DNA of 64,000 nucleotides from Myxococcota bacterium (GTDB lineage: Bacteria > Myxococcota_A > UBA9160 > UBA6930), in the NCBI GenBank assembly GCA_965223415.1, contig OZ245002.1, positions 2,528,001 through 2,592,000 on the forward strand, read 5' to 3'. The translations under genes and the position numbers were made by a program. The notes below the pieces were generated by a model that was given only the letters and a program-made list of their open reading frames with translations, was not told the origin of the DNA and did not search any database. Below, in pieces: positions 1 through 64,000 of this stretch (position 1 is the first letter of the stretch; each line of letters begins with the position of its first letter).

Positions 1-1
1 C

Positions 2-235
2 CGGCAGCGGCTTCTCCAACGCCTATCCCGGATCGGGAGCGGTGAGGGGTTCAGGCTTCTTGTGGATCGCCGGGCGGCGGTCGGACTGGTCGAGTCATCC
101 GGGTGGAAAGTCGAGCAAGCGACGAGCATCAGAGAAGCGGCTCGGGTCCTCGTAGGACGCGACGCTGGCCTACCAATCGAATCTGTGAACGAACACAAGA
201 CCCTGGTTGCCGCCATTCGAGCCGGAGAGGCTTGA
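2..235 (+). CDS. 3' end of a gene running in from the window edge; possibly a SAM-dependent (LCM-like) methyltransferase C-terminus
   Basis: Open frame from position 2 to TGA at 233-235 (RLLQRLSRIGSGEGFRLLVDRRAAVGLVESSGWKVE...). It converges on the cassette array. The family guess is weak. Confidence 0.4.
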   Translation, partial: RQRLLQRLSRIGSGEGFRLLVDRRAAVGLVESSGWKVEQATSIREAARVLVGRDAGLPIESVNEHKTLVAAIRAGEA

Positions 236-248
236 TCGCCGAGGCCCT

Positions 249-359
249 GCCCAACGGGTAGGCGGCCCGAAGCTCGCTGAGCCACCTGAGTTGGACCCAG
301 TGTACCACGCCAAGAGCGGAAGCAGCGGTTCCCCGGTCAGGTCCAACCCCTTGTTAGGC
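249..359 (-). other. integron attC site 1 (L' box deleted)
   Basis: Minus strand reads GCCTAAC-AAGGGGTTGGACCTGAC...CCGCCTACCC-GTTGGGC, directly after the stop of 366..860. The interior aligns with 6544-6646 but lacks the TCAGCTGC (L') segment. Confidence 0.8.
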
Positions 360-365
360 AGCTGC

Positions 366-860
366 TCACTCGACTCGATAGATCAGCCAAGCCGAAAAGA
401 CGATGAAGCCGACGCCGAGGCATGTAAGGAGGCCCAGTTGGAAGATGCCTGGGTTGAGCGAGATCACGCTGAGCCCGGTGACCAAGAGAGCACCGATCTC
501 GACGAAGACTGCGAGTGGCACAACCGCATAGAGGTAGGGGTAGGGACCGCGGTCGCCGGTGCGCTCGACGCTTCGATTGCGTTTCAGTACGAAGACGGAG
601 AAGAGAAGCATCGCGAGGCCGAGCGCCCCGCTGCAGGCCACCAAGGTTGTTTCAACGGCGACGCCAGTCTCGACTAACGCCGAGGGAACGAGAGAGAACA
701 CCAACGCCATGCCACTCCAGCCGAGCATCTGGCGGAGAGCTAGACGGTCTCGTTCGCTGAATCCGTCTTGGGCACGGCGCTGAAGGGCTGCCGCAACTCC
801 GGAGAACCCAGCTAGGGCTACTGCAATCTCGGCTATGACCTCGTAGGACTGTAGTTCCAT
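366..860 (-). CDS. integron cassette gene, hypothetical multi-pass membrane protein
   Basis: 164 aa with about 5 hydrophobic segments (AEIAVALAGFSGV motif). It lies between an R' remnant (AGGCGGC, 872-878) and attC1. Confidence 0.75.
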   Translation of the reverse strand: MELQSYEVIAEIAVALAGFSGVAAALQRRAQDGFSERDRLALRQMLGWSGMALVFSLVPSALVETGVAVETTLVACSGALGLAMLLFSVFVLKRNRSVERTGDRGPYPYLYAVVPLAVFVEIGALLVTGLSVISLNPGIFQLGLLTCLGVGFIVFSAWLIYRVE

Positions 861-878
861 CGGCTCGCGCAGCCGCCT

Positions 879-1268
879 TGTGTGTTCCGCCTAGCGCCAG
901 ATTCGGGATAGGGTAGGTGTTTCGATCGGGGAGACCGTAGCTGCCTGAAGCCAGGTGAGCCTGAGAGTTGGATGAATCCCCCGTCCTTCTCGCCATGCCT
1001 TGAAGTATGCGAGGCCCGAGAGCCCGGATCTACAAAGTCGGTAGACGAGGATTCAGGGTCGGGCGACCGAGCGAGATTCTACACCGAGGAGGGAAACGAG
1101 CGGGCCGGGAATGGGGGGCTGGCCCAGGCCTTGGTTCGTCGGCGCAGCGCCGCGCGTGTGCGTCGAGGTGAAGGGCATCTACCACCTCGAGCCGTGTCTG
1201 TGGCCGGACGACGCAGCTCGGATCGAGGTGATGGTGGCGAACCCGCGAGCCACGAAGGATCTTGGCTC
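879..1268 (+). mobile_element. degenerate IS110 remnant (left end, bridge-RNA region, eroded recombinase fragment), related to the element at 5304-6543
   Basis: Same junction GCCGC-CT-TGT as 5297-5306. Shares blocks GCTGCCTGAAGCCAG, GAGGCCCGAGAGCC, TCTACAA and CAGGGTCGGG. Peptide remnant VEVKGIYHLE...VMVANPRA resembles VLESTGVYGLD...VMVANPRA. Confidence 0.85.
930..1075 (+). ncRNA. orphan bridge-RNA-like sequence of the IS110 remnant
   Basis: Homologous to 5360-5495. Guide-position segments are GCTGCCT (940-946), GAGAGTTGG (963-971), GAAGTATG (1002-1009) and TACAA (1031-1035). Confidence 0.6.
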
Positions 1269-1270
1269 GG

Positions 1271-1291
1271 GTCAGCTGCAGCCGGTTAGGC
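1271..1291 (-). other. attC site 2, R''/L'' half only
   Basis: Minus strand GCCTAAC-CGGCTGCAGCTGAC overlaps the TAA stop of the DUF2442 gene. The rest is replaced by the IS110 remnant. Confidence 0.75.
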
Positions 1292-1558
1292 GGCGCCCCT
1301 CTGCTTGGGCGGCGCGGGTGCGCCGCGGAGGAGGCCTTCCGCACTGAGGTCTTCATCCACATCCGGCCAGTGAATTCCGTGGCCACCACCACAGAGCTCC
1401 CACTTCTCGCGTTGCTCACGGGTGGCGTGCAGGAGCCGAGGGAACCAAGCGAGCGGAACAGAAATGGTGCGACCATCAGCAAGCGTCGCGTGAAGCGAGT
1501 CGTCATCGATTTCGACATCGATGATTCGCTCGCCCGCTCTAGGTTCCGAAGTAACCAT
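1286..1558 (-). CDS. DUF2442 family protein (toxin-antitoxin pair with DUF4160)
   Basis: LADGRTISVPLAWFPRLLHAT...GIHWPDVDEDLSAEGLL is the typical DUF2442 signature. It overlaps the upstream DUF4160 gene. Confidence 0.9.
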   Translation of the reverse strand: MVTSEPRAGERIIDVEIDDDSLHATLADGRTISVPLAWFPRLLHATREQREKWELCGGGHGIHWPDVDEDLSAEGLLRGAPAPPKQRGAA

Positions 1559-1775
1559 TCCAGGCCTCGAAGAGAGATCGTTCGTTGGATCGAATCAGCG
1601 CTTCGATCTGTCGCAGTTCCCGCGGGCCGAACCCGAGGTTTCGCGCCAACCCAACCGGAGCGAGCCAGAACTTCGCGGTTCGATCGTCGCGATCAACGTG
1701 AACGTGCGGAGGTTCGTTCGGCTCATGGCTGTAGAAGTATATCCGGTAGGGTCCGGACCGAAGAACCGTCGGCAT
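1539..1775 (-). CDS. DUF4160 family protein (toxin-antitoxin pair with DUF2442)
   Basis: MPTVLRSGPYRIYFYSHEPNEPPHVHV...AKFWL...AWNGYFG is the typical DUF4160 signature. Confidence 0.9.
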   Translation of the reverse strand: MPTVLRSGPYRIYFYSHEPNEPPHVHVDRDDRTAKFWLAPVGLARNLGFGPRELRQIEALIRSNERSLFEAWNGYFGT

Positions 1776-1781
1776 GGCTCA

Positions 1782-1820
1782 CCGCAAGGTATCGGATTCC
1801 CAAGCGAAATCGCCTTGCGG
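1782..1820. promoter_or_regulatory. inverted repeat upstream of the TA operon, putative autoregulatory operator
   Basis: CCGCAAGG (1782-1789) and CCTTGCGG (1813-1820), starting 6 bp from the DUF4160 start codon. Confidence 0.45.
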
Positions 1821-1855
1821 CACCACCTCGCAGTAGGAGGGGGCCGAGGCACTAG

Positions 1856-3146
1856 CAGGCTGCGGAAAAACCCCGTGCGACGGGTCGAATCGGTTGGTAC
1901 AGGCATACCGGGGGGATGGAGATGCGCGGAACCGATCGAACGCAGTCCACGATGTTCAGCTACGTGTCGCCGGAGGCGCGTGTCCCCGCCGATCATCCAC
2001 TGCGCGTGACGCGGGAGATGACGAATCGCGCCCTGGTCCGGCTGGACGGGAGGTTGCGGAAGCTGTACTCGCGGACGGGTCGGCCGTCGATTCCGCCCGA
2101 GCACCTGTTGCGGGCCCTGCTGCTGCAGGTGCTCTACTCGGTGCGAAGCGAGCGGATGCTGATGGAGCAGCTCGAGTACAACCTGCTGTTCCGCTGGTTC
2201 GTGGGGCTCGAGATGGACGACCGGGTCTGGGACGTGACGGTGTTCACGAAGAATCGGGATCGGTTGCTTCGGGGAGAGATCGCGGAGGGGTTCTTTCAGG
2301 CCGTGTTGGCGGAGGCCCGCGAGGAGGGGCTTCTGTCGGACGAGCACTTCACGGTGGACGGCACGCTGATCGAGGCATGGGCGGGGCAGAAGAGCTTTCG
2401 GCCGAAGGACGAGGACCGGGGCGGCCGCGGGGGTGGACGGAAGGCGACGGAGCGGGACTTCCACGGTGAGCGTAGGAAGAACGACACGCACGCCTCGACG
2501 ACGGACCCGGAGTCCCGGCTCTACCGCAAGGGGAAGGGGAAGGAAGCGAAGCTGTGCTTCATGGGCCACGTGGTGACGGAGAACCGGCATGGCCTGGTGG
2601 TGGCGGCCAAGACGACGCTGGCCACGGGCACGGCGGAGCGCGAGGCCTCGGTGGCGATGGTGAAGCGGGTGCCACGCGGACGGCGATCGACGTTGGGCGG
2701 AGACAAGGGCTACGACACGGTGTCGCATGTCGAAGAGCTTCGAGAGCTGGGCGTGACCCCGCACGTCGCGCAGAACGACAAGGGCCGCCGCAGCGCGATC
2801 GATGATCGAACGACGACGCACGTGGGCTACGAGATCAGCCAGCGCAAACGCAAGGCGATCGAGCAGGTCTTCGGCTGGGGGAAGACGGTAGGCCCGATTC
2901 GCAAGGTGAAGCATCGCGGCAAGGAGCGGGTGGGCTGGATGTTCACGTTCACCCAGGCGGCCTACAACCTTGTGAGGATGAGGAACCTGCTATGCCCCAC
3001 GTAGCTTGTCGGGTCGAGTGGAGGGCCCCGTTGGCAGCGAGCCGGGCGTCAACCGGCGGCAAGGCCTCGATTCCGCGCTCCTTTCCTAGCCAAAGCGCCT
3101 CCAAGGCACCGTTCTCTGCGTACCATCGGCGTTCTTCCGCAGCCTG
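1856..3146 (+). mobile_element. IS5-family insertion sequence
   Basis: Terminal IRs CAGGCTGCGGAAAAAC / GTTCTTCCGCAGCCTG. CTAG target duplication at 1852-1855 and 3147-3150. Confidence 0.9.
1916..3004 (+). CDS. IS5-family DDE transposase
   Basis: MFSYVSPEARVPADHPLR, GRPSIPPE, FTVDGTLIEAWA, TTDPESRL, GGDKGYD and RKAIEQVFGWGK motifs. Confidence 0.92.
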   Translation: MEMRGTDRTQSTMFSYVSPEARVPADHPLRVTREMTNRALVRLDGRLRKLYSRTGRPSIPPEHLLRALLLQVLYSVRSERMLMEQLEYNLLFRWFVGLEMDDRVWDVTVFTKNRDRLLRGEIAEGFFQAVLAEAREEGLLSDEHFTVDGTLIEAWAGQKSFRPKDEDRGGRGGGRKATERDFHGERRKNDTHASTTDPESRLYRKGKGKEAKLCFMGHVVTENRHGLVVAAKTTLATGTAEREASVAMVKRVPRGRRSTLGGDKGYDTVSHVEELRELGVTPHVAQNDKGRRSAIDDRTTTHVGYEISQRKRKAIEQVFGWGKTVGPIRKVKHRGKERVGWMFTFTQAAYNLVRMRNLLCPT

Positions 3147-3350
3147 CTAGGACCCGGGGCCAAAGACGGAGAGATACGAGTCTAGGGCTGCGCTGAGCCA
3201 GCTGTCGTCGAGCCGCCGCAACTCGTCGATTCGCTCCTCGGGTTGGAGAATGTCGAGAAGGAGCTTCCCGAAGGGCAATTCGGGCTTGGCATCCCAGGCA
3301 CTGCCCAGCGCCTCGAGGATCTCCGCTCGCTCCTCTTCGCGGTTGGACAC
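3147..3350 (-). CDS. small hypothetical cassette protein
   Basis: 67 aa (ILEALGSAWDAKPELPFGKLL) with GTG start, downstream of attC3. Its TAG stop is part of the IS5 CTAG target. Confidence 0.55.
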   Translation of the reverse strand: MSNREEERAEILEALGSAWDAKPELPFGKLLLDILQPEERIDELRRLDDSWLSAALDSYLSVFGPGS

Positions 3351-3420
3351 CCCGCCAGCCTACCCCTAGAAGGTTCGCTCGCTGGCGCCCGATCGCGTCC
3401 AACCTGTCCGCGTTCGCCAA

Positions 3421-3521
3421 GCCGCCTTGTACCTCTGATCCAGCCGGCCAAGGAACAACCCCAGGCTACCATGGCCGTTTGAAGGGTGCTTGGAGCCGTC
3501 AGCTGCAGCCGCTTGTTAGGC
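3421..3521 (-). other. attC site 3 (R' disrupted by an 11-bp IS110 left-end scar)
   Basis: Minus strand GCCTAAC-AAGCGGCTGCAGCTGAC at 3498-3521. At the far end, GCCGC-CT-TGTACCTCTGA (3421-3438) is identical to 5297-5314. Confidence 0.8.
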
Positions 3522-3528
3522 GCCGCGC

Positions 3529-4786
3529 GGTACGGTCCGGCCACATCCTTTACAGGAGTCCAGGGACATCGTTTACACCCGGGGGATGCCCTGGATGGAA
3601 ACGGATGCAAGGAAGCAGCGGCAGGCGTTCGTTCGCGACTACGAGAGCGGTCAGTGGTCGATGAGCGAGCTGTGTCGGCGGTATCGTGTCTCCCGGCCCA
3701 CAGGCTACAAGTGGCTCGGGCGCTTCGAGTCGGAGGGGGAGGCCGGCCTGGAGGAGAGGTCCCGTGCGCCGGCTCGCTGCCCGCACAGGACGCCAGCGAG
3801 CGTGGAGCGCAAGATCCTGGCCCTTCGCGCCGAGTACGGCTGGGGTGCGAAGAAGATCTTGCAGGTGCTCGAGCGCCGGTACCCGAAGATGCAGAGGCCC
3901 GCGCGAAGCACGGTGAACGCGATCCTCGATCGCCACGGCAAGCTGCGCAAGAACCGACGTCGGAAGAAGTGGTCGCATCCCGGCGCTGCGTCGCTGTCGA
4001 CCGACCACCCGAACCAGGTGTGGCCCGCGGACTTCAAGGGCCAATTCAAGATGCGCAACGGTCGCTACTGCTACCCGCTGACCGTGACCGACCACTGCAG
4101 CCGCAAGCTCCTGATGTGCCGCGGGCTGCACTCGATTCGCACCGAGGGCGTGAAGCCGCTGTTTCGGGAGCTCTTTCGCGAGGTCGGACTTCCCGAGGCG
4201 ATTCGCACCGACAACGGTGCCCCCTTCGCATCGACCGGGATCCACGGCCTGTGCGAACTCAACGTGTGGTGGATGAAGCTCGGCATCGTGCACCAGCGCA
4301 TCCGTCCTTCGAGCCCCCAACAGAACGGGCAGCACGAGAGGATGCACAAGGACCTCAAACGCGAGGCGACCCGCCCGCCTGGCGCGAACCTCAACGTCCA
4401 GCAGCGGATGCTCGAGGCCTTTCGTCGACGCTACAACGAGGAGCGGCCGCACGAAGCACTCGGTGGAGCGTTTCCCGAGGAGCGCTACGAGCCCTCGCCG
4501 CGGCCGTACCCCAGTCGCCTCTCGCCGCCGGAGTACCCTGCGCAGATGGAAGTGCGCCGCGTGAGCCGGGCCGGGACGTTTCGGCTGAAGGCGAAGCAGC
4601 CCTTCCTGAGCAACGCACTGGCCGATGAGTACATCGGACTTGAAGAGATCGGCGACGGCATCTGGAGCATCGTCTACTACGAGACGATCCTGGGCCGCAT
4701 CGACGAGCGCAGCAGGAAGATCACCGGAGTCTGAGAGGTGTAAACGATCTACCTGGACTTGTGTAAAGGATCAGCCGGACCGGTCA
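3529..4786 (+). mobile_element. IS481-family insertion sequence
   Basis: Imperfect IRs of about 50 bp: CGGTCCGG..ATCCTTTACA..AGTCCAGG..ATCGTTTACACC and its complement at about 4737-4786. No clear TSD. Confidence 0.85.
3586..4734 (+). CDS. IS481-family transposase (HTH + rve integrase core)
   Basis: MPWMETD..SMSELCRRYRVSRPTGYKW; W.ADFKG, LTVTDHCSR, IRTDNGAPF, PQQNGQHERMH and YNEERPHEAL motifs. Confidence 0.93.
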   Translation: MPWMETDARKQRQAFVRDYESGQWSMSELCRRYRVSRPTGYKWLGRFESEGEAGLEERSRAPARCPHRTPASVERKILALRAEYGWGAKKILQVLERRYPKMQRPARSTVNAILDRHGKLRKNRRRKKWSHPGAASLSTDHPNQVWPADFKGQFKMRNGRYCYPLTVTDHCSRKLLMCRGLHSIRTEGVKPLFRELFREVGLPEAIRTDNGAPFASTGIHGLCELNVWWMKLGIVHQRIRPSSPQQNGQHERMHKDLKREATRPPGANLNVQQRMLEAFRRRYNEERPHEALGGAFPEERYEPSPRPYPSRLSPPEYPAQMEVRRVSRAGTFRLKAKQPFLSNALADEYIGLEEIGDGIWSIVYYETILGRIDERSRKITGV

Positions 4787-4790
4787 GGCC

Positions 4791-5249
4791 CTAGAACCTG
4801 GAGCTGAGCCAGGTCGCATTCCTGGCCAACAGAAAACCCACGAGAACCCTTGCGAGAGGAGACACCAGGTACCCGATGAACGTCGTCGAACTCATCCTCT
4901 CAGGAGCTGACATGGCCATTGAAAATAGAACTACGAACGCAGAGAGAAGCGAAGCAGAGCCTGCAGCCATGAAGAAGATCCCGAGCAGAACGACGCCGAG
5001 GGAGAGCCACTGCGCCCCCGGGGCAACGCTCGGCGGGTTGTGCTCTGGCATGCTGAATGCGACGTAACGCGAGAGCACCAGGAGGACGACTCCTGGAATC
5101 CAGTTGCCAGCTAGCGTGGGCCAGGAGTCCAACAGCATCGACGAGAGGGGCCTCACAAGATCCTCGGACTGGCCCATGACCAAGTAGTAACTGGAAGCCT
5201 CGTGGGCCCATTCGGCGACACCGGACGCAAGAAAGAACAGGCCGAGCAA
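4791..5249 (-). CDS. integron cassette gene, hypothetical membrane protein (start uncertain; frame open to about 5285)
   Basis: Four hydrophobic segments, lower GC, and located between the attC4 R' site and attC3. Confidence 0.65.
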   Translation of the reverse strand: MLGLFFLASGVAEWAHEASSYYLVMGQSEDLVRPLSSMLLDSWPTLAGNWIPGVVLLVLSRYVAFSMPEHNPPSVAPGAQWLSLGVVLLGIFFMAAGSASLLSAFVVLFSMAMSAPERMSSTTFIGYLVSPLARVLVGFLLARNATWLSSRF

Positions 5250-5344
5250 CGCCGTCCCAGTCCGCGCAACTTCGGTCAGCTTGAACCCCCCTTCGCGCCG
5301 CCTTGTACCTCTGAGCAGGCTCTTCGGGCCTGAGTGAGACTCCG

Positions 5345-5500
5345 AGATGGGTTCCCGGGAAAGGCCGTCGCTGCCTGAAGCCAGAGAGCTTGTCCGTTAG
5401 ATGGGCCTCCCGCCCTCGTCACCCATGCCGTGGAGTATCCGAGGCCCGAGAGCCTGCGTCTACAAGGTCCGTAGGTGAATGTGCAGGGTCGGGAGACCCG
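5345..5500 (+). ncRNA. bridge RNA of IS110-A (boundaries approximate)
   Basis: Target loop AGGCC[GTCGCTGCCTG]AAGC-CAGAGA-GCTT[GTCCGTTAGATG]GGCCT. Donor loop has GGAGTATC (5432-5439) and TACAAG (5461-5466) around the AGGC-CCGAGA-GCCT hairpin. Confidence 0.85.
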
Positions 5501-5530
5501 GGTCCCAGCTTATCACGGGGAGGAGAGACC

Positions 5531-6526
5531 TTGAAGAAGTGTCATTACGTGGGCGTGGACGTCGGGGCGAAGGAGCTCGTCGTCGCCATCGACCGGAACG
5601 GAACTCGCGAGGGCGGGCTGGTCTTTGCGAACGATCCCAAGGGCCACCAGAGGCTGATTCGGTGGGCCACGAAGGGGAATGCGACGGCGCGCGTCGTCCT
5701 GGAATCGACCGGGGTGTACGGCCTCGACCTCGCGTTCGCGCTTCACCGTGCGAAGGCGTCCCAGGTGATGGTGGCGAACCCGCGGGCCATTGCCGCGTTC
5801 GCCAAGGCATCGCTTCAACGCTCCAAGACGGATGCGCTCGATGCGGAAACGATTCTCGAGTTCGGAATGCGCATGGAGTTTTCCGCCTGGACTCCGCCGG
5901 ACCCCCGAATTCTGGAGGTACGGGCCCTCTCCCGCCGCGTGGAGGCTCTGAGCAAGACCGTGACGCAGGAGAAGAACCGGCTCCATGCCAACGACCAGAG
6001 CGAGGAGCTCAGTGAGTTCGTGAAGCAAGACATCCGCGAACTGATCGAGCTCCTGGAGGGGCGAATCGATCGGCTGCGCAAGCAAGCGTTGAAGGTGATC
6101 GAGCAGAGCCCCGAGCTCGCCAGAGACTTCGGCCACATCACATCGATCAAGGGTATCGCCGACGCAGCCGGCATCCAGTTGCTCGCCGAGCTAGGCACCT
6201 TGCCCAAGGACATGACGACCCGGCAATGGGTCGCGCATGCGGGCCTCGACCCCCGACAGTTTCAATCGGGCACCTCTGTGCACAAGCCAGCTCGCATCAG
6301 CAAGACCGGCAACGCCCACCTTCGCCGCGCACTCTTTCTTCCTGCGATGGTCGCTGCACGCTGGGAACCGAACGTGAAGGCCTTCTACGAGAAGCTGCTC
6401 TCCAAGGGCAAAACCAAGATGCAAGCACTCGTCGCCGTCATGCGGAAGCTGCTCCACGCCATCTACGGCATGCTCCGCCACGACCAGGACTTCCTTGGCG
6501 AGAAATTCTTCGCCACGAAGGGTTGA
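5531..6526 (+). CDS. IS110-family DEDD recombinase/transposase
   Basis: TTG start after AGGAGAG. Motifs VGVDVGAK, VLESTGVY, KTDALDA, HAGLDPRQFQSGTS, SKTGNAHLRRALF and VAVMRKLL. Confidence 0.95.
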   Translation: MKKCHYVGVDVGAKELVVAIDRNGTREGGLVFANDPKGHQRLIRWATKGNATARVVLESTGVYGLDLAFALHRAKASQVMVANPRAIAAFAKASLQRSKTDALDAETILEFGMRMEFSAWTPPDPRILEVRALSRRVEALSKTVTQEKNRLHANDQSEELSEFVKQDIRELIELLEGRIDRLRKQALKVIEQSPELARDFGHITSIKGIADAAGIQLLAELGTLPKDMTTRQWVAHAGLDPRQFQSGTSVHKPARISKTGNAHLRRALFLPAMVAARWEPNVKAFYEKLLSKGKTKMQALVAVMRKLLHAIYGMLRHDQDFLGEKFFATKG

Positions 6527-6543
6527 CGACGAAGGGAGTATCT

Positions 6544-6646
6544 AACGGACAGGCGGCTCAGCTGCTGGGCAGGCCCCGAAGCTCACTGAGGCGCCTGGGT
6601 GGAACCCAAGAGTACCACGCCCCAGTTGGAACGCGCGGTTGCCCGG
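6544..6646 (-). other. attC site 4, central segment with L' box (between IS110-A and IS1111-B)
   Basis: Minus strand GCAGCTGAGCCGCCTGTCCGTT, followed by AG-GC once IS110-A is removed. The interior is homologous to attC1 (CCGAAGCTC.CTGAG...GTACCACGCC...GCGGTT). Confidence 0.85.
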
Positions 6647-6724
6647 AGGGTATAGGGAGGTCAGCTCCTTGGAGAACAGCCACCTTGGCTGTGTTCCAAC
6701 AAACACTCCCCAAGGAGACTGACC

Positions 6725-7774
6725 ATGACGACAGAGTACTTCGCTGGGATCGACTTGCATCGCACCGTGATCCAGATCTGCGTGCTGGATGCGCGGGGTG
6801 AGAAGATCGCCGAGGAGAGGATCCGCTCCGAGAGCCTTGAACAGGGCCTCGGGGTCGTGGAGCGGCTGAAGTTCTTCGGACCCCATTGCCGCGTAGCCGT
6901 CGAGGCGTTGGGCCTCAACCGGTGGTTCGTCAACGCCTGCCGAGAGGCGCAGCTCGACGTTCTGGTCTGTGATCCGCGCAAGCTCGACCTGAAGAAGCTC
7001 GGCAAGAAGACGGACCGGCGAGATGCAGCCGAGATTGCACGCCGGCTCTGGCTCGGTGATCTGGATCGGGTGGCAACGACCTACTACCCGAGCGACGAGG
7101 AGTACGGGAGGAGGAAGCTCCTTCGGGTCCGCCACCGCCTCGTCCAGATGCGCCAACAGGCCGTGAACCAGCTCCGGGGCTTCCTGAACGCCTACCGGAT
7201 TCCCGCTCCCACGAGCGCGCTCTATACCAAGCCGAGCCGGGAGAAGCTCCGCACCGTCACCCTGCCGACCCTGGAGATGCAGACCGCCTTCAAGGCCCTG
7301 CTCCAGGTGCTCGATAGCCTGCAGGGCCAGGTGCTGGCTCTCGATCGGGAGATCCGACGGATCGGGCGAGAGGATCCCGACGTCCAGGCCCTCGAGCAGG
7401 AGCTCCCGAGCATCGGGACGCAATCGGCTGCCACGCTGCTCGCCGAGATCGGCGACCCGCACCGATTCCGAGGCCCCCGTGCGGTCTCGGCCTTCGCCGG
7501 CTTCACCCCCAAGGTGAACCAGTCAGCCGACCACGCCCACCACGGCCGCATGACCCGCCAAGGCCAGGCCGAGCTCCGCTGGATCGTCAGCCAATGGGCG
7601 GTTCGCCTGATGAAGGACGACCCGTTGGTTCGTGCCTGGGCGAAGACGATGCGGACCCGCGTCCACAAGAACAAGGTCCGCATGGCCTTGGCTCGCAGAC
7701 TCCTCGTCAGCGTCTGGGTCACGCTCACCCGCGGCGAGGCCTTCGATCTCCGGAGGTGCCTTGGCATGGCGTAG
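6725..7774 (+). CDS. IS110/IS1111-family recombinase
   Basis: AGIDLH, VAVEA, KKTDRRDA, AFAGFTPKVNQSA and MALARRL motifs. Confidence 0.93.
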   Translation: MTTEYFAGIDLHRTVIQICVLDARGEKIAEERIRSESLEQGLGVVERLKFFGPHCRVAVEALGLNRWFVNACREAQLDVLVCDPRKLDLKKLGKKTDRRDAAEIARRLWLGDLDRVATTYYPSDEEYGRRKLLRVRHRLVQMRQQAVNQLRGFLNAYRIPAPTSALYTKPSREKLRTVTLPTLEMQTAFKALLQVLDSLQGQVLALDREIRRIGREDPDVQALEQELPSIGTQSAATLLAEIGDPHRFRGPRAVSAFAGFTPKVNQSADHAHHGRMTRQGQAELRWIVSQWAVRLMKDDPLVRAWAKTMRTRVHKNKVRMALARRLLVSVWVTLTRGEAFDLRRCLGMA

Positions 7775-7802
7775 CCCCGCTCCCCCAGGACCCCTTCTCG
7801 CT

Positions 7803-7968
7803 TGTGTTCCAACGAAGACGGTAGGCGGGCAGCTGACTGCGGCCCATGAGCCCTTGGCCCCGATTCACCACCGTCGCCCCGAACCCCTCATTGAGCCCAC
7901 GAGGCCGACAACGCGTTTGGACTGAACCCGAACCCGCAGGGACGCAAGCCGATTCCGTTGGAGGACAC
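7803..7968 (+). ncRNA. seek/bridge RNA of IS1111-B
   Basis: Closing stem GTGTTCCAACG / CGTTGGAGGACAC. Inner stem GACGGT/ACCGTC encloses GCAGCTGAC (7829-7837), the exact reverse complement of the right flank GTCAGCTGC (8022-8030). Confidence 0.7.
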
Positions 7969-8021
7969 CACCAAGACCCACACGTGCTTCGCGATCATTG
8001 GAGTTGACACTCCCTAAACGG

Positions 8022-8037
8022 GTCAGCTGCAGCCGCT
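8022..8037 (-). other. attC site 4, L'' segment (between IS1111-B and IS110-C)
   Basis: GTCAGCTGCAGCCGCT is identical to attC3 3498-3513, where it continues TGTTAGGC. Confidence 0.85.
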
Positions 8038-8064
8038 CCTATGATGCTAGGCATGGTTAGATGA

Positions 8065-8250
8065 AGCGGCCGGTGAGCAGAGGCACTGCCCACCGGCCTT
8101 TCTCAACCGGAGCGGAAGACCGGTAGCCGTCGGGTCCCTCGTGAGACCGTTAACCAGCTTGGGTCTCCGCTCCACAGCCGCAGCGAAGCTCGAACGATCG
8201 CCTGGGCCTCTTGCGAGAGCCCGTAACCAGGAGCCCGAGTTCGTTGCACC
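8065..8250 (+). ncRNA. bridge RNA of IS110-C
   Basis: 5' hairpin GGCCGGTG..CACCGGCC. Target loop closed by GGAGCGGA/TCCGCTCC holds GTAGCCG (8123-8129) and TAACCAGC (8151-8158). Donor loop holds AGGAG (8229-8233), complementary to the left end CT-CCT. Confidence 0.7.
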
Positions 8251-8262
8251 TTGGAGTCTACC

Positions 8263-8805
8263 ATGGGGATGAACGTCGGGATCGACGTCTCGAAACACTC
8301 GCTTGATTGGACCTCAGGAAGCAAGGGGAAGCTTCAGCACACCCGCAACGAGCCGCGGGCCATCGCCCACCTCCTGCGTCGGATGGCCGAGCTCGACCCC
8401 GAGCGCATCGTCGTCGAGTCGACCGGGGGCTACGAGCGCCCGGTGGTCCAGAAGCTCGCCGAGGCGGGACTCCCGGTCGTCGTCGTGAACCCGGTTCGCG
8501 TTCGGCGCTTCGCCGAAGGCCTGGGGCTGCTGGCGAAGACGGACGCGGCAGATGCGCAGGTGCTCGCACTCTACGGCGAGAAGGCCGGGCCGCCGATCCG
8601 GCCGATTCCGATGGGGAGAAGCCGTCTGCTGGCCGATCTCATCGCACGGCGCCGCCAGCTCGTCTCGATCCTGGTGGCCGAGAAGGGTCGGCGGGAAGCG
8701 GCGCCTCGAGCTGCGCAGGCCTCGATCACGAGGATTCTCCGTGCTCTCGAGCGCGAGGTCGACGGCATCGACCAGCGCATCCAGAAGGCGATCGAAGACG
8801 ACCTC
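8263..8805 (+). pseudogene. IS110 recombinase, N-terminal DEDD half only
   Basis: VGIDVSK, VVESTGGYE and AKTDAADA motifs. The frame runs into the IS21 end at 8806, and the C-terminal domain is not found after 11107. Confidence 0.88.
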
Positions 8806-8940
8806 TGTCGAGGGACGTCATCTCTTGCGCGCTAAGAGGACGGCTAGTTTTGCGCACCCCCCTGGGTTGATGTTCGGTTCTTCCTTCTTCTCTTCCGCTC
8901 TCCGAAGGAGAGCACGGCCGTCAGGCCGCCCTCTGGGGCC

Positions 8941-9741
8941 TCAACGCTGGGCGCTTTGCCCCGCGGCCTGCTCGAGCTCGCGGAGCCGGTAGCTCCGCCC
9001 CGAGATGTTGAGCACCTGGCTGTGGTGGAGGAGGCGATCGAGGATGGCGGTGGCCAGCACCTCGTCGCCCGCCAGCACCTCGGGCCAGTCGGCGATGCCC
9101 TTGTTCGTGGTGATCAGGATCGAGCCCCTCCCATAGCGGTAGGAGACGAGCCGGAAGAAGAGGCTCGCCTCCTGGCGCGTCATGGGCTCGAAGCCGACCT
9201 CGTCGATGACGAGGAGCGCCACGTTCATGTGCTTGCGCCGCCGCAGCCGTTGCGGGCTGATCTCGGCGTCGCGCTTGAGGGCCGCCAGCAGGTCCTCGAG
9301 GCGATGGAAGGCCACGGAGAAGCCGTTCTCCACGGCCCGCACCCCCAGGGCCACCGCCAGGTGGGTCTTGCCCACTCCCGGCGGACCCTGGATCAGCAGA
9401 CTCTCCTTGGCCCGGATCCACGCGCAGGTGCCCAGCGTCTCGATCCGGCTCCGCTCCACACTCGGCTGGAAGGCGAAGTCGAAGTTGCCGAGGGTCTGCC
9501 CCGTGGGAAGGCCCGAGAGACGGAGCGAGGTCTTCATCCTCCGCTCCTCGCGGTGCTGCAGCTCGGCCTCGAGCAGCAGGTCGAGGAAGCGGTGGGGCAC
9601 GAGGTCGTCCTTGGTCGCTCGGGCCAGCTCCTCGCCGATGTGCTCGGCCGCGTGATGGAGGCCGAGGCGCACGAGCCGCTCGCGGGTCGGGTCGAGATCC
9701 ACCTTGCCGCCCTTCTTGGGCACCGGGTTTCCCGCCGTCAT
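8941..9741 (-). CDS. istB: IS21 helper AAA+ ATPase
   Basis: FDFAFQP, GPPGVGKTHLA, LLVIDEVG, ITTNK and AILDRLLHH motifs. Confidence 0.95.
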   Translation of the reverse strand: MTAGNPVPKKGGKVDLDPTRERLVRLGLHHAAEHIGEELARATKDDLVPHRFLDLLLEAELQHREERRMKTSLRLSGLPTGQTLGNFDFAFQPSVERSRIETLGTCAWIRAKESLLIQGPPGVGKTHLAVALGVRAVENGFSVAFHRLEDLLAALKRDAEISPQRLRRRKHMNVALLVIDEVGFEPMTRQEASLFFRLVSYRYGRGSILITTNKGIADWPEVLAGDEVLATAILDRLLHHSQVLNISGRSYRLRELEQAAGQSAQR

Positions 9742-11024
9742 CGCGCCACCTCCGCCAGATCGGCATAGAGGTCGATCGGCCGCTGCTCCGGCTCCATCGC
9801 CCACAGCTCCTGGAGGCGTCGACCCATGCGCCCGAGCGGTACGGGCGCCTCCACCCCCTCCGTGCTCGGCCCCTCGTAGTGGCTCGGGTCCAGCAGCAGG
9901 CGGCTTCGCGTGTGGCGCGGGTGCGCGGCCACCACCGAGCCCTCGGCCCAGACCTGCACCTGCCGGGCGCAGCCGCGCACCTCGACGCTCTGCTCGACGA
10001 AGCGGAAGGGGACGCTGTAGGTACGCCCCTCGAAGCGCACCGTGGCGTCGCGCCCGACACGTCGCATCACGGCCAGGTCGAAGGGCTCGGGAAGCCGCTC
10101 GGGCAGGGCCCCGAGATGGGGCTTCTCCGCCTCCCACGCCTGGAAGACCGTCGTGCCCGTCGCCGGGCACTGCCGCCGGTGGCTCGAGCGCGCCACCTGG
10201 CCGTCCGTCCACGCTTGCAGCGACTCCAGGCTCTCGTGCTCCCGCCGACGCGGATCGAAGCCCCGCCGGTGCCCCAGGATCCGACGCTCCACCTTCCCCT
10301 TCTCCTGCGGCTGGCGGGGACGGGTGGCGTCCACGTGGAAGCGAAGGGCCCCGGCATAGCTCGCGTAAGCCGGGTTCACCGTCCCCCATGGCCCCGCCCC
10401 CTTCGCCACCGCTGTCTTCACGTTGTCGACCCGCAGCACCGCCGGCACCCCGCCCAGCCGCTCGAAGGCCCGGTTGTGCACGTCCAGCCACGCCAGCGTG
10501 TCCGCCCGCTCCGACCACACCACCGCTTCTCGCCGCGAGTGCGAGAGCACCAGGTGGAAGGCATGCAGGTCCACCTCCTGGCCCCCGATCCGCACGCCCG
10601 GAAACTCGCCCCAGTCCACCTGACCCTGCGCCCCGGGCGGTGTCTCCACCCGACGCCGGCTCCGCACCTTCGGTCTCGGGAACCGGGCCCGCACGTACCG
10701 CTGCACGCTCTTGGAGCTCCCCGTGTACCCGTGCTCCTCCACCAGGAACTCGTGAAGCTCCTGCAGGTTCACGCCACGGCCTCCCGAGCTCGCCTCCAGC
10801 CACTCCGCGATCACCTCGTGGACCGCCTCGGCCAGGAAGGGCTTCCCGCTCCGGCCGTCTCGCGCCCCCTCCGCCAGCCGCTTCAGCCGGTAGCGCACCG
10901 CGCTCTCCCGGATCCCCAGCTGGCGGGCGATCTCCCGGTTCGAGCACCCCCGCTCGTGCAGCACTTCGATCGTCATCACTTCCTCCTGCCTCAGTCGCCG
11001 CTGCCCCACGCCCCCCTCCCTCAC
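9738..11024 (-). CDS. istA: IS21 transposase
   Basis: N-terminal HTH, ETPPGAQGQVDWG, LSHSRR, VDNVKTAV, KGKVER and YSVP motifs. Overlaps istB by 4 bp. Confidence 0.95.
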   Translation of the reverse strand: MREGGVGQRRLRQEEVMTIEVLHERGCSNREIARQLGIRESAVRYRLKRLAEGARDGRSGKPFLAEAVHEVIAEWLEASSGGRGVNLQELHEFLVEEHGYTGSSKSVQRYVRARFPRPKVRSRRRVETPPGAQGQVDWGEFPGVRIGGQEVDLHAFHLVLSHSRREAVVWSERADTLAWLDVHNRAFERLGGVPAVLRVDNVKTAVAKGAGPWGTVNPAYASYAGALRFHVDATRPRQPQEKGKVERRILGHRRGFDPRRREHESLESLQAWTDGQVARSSHRRQCPATGTTVFQAWEAEKPHLGALPERLPEPFDLAVMRRVGRDATVRFEGRTYSVPFRFVEQSVEVRGCARQVQVWAEGSVVAAHPRHTRSRLLLDPSHYEGPSTEGVEAPVPLGRMGRRLQELWAMEPEQRPIDLYADLAEVAR

Positions 11025-11324
11025 GGGGAACGTGCCGCGCAGCGGCTCAACAGGAGGTGCGCAAATCTACGTGTCCTCTTAGCCCTCGAATATCACGTCC
11101 TGCGACAGTGCCGTCTGGTGCCGCCGCAGTTGTGCGTTCGAGTCCCCACCGCGTTTGCGAAATTGAGAACTGACCCTCAGGCTCGCGGAAGGAGGGTCAC
11201 TCGTAGCTTCCCGCCTAACCGCGAATGCCTGATCCAATAGGCTGAAAGGAATTCGAACCCCCGACCCTTGTATCTACTCCACTCACCCGGATCTGGTTCA
11301 ATAGGGTCAGAACGGGTTTCGGGG

Positions 11325-11465
11325 GAGGGTCGCCGTCCCGACCCAGAGGCATGGTCCTCGTACCTGAGAGAGGCGCCCTCGCCCGATCTCGCAAGCTCGA
11401 ACGGTATCCCGAGGCAGCGGTCTGCCGCTCGTCCTCGCATGCACAAGGAAGAGCACCGAGGTCGG
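11325..11465 (+). ncRNA. bridge RNA of IS110-D
   Basis: Target loop GAGGGTCGCC[GTCCCGACCCA]GAGG-CATGGT-CCTC[GTACCTGAGAGA]GGCGCCCTC. Donor guides ACGGTATC (11401-11408) and ACAAG (11443-11447). Confidence 0.85.
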
Positions 11466-11507
11466 CACCGAGGCTCCCGACGCTCCCGTTCGAGGAGGAA
11501 GAAGGGG

Positions 11508-12683
11508 ATGCGCTTCGTTGGGATCGACATCGCCTCGGAAACGCACGTCGTCGCGATGGTGGGAGAAGACGGGGGCGTGCTGCTGAAGCCGGTCTCGTTC
11601 CGGGAGGAGGCGGCTGGCTACGCACTGCTGTGGGAGAAGCTGGGAGGCCCCGAGGACACGCTCGTAACGCTCGAGGCAACGGGGCACTACTGGAAGAACC
11701 TGTTCGCGGCGCTTGCGGCGAGGGGTTTTGCCGTGGCGTTGATCAACCCGCTGCGCAGTCGCCGGTTCGCACAAGAAGACTTGGAGCGGACGAAGACCGA
11801 CGCAATCGATGCGCTCGGCCTGGCTCGCTTCGGAGCACAGAAGCGTCCGAGGGTGACTCGCCTTCCGGACGCGGCGACAGAAGAGCTTCGTGAGCTCGTC
11901 CGGCTCCGCGATCGTCTGGTTCAGGACTTCGGGGACTGCACCCGGCGGCTCCACCGCATGGTCGATCTGGGCTTCCCAGAGCTCAAACGGTACGTGAAGC
12001 ACCTCGATAGCCAGCTGTCGACGGGGCTGCTGCGGGAGTACCCCACGGCAAGAGCCTTCCAGGAAGCCTCTGTGGGGCGCGTGGCAAAGCTTCGCTACGA
12101 CGGTCGTCATCGTGTAGGCGATGCGCTCGCGAAGCAGCTCGTCGAGGCTGCGCAGAACTCGGTGGGCGCCCATCATGGCCCGGCCTACCAGGTGCAGGTG
12201 CGTTACCTGTGCGAAGACATGGACGTCTTGCGCAAGAGACTCGGCGACATCGACCGCGACATCGCGGATCAGCTATCCGCGCACGAGGTCGGAAGCTTGC
12301 TGACGACGATCGATGGGATCGGGCCGACGACGGCAGCACGGCTCATCGCGGAGCTCGGTGACCCGGCCGACTTCGCCACGGCCGCAGCCCTCGCCGCCTA
12401 CGTGGGCGTCGTTCCAGGCCTAAAGCAGTCGGGCAAGCGCCAAGGCAAACGCGGGAACCTCTCGCCAATCGGTCACGCGCGGCTACGTCGCGCACTGTGG
12501 ATGCCGACGTTGGTCGCCGTTCGGAAGAACCCCTGGGTGCGGGCCCACTACGAGCGGCTGCGCGACAACGGCAAGCCCGCAAAGGTCGCGCTGATCGCCT
12601 CGACGAGGAAGCTGCTCATCGCGGTTCACGTCGTGGCGAGGACCCGCAAGCCCTTCGTTCCACAGCTAGAGACCAACCCATGA
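11508..12683 (+). CDS. IS110-family recombinase
   Basis: VGIDIAS, LEATGHYW, KTDAIDA, YVGVVPGLKQSG and GHARLRRALW motifs. Confidence 0.95.
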   Translation: MRFVGIDIASETHVVAMVGEDGGVLLKPVSFREEAAGYALLWEKLGGPEDTLVTLEATGHYWKNLFAALAARGFAVALINPLRSRRFAQEDLERTKTDAIDALGLARFGAQKRPRVTRLPDAATEELRELVRLRDRLVQDFGDCTRRLHRMVDLGFPELKRYVKHLDSQLSTGLLREYPTARAFQEASVGRVAKLRYDGRHRVGDALAKQLVEAAQNSVGAHHGPAYQVQVRYLCEDMDVLRKRLGDIDRDIADQLSAHEVGSLLTTIDGIGPTTAARLIAELGDPADFATAAALAAYVGVVPGLKQSGKRQGKRGNLSPIGHARLRRALWMPTLVAVRKNPWVRAHYERLRDNGKPAKVALIASTRKLLIAVHVVARTRKPFVPQLETNP

Positions 12684-12773
12684 ACCGAGAAAACCGGGCC
12701 CAGCCCCTTGCTGAAGATCACGGTATCTCAGGTTCGAAGCCTGGGGGTCGGGGGCTCTCCCACCCCACGCGTC

Positions 12774-13322
12774 CTAGTCGAGGAATGCCCACAAGAGCCG
12801 TCGGCTCCTCGCGTCCAGGCTCCCCGGGCTCGACACCAGGTAGAGATCCCCGGCCACGTCCTTGATCAGGAGGCCGCCGCCGGGCATCTCGCGGGGCCAC
12901 TCGTCCCGGAGGGTCTGGAAGCTGCGCTCGCCCTGGGCCGTGCGCACGCGGAAGGTGCGGATCTCGATCTCCTCGTCCACGTCGAGCACCGCCTGGATCT
13001 CGAGCACGAAGCCCGCCTCGAGCAAGGCCGTGCCCAGCGCCCGCTGGGCCGTGTAGGGGAGGTCGGTGAGGTCGCGCACGAGCGCCACCTCCTCCTCGTC
13101 CCGGTCACGGAGCGAGACGTAGCGCGACGGCTTCGACCAGGGGAAGCAGCGCACGGGCCGCACCGAGCAGGTGCGGTCGGCAGTGCGCGCCCAGAGCTGG
13201 CCGTCGGAGCCACGCCACAGCTCGAGGCCCGCCATCGGGCGCCGCGGAGCCTGGTGCGCCACGGCGCGTCCGCGCCGGCTGGGTGCGAGGGTCTTCGGCT
13301 CTCGTCTCTGCGGGTCGTTCAT
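12774..13322 (-). CDS. DUF1854 domain protein
   Basis: VRPVRCFPWS.P..YVSL..EEVALV and GLLIKDVAGDLY..SLDARSRRLL motifs; in its usual position downstream of this ABC transporter family. Confidence 0.8.
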   Translation of the reverse strand: MNDPQRREPKTLAPSRRGRAVAHQAPRRPMAGLELWRGSDGQLWARTADRTCSVRPVRCFPWSKPSRYVSLRDRDEEEVALVRDLTDLPYTAQRALGTALLEAGFVLEIQAVLDVDEEIEIRTFRVRTAQGERSFQTLRDEWPREMPGGGLLIKDVAGDLYLVSSPGSLDARSRRLLWAFLD

Positions 13323-13353
13323 GGTTGTCCCTCGTTTCTTTCGTTCGTCTCGT

Positions 13354-15639
13354 TCATGCCTGGAGCTGCTGCTGGAGCTGCCACAGGTGTTGGAAGGTCC
13401 CCTCCGGCTTCGCCATCAGCTCGCCGGGCGTTCCACTCTCGGTGAGCCGGCCGTCCTCGATCACGAAGATGCGGTCGGCCCGCCGCAGGGTGGAGAGCCG
13501 GTGGGCGATGGCGAACACGGTGCGGCCCTCGGTGAGCCGCTCGAGCGCCTCCTGGATCTTGTACTCCGTCTCGGTATCGACGGCGCTGGTGGCCTCGTCG
13601 AGCACCAGGATGCGCGGATCGTGCAGGATGGCCCGCGCGATCGAGATCCTCTGGCGCTCGCCGCCGGAGAGCGTCTGCCCCCGCTCGCCCACCATCGTCT
13701 CGTAGCCGTTCGCGAGCTTGCAAAGGAAATCGTGGGCGTTGGCGGTGATCGCCGCCTCCACCACGTCGTCCTCGGTCGCGCCTGGCAGCCCGTAGCGGAT
13801 GTTCTCCATCACCGTGCCGTGGAAGAGGTACGGATCCTGGAGGACCATCCCGAGCTGACGCCGGAAGCTCCCGGTGTCGAGCCGGCGCACGTCGATGCCG
13901 TCGATGCGCACCTGCCCGCCCGTCACGTCGTAGAAGCGGGCCAGCAGGTTCGTCACCGTCGTCTTCCCGCCGCCGGAAGGCCCGACGAGACCGATCATCT
14001 CGCCCGGCTCCACCGCGAAAGAGACGCCCTGGATCACCTGGCGCACCCCGTCGTAGCCGAAGGTCACGTTCTCGAACTCGACCCTGCCCTCGACGGGCTC
14101 GAGGCGCACCGGGCAGCCGACGTCGACCACCTGGGGCTCGGTGTCGAGCACCTCGAAGATGCGGTGGGCGGAGCTGGTGGCGCGGTTCATGATGCGCGCC
14201 ATCTGCCCGATGATCTCGATCGGCTGCACGAACATGGTCATGTAGAGCAGGAACGCGACGAAGGTCCCGGACGTGAGCGTCGCGCCCATCTCCGAATCGC
14301 CGGGGATGACCCGCGGCAGCGCGAACACCCACACCAGCACCACCATCCCGCGCACGGCCAGCATCAGCGTCGGCCAGAACGAGGTCCACACCTCGTGGAT
14401 GCGGTTGAACTCGTCGGTCACGTTGTGGTTGCGCGCGCCGAAGCGCTCTTTCTCCCTCTCCTCCTGATGGAAAGCTTTCACGACCTTCATGCCGGGGATC
14501 GTGTCCGACACCACGTCGGTCACCGAGCTCCACTTGCGCCAGGCGCGCAGGAAGAGCTTGTTCATGCGCCGGCCGTGCCAGTAGACCCAGAGGCACAGGA
14601 AGGGCACCGGCAGGGTCATGATCAGCCCGAGCTTCCAGTCCAGGTGGATCAGCACCGCCGAGAGGCCGAGCAGCATCACGATGGAGAGCGACACGTCCAC
14701 GATGCCGAGCGCCAGGAACTCCCAGAGCCGGTCCGTATCCGCGGTGACCCGCGTGATGAGGCTTCCGGTCTTCTTCCTCGAGTAGAAGGAGAGCGAGAGC
14801 TTCTGCAGGTGCTCGTAGAGCTCGGTGCGCAGGTCTCGCGCCACGTGCTCGCCGAGCACGGCCATCCAGCGAAGCCGCGCCCAGGCGGCGAGCTGCCGCA
14901 GCAGGTAGCTCGCGGCGATCGCCACCACGGCGTACCAGGCGATCTGCTGCACGTCCGCCAGGGTCTTCGCCCCGTCCTGCACGGGCCGGATCACCTCGTC
15001 GACCAGGTAGCCGGTGAGGTAGGGCGGCACGAGCGAGAGCGCCGTCAGGACCGCCGCCGACGCCAGGCCGAAGATCACCTGCCCGCGGTAGGGCCGCAGG
15101 TAGCCGAGCAGCCGCCACACGACCGCCAGGTCGTTGCCGGCGACCAGCGCCTGGGCCTCCCGGATCGGGCCGGCCACGCTGTCCGCGTACTCCTCGTCCG
15201 GATCCGCCGGTGCGGGCACGGGCGAGCCGTCGAGGTCCCGCTCGATCAGGAACTGCAGGTTCTCCATCGCGCGACGCTGGCGGTGGGTGAAGCGGACGCG
15301 GGCGAGCGCCGGCTCCCCGGGCTCCCGCAGGAAGCGCAGGGTGTTGCAGGTGAGGCCCGGATCGAGCCGCACGGCCTGGATCGCCTCGCGGGCGAAGGTC
15401 TGCACGTCGAGCCGCCCGCCGAGGGCGCGGGCCACGGCCACGTGGCGCGGCCCGAGGGCGACCCACGACTCGGTGAGCTGGAGGCTGCCGTCGAGGTCCG
15501 CCAGCGCGTAGAGCTGGACGGGATCGCCGCCCCAGCCGTCCTCGATGGCCTCGCGCACGGCGCGCGGCATCGAGACGGGCTGGTCGGTGTATCGCTCGAG
15601 GATCTTGCGGTCAGTCGAGTCGGTCGGGTGCGCGAGCAT
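13354..15639 (-). CDS. ABC exporter, fused permease/ATPase with N-terminal extension (family paired with DUF1854)
   Basis: TM domain, GPSGGGKT, LSGGERQRISIARA, LVLDEATS and AHRLST motifs. Confidence 0.92.
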   Translation of the reverse strand: MLAHPTDSTDRKILERYTDQPVSMPRAVREAIEDGWGGDPVQLYALADLDGSLQLTESWVALGPRHVAVARALGGRLDVQTFAREAIQAVRLDPGLTCNTLRFLREPGEPALARVRFTHRQRRAMENLQFLIERDLDGSPVPAPADPDEEYADSVAGPIREAQALVAGNDLAVVWRLLGYLRPYRGQVIFGLASAAVLTALSLVPPYLTGYLVDEVIRPVQDGAKTLADVQQIAWYAVVAIAASYLLRQLAAWARLRWMAVLGEHVARDLRTELYEHLQKLSLSFYSRKKTGSLITRVTADTDRLWEFLALGIVDVSLSIVMLLGLSAVLIHLDWKLGLIMTLPVPFLCLWVYWHGRRMNKLFLRAWRKWSSVTDVVSDTIPGMKVVKAFHQEEREKERFGARNHNVTDEFNRIHEVWTSFWPTLMLAVRGMVVLVWVFALPRVIPGDSEMGATLTSGTFVAFLLYMTMFVQPIEIIGQMARIMNRATSSAHRIFEVLDTEPQVVDVGCPVRLEPVEGRVEFENVTFGYDGVRQVIQGVSFAVEPGEMIGLVGPSGGGKTTVTNLLARFYDVTGGQVRIDGIDVRRLDTGSFRRQLGMVLQDPYLFHGTVMENIRYGLPGATEDDVVEAAITANAHDFLCKLANGYETMVGERGQTLSGGERQRISIARAILHDPRILVLDEATSAVDTETEYKIQEALERLTEGRTVFAIAHRLSTLRRADRIFVIEDGRLTESGTPGELMAKPEGTFQHLWQLQQQLQA

Positions 15640-15684
15640 CGGTGGGCTTCCTTGCCCCGGGTCCGAACCTTGGAGTGCCGACCT

Positions 15685-15725
15685 AACGAAAACGGCCTTC
15701 CAGGCTCGCACCCGGAAGGCCGTTT
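15685..15725 (-). terminator. intrinsic terminator in the ABC-operon leader
   Basis: Minus strand AAACGGCCTTCC-GGGTGCGAGCCT-GGAAGGCCGTTTTCGTT, about 45 nt upstream of the ABC start codon. Confidence 0.75.
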
Positions 15726-15740
15726 GAAACGACGCGATTC

Positions 15741-15902
15741 CTAGGGTGCTGGGATTCTCTGAACGCCCTGGCTCTTGACCCGGCCATGGGGAATCCCGAA
15801 GAGGGACGGGCAGGCGTCACCGGTGAAGGCAGCGGCGGGCGCGCGGCGTACGCACACGGCCACGAAGACCGCGTCCCGGTTCTGATTCCCGATGGAGCTC
15901 AT
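15741..15902 (-). CDS. putative leader peptide (53 aa)
   Basis: ATG preceded by AGAGGTG; MSSIGNQNRDAVFVAVCVRRAPAAAFTGDAC...; the stop is 15 nt before the terminator. Confidence 0.5.
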   Translation of the reverse strand: MSSIGNQNRDAVFVAVCVRRAPAAAFTGDACPSLFGIPHGRVKSQGVQRIPAP

Positions 15903-15936
15903 GATCTCTGGATACACCTCTGCCAGTTGGGCGAGC

Positions 15937-15965
15937 ACGATACCCGGACGTCAAGGCGAAGGCAA
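15937..15965 (-). promoter_or_regulatory. sigma70-like promoter for the leader/ABC operon
   Basis: TTGCCT-N17-TATCGT on the minus strand. Confidence 0.5.
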
Positions 15966-15995
15966 CCCCCTTTTCGACCTCGCTACCCTGGAATC

Positions 15996-16406
15996 ATGCC
16001 CGGCTCCAAGCCCCCCGGCGTTTCGCGGCAGAGCTGGCTCGAGGGCCAGATCGAGGAGGCCCGCGGGCGCGGCCTGTTCGACCACCTGCCCGGGGCCGGC
16101 CGCCCGCAGGAGGACCTGGGCGAGGCCGACGACCCGCTCTGGTGGGCCAAGGCCCTCCTGCGGCGGGAGCAGCTCTCGGTGCTTCCCCCGGCCCTCGAGC
16201 TCCGCAAGAAGGTGGAGGCGACCCTCGCCCGATTGCCGGAGCTGCGCCGGGAGGCGGACGCTCGCGAGGCCCTGGAGACCCTGAACGCGGTGATCCGCGA
16301 CACGAACGCCAAGGCCCACCGCGGCCCGCCCAGCACCCAGGCTCCCCTCGACGTGGAGGCGGAGCTTCTCCGCTGGCGGACGGCCCGGGAAGGAACGGAG
16401 CGATGA
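15996..16406 (+). CDS. DUF1992 (DnaJC28-like) domain protein
   Basis: SWLEGQIEEARGRGLFDHLPGAGRP...WWAK..LPPALELRK. Confidence 0.85.
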   Translation: MPGSKPPGVSRQSWLEGQIEEARGRGLFDHLPGAGRPQEDLGEADDPLWWAKALLRREQLSVLPPALELRKKVEATLARLPELRREADAREALETLNAVIRDTNAKAHRGPPSTQAPLDVEAELLRWRTAREGTER

Positions 16407-17008
16407 CCACCCTCGAGTTCTTCTTCGACTGCGGCAGCCCCTGGACCTACCTGGCCTTCCACAAGATCGAGGAGCTGGCCCGCGACACCGGGGCCGAGCT
16501 CCGCTGGCGACCGATCCTGGTGGGCGGCGTCTTCAACCAGGTGAACCGCGAGGTCTACGAGGCCCGGGCGAACCCGAACCCGCTGCGCGGCCGCTACCAC
16601 GCCAAGGACCTGCAGGACTGGGCGCGGCTCTACGGCCTGCGCATCGGGTGGCCGACGGTCTTCCCCGTGAACAGCGTGAAGGCCATGCGCGGCGCCCTCG
16701 TGGCCCAGGACGCCGGCTGCCTGCCCGCCTACGCCCGGGCCGTCTTCGAGCGCTACTGGGGAGAGGACGGGGACATCTCGCGGGACGAGGTGATCTCCGC
16801 CGTCGCTGCTGGGATCGGCCTCGATCCGACGGACTTCCTGGAGGCGATCGCGAAGCCGGCGATCAAGGAGCGCCTGCGCACCAACACCCAGGAGCTCGTG
16901 GACCGGGGCGGCTTCGGCTCCCCGACGATGTTCGTCGCGGGCGACGACATGTTCTTCGGCAACGACCGGCTGCCTCTCGTCCGCGCCGCCCTGGAACGCC
17001 ATGTGTGA
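16403..17008 (+). CDS. 2-hydroxychromene-2-carboxylate isomerase / GST-kappa DsbA family
   Basis: LEFFFDCGSPWTYLA, WRPILVGGVF and GGFGSPT..MFFGNDRL motifs. Confidence 0.9.
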   Translation: MTTLEFFFDCGSPWTYLAFHKIEELARDTGAELRWRPILVGGVFNQVNREVYEARANPNPLRGRYHAKDLQDWARLYGLRIGWPTVFPVNSVKAMRGALVAQDAGCLPAYARAVFERYWGEDGDISRDEVISAVAAGIGLDPTDFLEAIAKPAIKERLRTNTQELVDRGGFGSPTMFVAGDDMFFGNDRLPLVRAALERHV

Positions 17009-18194
17009 CACCGCGGTGCGGGTGCTGCCCGGCCGCGTGCTGTTCGCCAAGAACTCCGACCGGGACCCGAACGAGGCGCAGCTCTTGGAGTGGCAGCCCG
17101 CCCGTGAGCACCGGCCCGGCGCTCCCCTGCGCTGCACCTGGATCCGCATTCCCCAGGTCGCGCGCACCCACGCGGTACTGCTCTCGCGGCCCTTCTGGAT
17201 GTGGGGCGCGGAGATGGGGGCGAACGAGCACGGGGTCGTGATCGGGAACGAGGCGGTCTTCACCAGGCAGCCCCTGGCGGAGACCGGGCTCACGGGGATG
17301 GACCTGCTGCGCCTCGCCCTGGAGCGGGCGGCCAGCGCCGAGGAAGCCCTCGGCGTGATCACGGAGCTGCTCGGCGAGCACGGCCAGGGCGGGGGCTGCG
17401 GGCACGAGGACCGCTCCTTCTCCTATCACAACAGCTTCCTGCTCGCGGATCCGGAGGGCGCCTTGGTGCTCGAGACGGCGGACCGGGAGTGGACGAGCGA
17501 GCGGGTGGAGGGCGCCCGCAGCATCTCGAACGGGCTCACCATCCAGCCGTTCGCGCGGCAGCACCGGGACGCACTGCGCACGAAGGCCGCGGCCGCCGGC
17601 CTGCGGCGCGCCTGCACCGAGGCCCGGGCCCAGCGAGCGGAGAGCGTGCTCGACATGATGGCGCTGCTGCGGGACCACGGGCGCCACCGGTCCGCCCCCC
17701 ACTACGCGCGCTTGAACGGCGGGATCGGAGCGCCCTGCGTCCACGCCGGCGGGATGGTGGTGAACTCGCAGACCACGGCGTCGTGGGTGGCGGAGCTCGC
17801 GCCCGGTGGGGCCACCCACTGGGTCACGGGCACGGCCGCCCCTTGCACCTCGCTCTTCAAGCCGGTGCGCCTCGACGAGCCCCTCGACCTCGGCCCCGAG
17901 CCCACGGACCGCTACGACCCGGCCAGCCTGTGGTGGCGCCACGAACGCTTCCACCGCCGTGCGATGTGGGATCCGGAGGCGCTGATGAGCGCGATCGCCA
18001 GGGAGCGGGATCACGTAGAGGCGGGCTGGGTCGCGGAGCCACCGGAGCCGGAGAAGGCCTTCGCCGAGGGCGACCGGCTGCTCGAGGGATGGACCGAGCG
18101 GGCCCTGGCGGCGAGCCTTGCCGACCGGCGGCCGGCGTGGACACGGCGCTACTGGGCGAAGCGGGACCGGCGGGCGGGCCTCGCGCCGGAGTGA
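17001..18194 (+). CDS. peptidase C69 / secernin-like Ntn hydrolase
   Basis: N-terminal MCDT, FAKNSDRDPNE, WMWGAEMGANEHGV and PCTSLFKP motifs. Confidence 0.9.
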   Translation: MCDTAVRVLPGRVLFAKNSDRDPNEAQLLEWQPAREHRPGAPLRCTWIRIPQVARTHAVLLSRPFWMWGAEMGANEHGVVIGNEAVFTRQPLAETGLTGMDLLRLALERAASAEEALGVITELLGEHGQGGGCGHEDRSFSYHNSFLLADPEGALVLETADREWTSERVEGARSISNGLTIQPFARQHRDALRTKAAAAGLRRACTEARAQRAESVLDMMALLRDHGRHRSAPHYARLNGGIGAPCVHAGGMVVNSQTTASWVAELAPGGATHWVTGTAAPCTSLFKPVRLDEPLDLGPEPTDRYDPASLWWRHERFHRRAMWDPEALMSAIARERDHVEAGWVAEPPEPEKAFAEGDRLLEGWTERALAASLADRRPAWTRRYWAKRDRRAGLAPE

Positions 18195-18272
18195 ACGCTC
18201 TCGGTTGACAGCCGTGCAACCGATGGGAATCCTTCACGTTTCCCCTTCACCCAGGACCCCAGGAGGAACCCC

Positions 18273-19301
18273 ATGGCAGACCGCCATGCGAACGATCCGC
18301 GCTGTGTCGCGGTCGTCGGGGCCACCGGGGCCGTCGGGGAGGTGGTGCTTCGGCTGCTGGCCGAGCGCGGCTTCCCGGTGGGCGAGCTCCGGGCCCTGGC
18401 GAGCGAACGCTCCGCCGGCACGACGGTGCGCTTCGCCGACCGGGACGTCGAGGTTCAGGAGGCCGTGCCCTCCGCCTTCGACGGCGTCGACTTCGCCTTC
18501 TTCGCCGCCACCGGCGGGCTCTCGAAGACGCTCGCGCCGGAGGTGGCGAAGCGCGGAGGCGTGGCCATCGACAAGTCGAGCACCTGGCGCCTCGACGAGC
18601 AGGTGCCGCTCGTGGTGCCGGAGATCAATCCGGACGCGCTCGAGAAGCACAAGGGCATCGTCTCGTGTCCGAACTGCACGACCATCGGCTTCGTCATGGC
18701 CCTCGAGCCGATCCGGCGCGAGGCGGGCGTGAAGTCGGTCGTCGTGACGACGCTGCAGGCGGTGAGCGGCTCGGGCAAGCCGGGCATCGACGAGCTGGCG
18801 AGGCAGAAGGCGGAGCTCGAGCGCGGCGACGCGCCGACGACCGGCTTCTACCCGAAGCCGATCGTCGAGAACGCCCTGCCCCTCTGCGAGAGCTTCCGCG
18901 ACGACGGCTACTCGACCGAAGAGGTCAAGCTGCTCCACGAGACTCGCAAGATCACCGGCCAGCAGGACGTGGACGTGACCATGACCTGCGTGCGCATCCC
19001 GGTTCCGGTGGGCCACTCGGCGACCATGCTGGTCGAGACCGAACGGCCGATCACGCCGGAGCGGGCGCGCGAGATGCTGGCAGCGTTCCCCGGCGTACGG
19101 GTCGTCGACGACCCGGCGGAGAACGTGTTCCCCACGGCCCGCGACGTGCACGGGAGCGACGAGGTGCTCGTGGGGCGCGTGCGCAAGGACCTGGTCAGCG
19201 ATCGGCTGTGGATGTGGCAGGTCTCGGACAACCTTCGCAAGGGCGCCGCGACCAACGCCATCCAGATCGCCGAGGAGATGGTTCGCCGCGGCCTCCAGTA
19301 G
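18273..19301 (+). CDS. asd: aspartate-semialdehyde dehydrogenase
   Basis: VVGATGAVG, PLVVPEIN, PNCTT, QAVSGSG, CVRIPV..GHS and DNLRKGAATNA motifs. Confidence 0.97.
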   Translation: MADRHANDPRCVAVVGATGAVGEVVLRLLAERGFPVGELRALASERSAGTTVRFADRDVEVQEAVPSAFDGVDFAFFAATGGLSKTLAPEVAKRGGVAIDKSSTWRLDEQVPLVVPEINPDALEKHKGIVSCPNCTTIGFVMALEPIRREAGVKSVVVTTLQAVSGSGKPGIDELARQKAELERGDAPTTGFYPKPIVENALPLCESFRDDGYSTEEVKLLHETRKITGQQDVDVTMTCVRIPVPVGHSATMLVETERPITPERAREMLAAFPGVRVVDDPAENVFPTARDVHGSDEVLVGRVRKDLVSDRLWMWQVSDNLRKGAATNAIQIAEEMVRRGLQ

Positions 19302-19347
19302 CCGACCGAGCTCTGCCGAGGGAGCGCCCGGGGCGGGAACGTCCCGG

Positions 19348-19743
19348 GTGCTCCTTCGCTACGCCGCGTTCCAGCTACCGGGGCTGGCCGTGTTCTCCCT
19401 CGGCGTCGCTGCGGCCCACGAGTGGCTCGAGCTGCCGGCGGACGTCGCCCTGGTGGCGGTCGCCTTGTGGATGGCGAAGGATGCGCTGATGTTCCGCTTC
19501 GTGCGCAAGGCCTACGAGCCCGGCGACGGGCGCACGCCCCGGGACGTGCGGGACGCCCTGGCGGTCGCCACCGACGGCCTCGACAGCGAGGGCTACGTGC
19601 GCATCGGCTCCGAGCTCTGGCGCGCCCGCCGGGCCGAGGGCTGCCCGCCCATCGCCGCCGGCGAAACCGTCCGCGTCGTCGACGTCCGCGGCCTCACCGT
19701 CCTCGTCGACCGGGACAACGCAACAAACGGAACCGGCCCCTAG
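19348..19743 (+). CDS. NfeD-like membrane protein (C-terminal OB fold)
   Basis: Two TM helices followed by GYVRIGSELWRA..GETVRVVDVRGLTVLV. Confidence 0.8.
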   Translation: MLLRYAAFQLPGLAVFSLGVAAAHEWLELPADVALVAVALWMAKDALMFRFVRKAYEPGDGRTPRDVRDALAVATDGLDSEGYVRIGSELWRARRAEGCPPIAAGETVRVVDVRGLTVLVDRDNATNGTGP

Positions 19744-19749
19744 CGCAAC

Positions 19750-20601
19750 ATGGGTGGTTCCGGCGTGACGGCTCTCGGGAGGCTTCTGGGGCTGCTTCGG
19801 CTCGAGGGGTTGGACCGGGACCTGTTCGTCGGGGATACGCCGCGGGGGGAGGGGCGGCTGTTCGGGGGGCTGGTGGCGGCGCAGGCGGCGGTCGCGGCGA
19901 TGGAGACGGTGGAGGACCGGGCGCTGCACTCGCTGCACGCCTACTTCCTCCGCCCGGGGCTGCACGAGACGCCGATCCGCTTCGTGGTGCATCGCATCCG
20001 GGACGGGCGCTCGTTCGCGACGCGGCGGGTGGTCGCCTATCAGGCCGGCGAGGCGATCTTCAATCTCTCGGCGAGCTTCGTGCAGCCCGAGGAGGGCATC
20101 TCCCACCAGGCGCCGGCGCCGGAGGCACCGGGGCCCGAAGGGCTCCCGGACTGGGAGGAGCTGCGCTCCCAGATGCTCGGCCGACCGGACGCCGTGCGGC
20201 ACCAGCCGATCGAGGTGCGCGTCTGCGACCCGGACGATCCCGACGGCCATCCCCAGGAGCCGCGCAAGCGGGTCTGGTTCCGGGCCGCGGGCAGTGTCCC
20301 CGACGACCCGCGCATCCACACGGCGCTGCTCGTCTACGCCAGCGACCGCACCCTCCTCTCCACGGCCTCGCGGCCCCACGGCCTGCCCTGGGGCAGACGG
20401 ATGGTCGCGAGCCTCGACCACGCGGTGTGGGTCCACCGCGAGCCCCGCTTCGACGATTGGGTGCTCTACGCCTCCGAGAGCCCGGTCGCCCACGCCGCCC
20501 GCGGGCTGGTGCTGGGCGCCCTGTACGACCGGGCCGGACACCGGATGGCCTCGGTCGCCCAGGAGGGCCTCATCCGGATCCCCCGGAACGATGTCGGATA
20601 G
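19750..20601 (+). CDS. tesB: acyl-CoA thioesterase II
   Basis: RLFGGLVAAQA, HSLHAYFLRPG, RDGRSFATRRV, ASLDHAVW and SVAQEGLIR motifs. Confidence 0.92.
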   Translation: MGGSGVTALGRLLGLLRLEGLDRDLFVGDTPRGEGRLFGGLVAAQAAVAAMETVEDRALHSLHAYFLRPGLHETPIRFVVHRIRDGRSFATRRVVAYQAGEAIFNLSASFVQPEEGISHQAPAPEAPGPEGLPDWEELRSQMLGRPDAVRHQPIEVRVCDPDDPDGHPQEPRKRVWFRAAGSVPDDPRIHTALLVYASDRTLLSTASRPHGLPWGRRMVASLDHAVWVHREPRFDDWVLYASESPVAHAARGLVLGALYDRAGHRMASVAQEGLIRIPRNDVG

Positions 20602-21871
20602 CTGGGAGAGCCGACGCCTCGGCCTGGCCGGCGCCTCGGCGCTGGTCGTGGCGAACATGGTCGGCGCCGGCGTCTTCACCACCTCCGGCTTCGCCCTCGC
20701 CGACCTCGGCGACGCGGCCTGGGTGCTGCTGGCCTGGCTCGTCGGGGGAGGGGTCGCGCTGTGCGGCGCCCTCGCCTACGGCGGCATCGCCCAGCGCATC
20801 CCGCGCTCGGGGGGCGAGTACACCTTCCTGACGCGCCTCCACCCGGGCCTGGGCTTCGCAGCGGGATGGGTCTCGCTCTGGGCGGGCTTCACGGGACCGA
20901 TCGCGGTCTCGGCGCTGGCCCTGGAGGTCTACCTCGGTGCGGCGCTGGGCGTCGCGGCACCGCCGGGCTGGACGGCCACCGCGGCCATCGCCGTGGCGCT
21001 GGTGCTCCATACGGTGCGCACGGAGACCGGGACGACGAGTCTCGGCGCCGTCGTCCTGCTGAAGCTCGTGGCCCTGGCGGCGTTCCTCTTCTGGGCCAGC
21101 GGAGCCCTCGACGCCTCCCGCGTCGAGGTTCTTCCCGCCCGGGCCTTCGACTTGGGCGCCTTCGCCGTGACCCTGGTATGGATCTCGTTCTCGTACTCGG
21201 GCTGGAACGGCGCCGTCTACCTGGCAGGCGAGATCCGTGCGCCGGAGCGGACCCTCCGCCCGGCCCTCTGGATTCCGACCCTGGGCGTGGCGCTCCTCTA
21301 TGTGGCGCTCAACGCCGTCATGCTCTGGGCGGCCCCGGCCGAGCAGCTCGCAGGCCAGGCGGAGGTGGGCGCCATCGCGGCAGGCGCTCTTGGAGGCGAG
21401 ACGGCGCGACGCTGGGTCTCCGCCGTGGTGTGCCTCGCCCTCTTCTCCTCCGTGTCGGTGATGGTGCTCTCCGGCCCGCGGGTCGTCGCCGTGATGGCGC
21501 GGGACGGCTTCCTGCCCACCGCTCTCGCCCGCGGCATGGCGTCGCCCCGCGCGGCGCTCCTGGCCCAGGCGATCGCGGCTACGGCCCTCGTCTGGATCTC
21601 CACCCTGCGCAGCCTGATCGGCAGTCTCGGCTTCATGCTAGGCATCTCCGCGGCCGCGACCGTGGCGAGCGCTGCCTACCTGCGCCACCGCGAGGGGGGG
21701 CAGAGCGTGCCGATCCCGGGCTACCCGTGGACGCCGGCCCTCTTCATCGGCTTCACCGTCGGCAGTACCGCGTTCCTCGTGGTTCGCGCGCCGGGCGACG
21801 CGGCCATCGGCCTCGTGCTGCTCGCGACGGGGCTTCCGATCTACCTGTGGCGAACCCGTCAGAGCAGCTGA
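20591..21871 (+). CDS. APC family amino acid permease
   Basis: NMVGAGVFTTSG, PRSGGEY and FSYSGWNGAVY motifs; about 12 TM segments. Confidence 0.9.
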   Translation: MSDSWESRRLGLAGASALVVANMVGAGVFTTSGFALADLGDAAWVLLAWLVGGGVALCGALAYGGIAQRIPRSGGEYTFLTRLHPGLGFAAGWVSLWAGFTGPIAVSALALEVYLGAALGVAAPPGWTATAAIAVALVLHTVRTETGTTSLGAVVLLKLVALAAFLFWASGALDASRVEVLPARAFDLGAFAVTLVWISFSYSGWNGAVYLAGEIRAPERTLRPALWIPTLGVALLYVALNAVMLWAAPAEQLAGQAEVGAIAAGALGGETARRWVSAVVCLALFSSVSVMVLSGPRVVAVMARDGFLPTALARGMASPRAALLAQAIAATALVWISTLRSLIGSLGFMLGISAAATVASAAYLRHREGGQSVPIPGYPWTPALFIGFTVGSTAFLVVRAPGDAAIGLVLLATGLPIYLWRTRQSS

Positions 21872-22284
21872 GTCTGCTGCGCGGAGAGCGGCGACGAGCC
21901 AAAGCTGTTGTAGGTGCTCACCTTGTACCAGCCCGCCGGCGTATCGTTGGGGAAGTACAGGTGGACCTCGATGGCCTCGGGCACCAGCGGATCGCGGAAG
22001 ACCTGGGCGCTCAGGGTGAGCTGGCTTCCGTCGGCCTGGGGCACGAAGTACTCGATCACCTCGATGGATCCGCCGCCGAAGTCGTAGGTGGAAAGCGCCC
22101 CGAAGGTGATGTCGCCCAAATCGACGGGCTGCGCGACGTCGACGCGCCATACGTCGACGCCGATCACCTGGCTGGTCTCGAAGTCCGGGATGACGACGTG
22201 CAGCTTGCGCATGTTGCAGCCCATGAGCGCCAGGCAGGCCGCGACCAGCGAGACCAGGACGAAGAGGCGGAGGATGCGTGTCAT
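21859..22284 (-). CDS. hypothetical exported protein / lipoprotein
   Basis: RBS GGAGGG, signal peptide ending LALMGC, beta-rich mature part. Confidence 0.65.
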   Translation of the reverse strand: MTRILRLFVLVSLVAACLALMGCNMRKLHVVIPDFETSQVIGVDVWRVDVAQPVDLGDITFGALSTYDFGGGSIEVIEYFVPQADGSQLTLSAQVFRDPLVPEAIEVHLYFPNDTPAGWYKVSTYNSFGSSPLSAQQTQLL

Positions 22285-22487
22285 GAGGTTCCCTCCCTTG
22301 TGAAGTCCGGACGCATTCGCGTCTCCGGTCTCCAGGGATCGGCCGGGAAGAGCCGCAGAAACGTGATCGAGCCAACGCTCCGGGCGGGCCGGGAGAAACT
22401 GAACCCCTCGGGGAGCCCCGAGCTGTGACGAACCACACCGCGGTCTCGTGCGTATCACCCGTCGCGCGCCGAGGAGACCACCTGCCC

Positions 22488-22817
22488 ATGGAACGCTTCG
22501 AATCCGACGAGTCGCGGCCGAAAGCCTTGATGGAGTGGCACCGGGGCCACCCGGAAGGACGCGTCGCGGGCGTCTGTGCCGGCCTGGCTGCCGAGTTCGA
22601 CATCCCCCTCACGCTGGTGCGGGCCGGCTTCTTGCTGGGCGGCCTGCTCGGCCCCGGGGTGACCCTGATCGTCGGCCTCTACGGGGTGCTGTGGTTCCTG
22701 ATGCCGGCGGAGCCGGGGGGAGACTCGGGCCTCGACCGGCTGGTCGAGGGCGTCACGTCCCTGAGCGGCGAGGCCCGCGAGCGCACCCTCCGCTCGGACG
22801 TCGACTTCCGCTCGTGA
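22488..22817 (+). CDS. PspC domain protein
   Basis: GRVAGVCAGLAAEFDIPLTLVR...YGVLWFLMP. Confidence 0.85.
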   Translation: MERFESDESRPKALMEWHRGHPEGRVAGVCAGLAAEFDIPLTLVRAGFLLGGLLGPGVTLIVGLYGVLWFLMPAEPGGDSGLDRLVEGVTSLSGEARERTLRSDVDFRS

Positions 22818-23059
22818 GGGCAGCGCGGGACGAGCCGGCGTGGCCGCGTTGGCTGCGCCGGATCGGCCTTCCGGCCGCCGGTCTCACGCTGGTCGGCATC
22901 GGCCTGCTGCTGCTCGTGACGCCGGGCCCGGGCCTCCTCACCCTGGCCGGCGGTCTCGGCGTGCTCTCGGCGGAGTTCCCGGGGCTGGCGGGCTGGCGCG
23001 ACACATGGATGCGTCGGATCGGAGGCTGGCGTTGGGGAAGGCACCCTTCAGCGGAGTGA
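22814..23059 (+). CDS. PGPGW-domain small membrane protein
   Basis: GIGLLLLVTPGPGLL...LSAEF; GTG start overlaps the pspC stop. Confidence 0.7.
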   Translation: MRAARDEPAWPRWLRRIGLPAAGLTLVGIGLLLLVTPGPGLLTLAGGLGVLSAEFPGLAGWRDTWMRRIGGWRWGRHPSAE

Positions 23060-23851
23060 CGCCAGCACCTCGACCATCCGCGTGAACGCCGCGCCGTCCT
23101 CGTAGCGCCCTCCCTGGGCCAGGCGCGTGACGCCGAGCTCGGCCAGCTGGGCGAGCTGCTCGCGCGCGCGGGGCGGGTCGCCCAGCGCCACGCCGCCGAG
23201 CACGACGATCTCGAGGGGCTCCCGGTCGGCCTCCTTCTCGAGCTGGCGCAGACGCTCGATGCGCGGGCCTAGCTGGGCCGGGTCGCCGCCCATGGGCATC
23301 CAGCCGTCTCCCGCCCGCACCGCGCGGGCGAGCGCCGCGTCGCTGCCACCACCGACGAAGATGGGCGGCTTCGCCGGCCGCGGGAGGAACAGGAAGGGCT
23401 GGCCGTTCGCCTCCACGACGTCGCTCTGGAAGCAGCGCTCCAGGAAGTCGAGCATCTCGTCGGCGAGCCGCCCGCGCCGGCTGCGGTCGACGCCCAGGGC
23501 GCGAAACTCCGGCTCCATCCAGCCCACGCCGACGCCGAGCTGGAGGCGCCCTCCCGAGAGCTCCTGGAGCGTGGCGATCGCCTTCGCGGTCGGGAGCGGC
23601 GAGCGGTAGGGAAGGTTCAGGATCGCCGTGCCGATGCGCACGCGCTCCGTCGCACCCGCGATCCAGGCCAGGGTCACGAGCGGATCGAGGTAGCGACCGC
23701 CGGAGCCCTCGGCGTCGTCCGGTGGAATCGCGACGTGGTCCACCACCCAGACTTCGTCCAGGCCGGCGGCCTCGGCGGCGCGGGCGCAGGCGCGAACGGT
23801 CTCCGCGGTGGAGACGGGGCCCATGGTGCGAACGACGGCGCCGAGCTGCAC
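23048..23851 (-). CDS. LLM-class (probably F420-dependent) oxidoreductase
   Basis: VWVVDHV, DPLVTLAWIAGATERVRIGT and LSGGRLQLGVGVGW motifs. Confidence 0.88.
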   Translation of the reverse strand: MQLGAVVRTMGPVSTAETVRACARAAEAAGLDEVWVVDHVAIPPDDAEGSGGRYLDPLVTLAWIAGATERVRIGTAILNLPYRSPLPTAKAIATLQELSGGRLQLGVGVGWMEPEFRALGVDRSRRGRLADEMLDFLERCFQSDVVEANGQPFLFLPRPAKPPIFVGGGSDAALARAVRAGDGWMPMGGDPAQLGPRIERLRQLEKEADREPLEIVVLGGVALGDPPRAREQLAQLAELGVTRLAQGGRYEDGAAFTRMVEVLASLR

Positions 23852-23866
23852 GAGGGGCTCCTCTCC

Positions 23867-24718
23867 TCAGCCGAGCTTCGTGAGCAGGCCGTTGGCGGCC
23901 TCGTCGACGAAGCGCAGCAGCTCCTCCTCACTGCGCGCGACGGGCACGAGGGTGAGCCGCTCGACGCCCAGGTCCTGGTAGCGCCGCGCGGTGTCGAGAT
24001 CGCAGCCGGGAAGCGGCGAGGCGCTGATCTCCAGGGGGCCGAGGGCACCGGGGCGGTCGATCTCGCTGCGCGCCTTCTCGATGCCGCGCAGGCAGGAGGC
24101 CAGGCCGTCCGGATCCTGGAAGTAGGCGTACCAGCCGTTGCCCCGGGCCACGGCGCGACGAAAGGCCGGCGGGCTGTGGCCTCCGATCACGAGCGGCGGG
24201 TGCGGATCTTGAACCGGGCGCGGCTGGGCGTCGATGCCGTCGAAGCGGAAGGTCGGCCCCTCGAAGCGCGGGTGCTCCTCGGTCCAGAGGGCACGCAGGA
24301 CGTCCAGGTACTCGTCCGTCCGGGCGCCCCGGTTCGTGAAGTCCGCGCCGATGGCCGCGAACTCGGGCTCGAGGTAGCCGGCGCCGATCCCCACGATCAG
24401 CCGGCCGCCGGAGACCACGTCCACGCTGGCCAGCTCCTTGGCCAGCACCACCGGATTGCGTTGGGGCAGGATGATGATGCCGGTCCCGAGACGCAGGGTG
24501 GTCGTGGCCCCAGCGAGGAAGGCCAGGCTCACCGCCGGGTCGAGCATCTTCATGTGGGGCGGCGCCGGCGACGGCGGAACCTGGGGATCCGGGAGCACGA
24601 CGTGCTCGCCGGTCCAGACGGATTCGAAGCCCGCGGCTTCGGCCGCCCGGGCCACGCGAAGGGCCGTCTCCGGCGCCGCGCAGGGCCCCGTGTTGATGCC
24701 GAAGAGCCCGAGCTTCAC
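23867..24718 (-). CDS. LLM-class (probably F420-dependent) oxidoreductase
   Basis: FESVWTGEHVVLP, LRLGTGIIILPQRNP and VSGGRLIVGIGAGY motifs. Confidence 0.9.
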   Translation of the reverse strand: MKLGLFGINTGPCAAPETALRVARAAEAAGFESVWTGEHVVLPDPQVPPSPAPPHMKMLDPAVSLAFLAGATTTLRLGTGIIILPQRNPVVLAKELASVDVVSGGRLIVGIGAGYLEPEFAAIGADFTNRGARTDEYLDVLRALWTEEHPRFEGPTFRFDGIDAQPRPVQDPHPPLVIGGHSPPAFRRAVARGNGWYAYFQDPDGLASCLRGIEKARSEIDRPGALGPLEISASPLPGCDLDTARRYQDLGVERLTLVPVARSEEELLRFVDEAANGLLTKLG

Positions 24719-24926
24719 GCTTCTCCTCCTCAGGGTCGGGCGGATGACGATAGCCCGGCTTCGATCGCGTCGTCGGACGCCATGGCTCGGGCCGCACCCT
24801 GGGGACGCGAGCATCGCCACTCCCAGCGGCTTGGTAGGGTCGGGGCGTCCGCATGGAAGCGACGAACCTCACGGCTCTTCCCACGCTCGCCGAAGCGGGG
24901 GGGCCGCGTTTGGAGACAACGAGACC

Positions 24927-25244
24927 GTGCTTCGGGTCCTCGGCGCCTTGCTATTCTGCGTCTTCGGCGCAGCCTGGGGGCTCTCCGTCGTGCGCATGCG
25001 GGACTTGCTGAGGCGGAGCCTGGTCGCGCCTCGAGGACTCGCCTACGTCCTCGAGCCGACCCTCGTGTACTTCAACAACGCGCTCGGCCTAGCCGCTGCC
25101 GCGACTGTCGCCCTCGCCTCGATTCCTGCGTACCTCGCGCTCTCGTACCAGATTGCGGTCGCCGCCCCTTTGATCACCTCGATGGCCATTCTCTGGGGTG
25201 CCGTGCGACGGCTCCTCATCGAAGTCGAAGGAGAAGAGCAGTGA
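24927..25244 (+). CDS. small hypothetical membrane protein
   Basis: Three hydrophobic segments; GTG after GGAG; may be the fragment of a longer gene. Confidence 0.45.
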   Translation: MLRVLGALLFCVFGAAWGLSVVRMRDLLRRSLVAPRGLAYVLEPTLVYFNNALGLAAAATVALASIPAYLALSYQIAVAAPLITSMAILWGAVRRLLIEVEGEEQ

Positions 25245-25440
25245 GATCGTACTCATCGCCGTCCTGTCGGCGCGCCTCCGCCAGTACGAGAGCGCCCTCG
25301 ATGCGCTCGAGCACGCCCACCCCGCCAGAGCCCCCAGCATGGGTTTCGTGCGCGTCCATCCCGCCGTCGCCCCCCTCCGGGGATTGCCCCGGTTCGAGGC
25401 GCTCGTACGTGCGTCGGACCTTCCTGAACCCGAGCGCTGA
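25243..25440 (+). pseudogene. fragment resembling the C-terminal tail of TolB-like/TPR proteins
   Basis: ALDALEHA...VHPAVAPLRGLPRFEALVR resembles the tail of 28911..30638 (ALDHLEKA...EPSLAPLRAHPR). No proper start. Confidence 0.5.
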
Positions 25441-25553
25441 GCAGAGCGGCACGTGGGGCGAATTCGCATCTTGCTCGCTTTTGAAGGCCGGCAACTGTTC
25501 GATTCCATCTTTTGGTGGATGTTCGTTCCGGGGGCCTCGCATAGGGTGGCCGC

Positions 25554-28500
25554 ATGGATCCCGCGATCGCGCCGACGCCTCGCTCGGAGGGTGTGGTCAC
25601 GTTCCTGCTCACGGACGTGGTGGCGTCCAGCCGGCTGTGGCGCGACTCGCCTGACGCGGCGGCTGCGATCGGCAGGCAGGCGGAGCTCATCGCAACGGCT
25701 GCGCGAGAGGCGTGCGGGGTGCGGCCCCCGGACCAGGGTGAGGGGGATTCGACGCTCTGGGTCTTCGATCGCCCGGCGCAGGCTCTCGCCGCGGCGCTCG
25801 AGGCCCAGCGATCCCTGACGGCCGAGGGCTGGCCAGAGGGCGCCGAGATCGAGGTCCGCATGGCCGTCCACAGCGGCGAGGCCGAGCGGCTCGAGGGCGG
25901 GAACTACGGAGGCCTCTCGCTGATCCGTTGCGCTCGGCTTCGCGACCTCGCCCACGGCGGCCAGGTCCTGACCACGGTCGCCACCGCCGCCCTCGCCGCC
26001 GACTCGCTGCCGGGAAGCTGCACGCTCGCCGAGCTCGGCGTCGTGTCGCTCCCGGGTCTCGAGCGGGCGGAGCGTGTCTTCGAGCTCAGGCACCCCGGTC
26101 TGGCGGGGGGCTCGTCCCGGCTGGGCTGGCTGCGTGCCTCGCCGTCGCAGGGTCCCACGCCTTGGCCGACCGACCTCGTCGGCCGCACGGTCGAGCGTGC
26201 CGAGGTCGCCCGGCTCTTGACCGAAACTCGCCTGGTGACGATCAACGGCGTGGGCGGATCGGGAAAGACGCGCCTGGCCCACGCCGTGGCGGAGGACCTG
26301 AGCGATGAGTTCCCGGACGGTGTGGTCTGGGTCGAGCTCGCTCGGCTCGCCGAAGGCGGCCAGGTCGCGGTGGCGGTCCTGGAAGCGTGCGGCGGCATCG
26401 AGTCGACGACCCTGCCGACGCTCGAGCTGCTGGGACGGCAGCTGGCGAACGCCGAGCTGCTGCTCGTCATCGACAACTGCGAACACGTGCTGGACGCGTG
26501 CGCTGAGCTTTCGGACACCGTGCTCCGGGAGGCCCCTCGCGTGCGGCTCCTCACGACCTCACGCGAGCCTCTGAGCGTTCAAGGAGAGGTGAGCTGGCGC
26601 ATCCCGTCACTCTCCCTGGCTGCCGAGGGCGAACGAGATCTGGGGAAGATCGGGGAGAGTGAGGCGGTCCGGCTGTTCGTCGAGCGGGCTCGGGCAGCGC
26701 ACCCGGAGTTCGCGCTGGTCGAGGAGGTCGCCGCCGACGTGGCTCGCCTGTGCCGTCGCCTTGACGGTATCCCGCTCGCCATCGAGCTTGCGGCCGCCCG
26801 GGTGCGGGCGCTCTCGGTCGCCCGCCTCGTCGAAGGCCTCGACGATCGCTTCCGCCTGCTGACCGGTGGCGCACGCACTGCGCTGCCACGACAGCGCACC
26901 CTGCTCGCCTCGGTGGAGTGGAGCCACGATCTCCTGGACGAGAAGGAGCGCTGCCTCTTCCGCCGGCTCGCGGTCTTCGCCGCACCCTTCACCCTGGACG
27001 CGGCCGAGGCCGTGGTCGCCGACCCGTCTCTGGACGGGTTGGGCGTCTTCGACCTGTTGGCTCGGCTCGTGGACAAGAGCCTCGTCACCCACGCGGGGGA
27101 CGACCGCTACCGCATGCTCGAAACGCTTCGCCAGTTCGCCCTCGAGCGTGCCCACGAAGCCGACGAGCTCGCCGCGAGCCGAGATCGGCACCTGGCATGG
27201 TTCCTAGGAAGGGCGCGGGAGTGGGGCTTGGACGTCCACATGGAGACGGACCCGGTGCTCGACGCCATCGACCAGGAGAAGCCGGACCTGCTCGCCGCCT
27301 TGGAGTGGTCGCAATCGGCACCCAGAGAGCTGGCGCTACCGTTGCTGACGGCGCTGGGCCGATTCTGGTTCGTCCGTTCCGGCCGAGCCGAGCTCCGGGT
27401 CGTGGCGCATCGCGTCCTGGACCGCCTCGAGGAGGGAAGCCCCGGCTGGCTCCGCGCCCTGGCACCTCTGTCGGCCGCGCTCTTCTTCGCCGGGGACCCG
27501 ACCTGGATCCCGGCGGCCGCGCGTGCACTGGCCGAGCACGAAGAAGCCCTTTCGGACGGCGAGCGTGCGCGGCTCGAAGGTGCGATCGGCACGGGGCCGG
27601 CGTCCCACGGCCGGCCCGAGGGAATCGCGCGCTGGCGAAGGAGCGTCGAGCTGAGCCGACGCTCCGGAAGTCGGGGTGTGATCGTCGACCACACGATCGG
27701 GCTCACCATCATGTTGACCCAGGTGGGCCGACTGGCCGAGGCGCGACCGCTGCTCTCGTGGGTCGAACGCAACATCCGCCCGGGAGACGCGTTGAAATGG
27801 GGGCCCAACCTCGCCAAAGCCTGGATCGCCCTGTTCTCGGCCGAGTACGAAACTGCCACGGCTCTCTTCGAGCGGGTCCAGATGCACTCCTACGATCGCG
27901 GTGCAACTTCCGGCTGGCTCGCTCTCGTCGCCCTCTGGACCCAGGACCGCGCTCTGGCCGATCGCGCCATGACTGCTCTAGCGGGCTGTCCCGACCTGGG
28001 TGTCTTCGAGCGCTTCTGCACCGTCGCGGGCGCGGTGACCGAGATCCTCTCTGATGATCTCGAGGCCGCCAAACGCGTGCTGCGGACGGAGGTGGGGTCG
28101 CCCCAGATCGGGACCACGGTCTACTGGCCCCAGCTCAGCGCTGCCGAGCTGGAGCTTGCGACCTCCGATCTGGATGCGGCCGAGAAGACCTGCGACGAGG
28201 TGGCCAGCCAGCTATCGGCCTGCGAAGTCCCGCTCTTCCAAGCGTGGCTCGGCGACGCACGCGCTCACCTCGCACGTGGGCGCGGCGCGCATGCGGAGGC
28301 CGAGACGCTGGCCCACGGTGCGCTCGCACTCACCGTCGAGAACGGCCTGCACCACCTGCAGAGCGAGATCCTCGAGACCCTCGGCGTCCTGGCCGCCGAC
28401 GCCGGACGACGGGACGAGGCGGGTCGGCTGCTCGGCGCGACCCAATCATTCCGCGACGCCCACGGCATCCGCTTCCGTTGGCCCCATCGTGCCGCCGGCG

Positions 28501-28814
28501 TCGAGGCGGCACTCACGGGGCTCGACCCCCTTTACATGACCGAGGGCACCGCCATTCCCCTCGCCGAAGCGGCCGCCTACTGTCGGCGCGGGCGGGGCGA
28601 GCGCGGACGGCCGGACACGGGTTGGGAGGCACTCACACCCACCGAGCATCGGGTGGTGGAGCTGGTCGCAGAAGGGCGATCGAACAAGGACACCGCCGCC
28701 GAGCTCTTCGTGAGCGTCGCGACCGTCAAGACGCACCTGGTCCACGTGTTCGCGAAGCTCGGTGTGAAGAGCCGGGCCCAGCTCGCGGCGATGGTGGCGC
28801 GCCGAGCGTCATGA
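25554..28814 (+). CDS. class III cyclase-like domain + STAND/AAA ATPase + LuxR HTH regulator
   Basis: VTFLLTDVVASS..GEGDS..VRMAVHSG, GVGGSGKTRLA, LLVIDNCEH, LDGIPLAIELAAAR and GWEALTPTE..LFVS..TVKTH motifs. Confidence 0.92.
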   Translation: MDPAIAPTPRSEGVVTFLLTDVVASSRLWRDSPDAAAAIGRQAELIATAAREACGVRPPDQGEGDSTLWVFDRPAQALAAALEAQRSLTAEGWPEGAEIEVRMAVHSGEAERLEGGNYGGLSLIRCARLRDLAHGGQVLTTVATAALAADSLPGSCTLAELGVVSLPGLERAERVFELRHPGLAGGSSRLGWLRASPSQGPTPWPTDLVGRTVERAEVARLLTETRLVTINGVGGSGKTRLAHAVAEDLSDEFPDGVVWVELARLAEGGQVAVAVLEACGGIESTTLPTLELLGRQLANAELLLVIDNCEHVLDACAELSDTVLREAPRVRLLTTSREPLSVQGEVSWRIPSLSLAAEGERDLGKIGESEAVRLFVERARAAHPEFALVEEVAADVARLCRRLDGIPLAIELAAARVRALSVARLVEGLDDRFRLLTGGARTALPRQRTLLASVEWSHDLLDEKERCLFRRLAVFAAPFTLDAAEAVVADPSLDGLGVFDLLARLVDKSLVTHAGDDRYRMLETLRQFALERAHEADELAASRDRHLAWFLGRAREWGLDVHMETDPVLDAIDQEKPDLLAALEWSQSAPRELALPLLTALGRFWFVRSGRAELRVVAHRVLDRLEEGSPGWLRALAPLSAALFFAGDPTWIPAAARALAEHEEALSDGERARLEGAIGTGPASHGRPEGIARWRRSVELSRRSGSRGVIVDHTIGLTIMLTQVGRLAEARPLLSWVERNIRPGDALKWGPNLAKAWIALFSAEYETATALFERVQMHSYDRGATSGWLALVALWTQDRALADRAMTALAGCPDLGVFERFCTVAGAVTEILSDDLEAAKRVLRTEVGSPQIGTTVYWPQLSAAELELATSDLDAAEKTCDEVASQLSACEVPLFQAWLGDARAHLARGRGAHAEAETLAHGALALTVENGLHHLQSEILETLGVLAADAGRRDEAGRLLGATQSFRDAHGIRFRWPHRAAGVEAALTGLDPLYMTEGTAIPLAEAAAYCRRGRGERGRPDTGWEALTPTEHRVVELVAEGRSNKDTAAELFVSVATVKTHLVHVFAKLGVKSRAQLAAMVARRAS

Positions 28815-28910
28815 CTCGATGTCAACTGATCTGCCGACCCACGTTGGAATGATCGAGGTGGCATGGCGAAGCTCGGTGCCCAATGCTGGATCGCTGGACC
28901 CCCTAGACGA

Positions 28911-30638
28911 ATGATCTTTCGAATCGGTGACCTGGAACTGGACTCGCTCCGCCGAGAGCTCACGCGGCATGGTCAGGCGATCGCCGTACAGCCGAAGGTG
29001 CTGGAGCTGCTGCTCTATCTCTTCGAGCGCCGCCACCGCGCCGCCTCCAAGGCTGAACTCCTCGAGGCCCTCTGGCCCAACACTCACGTGACGGAGAGCT
29101 CTCTCCTGCGTGTCGTGAGCATCGCGCGGAGGGTCCTCTCAAGATGCGCAGGCGCCGACTCAGCCCTGGAGACGGTTCGCGGCTACGGCTATCGGGTCTC
29201 GTCGATCGCGCCGCTCCAGGCGCTGCCGAACGACGGCCCATCAGCCGTTGCCCCCCGAAGGTCCTTGGCGGTCTTGCCTTTCGGGTTGATGGGGGAAGGC
29301 CCTCCGGCCAACGGCCTGCACTTGTCGAGCGTACTGATCTCCCGTCTCGAGAGGCATGGGGCCTTCGACATCCGATCCCTGAAGGACATCAGCGCTCCCC
29401 TCGACGGTATCGAGGATCCGATCGCAGCAGGTCGTCAGCAACAGGTCGACTTCGCCATCGACGGGAGGCTCGATTGCGGCACCATGGCGACGAAACTCCT
29501 CATCCGCATCCTGGATGTGCCTGGGGGCGTTGCACTTCGGGAAGCTCACTTCGAGACGCGGGGCGACCATGTCGACCGTCTCCTCGATCGTGCCTTCCGA
29601 GAGATCGTGCAGACGCTGGACCCGGGCGAAAAAGCGGACGGGGGTCGGGGGGACGCCGCGTTCGAGCCTGGACTGAACCTGCAAGCTCACGGACACTTCG
29701 TCCGCGGCTGGCTTGCCTTGGCGCAGATGTCACCCGACTCGAGCGCCCAGGCGATCCGGCACTTCGACCACGCGACGGTCGTCGACCCTTCGTTCGCCAG
29801 GGCGTACTCCGGGATTGCGAGCGCGCACCTGGACCTTGCAACGGCGGGAGTCCGGCCAGCCGAGTCGTTCGACGCCGCGGAGCGTGCCATCTCTCGAGCT
29901 CTCGCGATCGACCCCGACGAGGCGAGCGCGCACGCTCTTCGGGGCCGTATCTCCTGGCAATGGGACTGGGACTGGAAGGCGACGGAAGCGCATTTCGAGC
30001 AGGCGTTGGCTGCCGATTCCCGACATGCCGAGGTGTGGGCCCTCATCGCGGGCTACCAGACGTTCGTCGGGCTGGCGGAAGAGTCCATCCAGAGCTCGTC
30101 GCGTGCCTGCGACTTGAGTCCCACGTCTTCTTACACGGGAATGATGCGGCTTCAGGCGCTCTACTTCGGGGGCAGGTACAGTGAGGCGATCGACGCAGCG
30201 AAGCAGCTGCTTCAGATGATGCCTGCCTTTGGCTTCGCTCACTTCTATGTGGGCTTGGCTTCCGTGGAGCGAGGCAACCTTGTGGAAGGCATCGCGTCAC
30301 TCGAAGAGGCGTGGCGCCACTCGGGGCGGTCCGACTTTGGGGCGATGTTGGCGTACGCCTATGCGCGAGCGGGCCGACTGGACGAGGCCAAGCCCTTGTT
30401 CGACCGGCTGGTTTCGCTGGCCCAGCGCCGGGAGGCCACGGTTCTGGCACCCATCTTGTACGAGCTGGTGATGGGCACGATCGATCGCGCCTTGGACCAC
30501 TTGGAGAAAGCGATCGACCTTCACGACTGGCACGCGTTGATCTTCGCCAGCGAGCCGAGCCTGGCGCCACTCCGCGCCCACCCCCGAGGAATCAAACTCC
30601 TGGATCGCCTCGGCCTCCTCGGTCGAAGGGCGGCGTAG
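28911..30638 (+). CDS. winged-helix (CadC/ToxR-type) + TolB-like + TPR transcriptional regulator
   Basis: QPKVLELLLYL..ELLEALWP..ETVRGYGYR, SLAVLPF and several TPR-like repeats. Confidence 0.88.
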   Translation: MIFRIGDLELDSLRRELTRHGQAIAVQPKVLELLLYLFERRHRAASKAELLEALWPNTHVTESSLLRVVSIARRVLSRCAGADSALETVRGYGYRVSSIAPLQALPNDGPSAVAPRRSLAVLPFGLMGEGPPANGLHLSSVLISRLERHGAFDIRSLKDISAPLDGIEDPIAAGRQQQVDFAIDGRLDCGTMATKLLIRILDVPGGVALREAHFETRGDHVDRLLDRAFREIVQTLDPGEKADGGRGDAAFEPGLNLQAHGHFVRGWLALAQMSPDSSAQAIRHFDHATVVDPSFARAYSGIASAHLDLATAGVRPAESFDAAERAISRALAIDPDEASAHALRGRISWQWDWDWKATEAHFEQALAADSRHAEVWALIAGYQTFVGLAEESIQSSSRACDLSPTSSYTGMMRLQALYFGGRYSEAIDAAKQLLQMMPAFGFAHFYVGLASVERGNLVEGIASLEEAWRHSGRSDFGAMLAYAYARAGRLDEAKPLFDRLVSLAQRREATVLAPILYELVMGTIDRALDHLEKAIDLHDWHALIFASEPSLAPLRAHPRGIKLLDRLGLLGRRAA

Positions 30639-31368
30639 GCCAACCCCTCGGCACGAGCCTGCGCTGAGAAAGGATCGTTCGCGCCGCGGACACCGCGCTT
30701 GGTGCCTCACAGATCTCCGGCGTGCCGCCGTCCTGCCTCGAACGACCCAGGAAGAAGAAGAACCCGTGAGCGGAATCGAGGAGATCAGAGGCGAATCCAG
30801 GGTCTTCATCCATGTTCATGTTTACGATGACAGGGAATGAGCGCATCACTCGGCCGATCTCCTCGACGCGCAGCTGCTCCTCGTGCCTTCCCGCTTCGTT
30901 CCGAAGCCAGTCGATCGGCCACATGAGGCTCGGGAGCAGCGTCAAGATGAACCCGTGCGGGGCCCACCGTTCGGCATACCGGCGTAGGCGTTCCTCGATC
31001 CACGTGGGATCGCTGTCGTAGTCCAGGTCCATCCCAAGAAGCAGCAGGCGAGCGGGCTCGCTCGGAGCCCGCTGCAGCAGCTCCTCCGCTCCAGCCTGCC
31101 GAACATCGATCGCCACGAAGGCCGGTTCCAGTCGGCCGCACCACTCGCGCTGACGGCCCGGGTCCTCTCTTGCATCCAGAATGACACACAGATCGGACGC
31201 CCCGAGCGCGGAGTCGATCAAGAGCGCTTGGTGGAGATTGACGATCGTCCCCTCGTCGAATCTCGGCAGTGCGGCGAACTGGATCGCGATCGCGGAGAAG
31301 CCGACCCGTTCGAGGGCGGCTGCGCCCTCGGGTGTGGCCACCGGGCCTGCCATGAGCGGCTTCGCCAT
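30592..31368 (-). CDS. hypothetical protein
   Basis: 258-aa ORF with protein-like composition; last gene of the minus-strand cluster. Confidence 0.55.
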   Translation of the reverse strand: MAKPLMAGPVATPEGAAALERVGFSAIAIQFAALPRFDEGTIVNLHQALLIDSALGASDLCVILDAREDPGRQREWCGRLEPAFVAIDVRQAGAEELLQRAPSEPARLLLLGMDLDYDSDPTWIEERLRRYAERWAPHGFILTLLPSLMWPIDWLRNEAGRHEEQLRVEEIGRVMRSFPVIVNMNMDEDPGFASDLLDSAHGFFFFLGRSRQDGGTPEICEAPSAVSAARTILSQRRLVPRGWPTPPFDRGGRGDPGV

Positions 31369-31421
31369 TCGTTCCGCGCCTCCACGGAGTCTTCTCCGTC
31401 GACTGGAGCGTTTGTCGCAGA

Positions 31422-32675
31422 CTACTCGTCGATCGCCCCATCACAGTCGTTGTCGACTCCATCGGGTCGCTCGACGGCGACCGGGCTCACAGCCCGGTCT
31501 TCGTCGTTGCAGTCAGTCGAGTAGACGGACCATCCATCGACAACATGGCATTTCCTGGTGCGTTGGGTGGCTGATCCAAACGAATCACCGTCGGCGTCGC
31601 GGTAGAGGACGATGTCCACGCCCTCGTCGACCTCGCCGTCGCAATCGTTGTCAAGGCCATCGCAGACCTCCACGGACGCCGGATGGATGCCGGGCCTCGA
31701 ATCATCGCAGTCACGGCCGCGAAAAACCTCATCGTTGGAAGCGCTGTTGAGGCACTGTGCCGAGACGAACCGATCGTCGTCCGAGTCCCGATCGCCGAAT
31801 GTGGTCGGGTCGCAGTCCTCGTCGTGCCCGGTGTCATCGCACACCTCCGGATTGCCGGGGAAGCGGCGCGGGTCCAGGTCGTCGCAGTCCGCGCCGCCGC
31901 ACCGTAGCGACACCACGCCGTCTCCATCCTCGTCCTTAGGATGGTCACAATAGGCCGCCTCGCCGCCGATCTGGCCAACGATCGGCGCACGGTTGCTGAT
32001 CTCTCGCCCTGCGTCGTCGACCACGACGGCCTGGTAGCCCTGGGTCAGCCCGTTGTACTGGGCGCTGGAATCACCCCGCAAGATCTCGGTAGGTGTGGTG
32101 ACCACGACGCGATTCGGCTGCCAGACGCGCACAGGCGCATCGTGCTGGAGCGAGTTGTGCGGTCCAATGATCCGGACCGTTCGGCCTCGCTGTTCCCCGA
32201 GCCGGCCCCTGAGCACGACGTCTTCGCTCAGCGCCCACCCAACCTGATCGACATGCTGAAACGCGGCGTGGATCCTCGGCGCCGCCATGGCGGAAAGGCC
32301 GATCCCGTCGGGCAGCTCGATGTGGTACAGGCGTTGGCAGCGCTTCAGGCGTCTCGCGGAGAGGCTCTGCTCGCCGCTTCGAAACGACTGCAGCCGCCCC
32401 ACGCGCGCCACCAGCTCGCGACACGCCGCCATGATTCCCTTCTGTCCAGCCGCCTTTCCGTCACCGGTGCACAGGTCTTGGTCGCAGGACCATTGAACCG
32501 CGCCCGCCTGGAATTGCGTCGAGCTCGACACGGGAGTCTCGAGTTGGGCGACGAAGCGATCGAGTTTGCTGCTCGTCTCGTCGCCGCGCGCCGGCTCGGA
32601 GGTCGCTAGGAACGCCCCTCCGAGCAATGCCGCCGCCGCGCAGAAGGATCGCGCCACTGCGGGATTGATCACCAC
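31422..32675 (-). CDS. secreted protein with repeated Cys/Asp metal-binding (MopE-like) motifs
   Basis: Signal peptide; repeats DCDD.DP...PG..EVCD and EVCDGLDNDCDGEVDE. Confidence 0.85.
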   Translation of the reverse strand: MVINPAVARSFCAAAALLGGAFLATSEPARGDETSSKLDRFVAQLETPVSSSTQFQAGAVQWSCDQDLCTGDGKAAGQKGIMAACRELVARVGRLQSFRSGEQSLSARRLKRCQRLYHIELPDGIGLSAMAAPRIHAAFQHVDQVGWALSEDVVLRGRLGEQRGRTVRIIGPHNSLQHDAPVRVWQPNRVVVTTPTEILRGDSSAQYNGLTQGYQAVVVDDAGREISNRAPIVGQIGGEAAYCDHPKDEDGDGVVSLRCGGADCDDLDPRRFPGNPEVCDDTGHDEDCDPTTFGDRDSDDDRFVSAQCLNSASNDEVFRGRDCDDSRPGIHPASVEVCDGLDNDCDGEVDEGVDIVLYRDADGDSFGSATQRTRKCHVVDGWSVYSTDCNDEDRAVSPVAVERPDGVDNDCDGAIDE

Positions 32676-32696
32676 CTGGAGGCTTCCTCTGCCGAG

Positions 32697-33233
32697 TCAT
32701 GGAGCCGCGCGGACCTCGAGCCCGTAGAAGATCCAACTCGCCGTCGACGACAGGATCGTTACCCGCCAGCCTGCATTTCCTTCGGAGGGAACGGGAACCA
32801 CGATCCTGTGGCGACCGGACGAGAGTTCTGTGCTCTGGCGCGTACCGTCAACGGACCAAACCCACGTTCCCTTCCCGAAGGACTCTACGTCGAACGTGAC
32901 CAAATGCACGTCGCCGGGCTCGCGGGTCAATGACCGCACTTCGATGTAAGAACCGTAGCCGCCGCCGCCCTTCGCGACCCCTTCTCCAGCGTCGACGTGC
33001 ATCTGCTCGAACTTGAGATAGCCCTTGTTGACCACGTAGGGCCGACGTACCGAGAGGCTCACCCGGTCCTTGATCCCGACCTTGAGGGTGCTCTTGACGC
33101 CGGTCACCGCCCGAACAGGTGCGGGTTTTTCGGCACGCTCCGCCTTCTGGCCTTTCTCGGCCCACACCGCCGGAGCGAAAGCCAAGACGACCCCGAGCGC
33201 AGCCATCCGAAGGAGCAAGACACGAGTTCGCAT
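32697..33233 (-). CDS. hypothetical secreted protein
   Basis: RBS AGGAG, signal peptide ending AVWA, beta-rich domain. Confidence 0.65.
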   Translation of the reverse strand: MRTRVLLLRMAALGVVLAFAPAVWAEKGQKAERAEKPAPVRAVTGVKSTLKVGIKDRVSLSVRRPYVVNKGYLKFEQMHVDAGEGVAKGGGGYGSYIEVRSLTREPGDVHLVTFDVESFGKGTWVWSVDGTRQSTELSSGRHRIVVPVPSEGNAGWRVTILSSTASWIFYGLEVRAAP

Positions 33234-33429
33234 CGAAGGTCTCCTGTGGCCCTCCCTTGGCCCGCTCCAAGCAGGCAGACCGGCCAGCGCAGACGGTCGC
33301 GGTCGAGTTCGGCCTTGTCGTTTCATGATCATGTCGGCTTCAACCATCCGACCTACTCGGGCGTTTCCCCTCGCGCTGTGTGGGAGTGGTGCAACCTGGA
33401 CCTGCGCAGCCCCCCAGCAAACACGGCGG

Positions 33430-34218
33430 TCATAGATCAGGCTGGGATGAGAAGACGGGCGTCGCGCCATCCGGACGCCTCTTGACGATCGGGCGGCAAG
33501 TGCAGTTCGGCGGAGTTCCGGTGGCCCAAAGACCGTCCTCGCAACGCAGGAGGTTGTCGCAGCTGCGCTCGGGCACATAGTCAGGAGGATCGGCTGCCGA
33601 TCTGGCCTGCACCATTGCCTTCGCAAAGCCCTCAAGTCGGACGAATTGGTAGTCCCCATGTCTCACGTCGCCAGAACGGCCCGCCCAGCTTTCTTGCGCG
33701 GTAGTAAAGTAGTCACCGCGCTCTGGGCTGAACCAGGTGTAGAGCGGGGTGAGTCCTTCATCCTTGTGTTCTGTGGGCTCGACCTCGTAAACATAGCCTT
33801 CGAGTCGAAACTCCTTGTAGCCGGCGTTCGGCCACTGTTTGCCACCCGTCGGGTAGAGCCCCACGACCGGCTTCCTCAGCGAGCGAAGCGCGTTGTCTTC
33901 AGATCTCGAGTTCCACCAAGAGGTTAGGGGGACGGTTCCTGCTGGCTGGGGCTGGTCCGCCGAGAAGACGAGGGCGTCGATGCCAACGTACCGATAGTCA
34001 GGTGGTCGCACTGCGCTACTCGACCCTTCCCATCGCGGATCCGTCGTGAGGAAGTTGTCGCCGCGTGACTCGCTGTACCAGTGGTAGAGTGGAGCCATCT
34101 CCGGCACTGGCCTCGGCACTACGATCACTTTGGGATCGGTAGCACGGGCGTCCTGACCCGCGATCACCAGCGCAGAGAGAACGACGGGCACAGCTGCCAG
34201 AGGTCCAAGGTTCTTCAA
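33430..34218 (-). CDS. secreted protein with three 'PL..W.S..R.D.F.T' repeats (DUF5648-like)
   Basis: PLYHWYSESRGDNFLTT, PLTSWWNSRSEDN and PLYTWFSPERGDYFTT; Cys-rich tail. Confidence 0.75.
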   Translation of the reverse strand: MKNLGPLAAVPVVLSALVIAGQDARATDPKVIVVPRPVPEMAPLYHWYSESRGDNFLTTDPRWEGSSSAVRPPDYRYVGIDALVFSADQPQPAGTVPLTSWWNSRSEDNALRSLRKPVVGLYPTGGKQWPNAGYKEFRLEGYVYEVEPTEHKDEGLTPLYTWFSPERGDYFTTAQESWAGRSGDVRHGDYQFVRLEGFAKAMVQARSAADPPDYVPERSCDNLLRCEDGLWATGTPPNCTCRPIVKRRPDGATPVFSSQPDL

Positions 34219-34280
34219 TCTCGTCCCTTTCCAAGTCCGCCGCGTTCCGACCAGACGCATCGTGTGAGCAGCAACGTCTC

Positions 34281-34544
34281 CTACTCCAACACGACGATTC
34301 CCTTGCGGATAGGCTGCACGAGGCGACCTCCGGGGACAATGTAGGGTTTGTCCTCTCGCGAAGGGCTGTACCAGTGATAGAGCGCTACTGCGCCACTGGG
34401 GGAAAAGCTGCCAACGGCAGCGTCGTGAAAGGAGTCCCCACCGACGTCCGTGGCAACCTGCGCTCCCGCCCCAGGACCCATGGCGAGCGCCAGTCCGACG
34501 AGTACGATTCCCGCCGAGACGGATCTTGATTCAAGCGGCATCAT
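34281..34544 (-). pseudogene. truncated paralogue of the repeat protein
   Basis: Signal peptide, then one repeat (VALYHWYSPSRED), then an abrupt end. Confidence 0.5.
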
Positions 34545-34626
34545 TCCCTCCGGTGGTGGGAACCAGCGTTCACCCTTCGCCGTCCGTGGGGCCCGGGGAG
34601 CCAACCAGCGGGTGGTCCTACGGAGG

Positions 34627-35067
34627 TCAGAAAGGCCCCCTCTTGCCAGATGACGTACCGATCAACTTGCAGCGGAAGCGAGGCTTGCTCCCTCGGCCCT
34701 CTGCTCCACACGAGTAGCCCTTCGGGGCCCTTCGCATGATGCTGCTCAAAGACCGCGGTTGCCCATAGGCGCATACCAAGGTGGGTTGCCCGCCCATTTC
34801 CTGGACGCTGCTCTTGTGGAATCCCCAGACCTGAGGTGTGTTCCACCACGGTTCTGGTAGCTCCGACGAAACCTGCCAGCGGACAGTGTCTACAGGGCAT
34901 TCGACTGTGAGGCTGCCCGCGCGCTTCCTGTCATCGGCTCCGGAGTAGGTCGCCGACCCCGTTAGGAGCGCGACGATCACGATGGCACCTCGGGGCAGAA
35001 GATCGGAGCGCAAAGAGGTACTCCGTGTGACATGCAGTGAGCCAGATAGAACCAGGCCGAGCAGCAT
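34627..35067 (-). CDS. hypothetical secreted Cys-containing protein (start uncertain)
   Basis: Hydrophobic leader, then VECP..LPEPWWNTPQ..LVCAYG..YSC..FRC. Confidence 0.55.
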   Translation of the reverse strand: MLLGLVLSGSLHVTRSTSLRSDLLPRGAIVIVALLTGSATYSGADDRKRAGSLTVECPVDTVRWQVSSELPEPWWNTPQVWGFHKSSVQEMGGQPTLVCAYGQPRSLSSIMRRAPKGYSCGAEGRGSKPRFRCKLIGTSSGKRGPF

Positions 35068-35334
35068 AACTGCAGCTCGGCGGCGAATACCTTACGGTTT
35101 GCTGATCTTCCACGAATGCCGCGATCCCCGTGGGTAGCGGCTCGCCGCCTCGGAGCACGGGCCGGTGGCCTCCTCGGTGCGCGGGCCGGTTCCTGGGTGT
35201 CCCCCAAGGCCGGCAAGAATGCCTAGACCCCAATAGAAGCGACCGGACGGTCTTCATGGGGACGCACGTCGCCATGGTTCCTGCTTGATTCCGCACTCGC
35301 GCGCTATTGTGGCTCGGCGCGGGAGAGGCAGCCG

Positions 35335-35868
35335 ATGCAGCAAGGCCGAACGATCTCGAGTCCGGAGACCGGCGAGGAGATGACATTCCTCCACACGGCG
35401 GAGTCTACGCAGGGGGAGATGCTCCAGATTCGGTACCGACTCCGTCCGGGCGGGGGACCAGCGGGACCTCACTGTCATCCGAACCAGGAGATGCACATCC
35501 GCGTCCGGGAAGGCGAGCTCACATGTCAGGTGGGCGAGCACAGCGTCGTGCTGGCCGCTGGGCAGGAGGCGACGGTTCCCGCGGGAACGATCCACAAGCA
35601 GGAGAACCTCTCCGGCCTGCCAGCCGAGGTCGTCGAGACGTATCGGCCCGCCCTCGAGATGGAGGACGTCTTCGAGGGCTATTACGCGTTGATCCTCGCC
35701 GGTCGGCACAACGGCGCGGGCCGCACCGACCTTCTGCCGTCTGCCGTCCTCTTTCGGGATCACCGAAAGAGCATGCGACTGGCCTCTCCGCTCCTTCGCG
35801 CCGTGATGGCAGCGGTCGCGCCGCTCGGACGACTCCTCGGACACCGCCGACTCCTCCGAATCGGCTGA
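35335..35868 (+). CDS. cupin domain protein
   Basis: PHCHPNQE..VREGEL..VPAGTIH. Confidence 0.85.
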   Translation: MQQGRTISSPETGEEMTFLHTAESTQGEMLQIRYRLRPGGGPAGPHCHPNQEMHIRVREGELTCQVGEHSVVLAAGQEATVPAGTIHKQENLSGLPAEVVETYRPALEMEDVFEGYYALILAGRHNGAGRTDLLPSAVLFRDHRKSMRLASPLLRAVMAAVAPLGRLLGHRRLLRIG

Positions 35869-35894
35869 GGCGGCTGCTCACGGACGGCATCGAA

Positions 35895-36677
35895 GTGGAT
35901 CCGGACGTCGCCGCGATCGAGCGGGCGGCCTACGAGGCATGGCCGGCCGCGGAAGTCGCGGAGCTCGGGGGATGGCGGCTGCGCTTCAACCACGGGGTGA
36001 CGAACCGCGGGAACTCGGTCTGGCCCGGTCCGGGCTCGGGGTCGGAGGCCGCCAGCGGAGAAGACGTCGCCTCGCGCATCGCCACCGCAGAGGCGTTCTA
36101 CGCAGAGCGCGGGCGGCGGGCGATCTTCCAGCTCGTTCCGGTTGCCGCGCCCGCCAGCCTCGACGGCGCCCTCGCGGCCCGGGGCTACGAGGCGTTCTCC
36201 CCGGTGCACGTGCAGACGGCGGAGGCGGCGGCGATCGCGGCGTTGCCGGCGCCGCCGGGCCTGGAGCTCGGCTGCGACGACGCGCCGTCGGAGGCGTGGC
36301 TCGATCTCGCGACCCGGCGGGGCCGCTACACCGGCGTGAGCGCCGGCGTCTTCCTCGCCATGCTGGGGCGCCTCGCGGGTCGGGCCGGCTTCGCCTGGGC
36401 CGCCGGCGAGCAGAGCCTGGCCGCGACCGGCCTCGTGGTCGCTGCGCCCCCCTGGGCCGGCATCTTCGCCATGCGGACGCTCGAGGCCTCTCGCGGCCGG
36501 GGCCTCGGCCGTGCCGTGCTTCGTGCGCTGGCCGGCTGGGCGGTGGGACGCGGCTCGCGCCGGCTCTATCTCCAGGTCGAGCAGGACAACCCCGCCGCTC
36601 TCGGCCTGTACGAGCGCGCGGGCTTCGAGACGCGCTACGACTACCACTACCGCAGGCCCGCAGGAGGATCCGCATGA
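35895..36677 (+). CDS. GNAT family N-acetyltransferase
   Basis: GWRLRFNHGVTNRGNSV, RGRGLGRAVL and LYLQVEQDNPAALGLYERAGF motifs. Confidence 0.88.
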   Translation: MDPDVAAIERAAYEAWPAAEVAELGGWRLRFNHGVTNRGNSVWPGPGSGSEAASGEDVASRIATAEAFYAERGRRAIFQLVPVAAPASLDGALAARGYEAFSPVHVQTAEAAAIAALPAPPGLELGCDDAPSEAWLDLATRRGRYTGVSAGVFLAMLGRLAGRAGFAWAAGEQSLAATGLVVAAPPWAGIFAMRTLEASRGRGLGRAVLRALAGWAVGRGSRRLYLQVEQDNPAALGLYERAGFETRYDYHYRRPAGGSA

Positions 36678-37186
36678 GCATCGAGCAGGAATCGACCGCC
36701 ACCTACGAGCGCTTCGTGGCGCTGCGCGACGAGATCGACCTCGGCAAGGCGAGCTGGTCGCAGCTCGCGGACTTCTTCACCGAGGACGCCGCCTACATCG
36801 ACCCGGCCTGGGGCCGCATCGAAGGCCGCGAGAACATCCGCGCCTTCTTCGAACGCTCGATGGCCGGGCTCACCGGCTACGGCTGGTCGACCCCCGAGAA
36901 CTGGACGATGGCCGGTGGCCATCGCCTGGTGAGCCAGTGGGACCAGGTGCTCGGCGAGAAGCCGGACGGCACGCCGTGGATGGTCCCCGGCCTCTCCATC
37001 CTCTACTACGCCGGCGACGGGCTCTTCTGCTACAGCCACGACCTGCTGAACATGACCCACATCGGCGAGACCCTGAAGGCCATGGAGTGGAAGCCGCCGG
37101 CGGAGTTCAACATGCCGCCGCGAGAGATCAGCCGAGACGTCTCCCTACCGAAGGCGTGGGCGCACCTGGAACCGAGCCGGGGCTGA
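36674..37186 (+). CDS. SnoaL-like / NTF2 family protein
   Basis: FFTEDAAYIDPAWGRIEGRENI..YAGDGLFCY. Confidence 0.85.
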   Translation: MSIEQESTATYERFVALRDEIDLGKASWSQLADFFTEDAAYIDPAWGRIEGRENIRAFFERSMAGLTGYGWSTPENWTMAGGHRLVSQWDQVLGEKPDGTPWMVPGLSILYYAGDGLFCYSHDLLNMTHIGETLKAMEWKPPAEFNMPPREISRDVSLPKAWAHLEPSRG

Positions 37187-37204
37187 ACCTCCCCCCTGTT
37201 GCGT

Positions 37205-38251
37205 CTACAGGCCGTAGGCTTCGGCCATCTCCGGGTCGCGCTCGGCGATGAGCTTTGCGAGCTCGACCATCACCTTGCACTGCTTGACGGTGGCGTCGTC
37301 CTGCATCTTGCCGTCGATCATGACGGTGCCGGAGCCGTCGCCCATCTCGTCGATGACCTTCTTGGCCCAGGCGACCTCGTCCGGCGGCGGGCTGAAGACG
37401 CGGCGGGCGATCTCGATCTGGTTCGGGTGCAGTGACCAGGCGCCGACGCAGCCCATGAGGAAGGCGTTGCGGAACTGGTCCTCGCAGGCGACCGCGTCGG
37501 CGATGTCGCCGAAGGGCCCGTAGAAGGGCAGGATGCCGGTGGCAGCGCAGGCGTCGACCATGCGCGCCATGGTGTAGTGCCACAGATCCTGCTGGGCCAC
37601 GGCGCGGGGCGCGTTCTCGTCCTCCTTGGGATCCTCCCGCACCAGGTAGCCCGGGTGACCACCGCCGACCCGCGTCGTCTTCATGCGGCGGCTGGCCGCG
37701 AGATCCGCCGGGCCGAGGCTCATGCCCTGCATGCGCGGACTGGCCAGGGCGATCTCCTCCACGTTGGCCACGCCGAGGGCGGTCTCGAGGATCGCGTGCA
37801 CGAGGATCGGCCGCTCGAGGCCGTGCTTGGCCTCGAGCTGGGCCAGGAGCTGGTCCACGTAGTGGATGTCCCAGGGGCCCTCGACCTTCGGGATCATCAC
37901 GACGTCGAGCTTGTCGCCGGCCTCGGCCAGGATGCGTAGCATGTCGTCCAGGAACCAGGGGCTGTCGAGGCTGTTCACGCGGGCCCAGAACTGGGTGGCG
38001 CCGAACTCCGTGTCCCGGGCGATCTTGCAAAGGCCCTCCCGCGCGGCCTCCTTGTTCTGCACCTCGATCGCGTCCTCGAGGTTCGCCAGGATGATGTCCA
38101 CCTTCTTGGCGATGTCGGGGACCTTCACCGCCATGCGCGGATTCGAGGGGTCGAAGAAGTGGATCATCCGCGAGGGGCGAACCGGGATGTCCACCGTGGG
38201 CGCCGGGGCGCCGATCGCGAGGGGCTTGCCGATGTTTCGGGGGTTTCGCAT
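37205..38251 (-). CDS. CoA ester lyase (HpcH/HpaI aldolase, CitE / malyl-CoA lyase family)
   Basis: [33 protein letters not shown] and GKMQDDA motifs. Confidence 0.9.
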
Positions 38252-38307
38252 GGCGGGCGATTCTAGTCCTTTCGGGGAGAGGGCTCTAGCGGCTTCCGTC
38301 GGGGGCT

Positions 38308-41300
38308 CTAGCCGCTCACCGTCGCCGCCGCGACCGGCTTGCGCCGGAGCCGTGAGCGCAGCCAGCCGATGACGTCGTCGAGCACCAGGTAGAAGACCGG
38401 CACGATCAGCAGGGTGAGGGCCGTCGACGAGATCATGCCGGCTCCCGTCGCCACGGCCATCGGCGCCCGGCTCTCGGAGCCCGGACCAAGGCCCAGGGCC
38501 GCCGGCGCGACGCCGAAGATCATCGAGAGCGCCGTCATCAGCACCGGCCGCATGCGCACCGGCGCGGCGGTGGTCATGGCGGTGACCTTGTCCATCCCCC
38601 TGGCGCGGAGCTGGTTGGCGTAGTCCACCAGCAGGATCGAGTTCTTCGTGGCCAAGCCGAACAGCAGGATGATGCCGATCATCGAGAAGATGTTGAGCGT
38701 CATCCCCCGGAGGAAGAGCCCGCCGTAGGCGCCGACCATGGCCAAGGGCAGCGCGAGCATCACCGTGAGCGGGTGCACGAGGCTCTCGAACTGGGCGGCC
38801 AGGATCATGTAGATCACGAGGATGGCCAGCACCATCGCGAAGCCCAGCTCACGGAAGGAGGAGAGGAACTCCTCGGAGCCGCCCGCGGCCACGAGCTTCA
38901 CCTCCTCGGGGAGGAGGCCGGCGGCGATCTCCTGGGCTTCCGCCAGGGCAGCGCCCAGATCCTTGCCTTCGAGATTCGCCGAGACCTCGACGCTGCGCTG
39001 TCGATCGGTCCGGGTGATGGTGGAAGGCGCCGCGCTCTTCTCGATCCGCACCAGGTTGCGGAGCTCGACGACATCGCCACCGCGGGTGCGCACGTAGAGG
39101 CCGAGGATCGAGCGCGGATCCGCACGGTCCTCTTGCTCGAGCCGCATGCGGATGTCGTAGCGGTTGCCCGCCTCCTTGAAGGTGCCGACCCGCAGACCGC
39201 CGATCATCGCCTGGACGGTGGAGGCGAGCTGGTCCGCGTCCACGCCGAGCGCCGCGGCCTTCTCGCGGTCCGGAATCACCCGAAGCTCCGGGCTTCCCAT
39301 CTTGAGGCTCTTGTTCAGGTCGACATAGCCGCCCCGACCGTCGAGCTCCGCGATCATGCGGTCGGCCAGTCCATCGAGGATGTCGAGCTCCACGTTGCCC
39401 TGGAGCAGGAACTCCATGTCGCCGGAGTCAGAGCTGTGGCCGAAGCCGGACATGTCGCTCGCCCGGATCCGCACCCCGGGAATGCGGCCGAGCACCTCGC
39501 GCGCCTCGGCGACCAGCTCGTGGGAGCTCCGCTCCCGATCGCCCCGGTTCTTGAGCATCACGAACATGATCCCGCGGGTCGGATCGTTGCCGCTCGAGGA
39601 GCCACCGGAGCCGGCGCCGGCGAACACGCCGGCGACCTCGGGTTGGGCCAGCACCCATTTCTCGGCGCGCTTCACCATCTCGAGCGTACCCTCGGGACTC
39701 GTGCCCGGCGGCGTCTCGATGGAGACGAAGAAGCGCCCCTCGTCCGACGAAGGGAAGAACTCGGCGCCGAGCTGGCCGGCCAGGCCGAAGGCGGCGAGGA
39801 AGGTCAGCCCGGCCACGCCCAGGGTCGCGGCGCGATGGCCAACCGCCCAGTGGAGCACCCGCCGGTAGCCGCGTTCCAGGGCGTCGAGCCAGCGCTCGAA
39901 GGTGTCGTAGATGCCGCCGTGGGAGCGCTCCTTGGGCGCCGGAATCCGCGCGGCGAGCATCGGCGTGAGGGTGAGGGCGACGATCAGGGAGATCATCACC
40001 GCAGCGGCGACGGTGGCGCCGAACTCCGCCAGGAAGTTGCCGACCATGCCCTCGACGAAGATCACCGGCAGGAAGACGACCGCGATCGAAACCGTCGCCG
40101 CCGTCGCGGCGAAGGCGATCTCCCGCGCTCCCCGCGATGCGGCGGCTTTCGGGTCCTCGCCTTCCTCGCGGTGCCGCTCGATGTTCTCCAGCACCACGAT
40201 GGCATCGTCGATCACCACCCCCACGGCGAGGGTCAGCGCCAGGATCGTCATCGTGTTCAGCGTGTAGTCGAACATCCACATCACGCCGAAGGTGGTGACG
40301 AGGGAGAAGGGGATGGCCAGGGCCACGATCAGGGTCGGCCGAAAGCGCCGCAGGAAAACGAAGACCGTCAGCGTCGCGAGGATCGCGCCGAACCACAGGC
40401 TGAAGATCGCCTCTTCGACCGCGTGGCGGATGGAGCGAGAGAAGTCCGCGACGCCGTCCCCCTGCTTGAACCTCATGTCGGCGGGAAGCGTCTCCTGGAT
40501 CTTCCCCAGGCGGTGCAGCACCTCGTCGGCGACCGCCACGGTGTTGCCGTCGGAGGTCTTCACCACGCCGATGCCGACGGCCGTCGAGCCGTCGTAGCGG
40601 GAATAGAAGCGCTGGTCCTCGACGCCGTCCTCCACCCGGGCGACGTCCCGCAACCGCACCGGCGCACCGTCCTCGAAGGCGAGCACCATGTCGGCGAGCT
40701 CCTCCACGGTGCGGTACTCGGCGTCGGTCTTCACCGAGAACTCGATGAGCCCGCCCTCGACCACGCCGCCGGGCCGCTCCACGTGCTCCCGGCGGAGCGC
40801 GCCGATCACGTCGGTGGCGGCGAGCCCCCGCGCGCGCAGGGCCTCCCCGTCCAGCCAGATGCGGATCTCCCGCTCCAGCTCGCCGAAGATCTCGATGCCC
40901 GCCACCCCGGGCACCGTCTCGACCTTGGGCTTCACCTGGTGCTTCACGAACTCGCTGGCCTCGGCCTGGGGCCGGGGACTCATCAGCGGAACCCACATGA
41001 TCGGGAAGCCGCCGAAATCCCGTTTGCTGACGACGGGCGGCTCGAGATCCTCGGGGAGGTCGAAACGCGCGCGCTCGACGCGATCCCGCACGTCCTGGGT
41101 GGCCGCGTCGAGGTCGGTGCCCAGCTCGAACTCGACGCCGATCGTGGTGATGCCCTGGCGGGAACGCGAGGAGAGCTTGCGCACCCCCTCGATCGTGTTC
41201 AGGTGCTCCTCGAGCGGATCGGTGATGTCTTCCTCCACCACCTCGGGGCTCGCCCCCTCCAGGACCGCCGTGACGCCGACGACCGGGAACTCCATGTCCG

Positions 41301-41412
41301 GATACTGGTCCACGCCGAGGCGGACGAAACCGAGCACGCCGAACACGACCAGGGAGAGCGTCACCATCCAGGTGAGGATGGGGCGCTGGATGAAGAGATC
41401 GATCCAGCTCAA
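38308..41412 (-). CDS. RND efflux permease (AcrB/AcrD/AcrF family)
   Basis: [41 protein letters not shown] and RMRPVLMT motifs. Confidence 0.95.
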
Positions 41413-42572
41413 CGGAGGGCCTCGCCGGGGCCGCTGCTGCCGGAAGCCAGGTGCGGCTCGTCGGCGGCCACGTTCAGCTCGCTGCGCTCGTCGCTCCCGT
41501 CCGGATTGCGACGGGAGACGAGCATGCCGTCGTCCAGGGCGGCGTGCCCACGGGTGATCACCTCGTCGTCGGTCGTGAGCCCGGAGAGGATCTCGATGTG
41601 ATCGCCCTGGTGGAGGCCCGTCTCCACCTCCACGCGACGCACGCGGTTCTCGGCGTTCACGGTGTAGACGACCTGCCCGTCGGCGCGGAGCAGGACCGCC
41701 TCCTCCGGCACGATCAGCGCGCCCGGCCGCTTCGCGACGCCGAGGTCCGCCCTGGCGAAGAGCCCGGGCCGCAGGCGGCCGTCGGCGTTGGCGATGCGGG
41801 CCTTCACGCGGAGCGTCCGGGTGCGGCTGTCGACGCGAGGCGAGACGACGGAGACCCGCCCCGTGAACACGTCCTCCGGGTAGGGAGCCACCCGAACCGC
41901 GACCTCGAGGCCGACCGAGACCCGGGCCGTATCCCGCTCGGCGACGGCGAACTCCACCTCGATGGGGTCGAGGGAGACCAGATCGAAGAGCGGCTGCCCC
42001 ACCTGCACGTACTCGCCGCGGGAAACCTCGCGGGAGGCGACGAGCCCCGCGAACGGCGCCCGCACCTGGCTGTCCTCCACTGCGCGGGCCGCCACGCCGA
42101 CCCGGGCCTCGGCCCCCTGCAGGCGCGAGCGGGCCAACGCGAGCGCGGTGTCCGCCCGGTCGAGATCCTGGTTCGATGCGATGTCCCGCTCGTGCAGCTG
42201 CTGGACCCGGGCGCGCTCCCGTTGCTGCTCCTCCAGGTTGGCTCGGGCCTCGGTGAGCCGCGCACGGGCATCGGCCAGCTCGAGCTCCCGCTTCTGCGGG
42301 TCGATCGAGAGCAGCAGGCCGCCCTCCTCCACCGGATCGCCCTCGTCGACCACCAGCTCGGTGATGCGTCCCGGCACCTCGGAGGCGATCGTCGCCGCGT
42401 CCCGCGCGCGCAGCTCGCCGGTGGCCTCGATGCGTTCTTCGAGGGTCACCGCTTCCACGGGACCCACTACGACCGGGCGCGCGAACTCCGTCGGCGCCTC
42501 GGACGCCTCGTTGCAGGCGAGCAGCGCCGCAGCGGCGATCGCCACGGGGATCGCCGTCCATTCAATTCGCAT
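41409..42572 (-). CDS. RND membrane fusion protein
   Basis: Lipobox LLAC, ASEVPGRI, coiled-coil hairpin, RAPFAG and LRPGLF motifs. Confidence 0.93.
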   Translation of the reverse strand: MRIEWTAIPVAIAAAALLACNEASEAPTEFARPVVVGPVEAVTLEERIEATGELRARDAATIASEVPGRITELVVDEGDPVEEGGLLLSIDPQKRELELADARARLTEARANLEEQQRERARVQQLHERDIASNQDLDRADTALALARSRLQGAEARVGVAARAVEDSQVRAPFAGLVASREVSRGEYVQVGQPLFDLVSLDPIEVEFAVAERDTARVSVGLEVAVRVAPYPEDVFTGRVSVVSPRVDSRTRTLRVKARIANADGRLRPGLFARADLGVAKRPGALIVPEEAVLLRADGQVVYTVNAENRVRRVEVETGLHQGDHIEILSGLTTDDEVITRGHAALDDGMLVSRRNPDGSDERSELNVAADEPHLASGSSGPGEALR

Positions 42573-43218
42573 CGTCCATCCTCTTCTTTTTCGGCTTCGG
42601 CCGGCGCCGGGGCGGCATCGTGGGAGCGGGCTCGACGAGGCCGCGCAGCAGGGCCTCGATCGCGTCGTCGGTGAGGGTCTTGGACCAGGGCCGATCGGGC
42701 CGCTGGATGCGACCCGAGATCAGGCCATGGCAGAGCGCCCAGAGGGACTGGGCGGCGCTCTCCGCGTCGCCGCTGCGGAGTCGTCCCTCCTCCCACAGCC
42801 GCTGCCAGATGTCGTCGAGGCGGGCGCGCACACCGTCGAGGCGCGCCGGCGGCTCGCGCTCCGGAGCACGCGCCAGGAACAGGAGGCGGTAGTGGTCCGG
42901 GTGGCGGATTCCGAAGCGCACGAAGGCCTTGGCCATGCGCGTCAGGTCCTCGATCGGGTCCTCACCGCGAGCGGCGCGCCCGAGCTGACCGGAGAGGCGC
43001 GCGAAGGTCTCGACGAGGATGGCGTCGAAGAGGCCGTCCTTGTCGCCGAAGTGGTGGTAGATCGTCGGCGCGGTGTAGCCACAGCGGTCCACCAGGCGGC
43101 GGATGGAGAACGCCTCGTAGCCCTCCTCGAGGAGGAGGGCTTCGGCGGCGCGGAGGATCACGCGACGCGCCTCGCCACGGCGCTCGCGCCGGCGCTCCTG
43201 CTGGGGCTCGGCACTCAT
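42562..43218 (-). CDS. TetR/AcrR family regulator
   Basis: ILRAAEALLLEEGYEAFSIRRL..TAPTIYHHFGDKDGL; WALCHG C-terminal motif. Confidence 0.93.
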   Translation of the reverse strand: MSAEPQQERRRERRGEARRVILRAAEALLLEEGYEAFSIRRLVDRCGYTAPTIYHHFGDKDGLFDAILVETFARLSGQLGRAARGEDPIEDLTRMAKAFVRFGIRHPDHYRLLFLARAPEREPPARLDGVRARLDDIWQRLWEEGRLRSGDAESAAQSLWALCHGLISGRIQRPDRPWSKTLTDDAIEALLRGLVEPAPTMPPRRRPKPKKKRMDDAN

Positions 43219-43264
43219 GGAGGAGGAAAGGGGTTCGGTCCGTGGGCGCGGAGGAACGGGTTGG

Positions 43265-43292
43265 AAGCTATCTAACGCTGTTAAAGTGTCAA
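43265..43292 (-). promoter_or_regulatory. tetR-RND promoter with palindromic operator
   Basis: TTGACA-N16-TAGCTT with TAAC-AGC-GTTA in the spacer. Confidence 0.7.
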
Positions 43293-43372
43293 GTTGTGCC
43301 CGCGACAATCGTGCTAGTGATTTCTGGCTAGGTCCGTTGCTCGGCGAACCCCCATTCACGCGCCCAAGACCG

Positions 43373-44461
43373 CTACGCGGCGTAGCGAAGCCGATGGTCG
43401 CGCGCCCTCGCAAGCTGACGGGTCGGGATCTTCCCGAAGTACGCCCGGCGCATCGAAGGGTCCAGAGGGGTGCGCGAGGGGAAGATCCGCTCGGCGAAGA
43501 TCGCAGCCCAGTTGAGCGGAGCCGCCTCGAGGCCGAGCCGCATCGCCGGCGTACCGCCACCCCGCCGCTCCGAGAGCTGCTTGACGTGGTTGCGCCACAC
43601 CCGGTGGATCGCCTCCCGCCACAGCATGGCCTGGTTGCGCTTCGAGAAGGCGATCGTCTCCCGCTTGTGGTTCGCCCCGTCATGACGCAGCAAGAAGTGG
43701 TAGAGGTTGACGGGGAAGAGCGGGTTCTGCGGAGTCCGCGGGGCCTTCGAGGACGTGACCTCGTGATGGATGGACCAGGGGGCCAAGGCGGGCGGATACT
43801 GGCGGTGGTCGTCGGAGCGCACGATGGCGCTGGCCCCTTCGGGGAGGATCCGGGCCAGGGCCTCGGCCACACCGCGCTGGACGGATCGGGGAGAGGGCCG
43901 GCCGTAGTGGGCCTCGAGCTCCTGGCGCCGGGCCTTCTGCTCGGGCGTCATGCGGCCCTTGCGCCGGAGCTCGGAGACGGTCGTGGCGTAGACGAAGTGG
44001 CTCTCGGCCCCGACCAGGGTGTTCAGGTGGGTGACCCAGTACTGGCTGAACTCGAAGGTCTCGAAGCCGTCGAGGACGAGGGGCTCGGTGGGAGCGGCGC
44101 GGGGGCGTCGCCGCTCGTGGTAGAGAAGGCAGTGACGGCCGGCGCGGGCGAGGTGGAGGGCAACGGTGGAGGGGGAAACGCCGTAGAGACGGGCCATCTG
44201 GCGCAGGCCGGAGCAGGCCAGGCTGGTCTGCAGCAGGAGGCCGAGCAGGTCGGGCCGCTTGAGCCAGTAGGTGGTGGAGAAGGTCTGGGTACTGAAGGAC
44301 CGGCGGCAGCGTGAACAGCGGTACCGCTGGATGCGGCGGCCGTCGCACTGGCGGTGGTGGAATCCGTCGCGCTTGTAGCGCCAACCCCCTGGATCCGAGT
44401 GGTACCGGCACTGCGGGTTCGGGCAGTGGGGCGGCTGAAAGGCCTGCGGCGACGAGGACAT
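43373..44461 (-). CDS. IS1-like single-ORF transposase (Zn ribbon + HTH + DDE-like)
   Basis: CPNPQC..QRYRCSRCRRSFS, LRQMARLYGVSPSTV, LDGFETF, RSD, RETIAFSK and TPAMRLGL motifs. Confidence 0.75.
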   Translation of the reverse strand: MSSSPQAFQPPHCPNPQCRYHSDPGGWRYKRDGFHHRQCDGRRIQRYRCSRCRRSFSTQTFSTTYWLKRPDLLGLLLQTSLACSGLRQMARLYGVSPSTVALHLARAGRHCLLYHERRRPRAAPTEPLVLDGFETFEFSQYWVTHLNTLVGAESHFVYATTVSELRRKGRMTPEQKARRQELEAHYGRPSPRSVQRGVAEALARILPEGASAIVRSDDHRQYPPALAPWSIHHEVTSSKAPRTPQNPLFPVNLYHFLLRHDGANHKRETIAFSKRNQAMLWREAIHRVWRNHVKQLSERRGGGTPAMRLGLEAAPLNWAAIFAERIFPSRTPLDPSMRRAYFGKIPTRQLARARDHRLRYAA

Positions 44462-44473
44462 GCCGCCTGCCAC

Positions 44474-44489
44474 TGCCAACCACGTGCCA
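44474..44489 (-). promoter_or_regulatory. sigma54-type -24/-12 promoter of the IS1-like gene
   Basis: TGGCACGTGGTTGGCA (GG-N10-GC); the GC lies 13 nt before the ATG. Confidence 0.55.
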
Positions 44490-44555
44490 GCACGATTCTC
44501 CCGGGCACATCAAAAGTGTCAAGCTGGCTGGCTCCCGTGCCGCTATCCTGCGCCC

Positions 44556-44639
44556 ATGACCGCGCTCCGCAGCCACCTCCCCCCCTTCCCCATGGGCATG
44601 CCCGCGGCGCCTCGCCGTCGGGAGGAGGTGGGCGTGTAG
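44556..44639 (+). CDS. putative Met-containing attenuator leader peptide (27 aa)
   Basis: MTALRSHLPPFPMGMPAAPRRREEVGV; TATCCT -10-like box ends 6 nt before the ATG. Confidence 0.55.
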   Translation: MTALRSHLPPFPMGMPAAPRRREEVGV

Positions 44640-44668
44640 CCCATTCGCCAACCCGGCCCGGCGAGGCG

Positions 44669-44702
44669 CCCCGATCGGACGTTCCGGTCGGGGTTTTTCT
44701 TT
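44669..44702 (+). terminator. intrinsic terminator (attenuator) upstream of the MetRS gene
   Basis: CCCCGATCGGA-CGT-TCCGGTCGGGG-TTTTTCTTT. Confidence 0.85.
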
Positions 44703-46209
44703 GCCCGCTCGCCAGAAGGAGTCCCGCCTTGGGAATGCCCATGACCCGATCGCCCTCACCACACCCATCTACTATGTGAACGGTCCGCCCCACCTGGGCC
44801 ACGCGAGCTGCACGGTCGCCGTGGACGCGGTGGCCCGGCACCATCGCGGCCGCGGCCGGTCGGTCTTCTTCCAGACCGGCACCGACGAGCACGGGCTCAA
44901 CGTGGAGCGCACCGCCGCGCGGGAGGGCCTGCACCCGCGGGCGCTCGCCGACCGCAACGCGGAGCGCTACAGGGCCGCCTGGGACGCCCTCGACGTCCGC
45001 CCGGACCGCTTCCTCCGCACGACGGAAGCGGCCCACCACCGGGCGGCCCAGGCGCTCTGGCGCCGGCTCGAGCGCGCAGGTGCCCTTCGTCGGGGCACCT
45101 ACGAGGGCTCCTACTGCGCGCCCTGCGAGGCCTTCCTGGCGGAGGCCGAGCTCGGGCCGGGCGGGCGTTGCCCCGTCCACGGCGTGCCCTGCGAGCGGCA
45201 GCGGGAGACCAACACCTTCCTGTGTCTCTCGCGCCAGGCCGCGGCGTTGCGGGCCCTCGTCGCCGAGAGCGGCTTCGTGGAGCCCCGCAGCTACCGGGGC
45301 GAGGTGCTCGGCTGGTTCGATCGCGGCCTGCCGGACCTCTCCCTCACCCGACAGAGCGTGCGCTGGGGCATCCCCGCGCCGGGGCTGCCAGGAGAGGTGC
45401 TCTACGTGTTCGGTGCCGACGCCCTCACCAACTACCTCACCGGCCAGGGCTTCCCGGATCCGGAAGGTGCGTGGCCCACGCTCTTCCCGCGCACGGTCCA
45501 CGTGATCGGCAAGGAGATCCTGCGTTTCCACGCGCTCTCGTGGCCGGGGCTGCTGCGCGCGGCCGGGCTGCCGCTGCCGAGGGGGCTGCGGGTCCACGGC
45601 CACTTCACCGTGGAGGGGGAGAAGATCTCCAAGACCCGTGGCAACGCGGTCGATCCGCTGGCGCTGGCGGAGGAGGTCGGCGCGGACGCCCTGCGCTTCT
45701 TCCTGCTGCGCAGCAAGCCCTTCGATCGGGACGGCGACTTCTCCCGGGGCCGAGCCGTTCGCCAGTGGAACGCGGAGCTGGCCGGCGGCCTCGGCAATTG
45801 GGCCCAGCGCGTGGCGGCCCTCGGCGACCGCGCCGGCCGGATCGGCGCTGCCGTCCCGGCGGTGCGCGCTGCCGACGACTTCCGGTTGCTCGCAGCAGCC
45901 GCCGGAGCCGAGCGTGCCGCGGCGGAAGCCTACGAGGAGTTCGCGTTCCACCGGGCCCTCGGCGAGGCCGCGTCGCTGGTGGCCGAGGCGAGCCGGCACC
46001 TGGAGGCGGTGGCACCGTGGGCTCTGCTCCGGAGCGGAGGCGCTGCCGATCGGCGGCGCTGCGCGGAGGCGTTGGAAGCGCACCGGCGTGCCCTCGCGGT
46101 GGCGGCGCGCATCGTCGCTCCGGTCACGCCGCGGGCCGCGGCGGTCCTGGCCGCCCGGCTGGAAAGCGGCCTGCCTCCGGGCCCGCCGATCTTCCCGCGG
46201 CTCGAGTGA
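44701..46209 (+). CDS. metG: divergent methionyl-tRNA synthetase (short MetRS1 type; 5' end apparently frameshifted)
   Basis: TTPIYYVNGPPHLGH, TGTDEHG, CAPCE..CPVH knuckle, WGIP, HVIGKEILRFH and KISKTRGN motifs. Confidence 0.8.
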   Translation: MPARQKESRLGNAHDPIALTTPIYYVNGPPHLGHASCTVAVDAVARHHRGRGRSVFFQTGTDEHGLNVERTAAREGLHPRALADRNAERYRAAWDALDVRPDRFLRTTEAAHHRAAQALWRRLERAGALRRGTYEGSYCAPCEAFLAEAELGPGGRCPVHGVPCERQRETNTFLCLSRQAAALRALVAESGFVEPRSYRGEVLGWFDRGLPDLSLTRQSVRWGIPAPGLPGEVLYVFGADALTNYLTGQGFPDPEGAWPTLFPRTVHVIGKEILRFHALSWPGLLRAAGLPLPRGLRVHGHFTVEGEKISKTRGNAVDPLALAEEVGADALRFFLLRSKPFDRDGDFSRGRAVRQWNAELAGGLGNWAQRVAALGDRAGRIGAAVPAVRAADDFRLLAAAAGAERAAAEAYEEFAFHRALGEAASLVAEASRHLEAVAPWALLRSGGAADRRRCAEALEAHRRALAVAARIVAPVTPRAAAVLAARLESGLPPGPPIFPRLE

Positions 46210-46230
46210 GTCGCGTATGCTGGGCTCGCC

Positions 46231-47238
46231 ATGAGCAGCCGGGCCAGGAATGCGGTGTTCGCGTCGGTGACGGCGGGGGTCTCGATCGCCGCCGTGCTGC
46301 TCGGCGCCGAGGTGCTGCTACGGCTGAACGGGTTCGAGCCTTTCCGGCCCCACGCCGTCGACGCGGACGAGCCGGCGATCTTCGAGCCCCATCCCACCCT
46401 CGGCTGGGTGCACCGACCGGGCGAGCACCTCTTCCCGCCGTTCTCGCCCGGCGCCGAGGAGGTGCGCATGCGCTTCCTGGCCGACGGAAGCCGCGCCACC
46501 GGCCACGCCGCTCCCGCCGGACGCCCCTCCCTCGTGCTGGTCGGCGGCTCCTTCACCGAGGGCTTCGCCGTGAACGACGAGGACACCTTCGCCTGGAAGC
46601 TGCAGGCCCGCTTCCCCGAGCTCGCCGTGCGCAACTTCGGAACCGGCGGCTACGGAACCCACCAGTCGCTGCTCGTGCTCGAGCGGCTGCTGGAAGAGGA
46701 TCCGCCGCCTCGGCGGGTCGTGTACGGCTACTACGCCGAGCACGAGATCCGCAACGTCGCCGCTCCGGACTGGCTCGAGGCGTTGACGCGCTTCTCCCGC
46801 AGGCACGACGACGTGGCCGTTCCCTACGCAAGCCTCGAAGGGGACCGCCTGCTGCGTCACCCCCCCGGCCGCTACCCGCTCTGGCCGCTGGGCGATCGCA
46901 CGGCGACCGTGGCCTTCTTCCAGGATCGCTGGGCAGATCTCACGGGCGCGGCCCGCGTGCCCCAGCGGCGGCAGGTGACGGAGCGGCTGATCCGCCTGAT
47001 GCACCGCCGATGCGAAGAGCGCGGCACGGAGTTCCTCGTGGTGTTCCTCCTGGCGAACGCCCCGACTCGCACCGCGTACGGCAAGGCCCTCGACGCGGCG
47101 GGCGTGCCGTGGGCGGATTGCTACCGCCGGCTGGCGCCGAGCCTGCGCGTCCCCGGCGACGGCCACCCCAACGGGAAGCTCCACGGCATGTGGAGCCGCT
47201 GCATCGCGACAGCACTCGAGAGGGCCTCCGGGAGCTGA
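46231..47238 (+). CDS. SGNH/GDSL hydrolase family protein
   Basis: N-terminal TM, VGGSFTEG, NFGTGGYGT and DGHPN motifs. Confidence 0.8.
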   Translation: MSSRARNAVFASVTAGVSIAAVLLGAEVLLRLNGFEPFRPHAVDADEPAIFEPHPTLGWVHRPGEHLFPPFSPGAEEVRMRFLADGSRATGHAAPAGRPSLVLVGGSFTEGFAVNDEDTFAWKLQARFPELAVRNFGTGGYGTHQSLLVLERLLEEDPPPRRVVYGYYAEHEIRNVAAPDWLEALTRFSRRHDDVAVPYASLEGDRLLRHPPGRYPLWPLGDRTATVAFFQDRWADLTGAARVPQRRQVTERLIRLMHRRCEERGTEFLVVFLLANAPTRTAYGKALDAAGVPWADCYRRLAPSLRVPGDGHPNGKLHGMWSRCIATALERASGS

Positions 47239-47286
47239 GCGCGGCTGGGGTACGCTCCTCCGGCCCCGTGCGAGAGAGGATTCGCC

Positions 47287-48729
47287 GTGTCGTCGCCGCT
47301 CCTGGATAGGCTGCCCGGATGGAGCGGCGAGGGGCTCGTGCTCCTGCTCCTCCTGGCGCTGTCCACGGCCTACGTCGTCGGGCTGCCCTCCTTCGAAGGG
47401 CCCGACGAAAGCGAGCACGCCCGTTACGTGCAGGCCTGGGCCGAGGGCGGCGACGTGCATCCGATCGATCCAGAGCAGCCGCTGCGCTGGGGCTACCAGG
47501 TGCATCATCCCCCGCTCTACTACGCCCTGGCCGGCACCCTGGCCCGCGGGCTGGGCGTGACCTTCCACGAATCCCTGGTGATCAACGCGGCGCAGAACCG
47601 CCGCTTTCCCTTCCTCCGTCACGACACGTCCGGACAGGTCTTTCCCTACGACGACGTGCATCGCGGCCTGCACCTGCTGCGCCTCTTCTCGGTGGTGCTC
47701 GGCGTCCTCACCTTCTTCGTGCTCCGGCACGGCTTCCGGCTGCTGTTTCCGGACGAGCCTGCCGCGAGGGTCTTCCTGCTGGGCGCGGCCCTGCTGGCTC
47801 CGAACACGCTGCAGCTCTTCGGAATCGTGGCCAACGACGCGCTGAACCTGCTCCTGAGTTCATCGCTGCTCGTGCTCGCGATCCGCATCCTGCGCGAGGC
47901 ACGGCCGGGGATCGGCGCCTTCGCGCTGACCGGGGCCTGTGCGGGCCTGGCCGTGCTCTCGAAGCTCACCGGGCTCGCGGCCCTGGCCGTGGCGGGAAGC
48001 GCCTGGGCGGTCGATGCCCTGGTGAACCGGCGCCTCGGTGTGTATCTGCGAGGGATGGTGGGCTTCCTGCCGGTGTTCCTGCTGCTCACCGCGCCGTGGC
48101 TCGCCGCCAACGTCGAGTGGTACGGCGATCCCACCCGGGAGAGCCTGCTTCGCCAGCTCACGCCGGCCTTCCACCTGGGTGCGCCGCGTCCGCTGGCGAA
48201 GGTCTTCGAGATCATCGCCGACCACCTTCCGTTCCAGCTCGCGGTCGATCTCGGCTGGCAGTCGATCCGTCTCCGGGAGCTCGGCTCGGCGCTCTTCACG
48301 CCCTGGCTACTCGGCGTGCTCGGCTCCGGCGCCCTCGCCTTCCGCCGGGCCGGGCAGGAGCGACGCCTGGCCGCGGAACGCCTGATTCCCTTGATCGCCC
48401 TGGTCTGGAGCCTCGTCCTGCTGGTCGTCGCCAACCGCGAATGGACCAATCTCCAGATCCGGCACGTCTGGTGCCTCTATCCGTTCACCCTCGCCGGCGT
48501 CGTGTACGTCCTGGGGCTCCTGCCCGAGAACTGGCAGCGACGGGGACCCGTCGCTGCCGGCGCCGCCCTGGCCGGGCTGCTGCTGCTGAATGCCCACGTC
48601 CTTACGATCTTCCGGGAGTTCTACGAACCCCACAGCAGCAGCCGGATGAACCGGGACTACTACACCTATCTCTACACCCAGGTGAGGGACCGGGACCGGG
48701 CTCAGCAGTACCTTCGGAACGGACGATGA
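47287..48729 (+). CDS. GT-C fold membrane glycosyltransferase (GT39/DUF2142-like)
   Basis: PSFEGPDESEH, HHPPLYY, NDAL and KLTG motifs; many TM segments. Confidence 0.8.
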   Translation: MSSPLLDRLPGWSGEGLVLLLLLALSTAYVVGLPSFEGPDESEHARYVQAWAEGGDVHPIDPEQPLRWGYQVHHPPLYYALAGTLARGLGVTFHESLVINAAQNRRFPFLRHDTSGQVFPYDDVHRGLHLLRLFSVVLGVLTFFVLRHGFRLLFPDEPAARVFLLGAALLAPNTLQLFGIVANDALNLLLSSSLLVLAIRILREARPGIGAFALTGACAGLAVLSKLTGLAALAVAGSAWAVDALVNRRLGVYLRGMVGFLPVFLLLTAPWLAANVEWYGDPTRESLLRQLTPAFHLGAPRPLAKVFEIIADHLPFQLAVDLGWQSIRLRELGSALFTPWLLGVLGSGALAFRRAGQERRLAAERLIPLIALVWSLVLLVVANREWTNLQIRHVWCLYPFTLAGVVYVLGLLPENWQRRGPVAAGAALAGLLLLNAHVLTIFREFYEPHSSSRMNRDYYTYLYTQVRDRDRAQQYLRNGR

Positions 48730-49688
48730 GCGCGGCGATGCTGACGATCCTGATCCCGATCCTCGACGACTGGGAATCCCTGGCGGCGCTGCTGCCGGCG
48801 ATCGACGAGGCCGTGGGGGCGATGGAGGGGCCCGTCCGGGTCGTGGTCGTGGACGACGCCAGCGAGAAGGCCCCGACGCCCCTGACGCCGTGCCCGCACC
48901 TGGAGCGGGTCGACGTGCTGCGGCTGCGCAGGAACGTCGGCCACCAGAGCGCCATCGCTCTCGGCCTGGCCTGGTGCCACGAGAACCTCCCCGCCTCGCC
49001 CGTCCTCGTGATGGACGGCGACGGAGAGGACGCCCCCTCGGACGTCCCGCGCCTCTTTGCCGCCTTCGAGGCGGAGGGCGGCGGCCGGGTCGTGTTCGCC
49101 GAGCGCAGCCGCCGGGCCGAGAGCCTCCGCTTCCGCTTCTTCTACCTCCTCTATCGCGTCGCCCACTGGCTGCTCACCGGTCGTCGCATCCGGTTCGGGA
49201 ACTTCAGCGTGATTCCCGCGGCGCGGGTGAGGCAGCTGGTCGTGGCCTCGGAGCTCTCGGTCCACTACGCAGCCGCCGTGGTGAAGTCGCGCATCCCCCA
49301 CGTGCTGGTGCCGACCGATCGGCGCCCGCGGATCTCCGGCGCCTCGGGGATGAACTTCGTCGCACTGGTGGTGCACGGCTTCAACGCGCTCTCGGTCTTC
49401 GGTGAGGAGGTGATCACGCGGGTGCTCCTCGCCGGCGGCGCGATCATGGCCGCGTGCGTCGCGGGCGCGGGCACGGTCGCCGGCGTGCGGCTGTTCACCG
49501 ACCTGGCCGTTCCGGGCTGGGCCACCTACGTGCTGGCGCTCCTCGCCGTCATCTTCCTCCAGACCCTGGCCATCTGCTTCGTGACCAGCTTCGTCGTGCT
49601 GAACCTGAAGCGACAGGCGCCGATGATCCCGGAGCGTGACCACCCTCTCTACGTCGACCGCTTCGAGCCCTACCCCGGAAGTGCATGA
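48726..49688 (+). CDS. glycosyltransferase family 2 (GtrB-like)
   Basis: VVVDDAS, RNVGHQ.AI..G and VMDGDGED motifs; two C-terminal TM helices. Confidence 0.9.
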   Translation: MSAAMLTILIPILDDWESLAALLPAIDEAVGAMEGPVRVVVVDDASEKAPTPLTPCPHLERVDVLRLRRNVGHQSAIALGLAWCHENLPASPVLVMDGDGEDAPSDVPRLFAAFEAEGGGRVVFAERSRRAESLRFRFFYLLYRVAHWLLTGRRIRFGNFSVIPAARVRQLVVASELSVHYAAAVVKSRIPHVLVPTDRRPRISGASGMNFVALVVHGFNALSVFGEEVITRVLLAGGAIMAACVAGAGTVAGVRLFTDLAVPGWATYVLALLAVIFLQTLAICFVTSFVVLNLKRQAPMIPERDHPLYVDRFEPYPGSA

Positions 49689-50398
49689 GCGCCGCGCCCT
49701 ACGCCTACGTCGGCAGCGAGCTCGAGCTGTTCGAGCAGGCGGTGCACTGGAAGGCCTGGATCGGCGAGGTGCTGACGCCCTACCTGCGGGGCGAGGTGCT
49801 CGAGGTGGGTGCCGGCATCGGGGGGACCACGCCCTTCCTGCTGAACGAGGCCGTCACCGGGTGGTGTTGCCTCGAGCCCGATCCGGAGCTCGCCGGATGC
49901 ATCGCGGCCAAGGTCGCGGACGGGGCGCTCCCGGCGCGCTGCACCGGGCGAACGGGGACGCTGGCCGAGCTCCCGCCGGACGCGAACTTCGATGCGATCG
50001 CCTACCTGGACGTGCTCGAGCACATCGAGGACGACACCGGCGAGCTGCGGGATGCGGCGGCGCGGCTCCGCCCCGGCGGCCACCTGATCGTGCTCGGCCC
50101 GGCCTGGCCGTGGCTCACCTCGCCCTTCGACGAGGCCATCGGGCATCACCGCCGCTACACGCGGGCCTCCCTCTCCGCGCTCGCACCGCCGCAGACGACC
50201 GAGATCGCGAGCCGCTACCTGGACGCCGCCGGCCTCCTCGCCTCCGCGGGCAACCGCCTGCTCCTGCGCAGCGCGCAGCCGAGCGCCGCCCAGATCCGCT
50301 TCTGGGACCGACGCCTGGTGCCCCTCTCCCGTCGCCTCGACCCGCTGCTGGGCAACCGCGTCGGCAAGTCCGTGCTCGTCGTGTGGCGTCGGCATTGA
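49685..50398 (+). CDS. class I SAM-dependent methyltransferase
   Basis: VLEVGAGIG, DVLEHIEDD, LRPGG and FDEAIGHHRRY motifs. Confidence 0.9.
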   Translation: MSAAPYAYVGSELELFEQAVHWKAWIGEVLTPYLRGEVLEVGAGIGGTTPFLLNEAVTGWCCLEPDPELAGCIAAKVADGALPARCTGRTGTLAELPPDANFDAIAYLDVLEHIEDDTGELRDAAARLRPGGHLIVLGPAWPWLTSPFDEAIGHHRRYTRASLSALAPPQTTEIASRYLDAAGLLASAGNRLLLRSAQPSAAQIRFWDRRLVPLSRRLDPLLGNRVGKSVLVVWRRH

Positions 50399-50404
50399 GC
50401 ACGA

Positions 50405-51769
50405 TCAGCTCGTCGCCATCACGAAGGAGGCCCGCTTCGGAAACAGGGCCTCGACCAGCGCGTCTTCCTCGACCTGCACGTCCGGGAAGGCGTCCTCCAG
50501 CTCGCGAAGGGAGCGGTGCCCGAAGAGCAGGTGGAGGAAGGTCAGATCGGGGAAGGCGGCGTCGCCGGGCTCGTCGGTGGAGGGACGCCACGGCGTCACC
50601 CCGGCCAGCCGGCCCTTTTCGAAGGCGAGGCGCAGGCCGGTGCGGTAGAAGCTCAGGGAGAGGATCCCGTCGTGGCCCTCGAAGGGCGAGCCCTCCAGTC
50701 GCGCCTCGAGTGCCGGCGCCACGTGCCGCAGGAACGCGCCCAGGTCGGGCACCCGCACGTACCAGGCATAGGCACGGCGTCGCTCGCCGGTTGCGCCCAG
50801 CACCTCGTAGGCGGGATGGTCGGTACCGAGCATGAGAGCGGCGCCGGCGTGCTCCTCCTCGCCCTGCTCCGCCAGCCGGCCACCCAGCTCGCGCAGGTGA
50901 TGGAGCGCCGCGTCCAGCGGCGGCCCCCAGGCTGCGCCCTTCGCCACCTCGAGCATCGTCGTCCAGGTGTGGCCGTGGTCGAGCAGGATCGGGACGTGGT
51001 TGAACACGGCCCGCGGCTCGCCGGCCTCGGTCTCCACGACCTTGAGCTGGCGGGTCTGGGTCGTCAGGCCGTGGCGCCCGCCCACCTCGAAGCGCCAGAA
51101 GTCCTCGTCGCGCTTGCAGGTCAGGCGGTAGCGCTCCATCGCGTGGTCGTAGGTGGCGGCCAGGAAGGACGCGTCCCGCTCCTCCGCCGGCCGGACGCGC
51201 AGGCCGGCCACGGGCTCCTTCGGGAGCTTCGTCCGCGAGGCCTTCCGGCCTCCGAACCGTTGGGCGGCCATCTCGTAGCCGTACTGGCGGTAGTACCAGG
51301 GAATGCCGTCGATCACCTGCATCAGGTCGCCGCCCTCGTCGCTCCAGCGGTGCACCTCGGCGAACTGCCGCGCGACGAGACGCTTGTGACGATAGGCGGG
51401 ATGGGTGCCCACCAGCTCCGGCATGCCTGCCGGCAGCTCGATGCCGTCGTAGGCGAAGCGGTGGCGCAGCAGGCACAGGCTGGAGGCGAGCCGGTCGCGC
51501 TCCGTATCGTGGACGAGCAGGAAGTCCCGCGCCCGCGCGGAGGGATGGCTCCCGTCCATCAGCTGCCGGACCCAGTGCCCGATGTGCGCGAAGGGCTCGA
51601 AATCGGGCGGGTCGGCCTGCACGACGGACTGGAACTCGGCGATCGCGTCGATGTCCTCGTCGCGGGCGCGACGCAGCACGAGCCCGTCGCCGAGCTCTTC
51701 GATGCGGTCTTCGGGGCGGCACGGGCCGGGAGCGGGAATCCCGTCGAAATCGGTCGGATCCTGGGGCAT
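50405..51769 (-). CDS. GNAT (Eis-like) acetyltransferase
   Basis: PELVGTHPAYRHK and GIPWYYRQYGYE motifs. Confidence 0.82.
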   Translation of the reverse strand: MPQDPTDFDGIPAPGPCRPEDRIEELGDGLVLRRARDEDIDAIAEFQSVVQADPPDFEPFAHIGHWVRQLMDGSHPSARARDFLLVHDTERDRLASSLCLLRHRFAYDGIELPAGMPELVGTHPAYRHKRLVARQFAEVHRWSDEGGDLMQVIDGIPWYYRQYGYEMAAQRFGGRKASRTKLPKEPVAGLRVRPAEERDASFLAATYDHAMERYRLTCKRDEDFWRFEVGGRHGLTTQTRQLKVVETEAGEPRAVFNHVPILLDHGHTWTTMLEVAKGAAWGPPLDAALHHLRELGGRLAEQGEEEHAGAALMLGTDHPAYEVLGATGERRRAYAWYVRVPDLGAFLRHVAPALEARLEGSPFEGHDGILSLSFYRTGLRLAFEKGRLAGVTPWRPSTDEPGDAAFPDLTFLHLLFGHRSLRELEDAFPDVQVEEDALVEALFPKRASFVMATS

Positions 51770-51982
51770 GGGAACGTCCTTCGGAAGCGGCGCGCTGCGC
51801 CGGTGGAGATCGAGACGAATGGGTGCGGGCGCGCGGAGGACTCCGCGCGCCAGGGAGTTGATGGGGGCCGCGGGGCCCCTGTCCCTGGGAAGCCGGTCAG
51901 CAGCGGAGCTTCGCTTCCATTCGGATCTCCATCTCGAAGGACCGCTCCAGGCTACCCCACGCCGATCGGCCGGCAAGCGCCC

Positions 51983-52819
51983 CTAGGGCTTCGTCTTGGA
52001 CCGGTAGCCGGGCACGCGGCTGCGGGCGTGCTCGAAGACGGCGGTGACCCGATCCACCGAGGCGCCGAGCTCGCCGGCACTCCGGCCCGGGGAACCCAGC
52101 ACCTCCTCGAGCAGCTCCCGGTCCGAGGCGGAGAAGACGGCCAGGGCGACCTTGTCGCTCAGGAAGTAGCGGCCCTCCACCGCGTGCATCACCTGGACCA
52201 GGCAGGCCGTGGCGCGGCCCAGACAGCCGGCGGTGGCGTAGACGTCGCCCCGCGGCGCGTGGCCGCGGGCCTGGAGCAGGGTGAACTCGGCGAGCCACAG
52301 GTAGTCGTGCTGCAGGCGCTCGCGGAGGGCGGGCGGATAGGTCGCGACCCGGGCCTTCAGCGCCGCGAGCCGGGCCTCGGGATCCTGGAGGGGTCGGCAG
52401 ACGTCGAGCTCCGCGAGCAATGTCACGCTGAAGAAGCCGTGGGGCGGCTGCTGGCCCGCGTGCCACTGGTGCTCGCCGCGCTCGGCCGCGTCGATCTCGC
52501 GGCCGAGGCGGTCGAGGCTGCGGTAGATCCAGTCGACCCGCTGCCCGCCGACCGTGAGCCAGGCCCCTCCGTCCATCCAGGGGCCCCACACGCCAGGCTC
52601 GGTCACGCTGGCCGCGCCCGCCGGGTCGAGCCGGGCTGCCAGCTCGCGCAGGGCGCCGATGTCCAGCGGTGCAGCCTCCCGATAGTAGACGCCGACGTCG
52701 AGATCGGATCCGGCGCGGGCCGTGCCGGCGGCGTGGGAGCCGCCGAGGGCCACGGCCGCGACACCCGGGATCTGCGCGAGCCCCTCGCTCACCCGTGCGA
52801 GGAGCGCCTCGTGCTCCAC
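51983..52819 (-). CDS. nucleotidyltransferase domain protein
   Basis: LGGSHA.G.....SDLDVGVYY, WGPWMDGGAW and VDWIYR motifs. Confidence 0.85.
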   Translation of the reverse strand: MEHEALLARVSEGLAQIPGVAAVALGGSHAAGTARAGSDLDVGVYYREAAPLDIGALRELAARLDPAGAASVTEPGVWGPWMDGGAWLTVGGQRVDWIYRSLDRLGREIDAAERGEHQWHAGQQPPHGFFSVTLLAELDVCRPLQDPEARLAALKARVATYPPALRERLQHDYLWLAEFTLLQARGHAPRGDVYATAGCLGRATACLVQVMHAVEGRYFLSDKVALAVFSASDRELLEEVLGSPGRSAGELGASVDRVTAVFEHARSRVPGYRSKTKP

Positions 52820-52821
52820 CC

Positions 52822-54162
52822 TCAGAACTCCGCGTAGCCCGGCACGCGCGGAAACGGGATGACGTCCCGGATGTTCGCCATGCCGGTCGCGAACTGCACG
52901 AGCCGCTCGAAGCCCAGGCCGAAGCCCGCGTGGGGCACCGAGCCGTAGCGGCGGAGGTCCAGGTACCAGCCGTACTCGTCGCGATCGAGCCCGTGGGCGT
53001 CCATTCGCCCGGCCAGCACGTCGTGGCGGTGCTCGCGCTGGGAGCCCCCGACGATCTCGCCGATGCGCGGCACGAGCACGTCCATGGCCCGCACCGTCCG
53101 CCCGTCATCGTTGGCGTACATGTAGAAGGCCTTGATCTCGGCGGGGTAGTCGGTGACCACCAGCGGCTTCTGCACGAGCTCTTCGGTGAGCCAGCGCTCG
53201 TGCTCGCTCTGCAGGTCCGCGCCCCAGCGCACCGGGTACTCGAAGCTCCTCCCGCACTTCTCGAGGCGCTCCACCGCCTCGCTGTAGGTCATGTGCTCGA
53301 AGGACGTCTCCACCACGTGCTCGAGGGCGCGGGCCACGCCCTTCTCGATGCGCTCGTCGAAGAAGGCCATGTCCTCGGGGCACTCGTCGAGGATCGCCTT
53401 CAGCACGTCGCGCAGGAACGCCTCCGCCAGCTCGGCGTTGCCGCGCAGGTCGCAGAAGGCCATCTCCGGCTCGACCATCCAGAACTCCGCCAGGTGACGG
53501 CTGGTGTTCGAGTTCTCCGCACGGAAGGTCGGGCCGAAGGTGTAGACGTTCGTGAGGGCGAGGGCGCCGATCTCCGCCTCGAGCTGGCCCGAAACCGTGA
53601 GCCGGGTGGGACGCCCGAAGAACGCCTCGCCGGCCTCGATCTCGAACATCTCCCCGGCGCCTTCCGCATCGGCGCCGGTGAGGATCGGCGTGTGCAGCCA
53701 CAGGAAGCCTCGCTCCTGGAAGAAGCGATGGATGGCGCGGGCCGCCACGTTGCGCACGCGGAAGACGGCGCCTAGCGAGTTGGTGCGAGGCCGCAGGTGG
53801 GCGATGGTGCGTAGGTACTCGAAGGAGTGCCGCTTCTTCTGGAGCGGGTAGTCGTCGGCCGCCGCGCCGACCACCTCGACCCGTGCGGCGCGCAGCTCGA
53901 CCCGCTGGCCCTTGCCCGGGGACTCGACCAGCTCGCCGGCCACCCGCACCGCCCAGCCCGTGCCGAGGTGACGCACCTCCTCCTCGTAGTTCCCGAGCTC
54001 CGGTGGCGCCACGACCTGGAGACCCGCCAGGCTCGAGCCGTCGCTCAGGTCGAGGAACGAGAGCCCCTTCGAGTGGCGGGCAGAACGCAGCCAGCCCTGG
54101 ACCGTGACCTCGTCGCCGGCCCGGCCGGCGTCGAGGACGGACTTCACGCTCGGCGTGCTCAT
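52822..54162 (-). CDS. asnS: asparagine--tRNA ligase
   Basis: [51 protein letters not shown] and GFGLGFER motifs. Confidence 0.97.
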
Positions 54163-55499
54163 GCAGCGACCTCCCGGGCAAGGCGCGTCCCGAGCTCCAG
54201 CAGCCGATCCGCGGCCTCCGGGACGAAGGTGGACTGGAGGATCTCGTAGCTCGCGGCGGCGCCGGGCTCCTCGAAGTTGCGGGGGTGGGGGAGATAGCGG
54301 AGCCAGCCCCCGGCGATCGAGAGCACCGCCGCGTGGGGGTCGCCCATCCGCGCGGCCCAGTCCCGGCCGACGTCGACGGTGGGCTCGAGGGGCAGCGCCA
54401 GCAGACGCAGCGGACCGATGCCCAGGACCTGGACCGTCACCTCCGGCTCTTCGCCGAAAGCGAAGCGCCGGGCAGTGCGATCGCGGAGGTAGCGGCGCAC
54501 CCGGGCGATGCGGACGCGGCGCTCGTCGGGCGGGTAGGCCGCCGTGCGCTCGCTCTCGAGGCGGAAGAGCTCGGCGGTGCGCAGGTCCGTGTCGGGCGGG
54601 AGGTCGAGAGCGGCCAGGGCGTCGGCGCGCTCTTCCTCCCGCGGCGCGTGAGCGCGCAGGCGGAGCCCGCCGCGCGCCACACCGACCGGAACGTCGGGCT
54701 CCGTGGCGACGGCAGAGGCCACGCGCACCACCTCGTCGCCGACCTCCCGCCCCAGCTTCCGGACGGTCTCGAACCCCTCGCCGACGCTCTGGCCGACGAC
54801 GGCGAGATCCTGCAGGCCGCGGGTGCGGGGATCCACGTCGGCGTGGGCCGTCAGCAGGAAGATCGGATTCGTGCCGGGGAAGGCCTCCTCGATCGCCGCA
54901 CCCGCCGCCCAGGGCCAATCCGCCGACCAGGCCAGGTTGTCGTGGCCGAGCACCGTCGGGTGGCAGCCGTGGAGATAGACCACGGCCAGCGGCGCACCGG
55001 ATGCGGCCTGGTCGACCCGCAGCACGCGCAGGGTCTCGTCGACCGGGCCGTCGGCGACGCGGCGGTTGCGGCCGATGCGCGCGGTGCCGAAGCCCATGCC
55101 GAGCCGCGCCGGCCGGGCGTCGCCCACGGCGGCGACGCCGGCCCGCACCGCGGCGGCGAGGATGCCGCCCGTGTGGGCCGGCGGCGCGTCGTCGCGCATC
55201 AGGGCGGCGAAGCCGGTGTCCGGGCCCGAGTGGGTGTGGATGCAGGTCACCACCACGGCGCCCGGCTCGAGCCCGGTCTCCGCCGCGATCTCGCGGGCGA
55301 CCCGCTGGGCCTGGCTCGGCGCCAGGAGGCAGACCTCGAGGGAGACGATCAGAAGGGCGCCTTCGCCCGCGGCGAGGTAGAGCGCTCGCGCGTGCAGCGG
55401 GTCGTGGAGCGCCTGCGCCGGCTCGCGGCGGGCGCCGTAGCCCATCATCTCCGTCCCGATCTCGAGCGGGAGCGGGACCCGACTCGTTCCGGCTCTCAA
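54159..55499 (-). CDS. neutral/alkaline ceramidase-like hydrolase
   Basis: [31 protein letters not shown] and SADWP motifs. Confidence 0.8.
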
Positions 55500-55562
55500 G
55501 CAGCTCCCCCCTGGATGGGAGGGAGCATACCGGCGGCTACGCTCGCGTGGGGGGGGAGAGCG

Positions 55563-57044
55563 ATGTCGGACGAGGGTCCGCGGAGCGTCGAGTACCAGTC
55601 CGTCGACCCGGACTACTTCGCCGAGCGGGGCCTGCGTCGCTACGCCGGCGTGGGCTCGCTCTGGGCGCTGGGCGTGGGCGCCGTGATCTCCGGCGACTTC
55701 TTCGGCTGGAACTTCGGCCTGGCCGCCGGCGGCTTCGGCGGCCTGCTGGTGGCGACGGTCGTGATCACGCTGATGTACGTGGGGCTGTGCTTCAGCATCG
55801 CCGAGATGTCGCCCGCCCTGCCCCACACCGGCGGCGCCTACTCCTTCGCCCGCTCGTCCATGGGGCCTTGGGGCGCCTTCGTCACCGGCATGGCAGAGAA
55901 CATGGAGTACGTGCTCACCCCGGCCGTCATCGTCGTCGGCATCGGCGGCTACCTGGGCGCCATCTTCGGCACGCCGGACGCCTGGGCGCCGGCCTGGTGG
56001 GCGCTGGCCTACGCGGTGTTCGTGGGCCTCAACGTGGCGGGGGTGGAGACGAGCTTCCGCTTCACCATGGCGATCACGCTGCTCGCCCTGGGCATCCTCT
56101 TCGTGTTCTACGCGGCAGCGCTGCCCCAGCTCGACCTGTCCCGCTTCGCCTTCGACGTGGCCGTCCAGGAGGGGGGCAGCGCCTTCCTGCCGATGGGCTG
56201 GAAGGGCGTCCTCGCCGCCCTTCCCTTCGCCATCTGGTTCTACCTGGCGATCGAAGAGCTGCCCCTCGCCGCCGAGGAGAGCCACGATCCCAGGACGGAC
56301 ATGCCCCGCGGCATCCTGCTGGGTCTGCTCACCCTGGTGGTCTGCCCCTTCGCCACCCTGGTGCTCTCGGCGGGCATCGCGCCCGGCGCGGCGGCGCTCG
56401 GCACCTCGGAGGAGCCGCTCTTCGACGGCCTGCGCACCCTCTTCGGCGCGGGCCTCGGCACGCGCCTGCTCGCCCTGATCGCGGTGGCGGGGCTGGTCGC
56501 GAGCTTCCACACCATCATCTTTGCCTACGGGCGACAGGTGTACTCGCTCTCGCGGGCCGGCTACTTCCCGCGCTGGCTCTCGGTGACGCACCGGACCCGC
56601 GAGACGCCGCACCGCGCGCTCATCGCGGGTGCGCTGCTCGGCTACGGCGTGGCCTACGCCATCCACCGACTGGGCCCGGAGCACCCGGTGGGCGCGGTGC
56701 TGCTGAACATGGCGGTCTTCGGCGCCGTCATCTCCTACGTGCTGCAGATGGCGTCCTACGTGCTGCTGCGCATCCGGCTGCCGGACATCGAGCGGCCCTA
56801 CCGGAGCCCGTTCGGGATTCCCGGCGCGCTCTTCGCCGGCGCGGTGGCGATGGTCACGCTCGTGGCGTTGTTCGTGGTCGACGCGGTCTACCAGCAGGTC
56901 GTGGTCGGCGCCGCGATCTGGTACGCGCTCGGGCTGCTCTACTTCGGACTGCACGCTCGACACCATTTGGTGTATTCCCCTGAAGAGGCCTTCGCCGCCC
57001 GGGCCCTGGGCGAACGCGAAGAGGACCGGGAGATCGCACCGTGA
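55563..57044 (+). CDS. amino acid/ethanolamine permease (APC, Eat-like)
   Basis: WALGVGAVISGDFFGWNFG, PHTGG, PFAIWFYLAIE and AGLVASFH motifs. Confidence 0.88.
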   Translation: MSDEGPRSVEYQSVDPDYFAERGLRRYAGVGSLWALGVGAVISGDFFGWNFGLAAGGFGGLLVATVVITLMYVGLCFSIAEMSPALPHTGGAYSFARSSMGPWGAFVTGMAENMEYVLTPAVIVVGIGGYLGAIFGTPDAWAPAWWALAYAVFVGLNVAGVETSFRFTMAITLLALGILFVFYAAALPQLDLSRFAFDVAVQEGGSAFLPMGWKGVLAALPFAIWFYLAIEELPLAAEESHDPRTDMPRGILLGLLTLVVCPFATLVLSAGIAPGAAALGTSEEPLFDGLRTLFGAGLGTRLLALIAVAGLVASFHTIIFAYGRQVYSLSRAGYFPRWLSVTHRTRETPHRALIAGALLGYGVAYAIHRLGPEHPVGAVLLNMAVFGAVISYVLQMASYVLLRIRLPDIERPYRSPFGIPGALFAGAVAMVTLVALFVVDAVYQQVVVGAAIWYALGLLYFGLHARHHLVYSPEEAFAARALGEREEDREIAP

Positions 57045-57859
57045 CCGGAAGGACCCGAACCCTCGCCCTCGTCGCTCTCGTCGTGCTGGCCGGAGCGCTC
57101 GCCGCCACCGCCCGGGCCGAGCGGGCCATGGAGGTGGTCCGGCCGGCCCACCGCCTCGCCGAGGAGCTGGTGCCGATCGCCCAGGCGGCGCTCGGCGAAG
57201 AAGGCACGGCCACCGCGGATCCGGCGACGAACAGCCTGCTCCTGGCTGGCGAGCGCCCGGCGGTGGAGCGCGCGAAGGCGCTGGTGCAGGCCCAGGACCG
57301 CCCGCGAAAGAGCGTCACGCTCCACTGGAGCGTCCGGGACCAGGCGGAGCTGGCGGGTGCCGGCGTGCGGGTGGACTGGAGCGCCGGGAGCGGCTCGTTG
57401 CGCGTCGGCACCCTACGCTTCCCGGAGGATCGCGTGGAGGTCGCCGCCGAGATCCTGCGCACCGAGCGCGAGCGGCGGCTCGAGGGCGTGCTCCGCGTGC
57501 TGGACGGGGAGACCGGCCGGATCGGTGCGGGCCACACGGTGCCGGTGACCACCCGGGACGGCTACGGCGGCACCTCAACGGCGTTCGTCACCGGGGAGCG
57601 GGGCTTCGAGGCCACGCCGCGGATCCTCGGGAGCGGCCGTGTGCGGGTCGACCTCCTGCCGATGGACGCACGGGTCGACCGGGCCGGCAACGTGGCCTTC
57701 GCCGCTGCCGCCACCCGGGTGGAGCTCGAGCCGGGCGAGACCGTCGCTCTGGGCTCCCTGGGCGAGCGCCGGGACGCCGGGCAGCGGGGCAGCCGGGTGC
57801 TCTCCACGAATCGCCTCCGTGAGGAACGGGTCTTCCTCCTACGCGTCGAGCTGGACTGA
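57041..57859 (+). CDS. exported protein with NolW/secretin-N and short secretin-like domain
   Basis: Signal peptide, ADPATNSLLL, LRVLDGETGRI.AG and GFEATPRI motifs. Confidence 0.7.
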   Translation: MTGRTRTLALVALVVLAGALAATARAERAMEVVRPAHRLAEELVPIAQAALGEEGTATADPATNSLLLAGERPAVERAKALVQAQDRPRKSVTLHWSVRDQAELAGAGVRVDWSAGSGSLRVGTLRFPEDRVEVAAEILRTERERRLEGVLRVLDGETGRIGAGHTVPVTTRDGYGGTSTAFVTGERGFEATPRILGSGRVRVDLLPMDARVDRAGNVAFAAAATRVELEPGETVALGSLGERRDAGQRGSRVLSTNRLREERVFLLRVELD

Positions 57860-57890
57860 AGTCCCGAGGCCGCCGCGCCGATGGGAACGC

Positions 57891-59462
57891 GTGAGCGATC
57901 GCCCCATCCGCACGCTGATGGTCGAGGCCGCCCCCCCGGCCGAGGGCTACGACGAAGCCCTCGCCGAAGCCGGGCTCGCCGTCGCCCGGGCGCCGAACCT
58001 CGACGCGGCCCTCGAGCGGCTGCGCTCCGATGCCTTCGACGTCGCCGTACTGAGCCATCCACTCCCCAGCAGCGACCTCATCGCCGGCTGCGCCGCGCTG
58101 CGCTCGCTGGCAGAGGCTCCTCCCCTCGTGCTGCTCGACGCCACGGAACAGTCGGCGGAGCTCGAGCGACTGGTGCCGGAGGCCATGCAGCCGAGCCTCG
58201 TGCTGCCCCGGCCCGTGGATGCGGTGAAGCTCGCGGAAGAGCTGCGGACCCTCCTCGACCGGCCGGCGCCGAAGACGAAGCGGAGGCCGGATGCTCCCCT
58301 CGTGCTGGCCCGCGTCGTGATGAACCTGTGCTCCGAGCGTGCGACCGGCGTGCTCGACGTGCGGGGCGAAGGGCGACGAACTCATATCCGCTTCGCCGAC
58401 GGACGCGTCGTGATGGCCGAAGGGGGATCGCTCCGCGAGAGCCTCGGCCGCATCCTCCTCCGCCGGGGCGAGCTGTCCGAGGGAGACTACGTCCGGGTGA
58501 TCGAGCGCATGACCGAGCGCGTGTACGAGCACGAGCCGGTGCGCATGGGCGAGGTGCTCGTCGAGCTCGGCCTGTTCACACCGGAGGAGGTGTTCGACGC
58601 CCTTCGGAGCCAGGTGAGCGAGAAGATCGTCGCGAGCTTCCGCACCTACGTGAGCCACGAGTTCCGCGAGGAAGAGCCGGAGACCGAGGTCGGCGGCTTC
58701 GGGCTGCCCGGGCCGGAGGCCCTCGTCGCCCTCGCGCTGACGACCTACCTGCGGGTGGAGGTCGCCCGCACCGCAGTCGAAGCCCAGCTCGAGGGCACTC
58801 CGCGGCTCGCCGCACCGCCCAGCTTCGTCGCCTCGCGGCTCGAGCTCGGAGCAGAGCAGGTCGCGCCGCTGCAGAGCGTCGATGGCACCCGCGGCGTGGG
58901 CGAGCTGCTGGCGGCCGTCGATGCGCGAATCCTGGCGACGCTGGAAGTGACGGGGCAGCTCGCGGCTCCCGCGCCTCCGGCCCGCCCGGAGCCCCCGCGG
59001 CGGCCACGGGCGCGACGCGCCCCGCCGACGCCGCGCGCCGAGTCCACCCCCCCGGCCTCCGCCGAGGATCGGGCCCGCGCCCGCCTCGAGGGAGAGCGGG
59101 CGTTCCGCCTGGGCCAGGAGCACCTGGCCGCCGACCGGGTCGCCGAGGCGCGCGAAGCCTTCGCCCGCGCCGTCGAGCTCGAACCCCTCGAGGCCGAGTA
59201 CCACATGTACGACACCTGGGCGTCCTACCTGTGCGCCCGCGTCGAGGTGCGCGTCCAGCGGGCCAAGCTCACCGCCTGTGCCCGCAAGGTAGCCGAAGAG
59301 GACGAGGCCTCTGGGCGCGCCCACACCATCCTGGGCCTGCTCGCCCTGGAAGAGGACGACCGCGCCCTCGCCCGCAAGGAGTTCCGCGCCGCCCTGCTCC
59401 GCGACCCCGACGACCAGGAAGCCCGGGCCGCCCTCGACCGCCTCGACACCCCCGCGACCTAG
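57891..59462 (+). CDS. receiver-like + DUF4388-like + TPR protein
   Basis: Degenerate REC N-terminus, ERATGVL..FADGRVV..ESLGRILLRRG, RMGEVLVELG and C-terminal TPRs. Confidence 0.75.
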   Translation: MSDRPIRTLMVEAAPPAEGYDEALAEAGLAVARAPNLDAALERLRSDAFDVAVLSHPLPSSDLIAGCAALRSLAEAPPLVLLDATEQSAELERLVPEAMQPSLVLPRPVDAVKLAEELRTLLDRPAPKTKRRPDAPLVLARVVMNLCSERATGVLDVRGEGRRTHIRFADGRVVMAEGGSLRESLGRILLRRGELSEGDYVRVIERMTERVYEHEPVRMGEVLVELGLFTPEEVFDALRSQVSEKIVASFRTYVSHEFREEEPETEVGGFGLPGPEALVALALTTYLRVEVARTAVEAQLEGTPRLAAPPSFVASRLELGAEQVAPLQSVDGTRGVGELLAAVDARILATLEVTGQLAAPAPPARPEPPRRPRARRAPPTPRAESTPPASAEDRARARLEGERAFRLGQEHLAADRVAEAREAFARAVELEPLEAEYHMYDTWASYLCARVEVRVQRAKLTACARKVAEEDEASGRAHTILGLLALEEDDRALARKEFRAALLRDPDDQEARAALDRLDTPAT

Positions 59463-59470
59463 GCCAACAG

Positions 59471-59544
59471 CGCAAGACTGGGGACGTTCCTTGCAACTTG
59501 CGTTCTTGAGAACGCAAGTTGCAAGGAACGTCCCCAGTCTTGCG
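59471..59544. repeat. perfect palindrome, 36-bp arms with a 2-bp spacer
   Basis: CGCAAGACTGGGGACGTTCCTTGCAACTTGCGTTCT-TG-AGAACGCAAGTTGCAAGGAACGTCCCCAGTCTTGCG, between convergent genes. Confidence 0.95.
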
Positions 59545-59546
59545 TT

Positions 59547-60827
59547 TTAGGGGGTGCTCTTGCGGCGCTCGACTTCGATCTCGAGGCGCTTCTTCTGCTC
59601 GGCGCGGAAGGCGTCGATCTCGAGCTGGAGGCGGCGGATCTCGAGCTCCTTGTTCTGCTGGCGGATGCGGTCGAGCTCGGCCATGGAGCGATCGGCGAGG
59701 TCCTTGCGGGCAAAGTTGAGGTCGAACTCGACGCTGCCGCGCGTGCCGTCGGTAGCGAGGGCGGTCACGCGGACCCGGTTCTTGCCGTCCGCGACGGGGA
59801 CGTAGCCGGTGAAGCCGCCGTCAGGGCCGAGGCGCACGTCGGTGGAAAAATCGCCGGTCGTGAGGTTCGTGAACACCACGTCCTCGACGTTGGCGAAGGT
59901 GATGCCCTGGAGGAGCGTGACGATCTGCCCCGGCTTCTGCACCGGCGTGTAGGTGCCGAGGGCGACCCGCGCCATCTCCGTCATCACCTTCGGGTATTTG
60001 AGGGCTTGCGGGCCGAGGGCGTAGGCGTTGATCGAGATGCCGGCCTTGTGGGCCAGCTCGGCGGCGCGGATGGCCGCCTCCTTGTCGCCTTCGTCGATCT
60101 CGTCACCCCGGCCGACGGGGAGCGTCGGCGCGCCGTCCGACAGGAAGAGGATGACCCGCCGCACGCCCTCTCGCGGCCGACTCTCGGCACCGGACAGGCC
60201 GGCCAGCTCGCGGATCCCGATGCGGATGCCGGCCGCGTAGTTCGTCGCGCCGTTGGTGCCCCGCGCCAGCACCGCGCCGAGCGCTCGACTGACCACCGCG
60301 TAGTCCGCGACGAGGGGCACCTCGAGCCGGGCGTCCTCCTGGTCGATCCGGCGCCGCCGGGCGGTGACCGGATCGACGTCGCCGGAGAAGCTGACCACCC
60401 CGACCCGCACGCGGTCCGGATCCAGGCTCTCGAGGAGCGCGTGGGCGGCCTGCACCTGGGCGGCGAGGATCGTGTCGCCAGGGTCAGTGCTCCGCACGCT
60501 GTCGTCGTAGGCGCCGGGCGGAAGCAGCTCGTTGTGGGGGTTCACGCCGACGATGCCGTCGCCGTCCACGTCGATGCCGCTGGCGGTCCGCGTCGAGTGG
60601 GACACGTCGATGGCCAGCATCACGTCGAAGTGCTCGGGTCGTTCGCCCTGGGCGGCGGCGCTCCCAGTCAGCCGTGCCTGGTGGACGTGGCCCTGGACGG
60701 TGACCCCCGGCGCCGGCGACTCGATCTGCACGCGCACGACGTTCTCGGCGGCAGCGGAAATGCACGGGCCGAGCAGGAGCAGCGAAAGCCAAAGGACGCA
60801 GCACAGGCGCCGGGCGAACGGGATCAT
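59547..60827 (-). CDS. exported von Willebrand factor A domain protein
   Basis: Signal peptide, IDVSHS MIDAS, VGVVSFS, GATNY and LFLSDG motifs. Confidence 0.85.
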   Translation of the reverse strand: MIPFARRLCCVLWLSLLLLGPCISAAAENVVRVQIESPAPGVTVQGHVHQARLTGSAAAQGERPEHFDVMLAIDVSHSTRTASGIDVDGDGIVGVNPHNELLPPGAYDDSVRSTDPGDTILAAQVQAAHALLESLDPDRVRVGVVSFSGDVDPVTARRRRIDQEDARLEVPLVADYAVVSRALGAVLARGTNGATNYAAGIRIGIRELAGLSGAESRPREGVRRVILFLSDGAPTLPVGRGDEIDEGDKEAAIRAAELAHKAGISINAYALGPQALKYPKVMTEMARVALGTYTPVQKPGQIVTLLQGITFANVEDVVFTNLTTGDFSTDVRLGPDGGFTGYVPVADGKNRVRVTALATDGTRGSVEFDLNFARKDLADRSMAELDRIRQQNKELEIRRLQLEIDAFRAEQKKRLEIEVERRKSTP

Positions 60828-61609
60828 CTCACCTCGTAGGGATCGTAGGGATCGTCGTAGCGATCCTCGGGAGGAACCCACGAATCGTAGCCGTCGTCCC
60901 CGGGCTGGGAGTCGGCGGGCGGCTCCTCCTGCAGGGCGCGGTCGCGCTCGCGCAGGGCCTCGGTCGGCCGGATCTCGATCTCGACGCGCCGGTTCTGCTG
61001 GCGCCCCGCCGCGGTGTCGTTGCTGGCCAGGGGCAGATCCTCGCCGAAGCCGATCGCCTGCACCCGGGAGGCGGGCACGCCTTGGGCGACGAGGTAGCGG
61101 CGCACCGCGTCGGCCCGATCCTCACTGAGCCGCAGGTTCGCGGCGCGATCACCGCTCCCGTCGGTGTGCCCCTTCACGACCGCCTCCGTATCCGGGTAGC
61201 GCAGGAGCGTATCGGCGAGCCGATCCAGCCGGCTGTAGGCGCCCGGGTGCAGGGCGTAGGAACCGACGTCGAACAGCACGTCGCCTGGGAAGGCCACGAA
61301 CAGGCGATCCTCGCGCCGCTCGACTTCCGCATCGGGGATGGCGTCGATCTCCTGGGCCTGCTGGTCGAGGGTGCGACCGATCAAGCCGCCGGCCAGTCCG
61401 CCGACGGCGGCGCCGATCAGGGCGCCGCGGCCGCGCTTGTGGTCGTCGGCCGCGGCCCCGGCGGCAGCGCCGAGGATTGCCCCGGCGATGGCGCCCTGGG
61501 TGGACTTCTTGTCGAGGGCCGTGCCCGTGGTGGTCTGGCAGCCGCCCAACGGAAGGGCGGCGGCGAGCAGCGCGGAGAGAAGGAGCGAAGACCGTCGCAG
61601 GGGTGCCAT
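60824..61609 (-). CDS. OmpA family lipoprotein with glycine zipper
   Basis: Lipobox LGGC, GAIAGAILGA, VLFDVGS, GHTD, LSEDRA and NRRVEI motifs. Confidence 0.92.
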   Translation of the reverse strand: MAPLRRSSLLLSALLAAALPLGGCQTTTGTALDKKSTQGAIAGAILGAAAGAAADDHKRGRGALIGAAVGGLAGGLIGRTLDQQAQEIDAIPDAEVERREDRLFVAFPGDVLFDVGSYALHPGAYSRLDRLADTLLRYPDTEAVVKGHTDGSGDRAANLRLSEDRADAVRRYLVAQGVPASRVQAIGFGEDLPLASNDTAAGRQQNRRVEIEIRPTEALRERDRALQEEPPADSQPGDDGYDSWVPPEDRYDDPYDPYEVR

Positions 61610-61800
61610 GGAATCCTCCGAATGGACGCGAGCATAGGATGCAGCCGCTCGACAGGGCATTCGATCCCGCGGGGAGCCCCTAGGGGCTTCTGGAGGCGTC
61701 CCTCCGGGCGGGAAAACCGTCGGGGCATTGACACTTCCTTCGGTGCTTCACCACTCCCTCTACAGGATGCCCCATCCCTGGCGGGGCTTCTCAAAGGTGG

Positions 61801-61832
61801 GAAGGCAGGGTCCCTTCGGGGGCCCTGCCTTC
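61801..61832 (+). other. strong hairpin with cUUCGg loop upstream of comM
   Basis: GAAGGCAGGGTCCC-TTCG-GGGGCCCTGCCTTC; no U-tract. Confidence 0.7.
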
Positions 61833-61874
61833 TGGCCGCCCTCCGAGCTCACCCCCCGGTCCCTGGAGCCCCCG

Positions 61875-63410
61875 ATGGGCGGCCACGCGCGGGTGCTCGG
61901 CGCCACCCTGCTCGGCATCGACGGGATCCCCGTGGAGGTCGAGGTCCGAATCAGCTCCCAGCTGCCGAGGATCAACATCGTCGGCCTGCCCGAGGCGGCG
62001 GTCCGCGAGAGCGCGGCGAGGGTGCGCGCAGCGGTGCAGGCGATCGGCATGCCCTTCCCGGATCGGCGCATCACCGTGAGCCTGGCCCCGGCGGCCTTGC
62101 GCAAGCAGGGGGCCGGCCTCGACCTGGCCATCGCCGCCGGCATCCTGGCTGCCGCGGGCACGATCCCACCGGACGTGATGGGCGGCGTCGGCCTGATCGG
62201 CGAGCTCGCCCTAGACGGGCGGCTGCGCCCCGTGCGGGGCGCGCTGGCCCTGGCCTCTTCCCTCCAGGCGGCCGGCTGCGGGCGCGTGATCCTGCCTGCG
62301 AGCCACGCCCGGGAAGCGGGCCTGCTCGGCGAGCCCGCCCCGGAGCTCGGCGGCCACCTGGGCGAGGTGATCGAGAGGCTGGCCACCGGCGAGGCGCTCG
62401 CCGCACCCGGAGCGAGCGAGCCGGAGGCCGACGGGCCCCGCGGCGCCCTGGATCTGGCCCTGGTCCGCGGCCAGGGCGAGGCCAAGCGGGCGCTCCTGAT
62501 CGCCGCCGCCGGCGGCCACGGCCTGCTCCTGCGCGGCGCCCCCGGCGCCGGCAAGACGCTCCTCGCCCGCTGTCTCCCGGGCCTGCTGCCGCCGCTCTCG
62601 AGGGCGGAGAGCCTCGAGGTCGCGCGCATCCACGATGCCGCCGGCCTACTGGACGATGCCGCGCCCCGCCGGCCCTTTCGCGCTCCGCACCACTCCGCCT
62701 CCCGCGCCGGCCTGCTCGGCGGCGGGCCCGCCCTCGCGCCCGGCGAAGTCACCCTGGCCCACCGCGGCGTGCTCTTCCTCGACGAGCTCCCGGAGTTCGA
62801 CCGGAGCGCGCTCGAAGCGCTGCGCCAGATCCTCGAGGAAGGCCGCGTCGCCCACGCCCGCGCCGTCGGCCGGGTCGTGCTGCCGGCCCGCTTCCAGCTC
62901 GTGGCCGCCGCCAACCCCTGCCGCTGCGGCTGGTATGGCTCCGGCGTGCGCGATTGCCGCTGCGACGACGGCGCCCTCGCCCGCTACGAAGCCCGCATCT
63001 CGGGCCCGCTCCTCGACCGCATCGATCTCCACCTGGCCGTGCAGCCGGTGCCCCTCGACGAGCTCGAACGGCGGCCGGAGGGTCCGGGCAGCGAGGCCCT
63101 CCGCGCCCGCGTGGTCGCCGCGCGCGAGCGCGGCGAGGCGCGCCTGGCCCGCGCGGGCCTAGCCGCCGAGCTCCGCCACAACGCCGCCATCCCCATCGGC
63201 GCCCTCGAAGAGCTGGTCCGTGCCACCCCGGACGCGCGCCGCGTGCTCTTCCGCGCCGCCGAGCGGCTCGCGCTCTCGGCGCGGGCGGCACACCGGCTGA
63301 TGCGGGTGGCGCGCACGATCGCAGACCTGGAAGGGGAGGAGCGGGTGGGGCCGGGGGAGATGGCGGAGGCGGTGGGGTATCGGCGTTCCCCGGGATCCGC
63401 GATCTCCTAG
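61875..63410 (+). CDS. comM: YifB/ComM Mg-chelatase-like AAA+ helicase
   Basis: IVGLPEAAVRES, GELALDG, GAPGAGKT, RPFRAPHHS, GEVTLAHRGVLFLDE, NPCRCG, SGPLLDRID and VARTIADL motifs. Confidence 0.93.
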   Translation: MGGHARVLGATLLGIDGIPVEVEVRISSQLPRINIVGLPEAAVRESAARVRAAVQAIGMPFPDRRITVSLAPAALRKQGAGLDLAIAAGILAAAGTIPPDVMGGVGLIGELALDGRLRPVRGALALASSLQAAGCGRVILPASHAREAGLLGEPAPELGGHLGEVIERLATGEALAAPGASEPEADGPRGALDLALVRGQGEAKRALLIAAAGGHGLLLRGAPGAGKTLLARCLPGLLPPLSRAESLEVARIHDAAGLLDDAAPRRPFRAPHHSASRAGLLGGGPALAPGEVTLAHRGVLFLDELPEFDRSALEALRQILEEGRVAHARAVGRVVLPARFQLVAAANPCRCGWYGSGVRDCRCDDGALARYEARISGPLLDRIDLHLAVQPVPLDELERRPEGPGSEALRARVVAARERGEARLARAGLAAELRHNAAIPIGALEELVRATPDARRVLFRAAERLALSARAAHRLMRVARTIADLEGEERVGPGEMAEAVGYRRSPGSAIS

Positions 63411-63465
63411 CGGGCCGCCCGGAGGGGTCTCGGGCCGAGGGCCCGGTCGGCCGAAGAGTCGCGCC

Positions 63466-64000
63466 ATGGACTCCTGCGATCGGAGCGATGCTTCCGGTGG
63501 AGCGACCCCGCTCCGCGGGCCCGGTTCCGCCTCCGATCGGGAGCGCGTCGAGGCCGAGCACACCAGCTGGCACGGCCGGATGCTCCGCACCCACCTGCGG
63601 GTGGGCCTTGTGCTCTCGGCGGTCTTCGGGGTGGCGTGGGCCTCCCTCGTCTCGCCGGCCTTCGCCTGGGTGTATCTCGGCGCCTTCCTCGGGTGGCTCG
63701 GGACCCTGCGGCTCCTCGACGCGACGGGGCGCCCGGTGCTCTGCGGGCGGATCGGCTGCGCGATCCTGTTCGGTGTCTGCGTGAGCACCGCGGCCCTGCT
63801 GGGCGGCCTCCACTCGAACTCGCTCTCCTGGCTCCTGCTCATGCCGGTCGCGGCCGCCACGGCGACCGTCGACAGGCGGGAGACCTGGGCGTGGGCGGGC
63901 GCCTCCGCATTGGCCGCGTGCGGCTTCTTCTTCTGGGCGGAGGCGGGAAGGCCGGCGGACGCACCGCTCATGGGAAACCTGGCGCCCCTCGTGCTCATCG
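63466..64000 (+). CDS. partial membrane protein, possibly a sensor domain (runs off the window)
   Basis: Open frame from ATG 63466 with several TM segments (GGLHSNSLSWLLLMPV). Confidence 0.6.
   Translation, partial: MDSCDRSDASGGATPLRGPGSASDRERVEAEHTSWHGRMLRTHLRVGLVLSAVFGVAWASLVSPAFAWVYLGAFLGWLGTLRLLDATGRPVLCGRIGCAILFGVCVSTAALLGGLHSNSLSWLLLMPVAAATATVDRRETWAWAGASALAACGFFFWAEAGRPADAPLMGNLAPLVLI

Follow-up and report, generated by a model that had tools for sequence, protein, structure and literature searches.

An IS110-family insertion sequence with predicted bridge-RNA guides to fragments of tRNA-Arg(TCG)

I consider it very probable that the window (the whole stretch of 64,000 nucleotides analysed, from a Myxococcota bacterium) carries an active bridge-RNA insertion sequence (IS) of the IS110 family aimed at the AGGGTC allele of tRNA-Arg(TCG), that this allele survives here only in occupied attachment-site (att) scars, and that the functional gene, which has a CC core, is not hit. 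The guide specifies a variable loop that reads AGGGTC (core CT), whereas the host's own gene reads GGGGTC (core CC). The genome amounts to a natural test of specificity: sites with a CT core are filled and sites with a CC core are empty.

The IS proper occupies positions 11269-12728 of the plus strand, 1460 bp with the right-hand core CT included. An earlier note on this DNA had rightly recognized an element, but its span of 11241-12757 took in the target flanks. The genome has five copies, 100% identical, at five loci. All have the same junctions, with the core CT at 10 of 10 of them, all lie in one orientation relative to a fragment of tRNA, and inverted terminal repeats are absent. In the window, with a slash marking the boundary of the element, the left junction reads ...CCCCCGACC-CT/TGTATC (core at 11267-11268) and the right junction ACGGTAT-CT/CAGGTTCGAAG (core at 12727-12728). 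The recombinase gene (11508-12683, plus strand) encodes a protein of 391 amino acids, P0001, with domain-level Pfam matches to PF01548 (DEDD_Tnp_IS110, E 3.4e-36, covering 1-155 of 155) and PF02371 (Transposase_20, E 3.3e-28). In the genome collection the proteins closest to it share 54-70% identity and are found in Myxococcota, Burkholderiales and other metagenome-assembled genomes (MAGs). Judged from the N-terminal DEDD (RuvC-like) and C-terminal Tnp domains, the RNA and the guides, the element is a bridge-RNA IS of the IS110 family (IS110 group).

The right end of the element (12708-12728, plus strand) contains a -35-like hexamer, TTGCTG (12708-12713), followed by the left donor ACGGTAT (12720-12726) and the core. 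Were the ends joined in a circle, they would read TTGCTG-17 nt-TATCTA, the latter hexamer coming from 11271-11276. In most of the 39 relatives examined, a hexamer of the TTGAC type stands at this same distance from a -10 of the TATG type; left ends of the Myxococcaceae type (about 9 rows) differ in this junction-promoter motif.

A bridge RNA is predicted at about 11321-11463 of the plus strand, in the left end of the element and upstream of the recombinase gene. The RNAalifold consensus of 29 sequences consists of two modules, each with a stem, an internal loop and a hairpin, and there are compensatory changes in 20 of its 40 pairs. The target-binding module (11321-11384) is made up of an outer stem (11321-11334 with 11372-11384), a left guide loop (11335-11344, with CCCGACCC at 11337-11344), a hairpin (11345-11360) and a right guide loop (11361-11371, with ACCTGAG at 11362-11368). 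The donor-binding module (11385-11463) has an outer stem (11385-11399 with 11450-11463) and a hairpin (11411-11436), both with compensatory pairs, as well as a left donor guide, ACGGTAT(CC), at 11401-11409 (ACGGTAT itself at 11401-11407) and a right donor guide, ACAAG, at 11443-11447, the complement of CT-TGT. It is the alignment that supports the structure, since a single-sequence fold of the left end is no better than that of shuffled sequences (z -0.29). Rfam returned no family at threshold; its sole match, a sub-threshold hit to sX15 (E 0.62) on the opposite strand, was taken as noise.

The pairings proposed in the earlier note are borne out. Besides the core, all 7 left-hand and all 5 right-hand positions of the flanks CCCGACC-CT and CAGGT are matched by the target guides CCCGACCC and ACCTGAG, and the donor guides correspond to the two ends of the element itself, ACGGTAT-CT on the right and TGT on the left. 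As the left target guide reads CCCGACC-CA, the second core base is unpaired; relative to the register seen in most relatives, this guide is shifted by one position. As a control, guides were compared with their own and with non-own flanks in 39 elements (38 relatives and the present one). A full match, 5 of 5, between the right target guide and its own right flank is seen in 30 of the 39 elements, as against 4.2% of non-own pairs, and the left guide matches its own left flank at 6 or more of 7 positions in 10 of the 39, as against 3.8%. On this control, and given that the guides sit in two variable internal loops while the scaffold around them is conserved in relatives, the sequence matches are not due to chance.

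On the sequence, the target guides match part of tRNA-Arg(TCG). Read on the minus strand, the left half (11251-11268) of this target contains a variable loop AGGGTC (11263-11268), the 5' strand of a T-stem, GGGGG (11258-11262), and a T-loop TTCGAAT (11251-11257); the left target CCCGACC lies at 11260-11266, adjoining the core. The right half (12729-12754, plus strand) begins with CAGG-TTCGAAG-CCTG (12729-12743), an anticodon arm on the opposite strand, of which CAGGT (12729-12733) is the right target. With the IS removed, the minus strand reads CAGG-CTTCGAA-CCTG-AGGGTC-GGGGG-TTCGAAT, as the earlier note had it, and this join is identical to the 3' half of the host's tRNA-Arg(TCG) at 32 of 33 bases, from anticodon arm to T-loop. 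The reference is the gene at genome positions 1217012-1217088, intact and the only full-length one. In the window copy the similarity to tRNA stops after the T-loop; in copy c2 the flank runs from the anticodon stem to CCA and, as read off the printed alignment, the core base is its sole difference from the gene. The flanks that the five copies have in common are ...CCCCC(G/A)ACC-CT and CAGGTTCGAAGCCTG, and beyond these they diverge. The evidence supports the view that the programmed target runs from the 3' strand of the anticodon stem through the variable loop into the beginning of the T-stem.

Two other ways of reading these flanks can be weighed at once. If the tRNA-like sequences were the termini of a longer element and not its target, it would fit that identity among the five copies extends past the CT by 10-22 nt at the left end and by about 16 nt at the right end. 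The length of flank identity varies from copy to copy, however; the ends CT/TGTAT... and ...ACGGTAT-CT are homologous to those of relatives and conserved in the family; and uninterrupted copies of the tRNA-like sequence occur at 8 loci of this genome as well as in 54 of the 61 genomes searched, which already contradicts this reading and leaves it hardly credible. The idea that the element disrupts functional tRNA-Arg genes is just as improbable. ARAGORN does call tRNA-Arg(tcg) in IS-free joins, in 1 of 5 with default settings and in 3 of 5 with relaxed ones, but the calls are degenerate and 68-75 nt long, all five joins lack the D-arm and the 5' acceptor strand of the gene, and the full-length gene is intact.

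The flanks of homologous elements tell the same story, in that the same guide goes with the same tRNA fragment: in all five copies here, in one sister species, in three of three metagenomic copies and in two sets of Logan contigs. In the sister genome G003 the copy is 92% identical, lies at a contig end and has the same left flank. Nine metagenome matches to the guide-bearing RNA were found, three of which are IS copies about 84% identical, each in the 3' end of a tRNA-Arg; the other six, matches to the 21-base guide pattern, fall in unrelated coding sequence and were rejected. In the Logan contigs, from two other runs, identity is kept over the tRNA-like flank only. More distant homologues (54-70% protein identity) occupy unrelated, often palindromic sites, and since they carry different guides, they demonstrate programmability and do not refute the tRNA reading.

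The window copy has a peculiarity of its own. The sequence GGGGTCGGGGG at 12744-12754 is an inverted copy of 11258-11268 and extends the anticodon-arm hairpin, so that the join, folded as DNA, forms 16 pairs at -19.1 kcal/mol, as compared to -7.7 +/- 2.1 for 300 shuffles. The earlier note had described an 18-bp hairpin just downstream of the stop of a DUF1854 gene; the hairpin and the inverted copy are there, and the fold gives 16 pairs rather than 18. It ends 19 nt before the stop codon (12774-12776) of that gene (12774-13322, minus strand, Pfam PF08909), next to which Pfam identifies an ABC transporter gene (13354-15711, minus strand). The arm at 12744-12754 is missing at the other four sites, and the extended hairpin is therefore peculiar to the window copy. 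The arm is similar to a hairpin that follows the DUF1854 gene in the corresponding place of a sister genome, G002, and that is tRNA-like over 12-13 nt only. Because of this likeness, the right arm is probably older local sequence. A probable origin of the extended hairpin is the joining of a tRNA-type att fragment to a look-alike local hairpin after the DUF1854 gene. The gene adjoining DUF1854 in G002, through which a left boundary of the mobile region was sought, has no close counterpart in this genome, the best being 66% identical and located elsewhere.

This hairpin bears on whether the target might be a REP-type or terminator palindrome that resembles tRNA-Arg by chance. REP palindromes are frequent targets of IS110 elements (PMC11208160; PMC12288879), the window copy does lie in a strong hairpin after a gene, and the related hairpin of G002, at the same place, is likewise not tRNA-like throughout. 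Against coincidence stand the 32 of 33 matching bases, which include both loop sequences, and the extension of the match to CCA at c2. Moreover, a genome search with the pattern CCCGACCC...GGGTCGGG gave one unrelated match, so there is no family of such hairpins of the kind expected of a REP-type repeated palindrome, and the other four sites lack an extended palindrome. A palindrome of this sort is very unlikely as the target: it is contradicted for the left half, and for the right arm alone it is still the likely origin. The earlier note had offered a tRNA-derived palindrome or an att-site remnant, and it is the latter that fits better, because of those four sites without extended palindromes.

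The choice between filled and empty sites appears to turn on one base. The intact, exact 14-base target CCCGACC-CT-CAGGT occurs nowhere in the genome. Eight sites have one mismatch, six of which are derived from tRNA, have the core CC, and are empty, among them the sole full-length tRNA-Arg(TCG) gene; these six differ from the target solely at the second core base. Uninterrupted sites of the tRNA type number eight, all of them GGGGTC (core CC), and no uninterrupted CT site is left. Every CT-core site is filled, even one whose left target carries a G-to-A change, with which a G:T wobble could still form. The state of these five sites before insertion is reconstructed, and the CT at the junctions could in principle derive from the element instead of the target.

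It might be supposed, then, that insertion goes into ordinary GGGGTC (CC) fragments and itself rewrites the core to CT, making the A/G difference a consequence and not a matter of specificity. Such rewriting would account for five occupied sites with CT at both junctions beside eight uninterrupted sites with CC, for the G that is the palindrome partner of the core T at the window copy, as if the site had once been C, and for two groups with homologous flanks in which the occupied member has A and the empty ones G. In related genomes, however, AGGGTC is found in about 36 rows, in 22 of 60 genomes, and position 26 changes along with it: it is T in 5 of 5 AGGGTC genes and C in all 15 GGGGTC rows (14 distinct genes, one of them the host's own). 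By these sequences, AGGGTC is a natural tRNA allele in relatives, with a compensating T26. Empty AGGGTC fragments are present in G001 and G002, in neither of which was the IS found. By the published mechanism, strand exchange with a 2-nt stagger over a mismatched core should give one CC and one CT junction per daughter. What is seen is CT at 10 of 10 junctions and not the mixture that this mechanism predicts. IS621 is reported to have a strong preference for a paired CT core (PMC11208160). Taken together, these points make rewriting of the core unlikely, and I retain the reading that the core base decides which sites are hit. A protective host allele is not the general rule, since in G130, a MAG from the same order (87% complete, 6% contaminated), the functional gene with AGGGTC is uninterrupted, yet the right end of a related IS is present.

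The tRNA fragments have the look of attachment-site scars, left by islands with tRNA-Arg as their integration site. An exact direct repeat of 50 bp, at 1217039-1217088 and 1256793-1256842, flanks a stretch of 39.8 kb; the repeat block spans the anticodon stem to CCA, and a tyrosine integrase adjoins the tRNA gene, as expected of an att scar. Beside copy c3 lies a remnant of an integrase arm-binding domain. Tyrosine-integrase islands reportedly use an anticodon-loop class of att sites in tRNA genes, set out by Williams in 2002. The identity block running from anticodon stem to CCA and the one island with a direct repeat and an integrase resemble that class. Unlike it, most fragments here have no nearby integrase, their extent on the 3' side varies, and they are grouped in two arrays, each in one orientation, at a distance from the functional gene. 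No tyrosine integrase was found near the arrays (4.91-4.93 Mb and 5.39-5.45 Mb), and the view that the array fragments are integrase att scars is for that reason only partly supported. In the window, PF00589 integrases gave no match, and the neighbors of the fragment on the left are insertion sequences only. A stretch of about 54 nt on the left of the window fragment shares 85% identity with flanking sequence of another fragment (5391864-5391917).

The anatomy, the matches between guides and flanks, the copy number and the census of sites were computed; from here I infer transcription, circle formation, catalysis and why the functional gene is spared. The element would leave as a circle, whose joined ends would create a sigma-70-type promoter (TTGCTG-17-TATCTA), and the transcript would adopt the two stem/internal-loop/hairpin modules. 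The donor loop would pair with the joined ends ACGGTAT-CT-TGT and the target loop with the 14-base site, and the recombinase would swap strands at the CT core, leaving CT on both sides and a single fixed orientation. The target allele would be U26/A44 (AGGGTC), present in this genome only in 3' tRNA fragments, every one occupied, while the host's sole full-length gene, C26/G44 (GGGGTC), would present a CC core and not be hit. More speculatively, it is possible, if rather less than probable, that this IS lineage is specialized on the att scars of tRNA-Arg(UCG) islands, with its guide kept over at least 16% divergence; that it tells scars from the essential gene by the core base of the 26:44 pair, fills all permissive sites, travels with islands and, where it interrupts an att site, fixes the island in position or prevents further integration; and that the hairpin in the window is a secondary att site, a terminator mimicking anticodon arm plus T-stem.

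Elements of the IS1111 group insert into integron attC sites or the inverted repeats of transposons, with the guide RNA encoded at the opposite end. They too are DEDD-type insertion sequences specialized on the recombination site of another mobile element, there attC sites or terminal inverted repeats, here tRNA-derived att scars. The closer model is IS621 and the IS110-group bridge-RNA recombinases, as portrayed by Durrant et al. (2024, PMC11208160), which have in common with the present element a recombinase with DEDD plus Tnp domains, a left-end RNA (here predicted) with target and donor loops that each pair with offset segments of the two strands at a CT core, a promoter (again predicted here) across the joined ends, and CT at both junctions. 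IS621 differs in targeting a REP element and in having a site of 11 bases, as compared to the tRNA-Arg(TCG)-derived site of 7 + 2 + 5 bases here; the present protein is moreover of a different subfamily. ISPpu10 (bioRxiv 10.64898/2026.03.19.712850) likewise has its target in repeated intergenic sequence, with a GC-rich stem-loop beside the paired bases. In the present case, seen from sequence alone, some copies have a T-arm on the 5' side of the left target, and there is overlap between the anticodon arm and the right target. Unlike in ISPpu10, the 5' stem-loop is missing or degenerate at 3-4 of the 5 sites and so cannot be required.

The mechanism is known; I did not find the target class, tRNA-Arg-derived att scars, described in the literature. 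Bridge-RNA recombinases are under development as programmable tools for genome writing, and little is known of what natural guides aim at beyond REP elements. The target found here would be a useful one, conserved across a bacterial order, multiplied by each island integration, harmless to interrupt, and carried on mobile DNA. It would be a case of one mobile element colonizing the recombination sites of another, and could freeze islands in place.

A neighboring IS21-like element was considered as the carrier of the tRNA fragment and rejected, because its copies stop at position 11107 of the window. That element (8806-11107, minus strand, 2302 bp) is present in about 18 copies in the genome, by blastn and Pfam. 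Between its end and the tRNA fragment lie 134-144 bp, and it belongs to a nest of insertion sequences that spans 1916-12728.

The insertion sequence (IS) at 11269-12728 of the window, a 1460-bp member of the IS110 family, has one long gene (11508-12683), encoding a recombinase of 391 aa with matches to PF01548 (DEDD_Tnp_IS110; E 3.4e-36) and PF02371 (Transposase_20; E 3.3e-28). The genome, a single contig of 5.83 Mb with 71% G+C, contains five copies of the IS, 100% identical and all on the plus strand: c1, the copy in the window, and c3, c4, c2 and c5, at about 4.9115, 4.9211, 4.9291 and 5.4356 Mb. All five share a left junction, ...CCCCC(G/A)ACC-CT joined to TGTATCTAC, and a right junction, ...ACGGTAT-CT joined to CAGGTTCGAAGCCTG, outside of which their flanks differ.

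The 300 bases 5' of the recombinase gene were aligned for 43 relatives (54-70% protein identity), picked from 80 loci because the N-terminus was complete and 250 or more upstream bases were available. In the alignment, short variable stretches break up a scaffold that is otherwise strongly conserved. RNAalifold, given 29 of the aligned sequences, predicts two modules of stem, internal loop and hairpin, in which 20 of the 40 consensus pairs retain pairing through changes on both sides. Bridge RNAs have been described with this layout (PMC11208160). The loop of the first module holds a left target guide (11337-11344; CCCGACCC), identical to the left flank, and a right target guide (11362-11368; ACCTGAG), the complement of CT-CAGGT in the right flank. 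The loop of the second holds a left donor guide (11401-11407; ACGGTAT), identical to the right end of the IS, and a right donor guide (11443-11447; ACAAG), the complement of CT-TGT at its left end. The matches of target and donor loops to the c1 flanks and IS ends that an earlier note had described are therefore confirmed.

The same correspondence was sought in 39 elements with both ends recognisable (this IS and 38 relatives). The right target guide agrees with the element's own right flank at all five positions in 30 of them, as against 4.2% of non-own pairs, and the left target guide with its own left flank in at least six of seven positions in 10, as against 3.8%; misplacement of some left ends in the alignment accounts for part of the weaker left score. 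Judged by these comparisons, the predicted guide-flank code holds throughout the subfamily. A TTGAC-type hexamer lies in the right end, and joining the ends gives a promoter motif (-35, 17 nt, -10) in most of the 39 relatives, the exception being the Myxococcaceae-type left ends (about nine rows). The predicted promoter of this IS, a motif only, would combine a -35-like TTGCTG (12708-12713) with a -10-like TATCTA (11271-11276). Every testable sequence-level feature of the family is present, and by that measure the IS is, in its predicted mechanism, an ordinary IS110-group bridge-RNA element.

The mechanism itself is already known; what is unusual and informative is the natural target. ARAGORN finds one full-length tRNA-Arg(tcg) gene in the genome (1217012-1217088), and all five insertion sites, read on the minus strand with the IS removed in silico, present the anticodon arm, variable loop and T-stem of that gene. 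The extent of the match varies: 32 of 33 bases at c1, reaching the T-loop; from the anticodon stem through CCA at c2, where, on reading the sequence by eye, one core base is the sole difference; and only as far as the T-stem at c5. The D-arm and 5' acceptor strand are absent from all five joins, and ARAGORN calls a tRNA in one of the five at default settings and in three at relaxed settings, all degenerate, so the target sites are 3' fragments, not genes. The earlier suggestion of a target resembling tRNA-Arg(TCG) is thus borne out, in the form of such fragments. ARAGORN also lists a tRNA-Arg(gcg) (1605019-1605095) and no tRNA-Arg(acg) in this genome; if that list is right, tRNA-Arg(UCG) would be the sole reader of CGA, and its single full-length gene hence essential. 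A 90-nt "tRNA-???" with a two-base anticodon (cg), called on the minus strand at 57101-57190 of the window, may be spurious or represent a pseudo-tRNA.

Copies with the same guide lie in comparable places elsewhere. A sister species (G003) has a 92%-identical left IS end at a contig edge, with the same guide and the left flank TGGCACGCCGGGAGGGATTCGAACCCCCGACC-CT. When metagenome contigs were scanned for the guide-bearing stretch, nine loci came up, six of them unrelated coding sequence; the remainder are three copies of the IS with about 84% identity to this one, all within tRNA-Arg 3' ends, and the only right flank visible among them is homologous to that of c5. Logan contigs from two further runs (X5 and X11) contain near-identical IS ends, and their agreement with the window extends on the left to 11247 or 11258 and on the right to 12743 or 12744, no further than the border of the tRNA-like sequence. 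The right-junction pattern, searched for in 193 genomes of the order, occurs outside this genome once, in the metagenome-assembled genome G130, where the right end of a related IS adjoins CAGGTTCGAAGACTG. More distant relatives have different guides and different flanks, often palindromic. A literature search, with subscription journals and supplements outside its coverage, found no paper that connects IS110-family elements with tRNA-derived targets; in the Nature bridge-RNA paper, tRNA figures solely as an analogy.

Occupied and empty sites differ in the core, the two bases between left and right target. The variable loop of the host tRNA-Arg(TCG) gene reads GGGGTC (core CC), as do all eight uninterrupted sites of this type in the genome (the gene and seven fragments), and occupied sites read AGGGTC (core CT). 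The genome has no intact exact copy of the 14-mer target. It has eight sites with one mismatch, six of them tRNA-derived, differing solely in the second core base, and all six are empty. The left target of c4, which is occupied, has a G-to-A change that would still allow a G:T wobble with the guide. Conceivably the insertion itself rewrites the core from CC to CT, since the sites as they stood before insertion are only inferred, but I consider this very improbable. AGGGTC does not appear to be an artefact of insertion, because it is common among relatives (about 36 rows; 22 of 60 genomes counted), accompanies T26 in all five full tRNA genes that have it (GGGGTC accompanies C26 in 15 of 15 rows, representing 14 distinct genes, this genome's own among them), and occurs in empty fragments in two related genomes, G001 and G002, in which the IS was not found. 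Covariation of positions 26 and 44 is expected for that tRNA pair; across the order it is clean, with C26-G44 in 15 rows and T26-A44 in five (loci L106-L143). AGGGTC being a natural allele, I read the pattern as a probable selection of CT-core sites, in agreement with the strong preference for a CT core reported for IS621 (PMC11208160). The tRNA-Arg(TCG) gene of G003 has GGGGTC; that of G130 has AGGGTC and is uninterrupted, so a mismatching host allele is no general condition for carrying the IS.

Where the fragments come from is suggested by the functional gene. A tyrosine integrase gene (PF00589) follows it, and the part of the gene from position 26 through CCA recurs 39.8 kb off as an exact 50-bp copy (1217039-1217088 and 1256793-1256842). 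This is a classical island, with att sites of the anticodon-loop class. The frame containing the integrase (1216112-1218280; L098:2113-4281, minus strand) runs some 360 codons past the catalytic domain and across the opposite-strand tRNA-Arg gene, and the extension is probably no more than an open frame due to high GC. Two co-oriented arrays (4911520-4929073 and 5391945-5449853; loci L100-L105) lie at a distance from the functional gene, each of five tRNA-Arg(TCG) 3' fragments 1-30 kb apart. Between the fragments stand blocks of cargo-like genes (Fic, PIN, HTH, DUF4143 ATPase, RimK-like ATP-grasp, P450) and many insertion sequences, and families of flanking sequence are common to several fragments. 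A remnant of an integrase arm-binding domain, cut by an IS21-like element, adjoins c3. The fragments in the arrays and the window are putative att scars of integrating islands; no complete integrase lies near either array (4.91-4.93 Mb, 5.39-5.45 Mb) or within the window. The arrays resemble either a cassette array or the outcome of small integrative elements accreting in tandem. Some fragments are mosaics of the C26/G44 and T26/A44 alleles, which recombination of att sites within the anticodon loop would be expected to produce.

The hairpin that the earlier note placed by the DUF1854 stop exists at c1, its inverted copy being GGGGTCGGGGG (12744-12754), and is absent from the other four copies; a pattern search found no family of such hairpins in this genome. 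In the sister genome G002 a hairpin (CCCCGACCCCAG, about 10 nt, CCTGGGGTCGGGG, ATCTCTCACCC) stands after the orthologous DUF1854 gene, with no mobile DNA nearby, and the window at the matching position reads CCTGGGGGTCGGGGG then CTCTCCCACCCC. Different hairpins occupy this position in G001, G004 and G005. The G002 hairpin suggests that the right arm at c1 is probably local, terminator-like sequence, the left arm and T-loop having arrived with a tRNA-type att fragment; the other junction was looked for and not found. Since the local hairpin mimics anticodon arm, variable loop and T-stem, it may have been a secondary attachment site, a reading that, on comparison with one genome (G002), I regard as about evenly balanced. 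Folded as RNA, the minus-strand IS-free join gives a long hairpin then UUCGAAUUCCUUU. The predicted structure, which the IS now divides, would be consistent with a DUF1854 terminator.

The earlier description of the site as the border of a mobile region is apt. To the left lies a nest of insertion sequences (1916-12728), comprising one IS5-like, one IS481-like, an IS21-like element, this IS and three other IS110-family recombinase genes of other subfamilies (5390-6526, 6725-7774 and 8251-8835, the third truncated by the IS21-like element); to the right are DUF1854, an ABC transporter gene, DsbA and housekeeping genes. PF01548 has 16 matches in the genome, of four kinds. In five places the IS21-like element (8806-11107; 2302 bp; about 18 genome copies) and a tRNA-Arg gene or fragment are no more than about 1 kb apart: about 140 bp in the window, 500 bp at c3, 600 bp at the fragment at 5419363 and 940 bp at the functional gene, with a partial copy near 5391945. 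A preference could account for this proximity, as could junkyards that both share.
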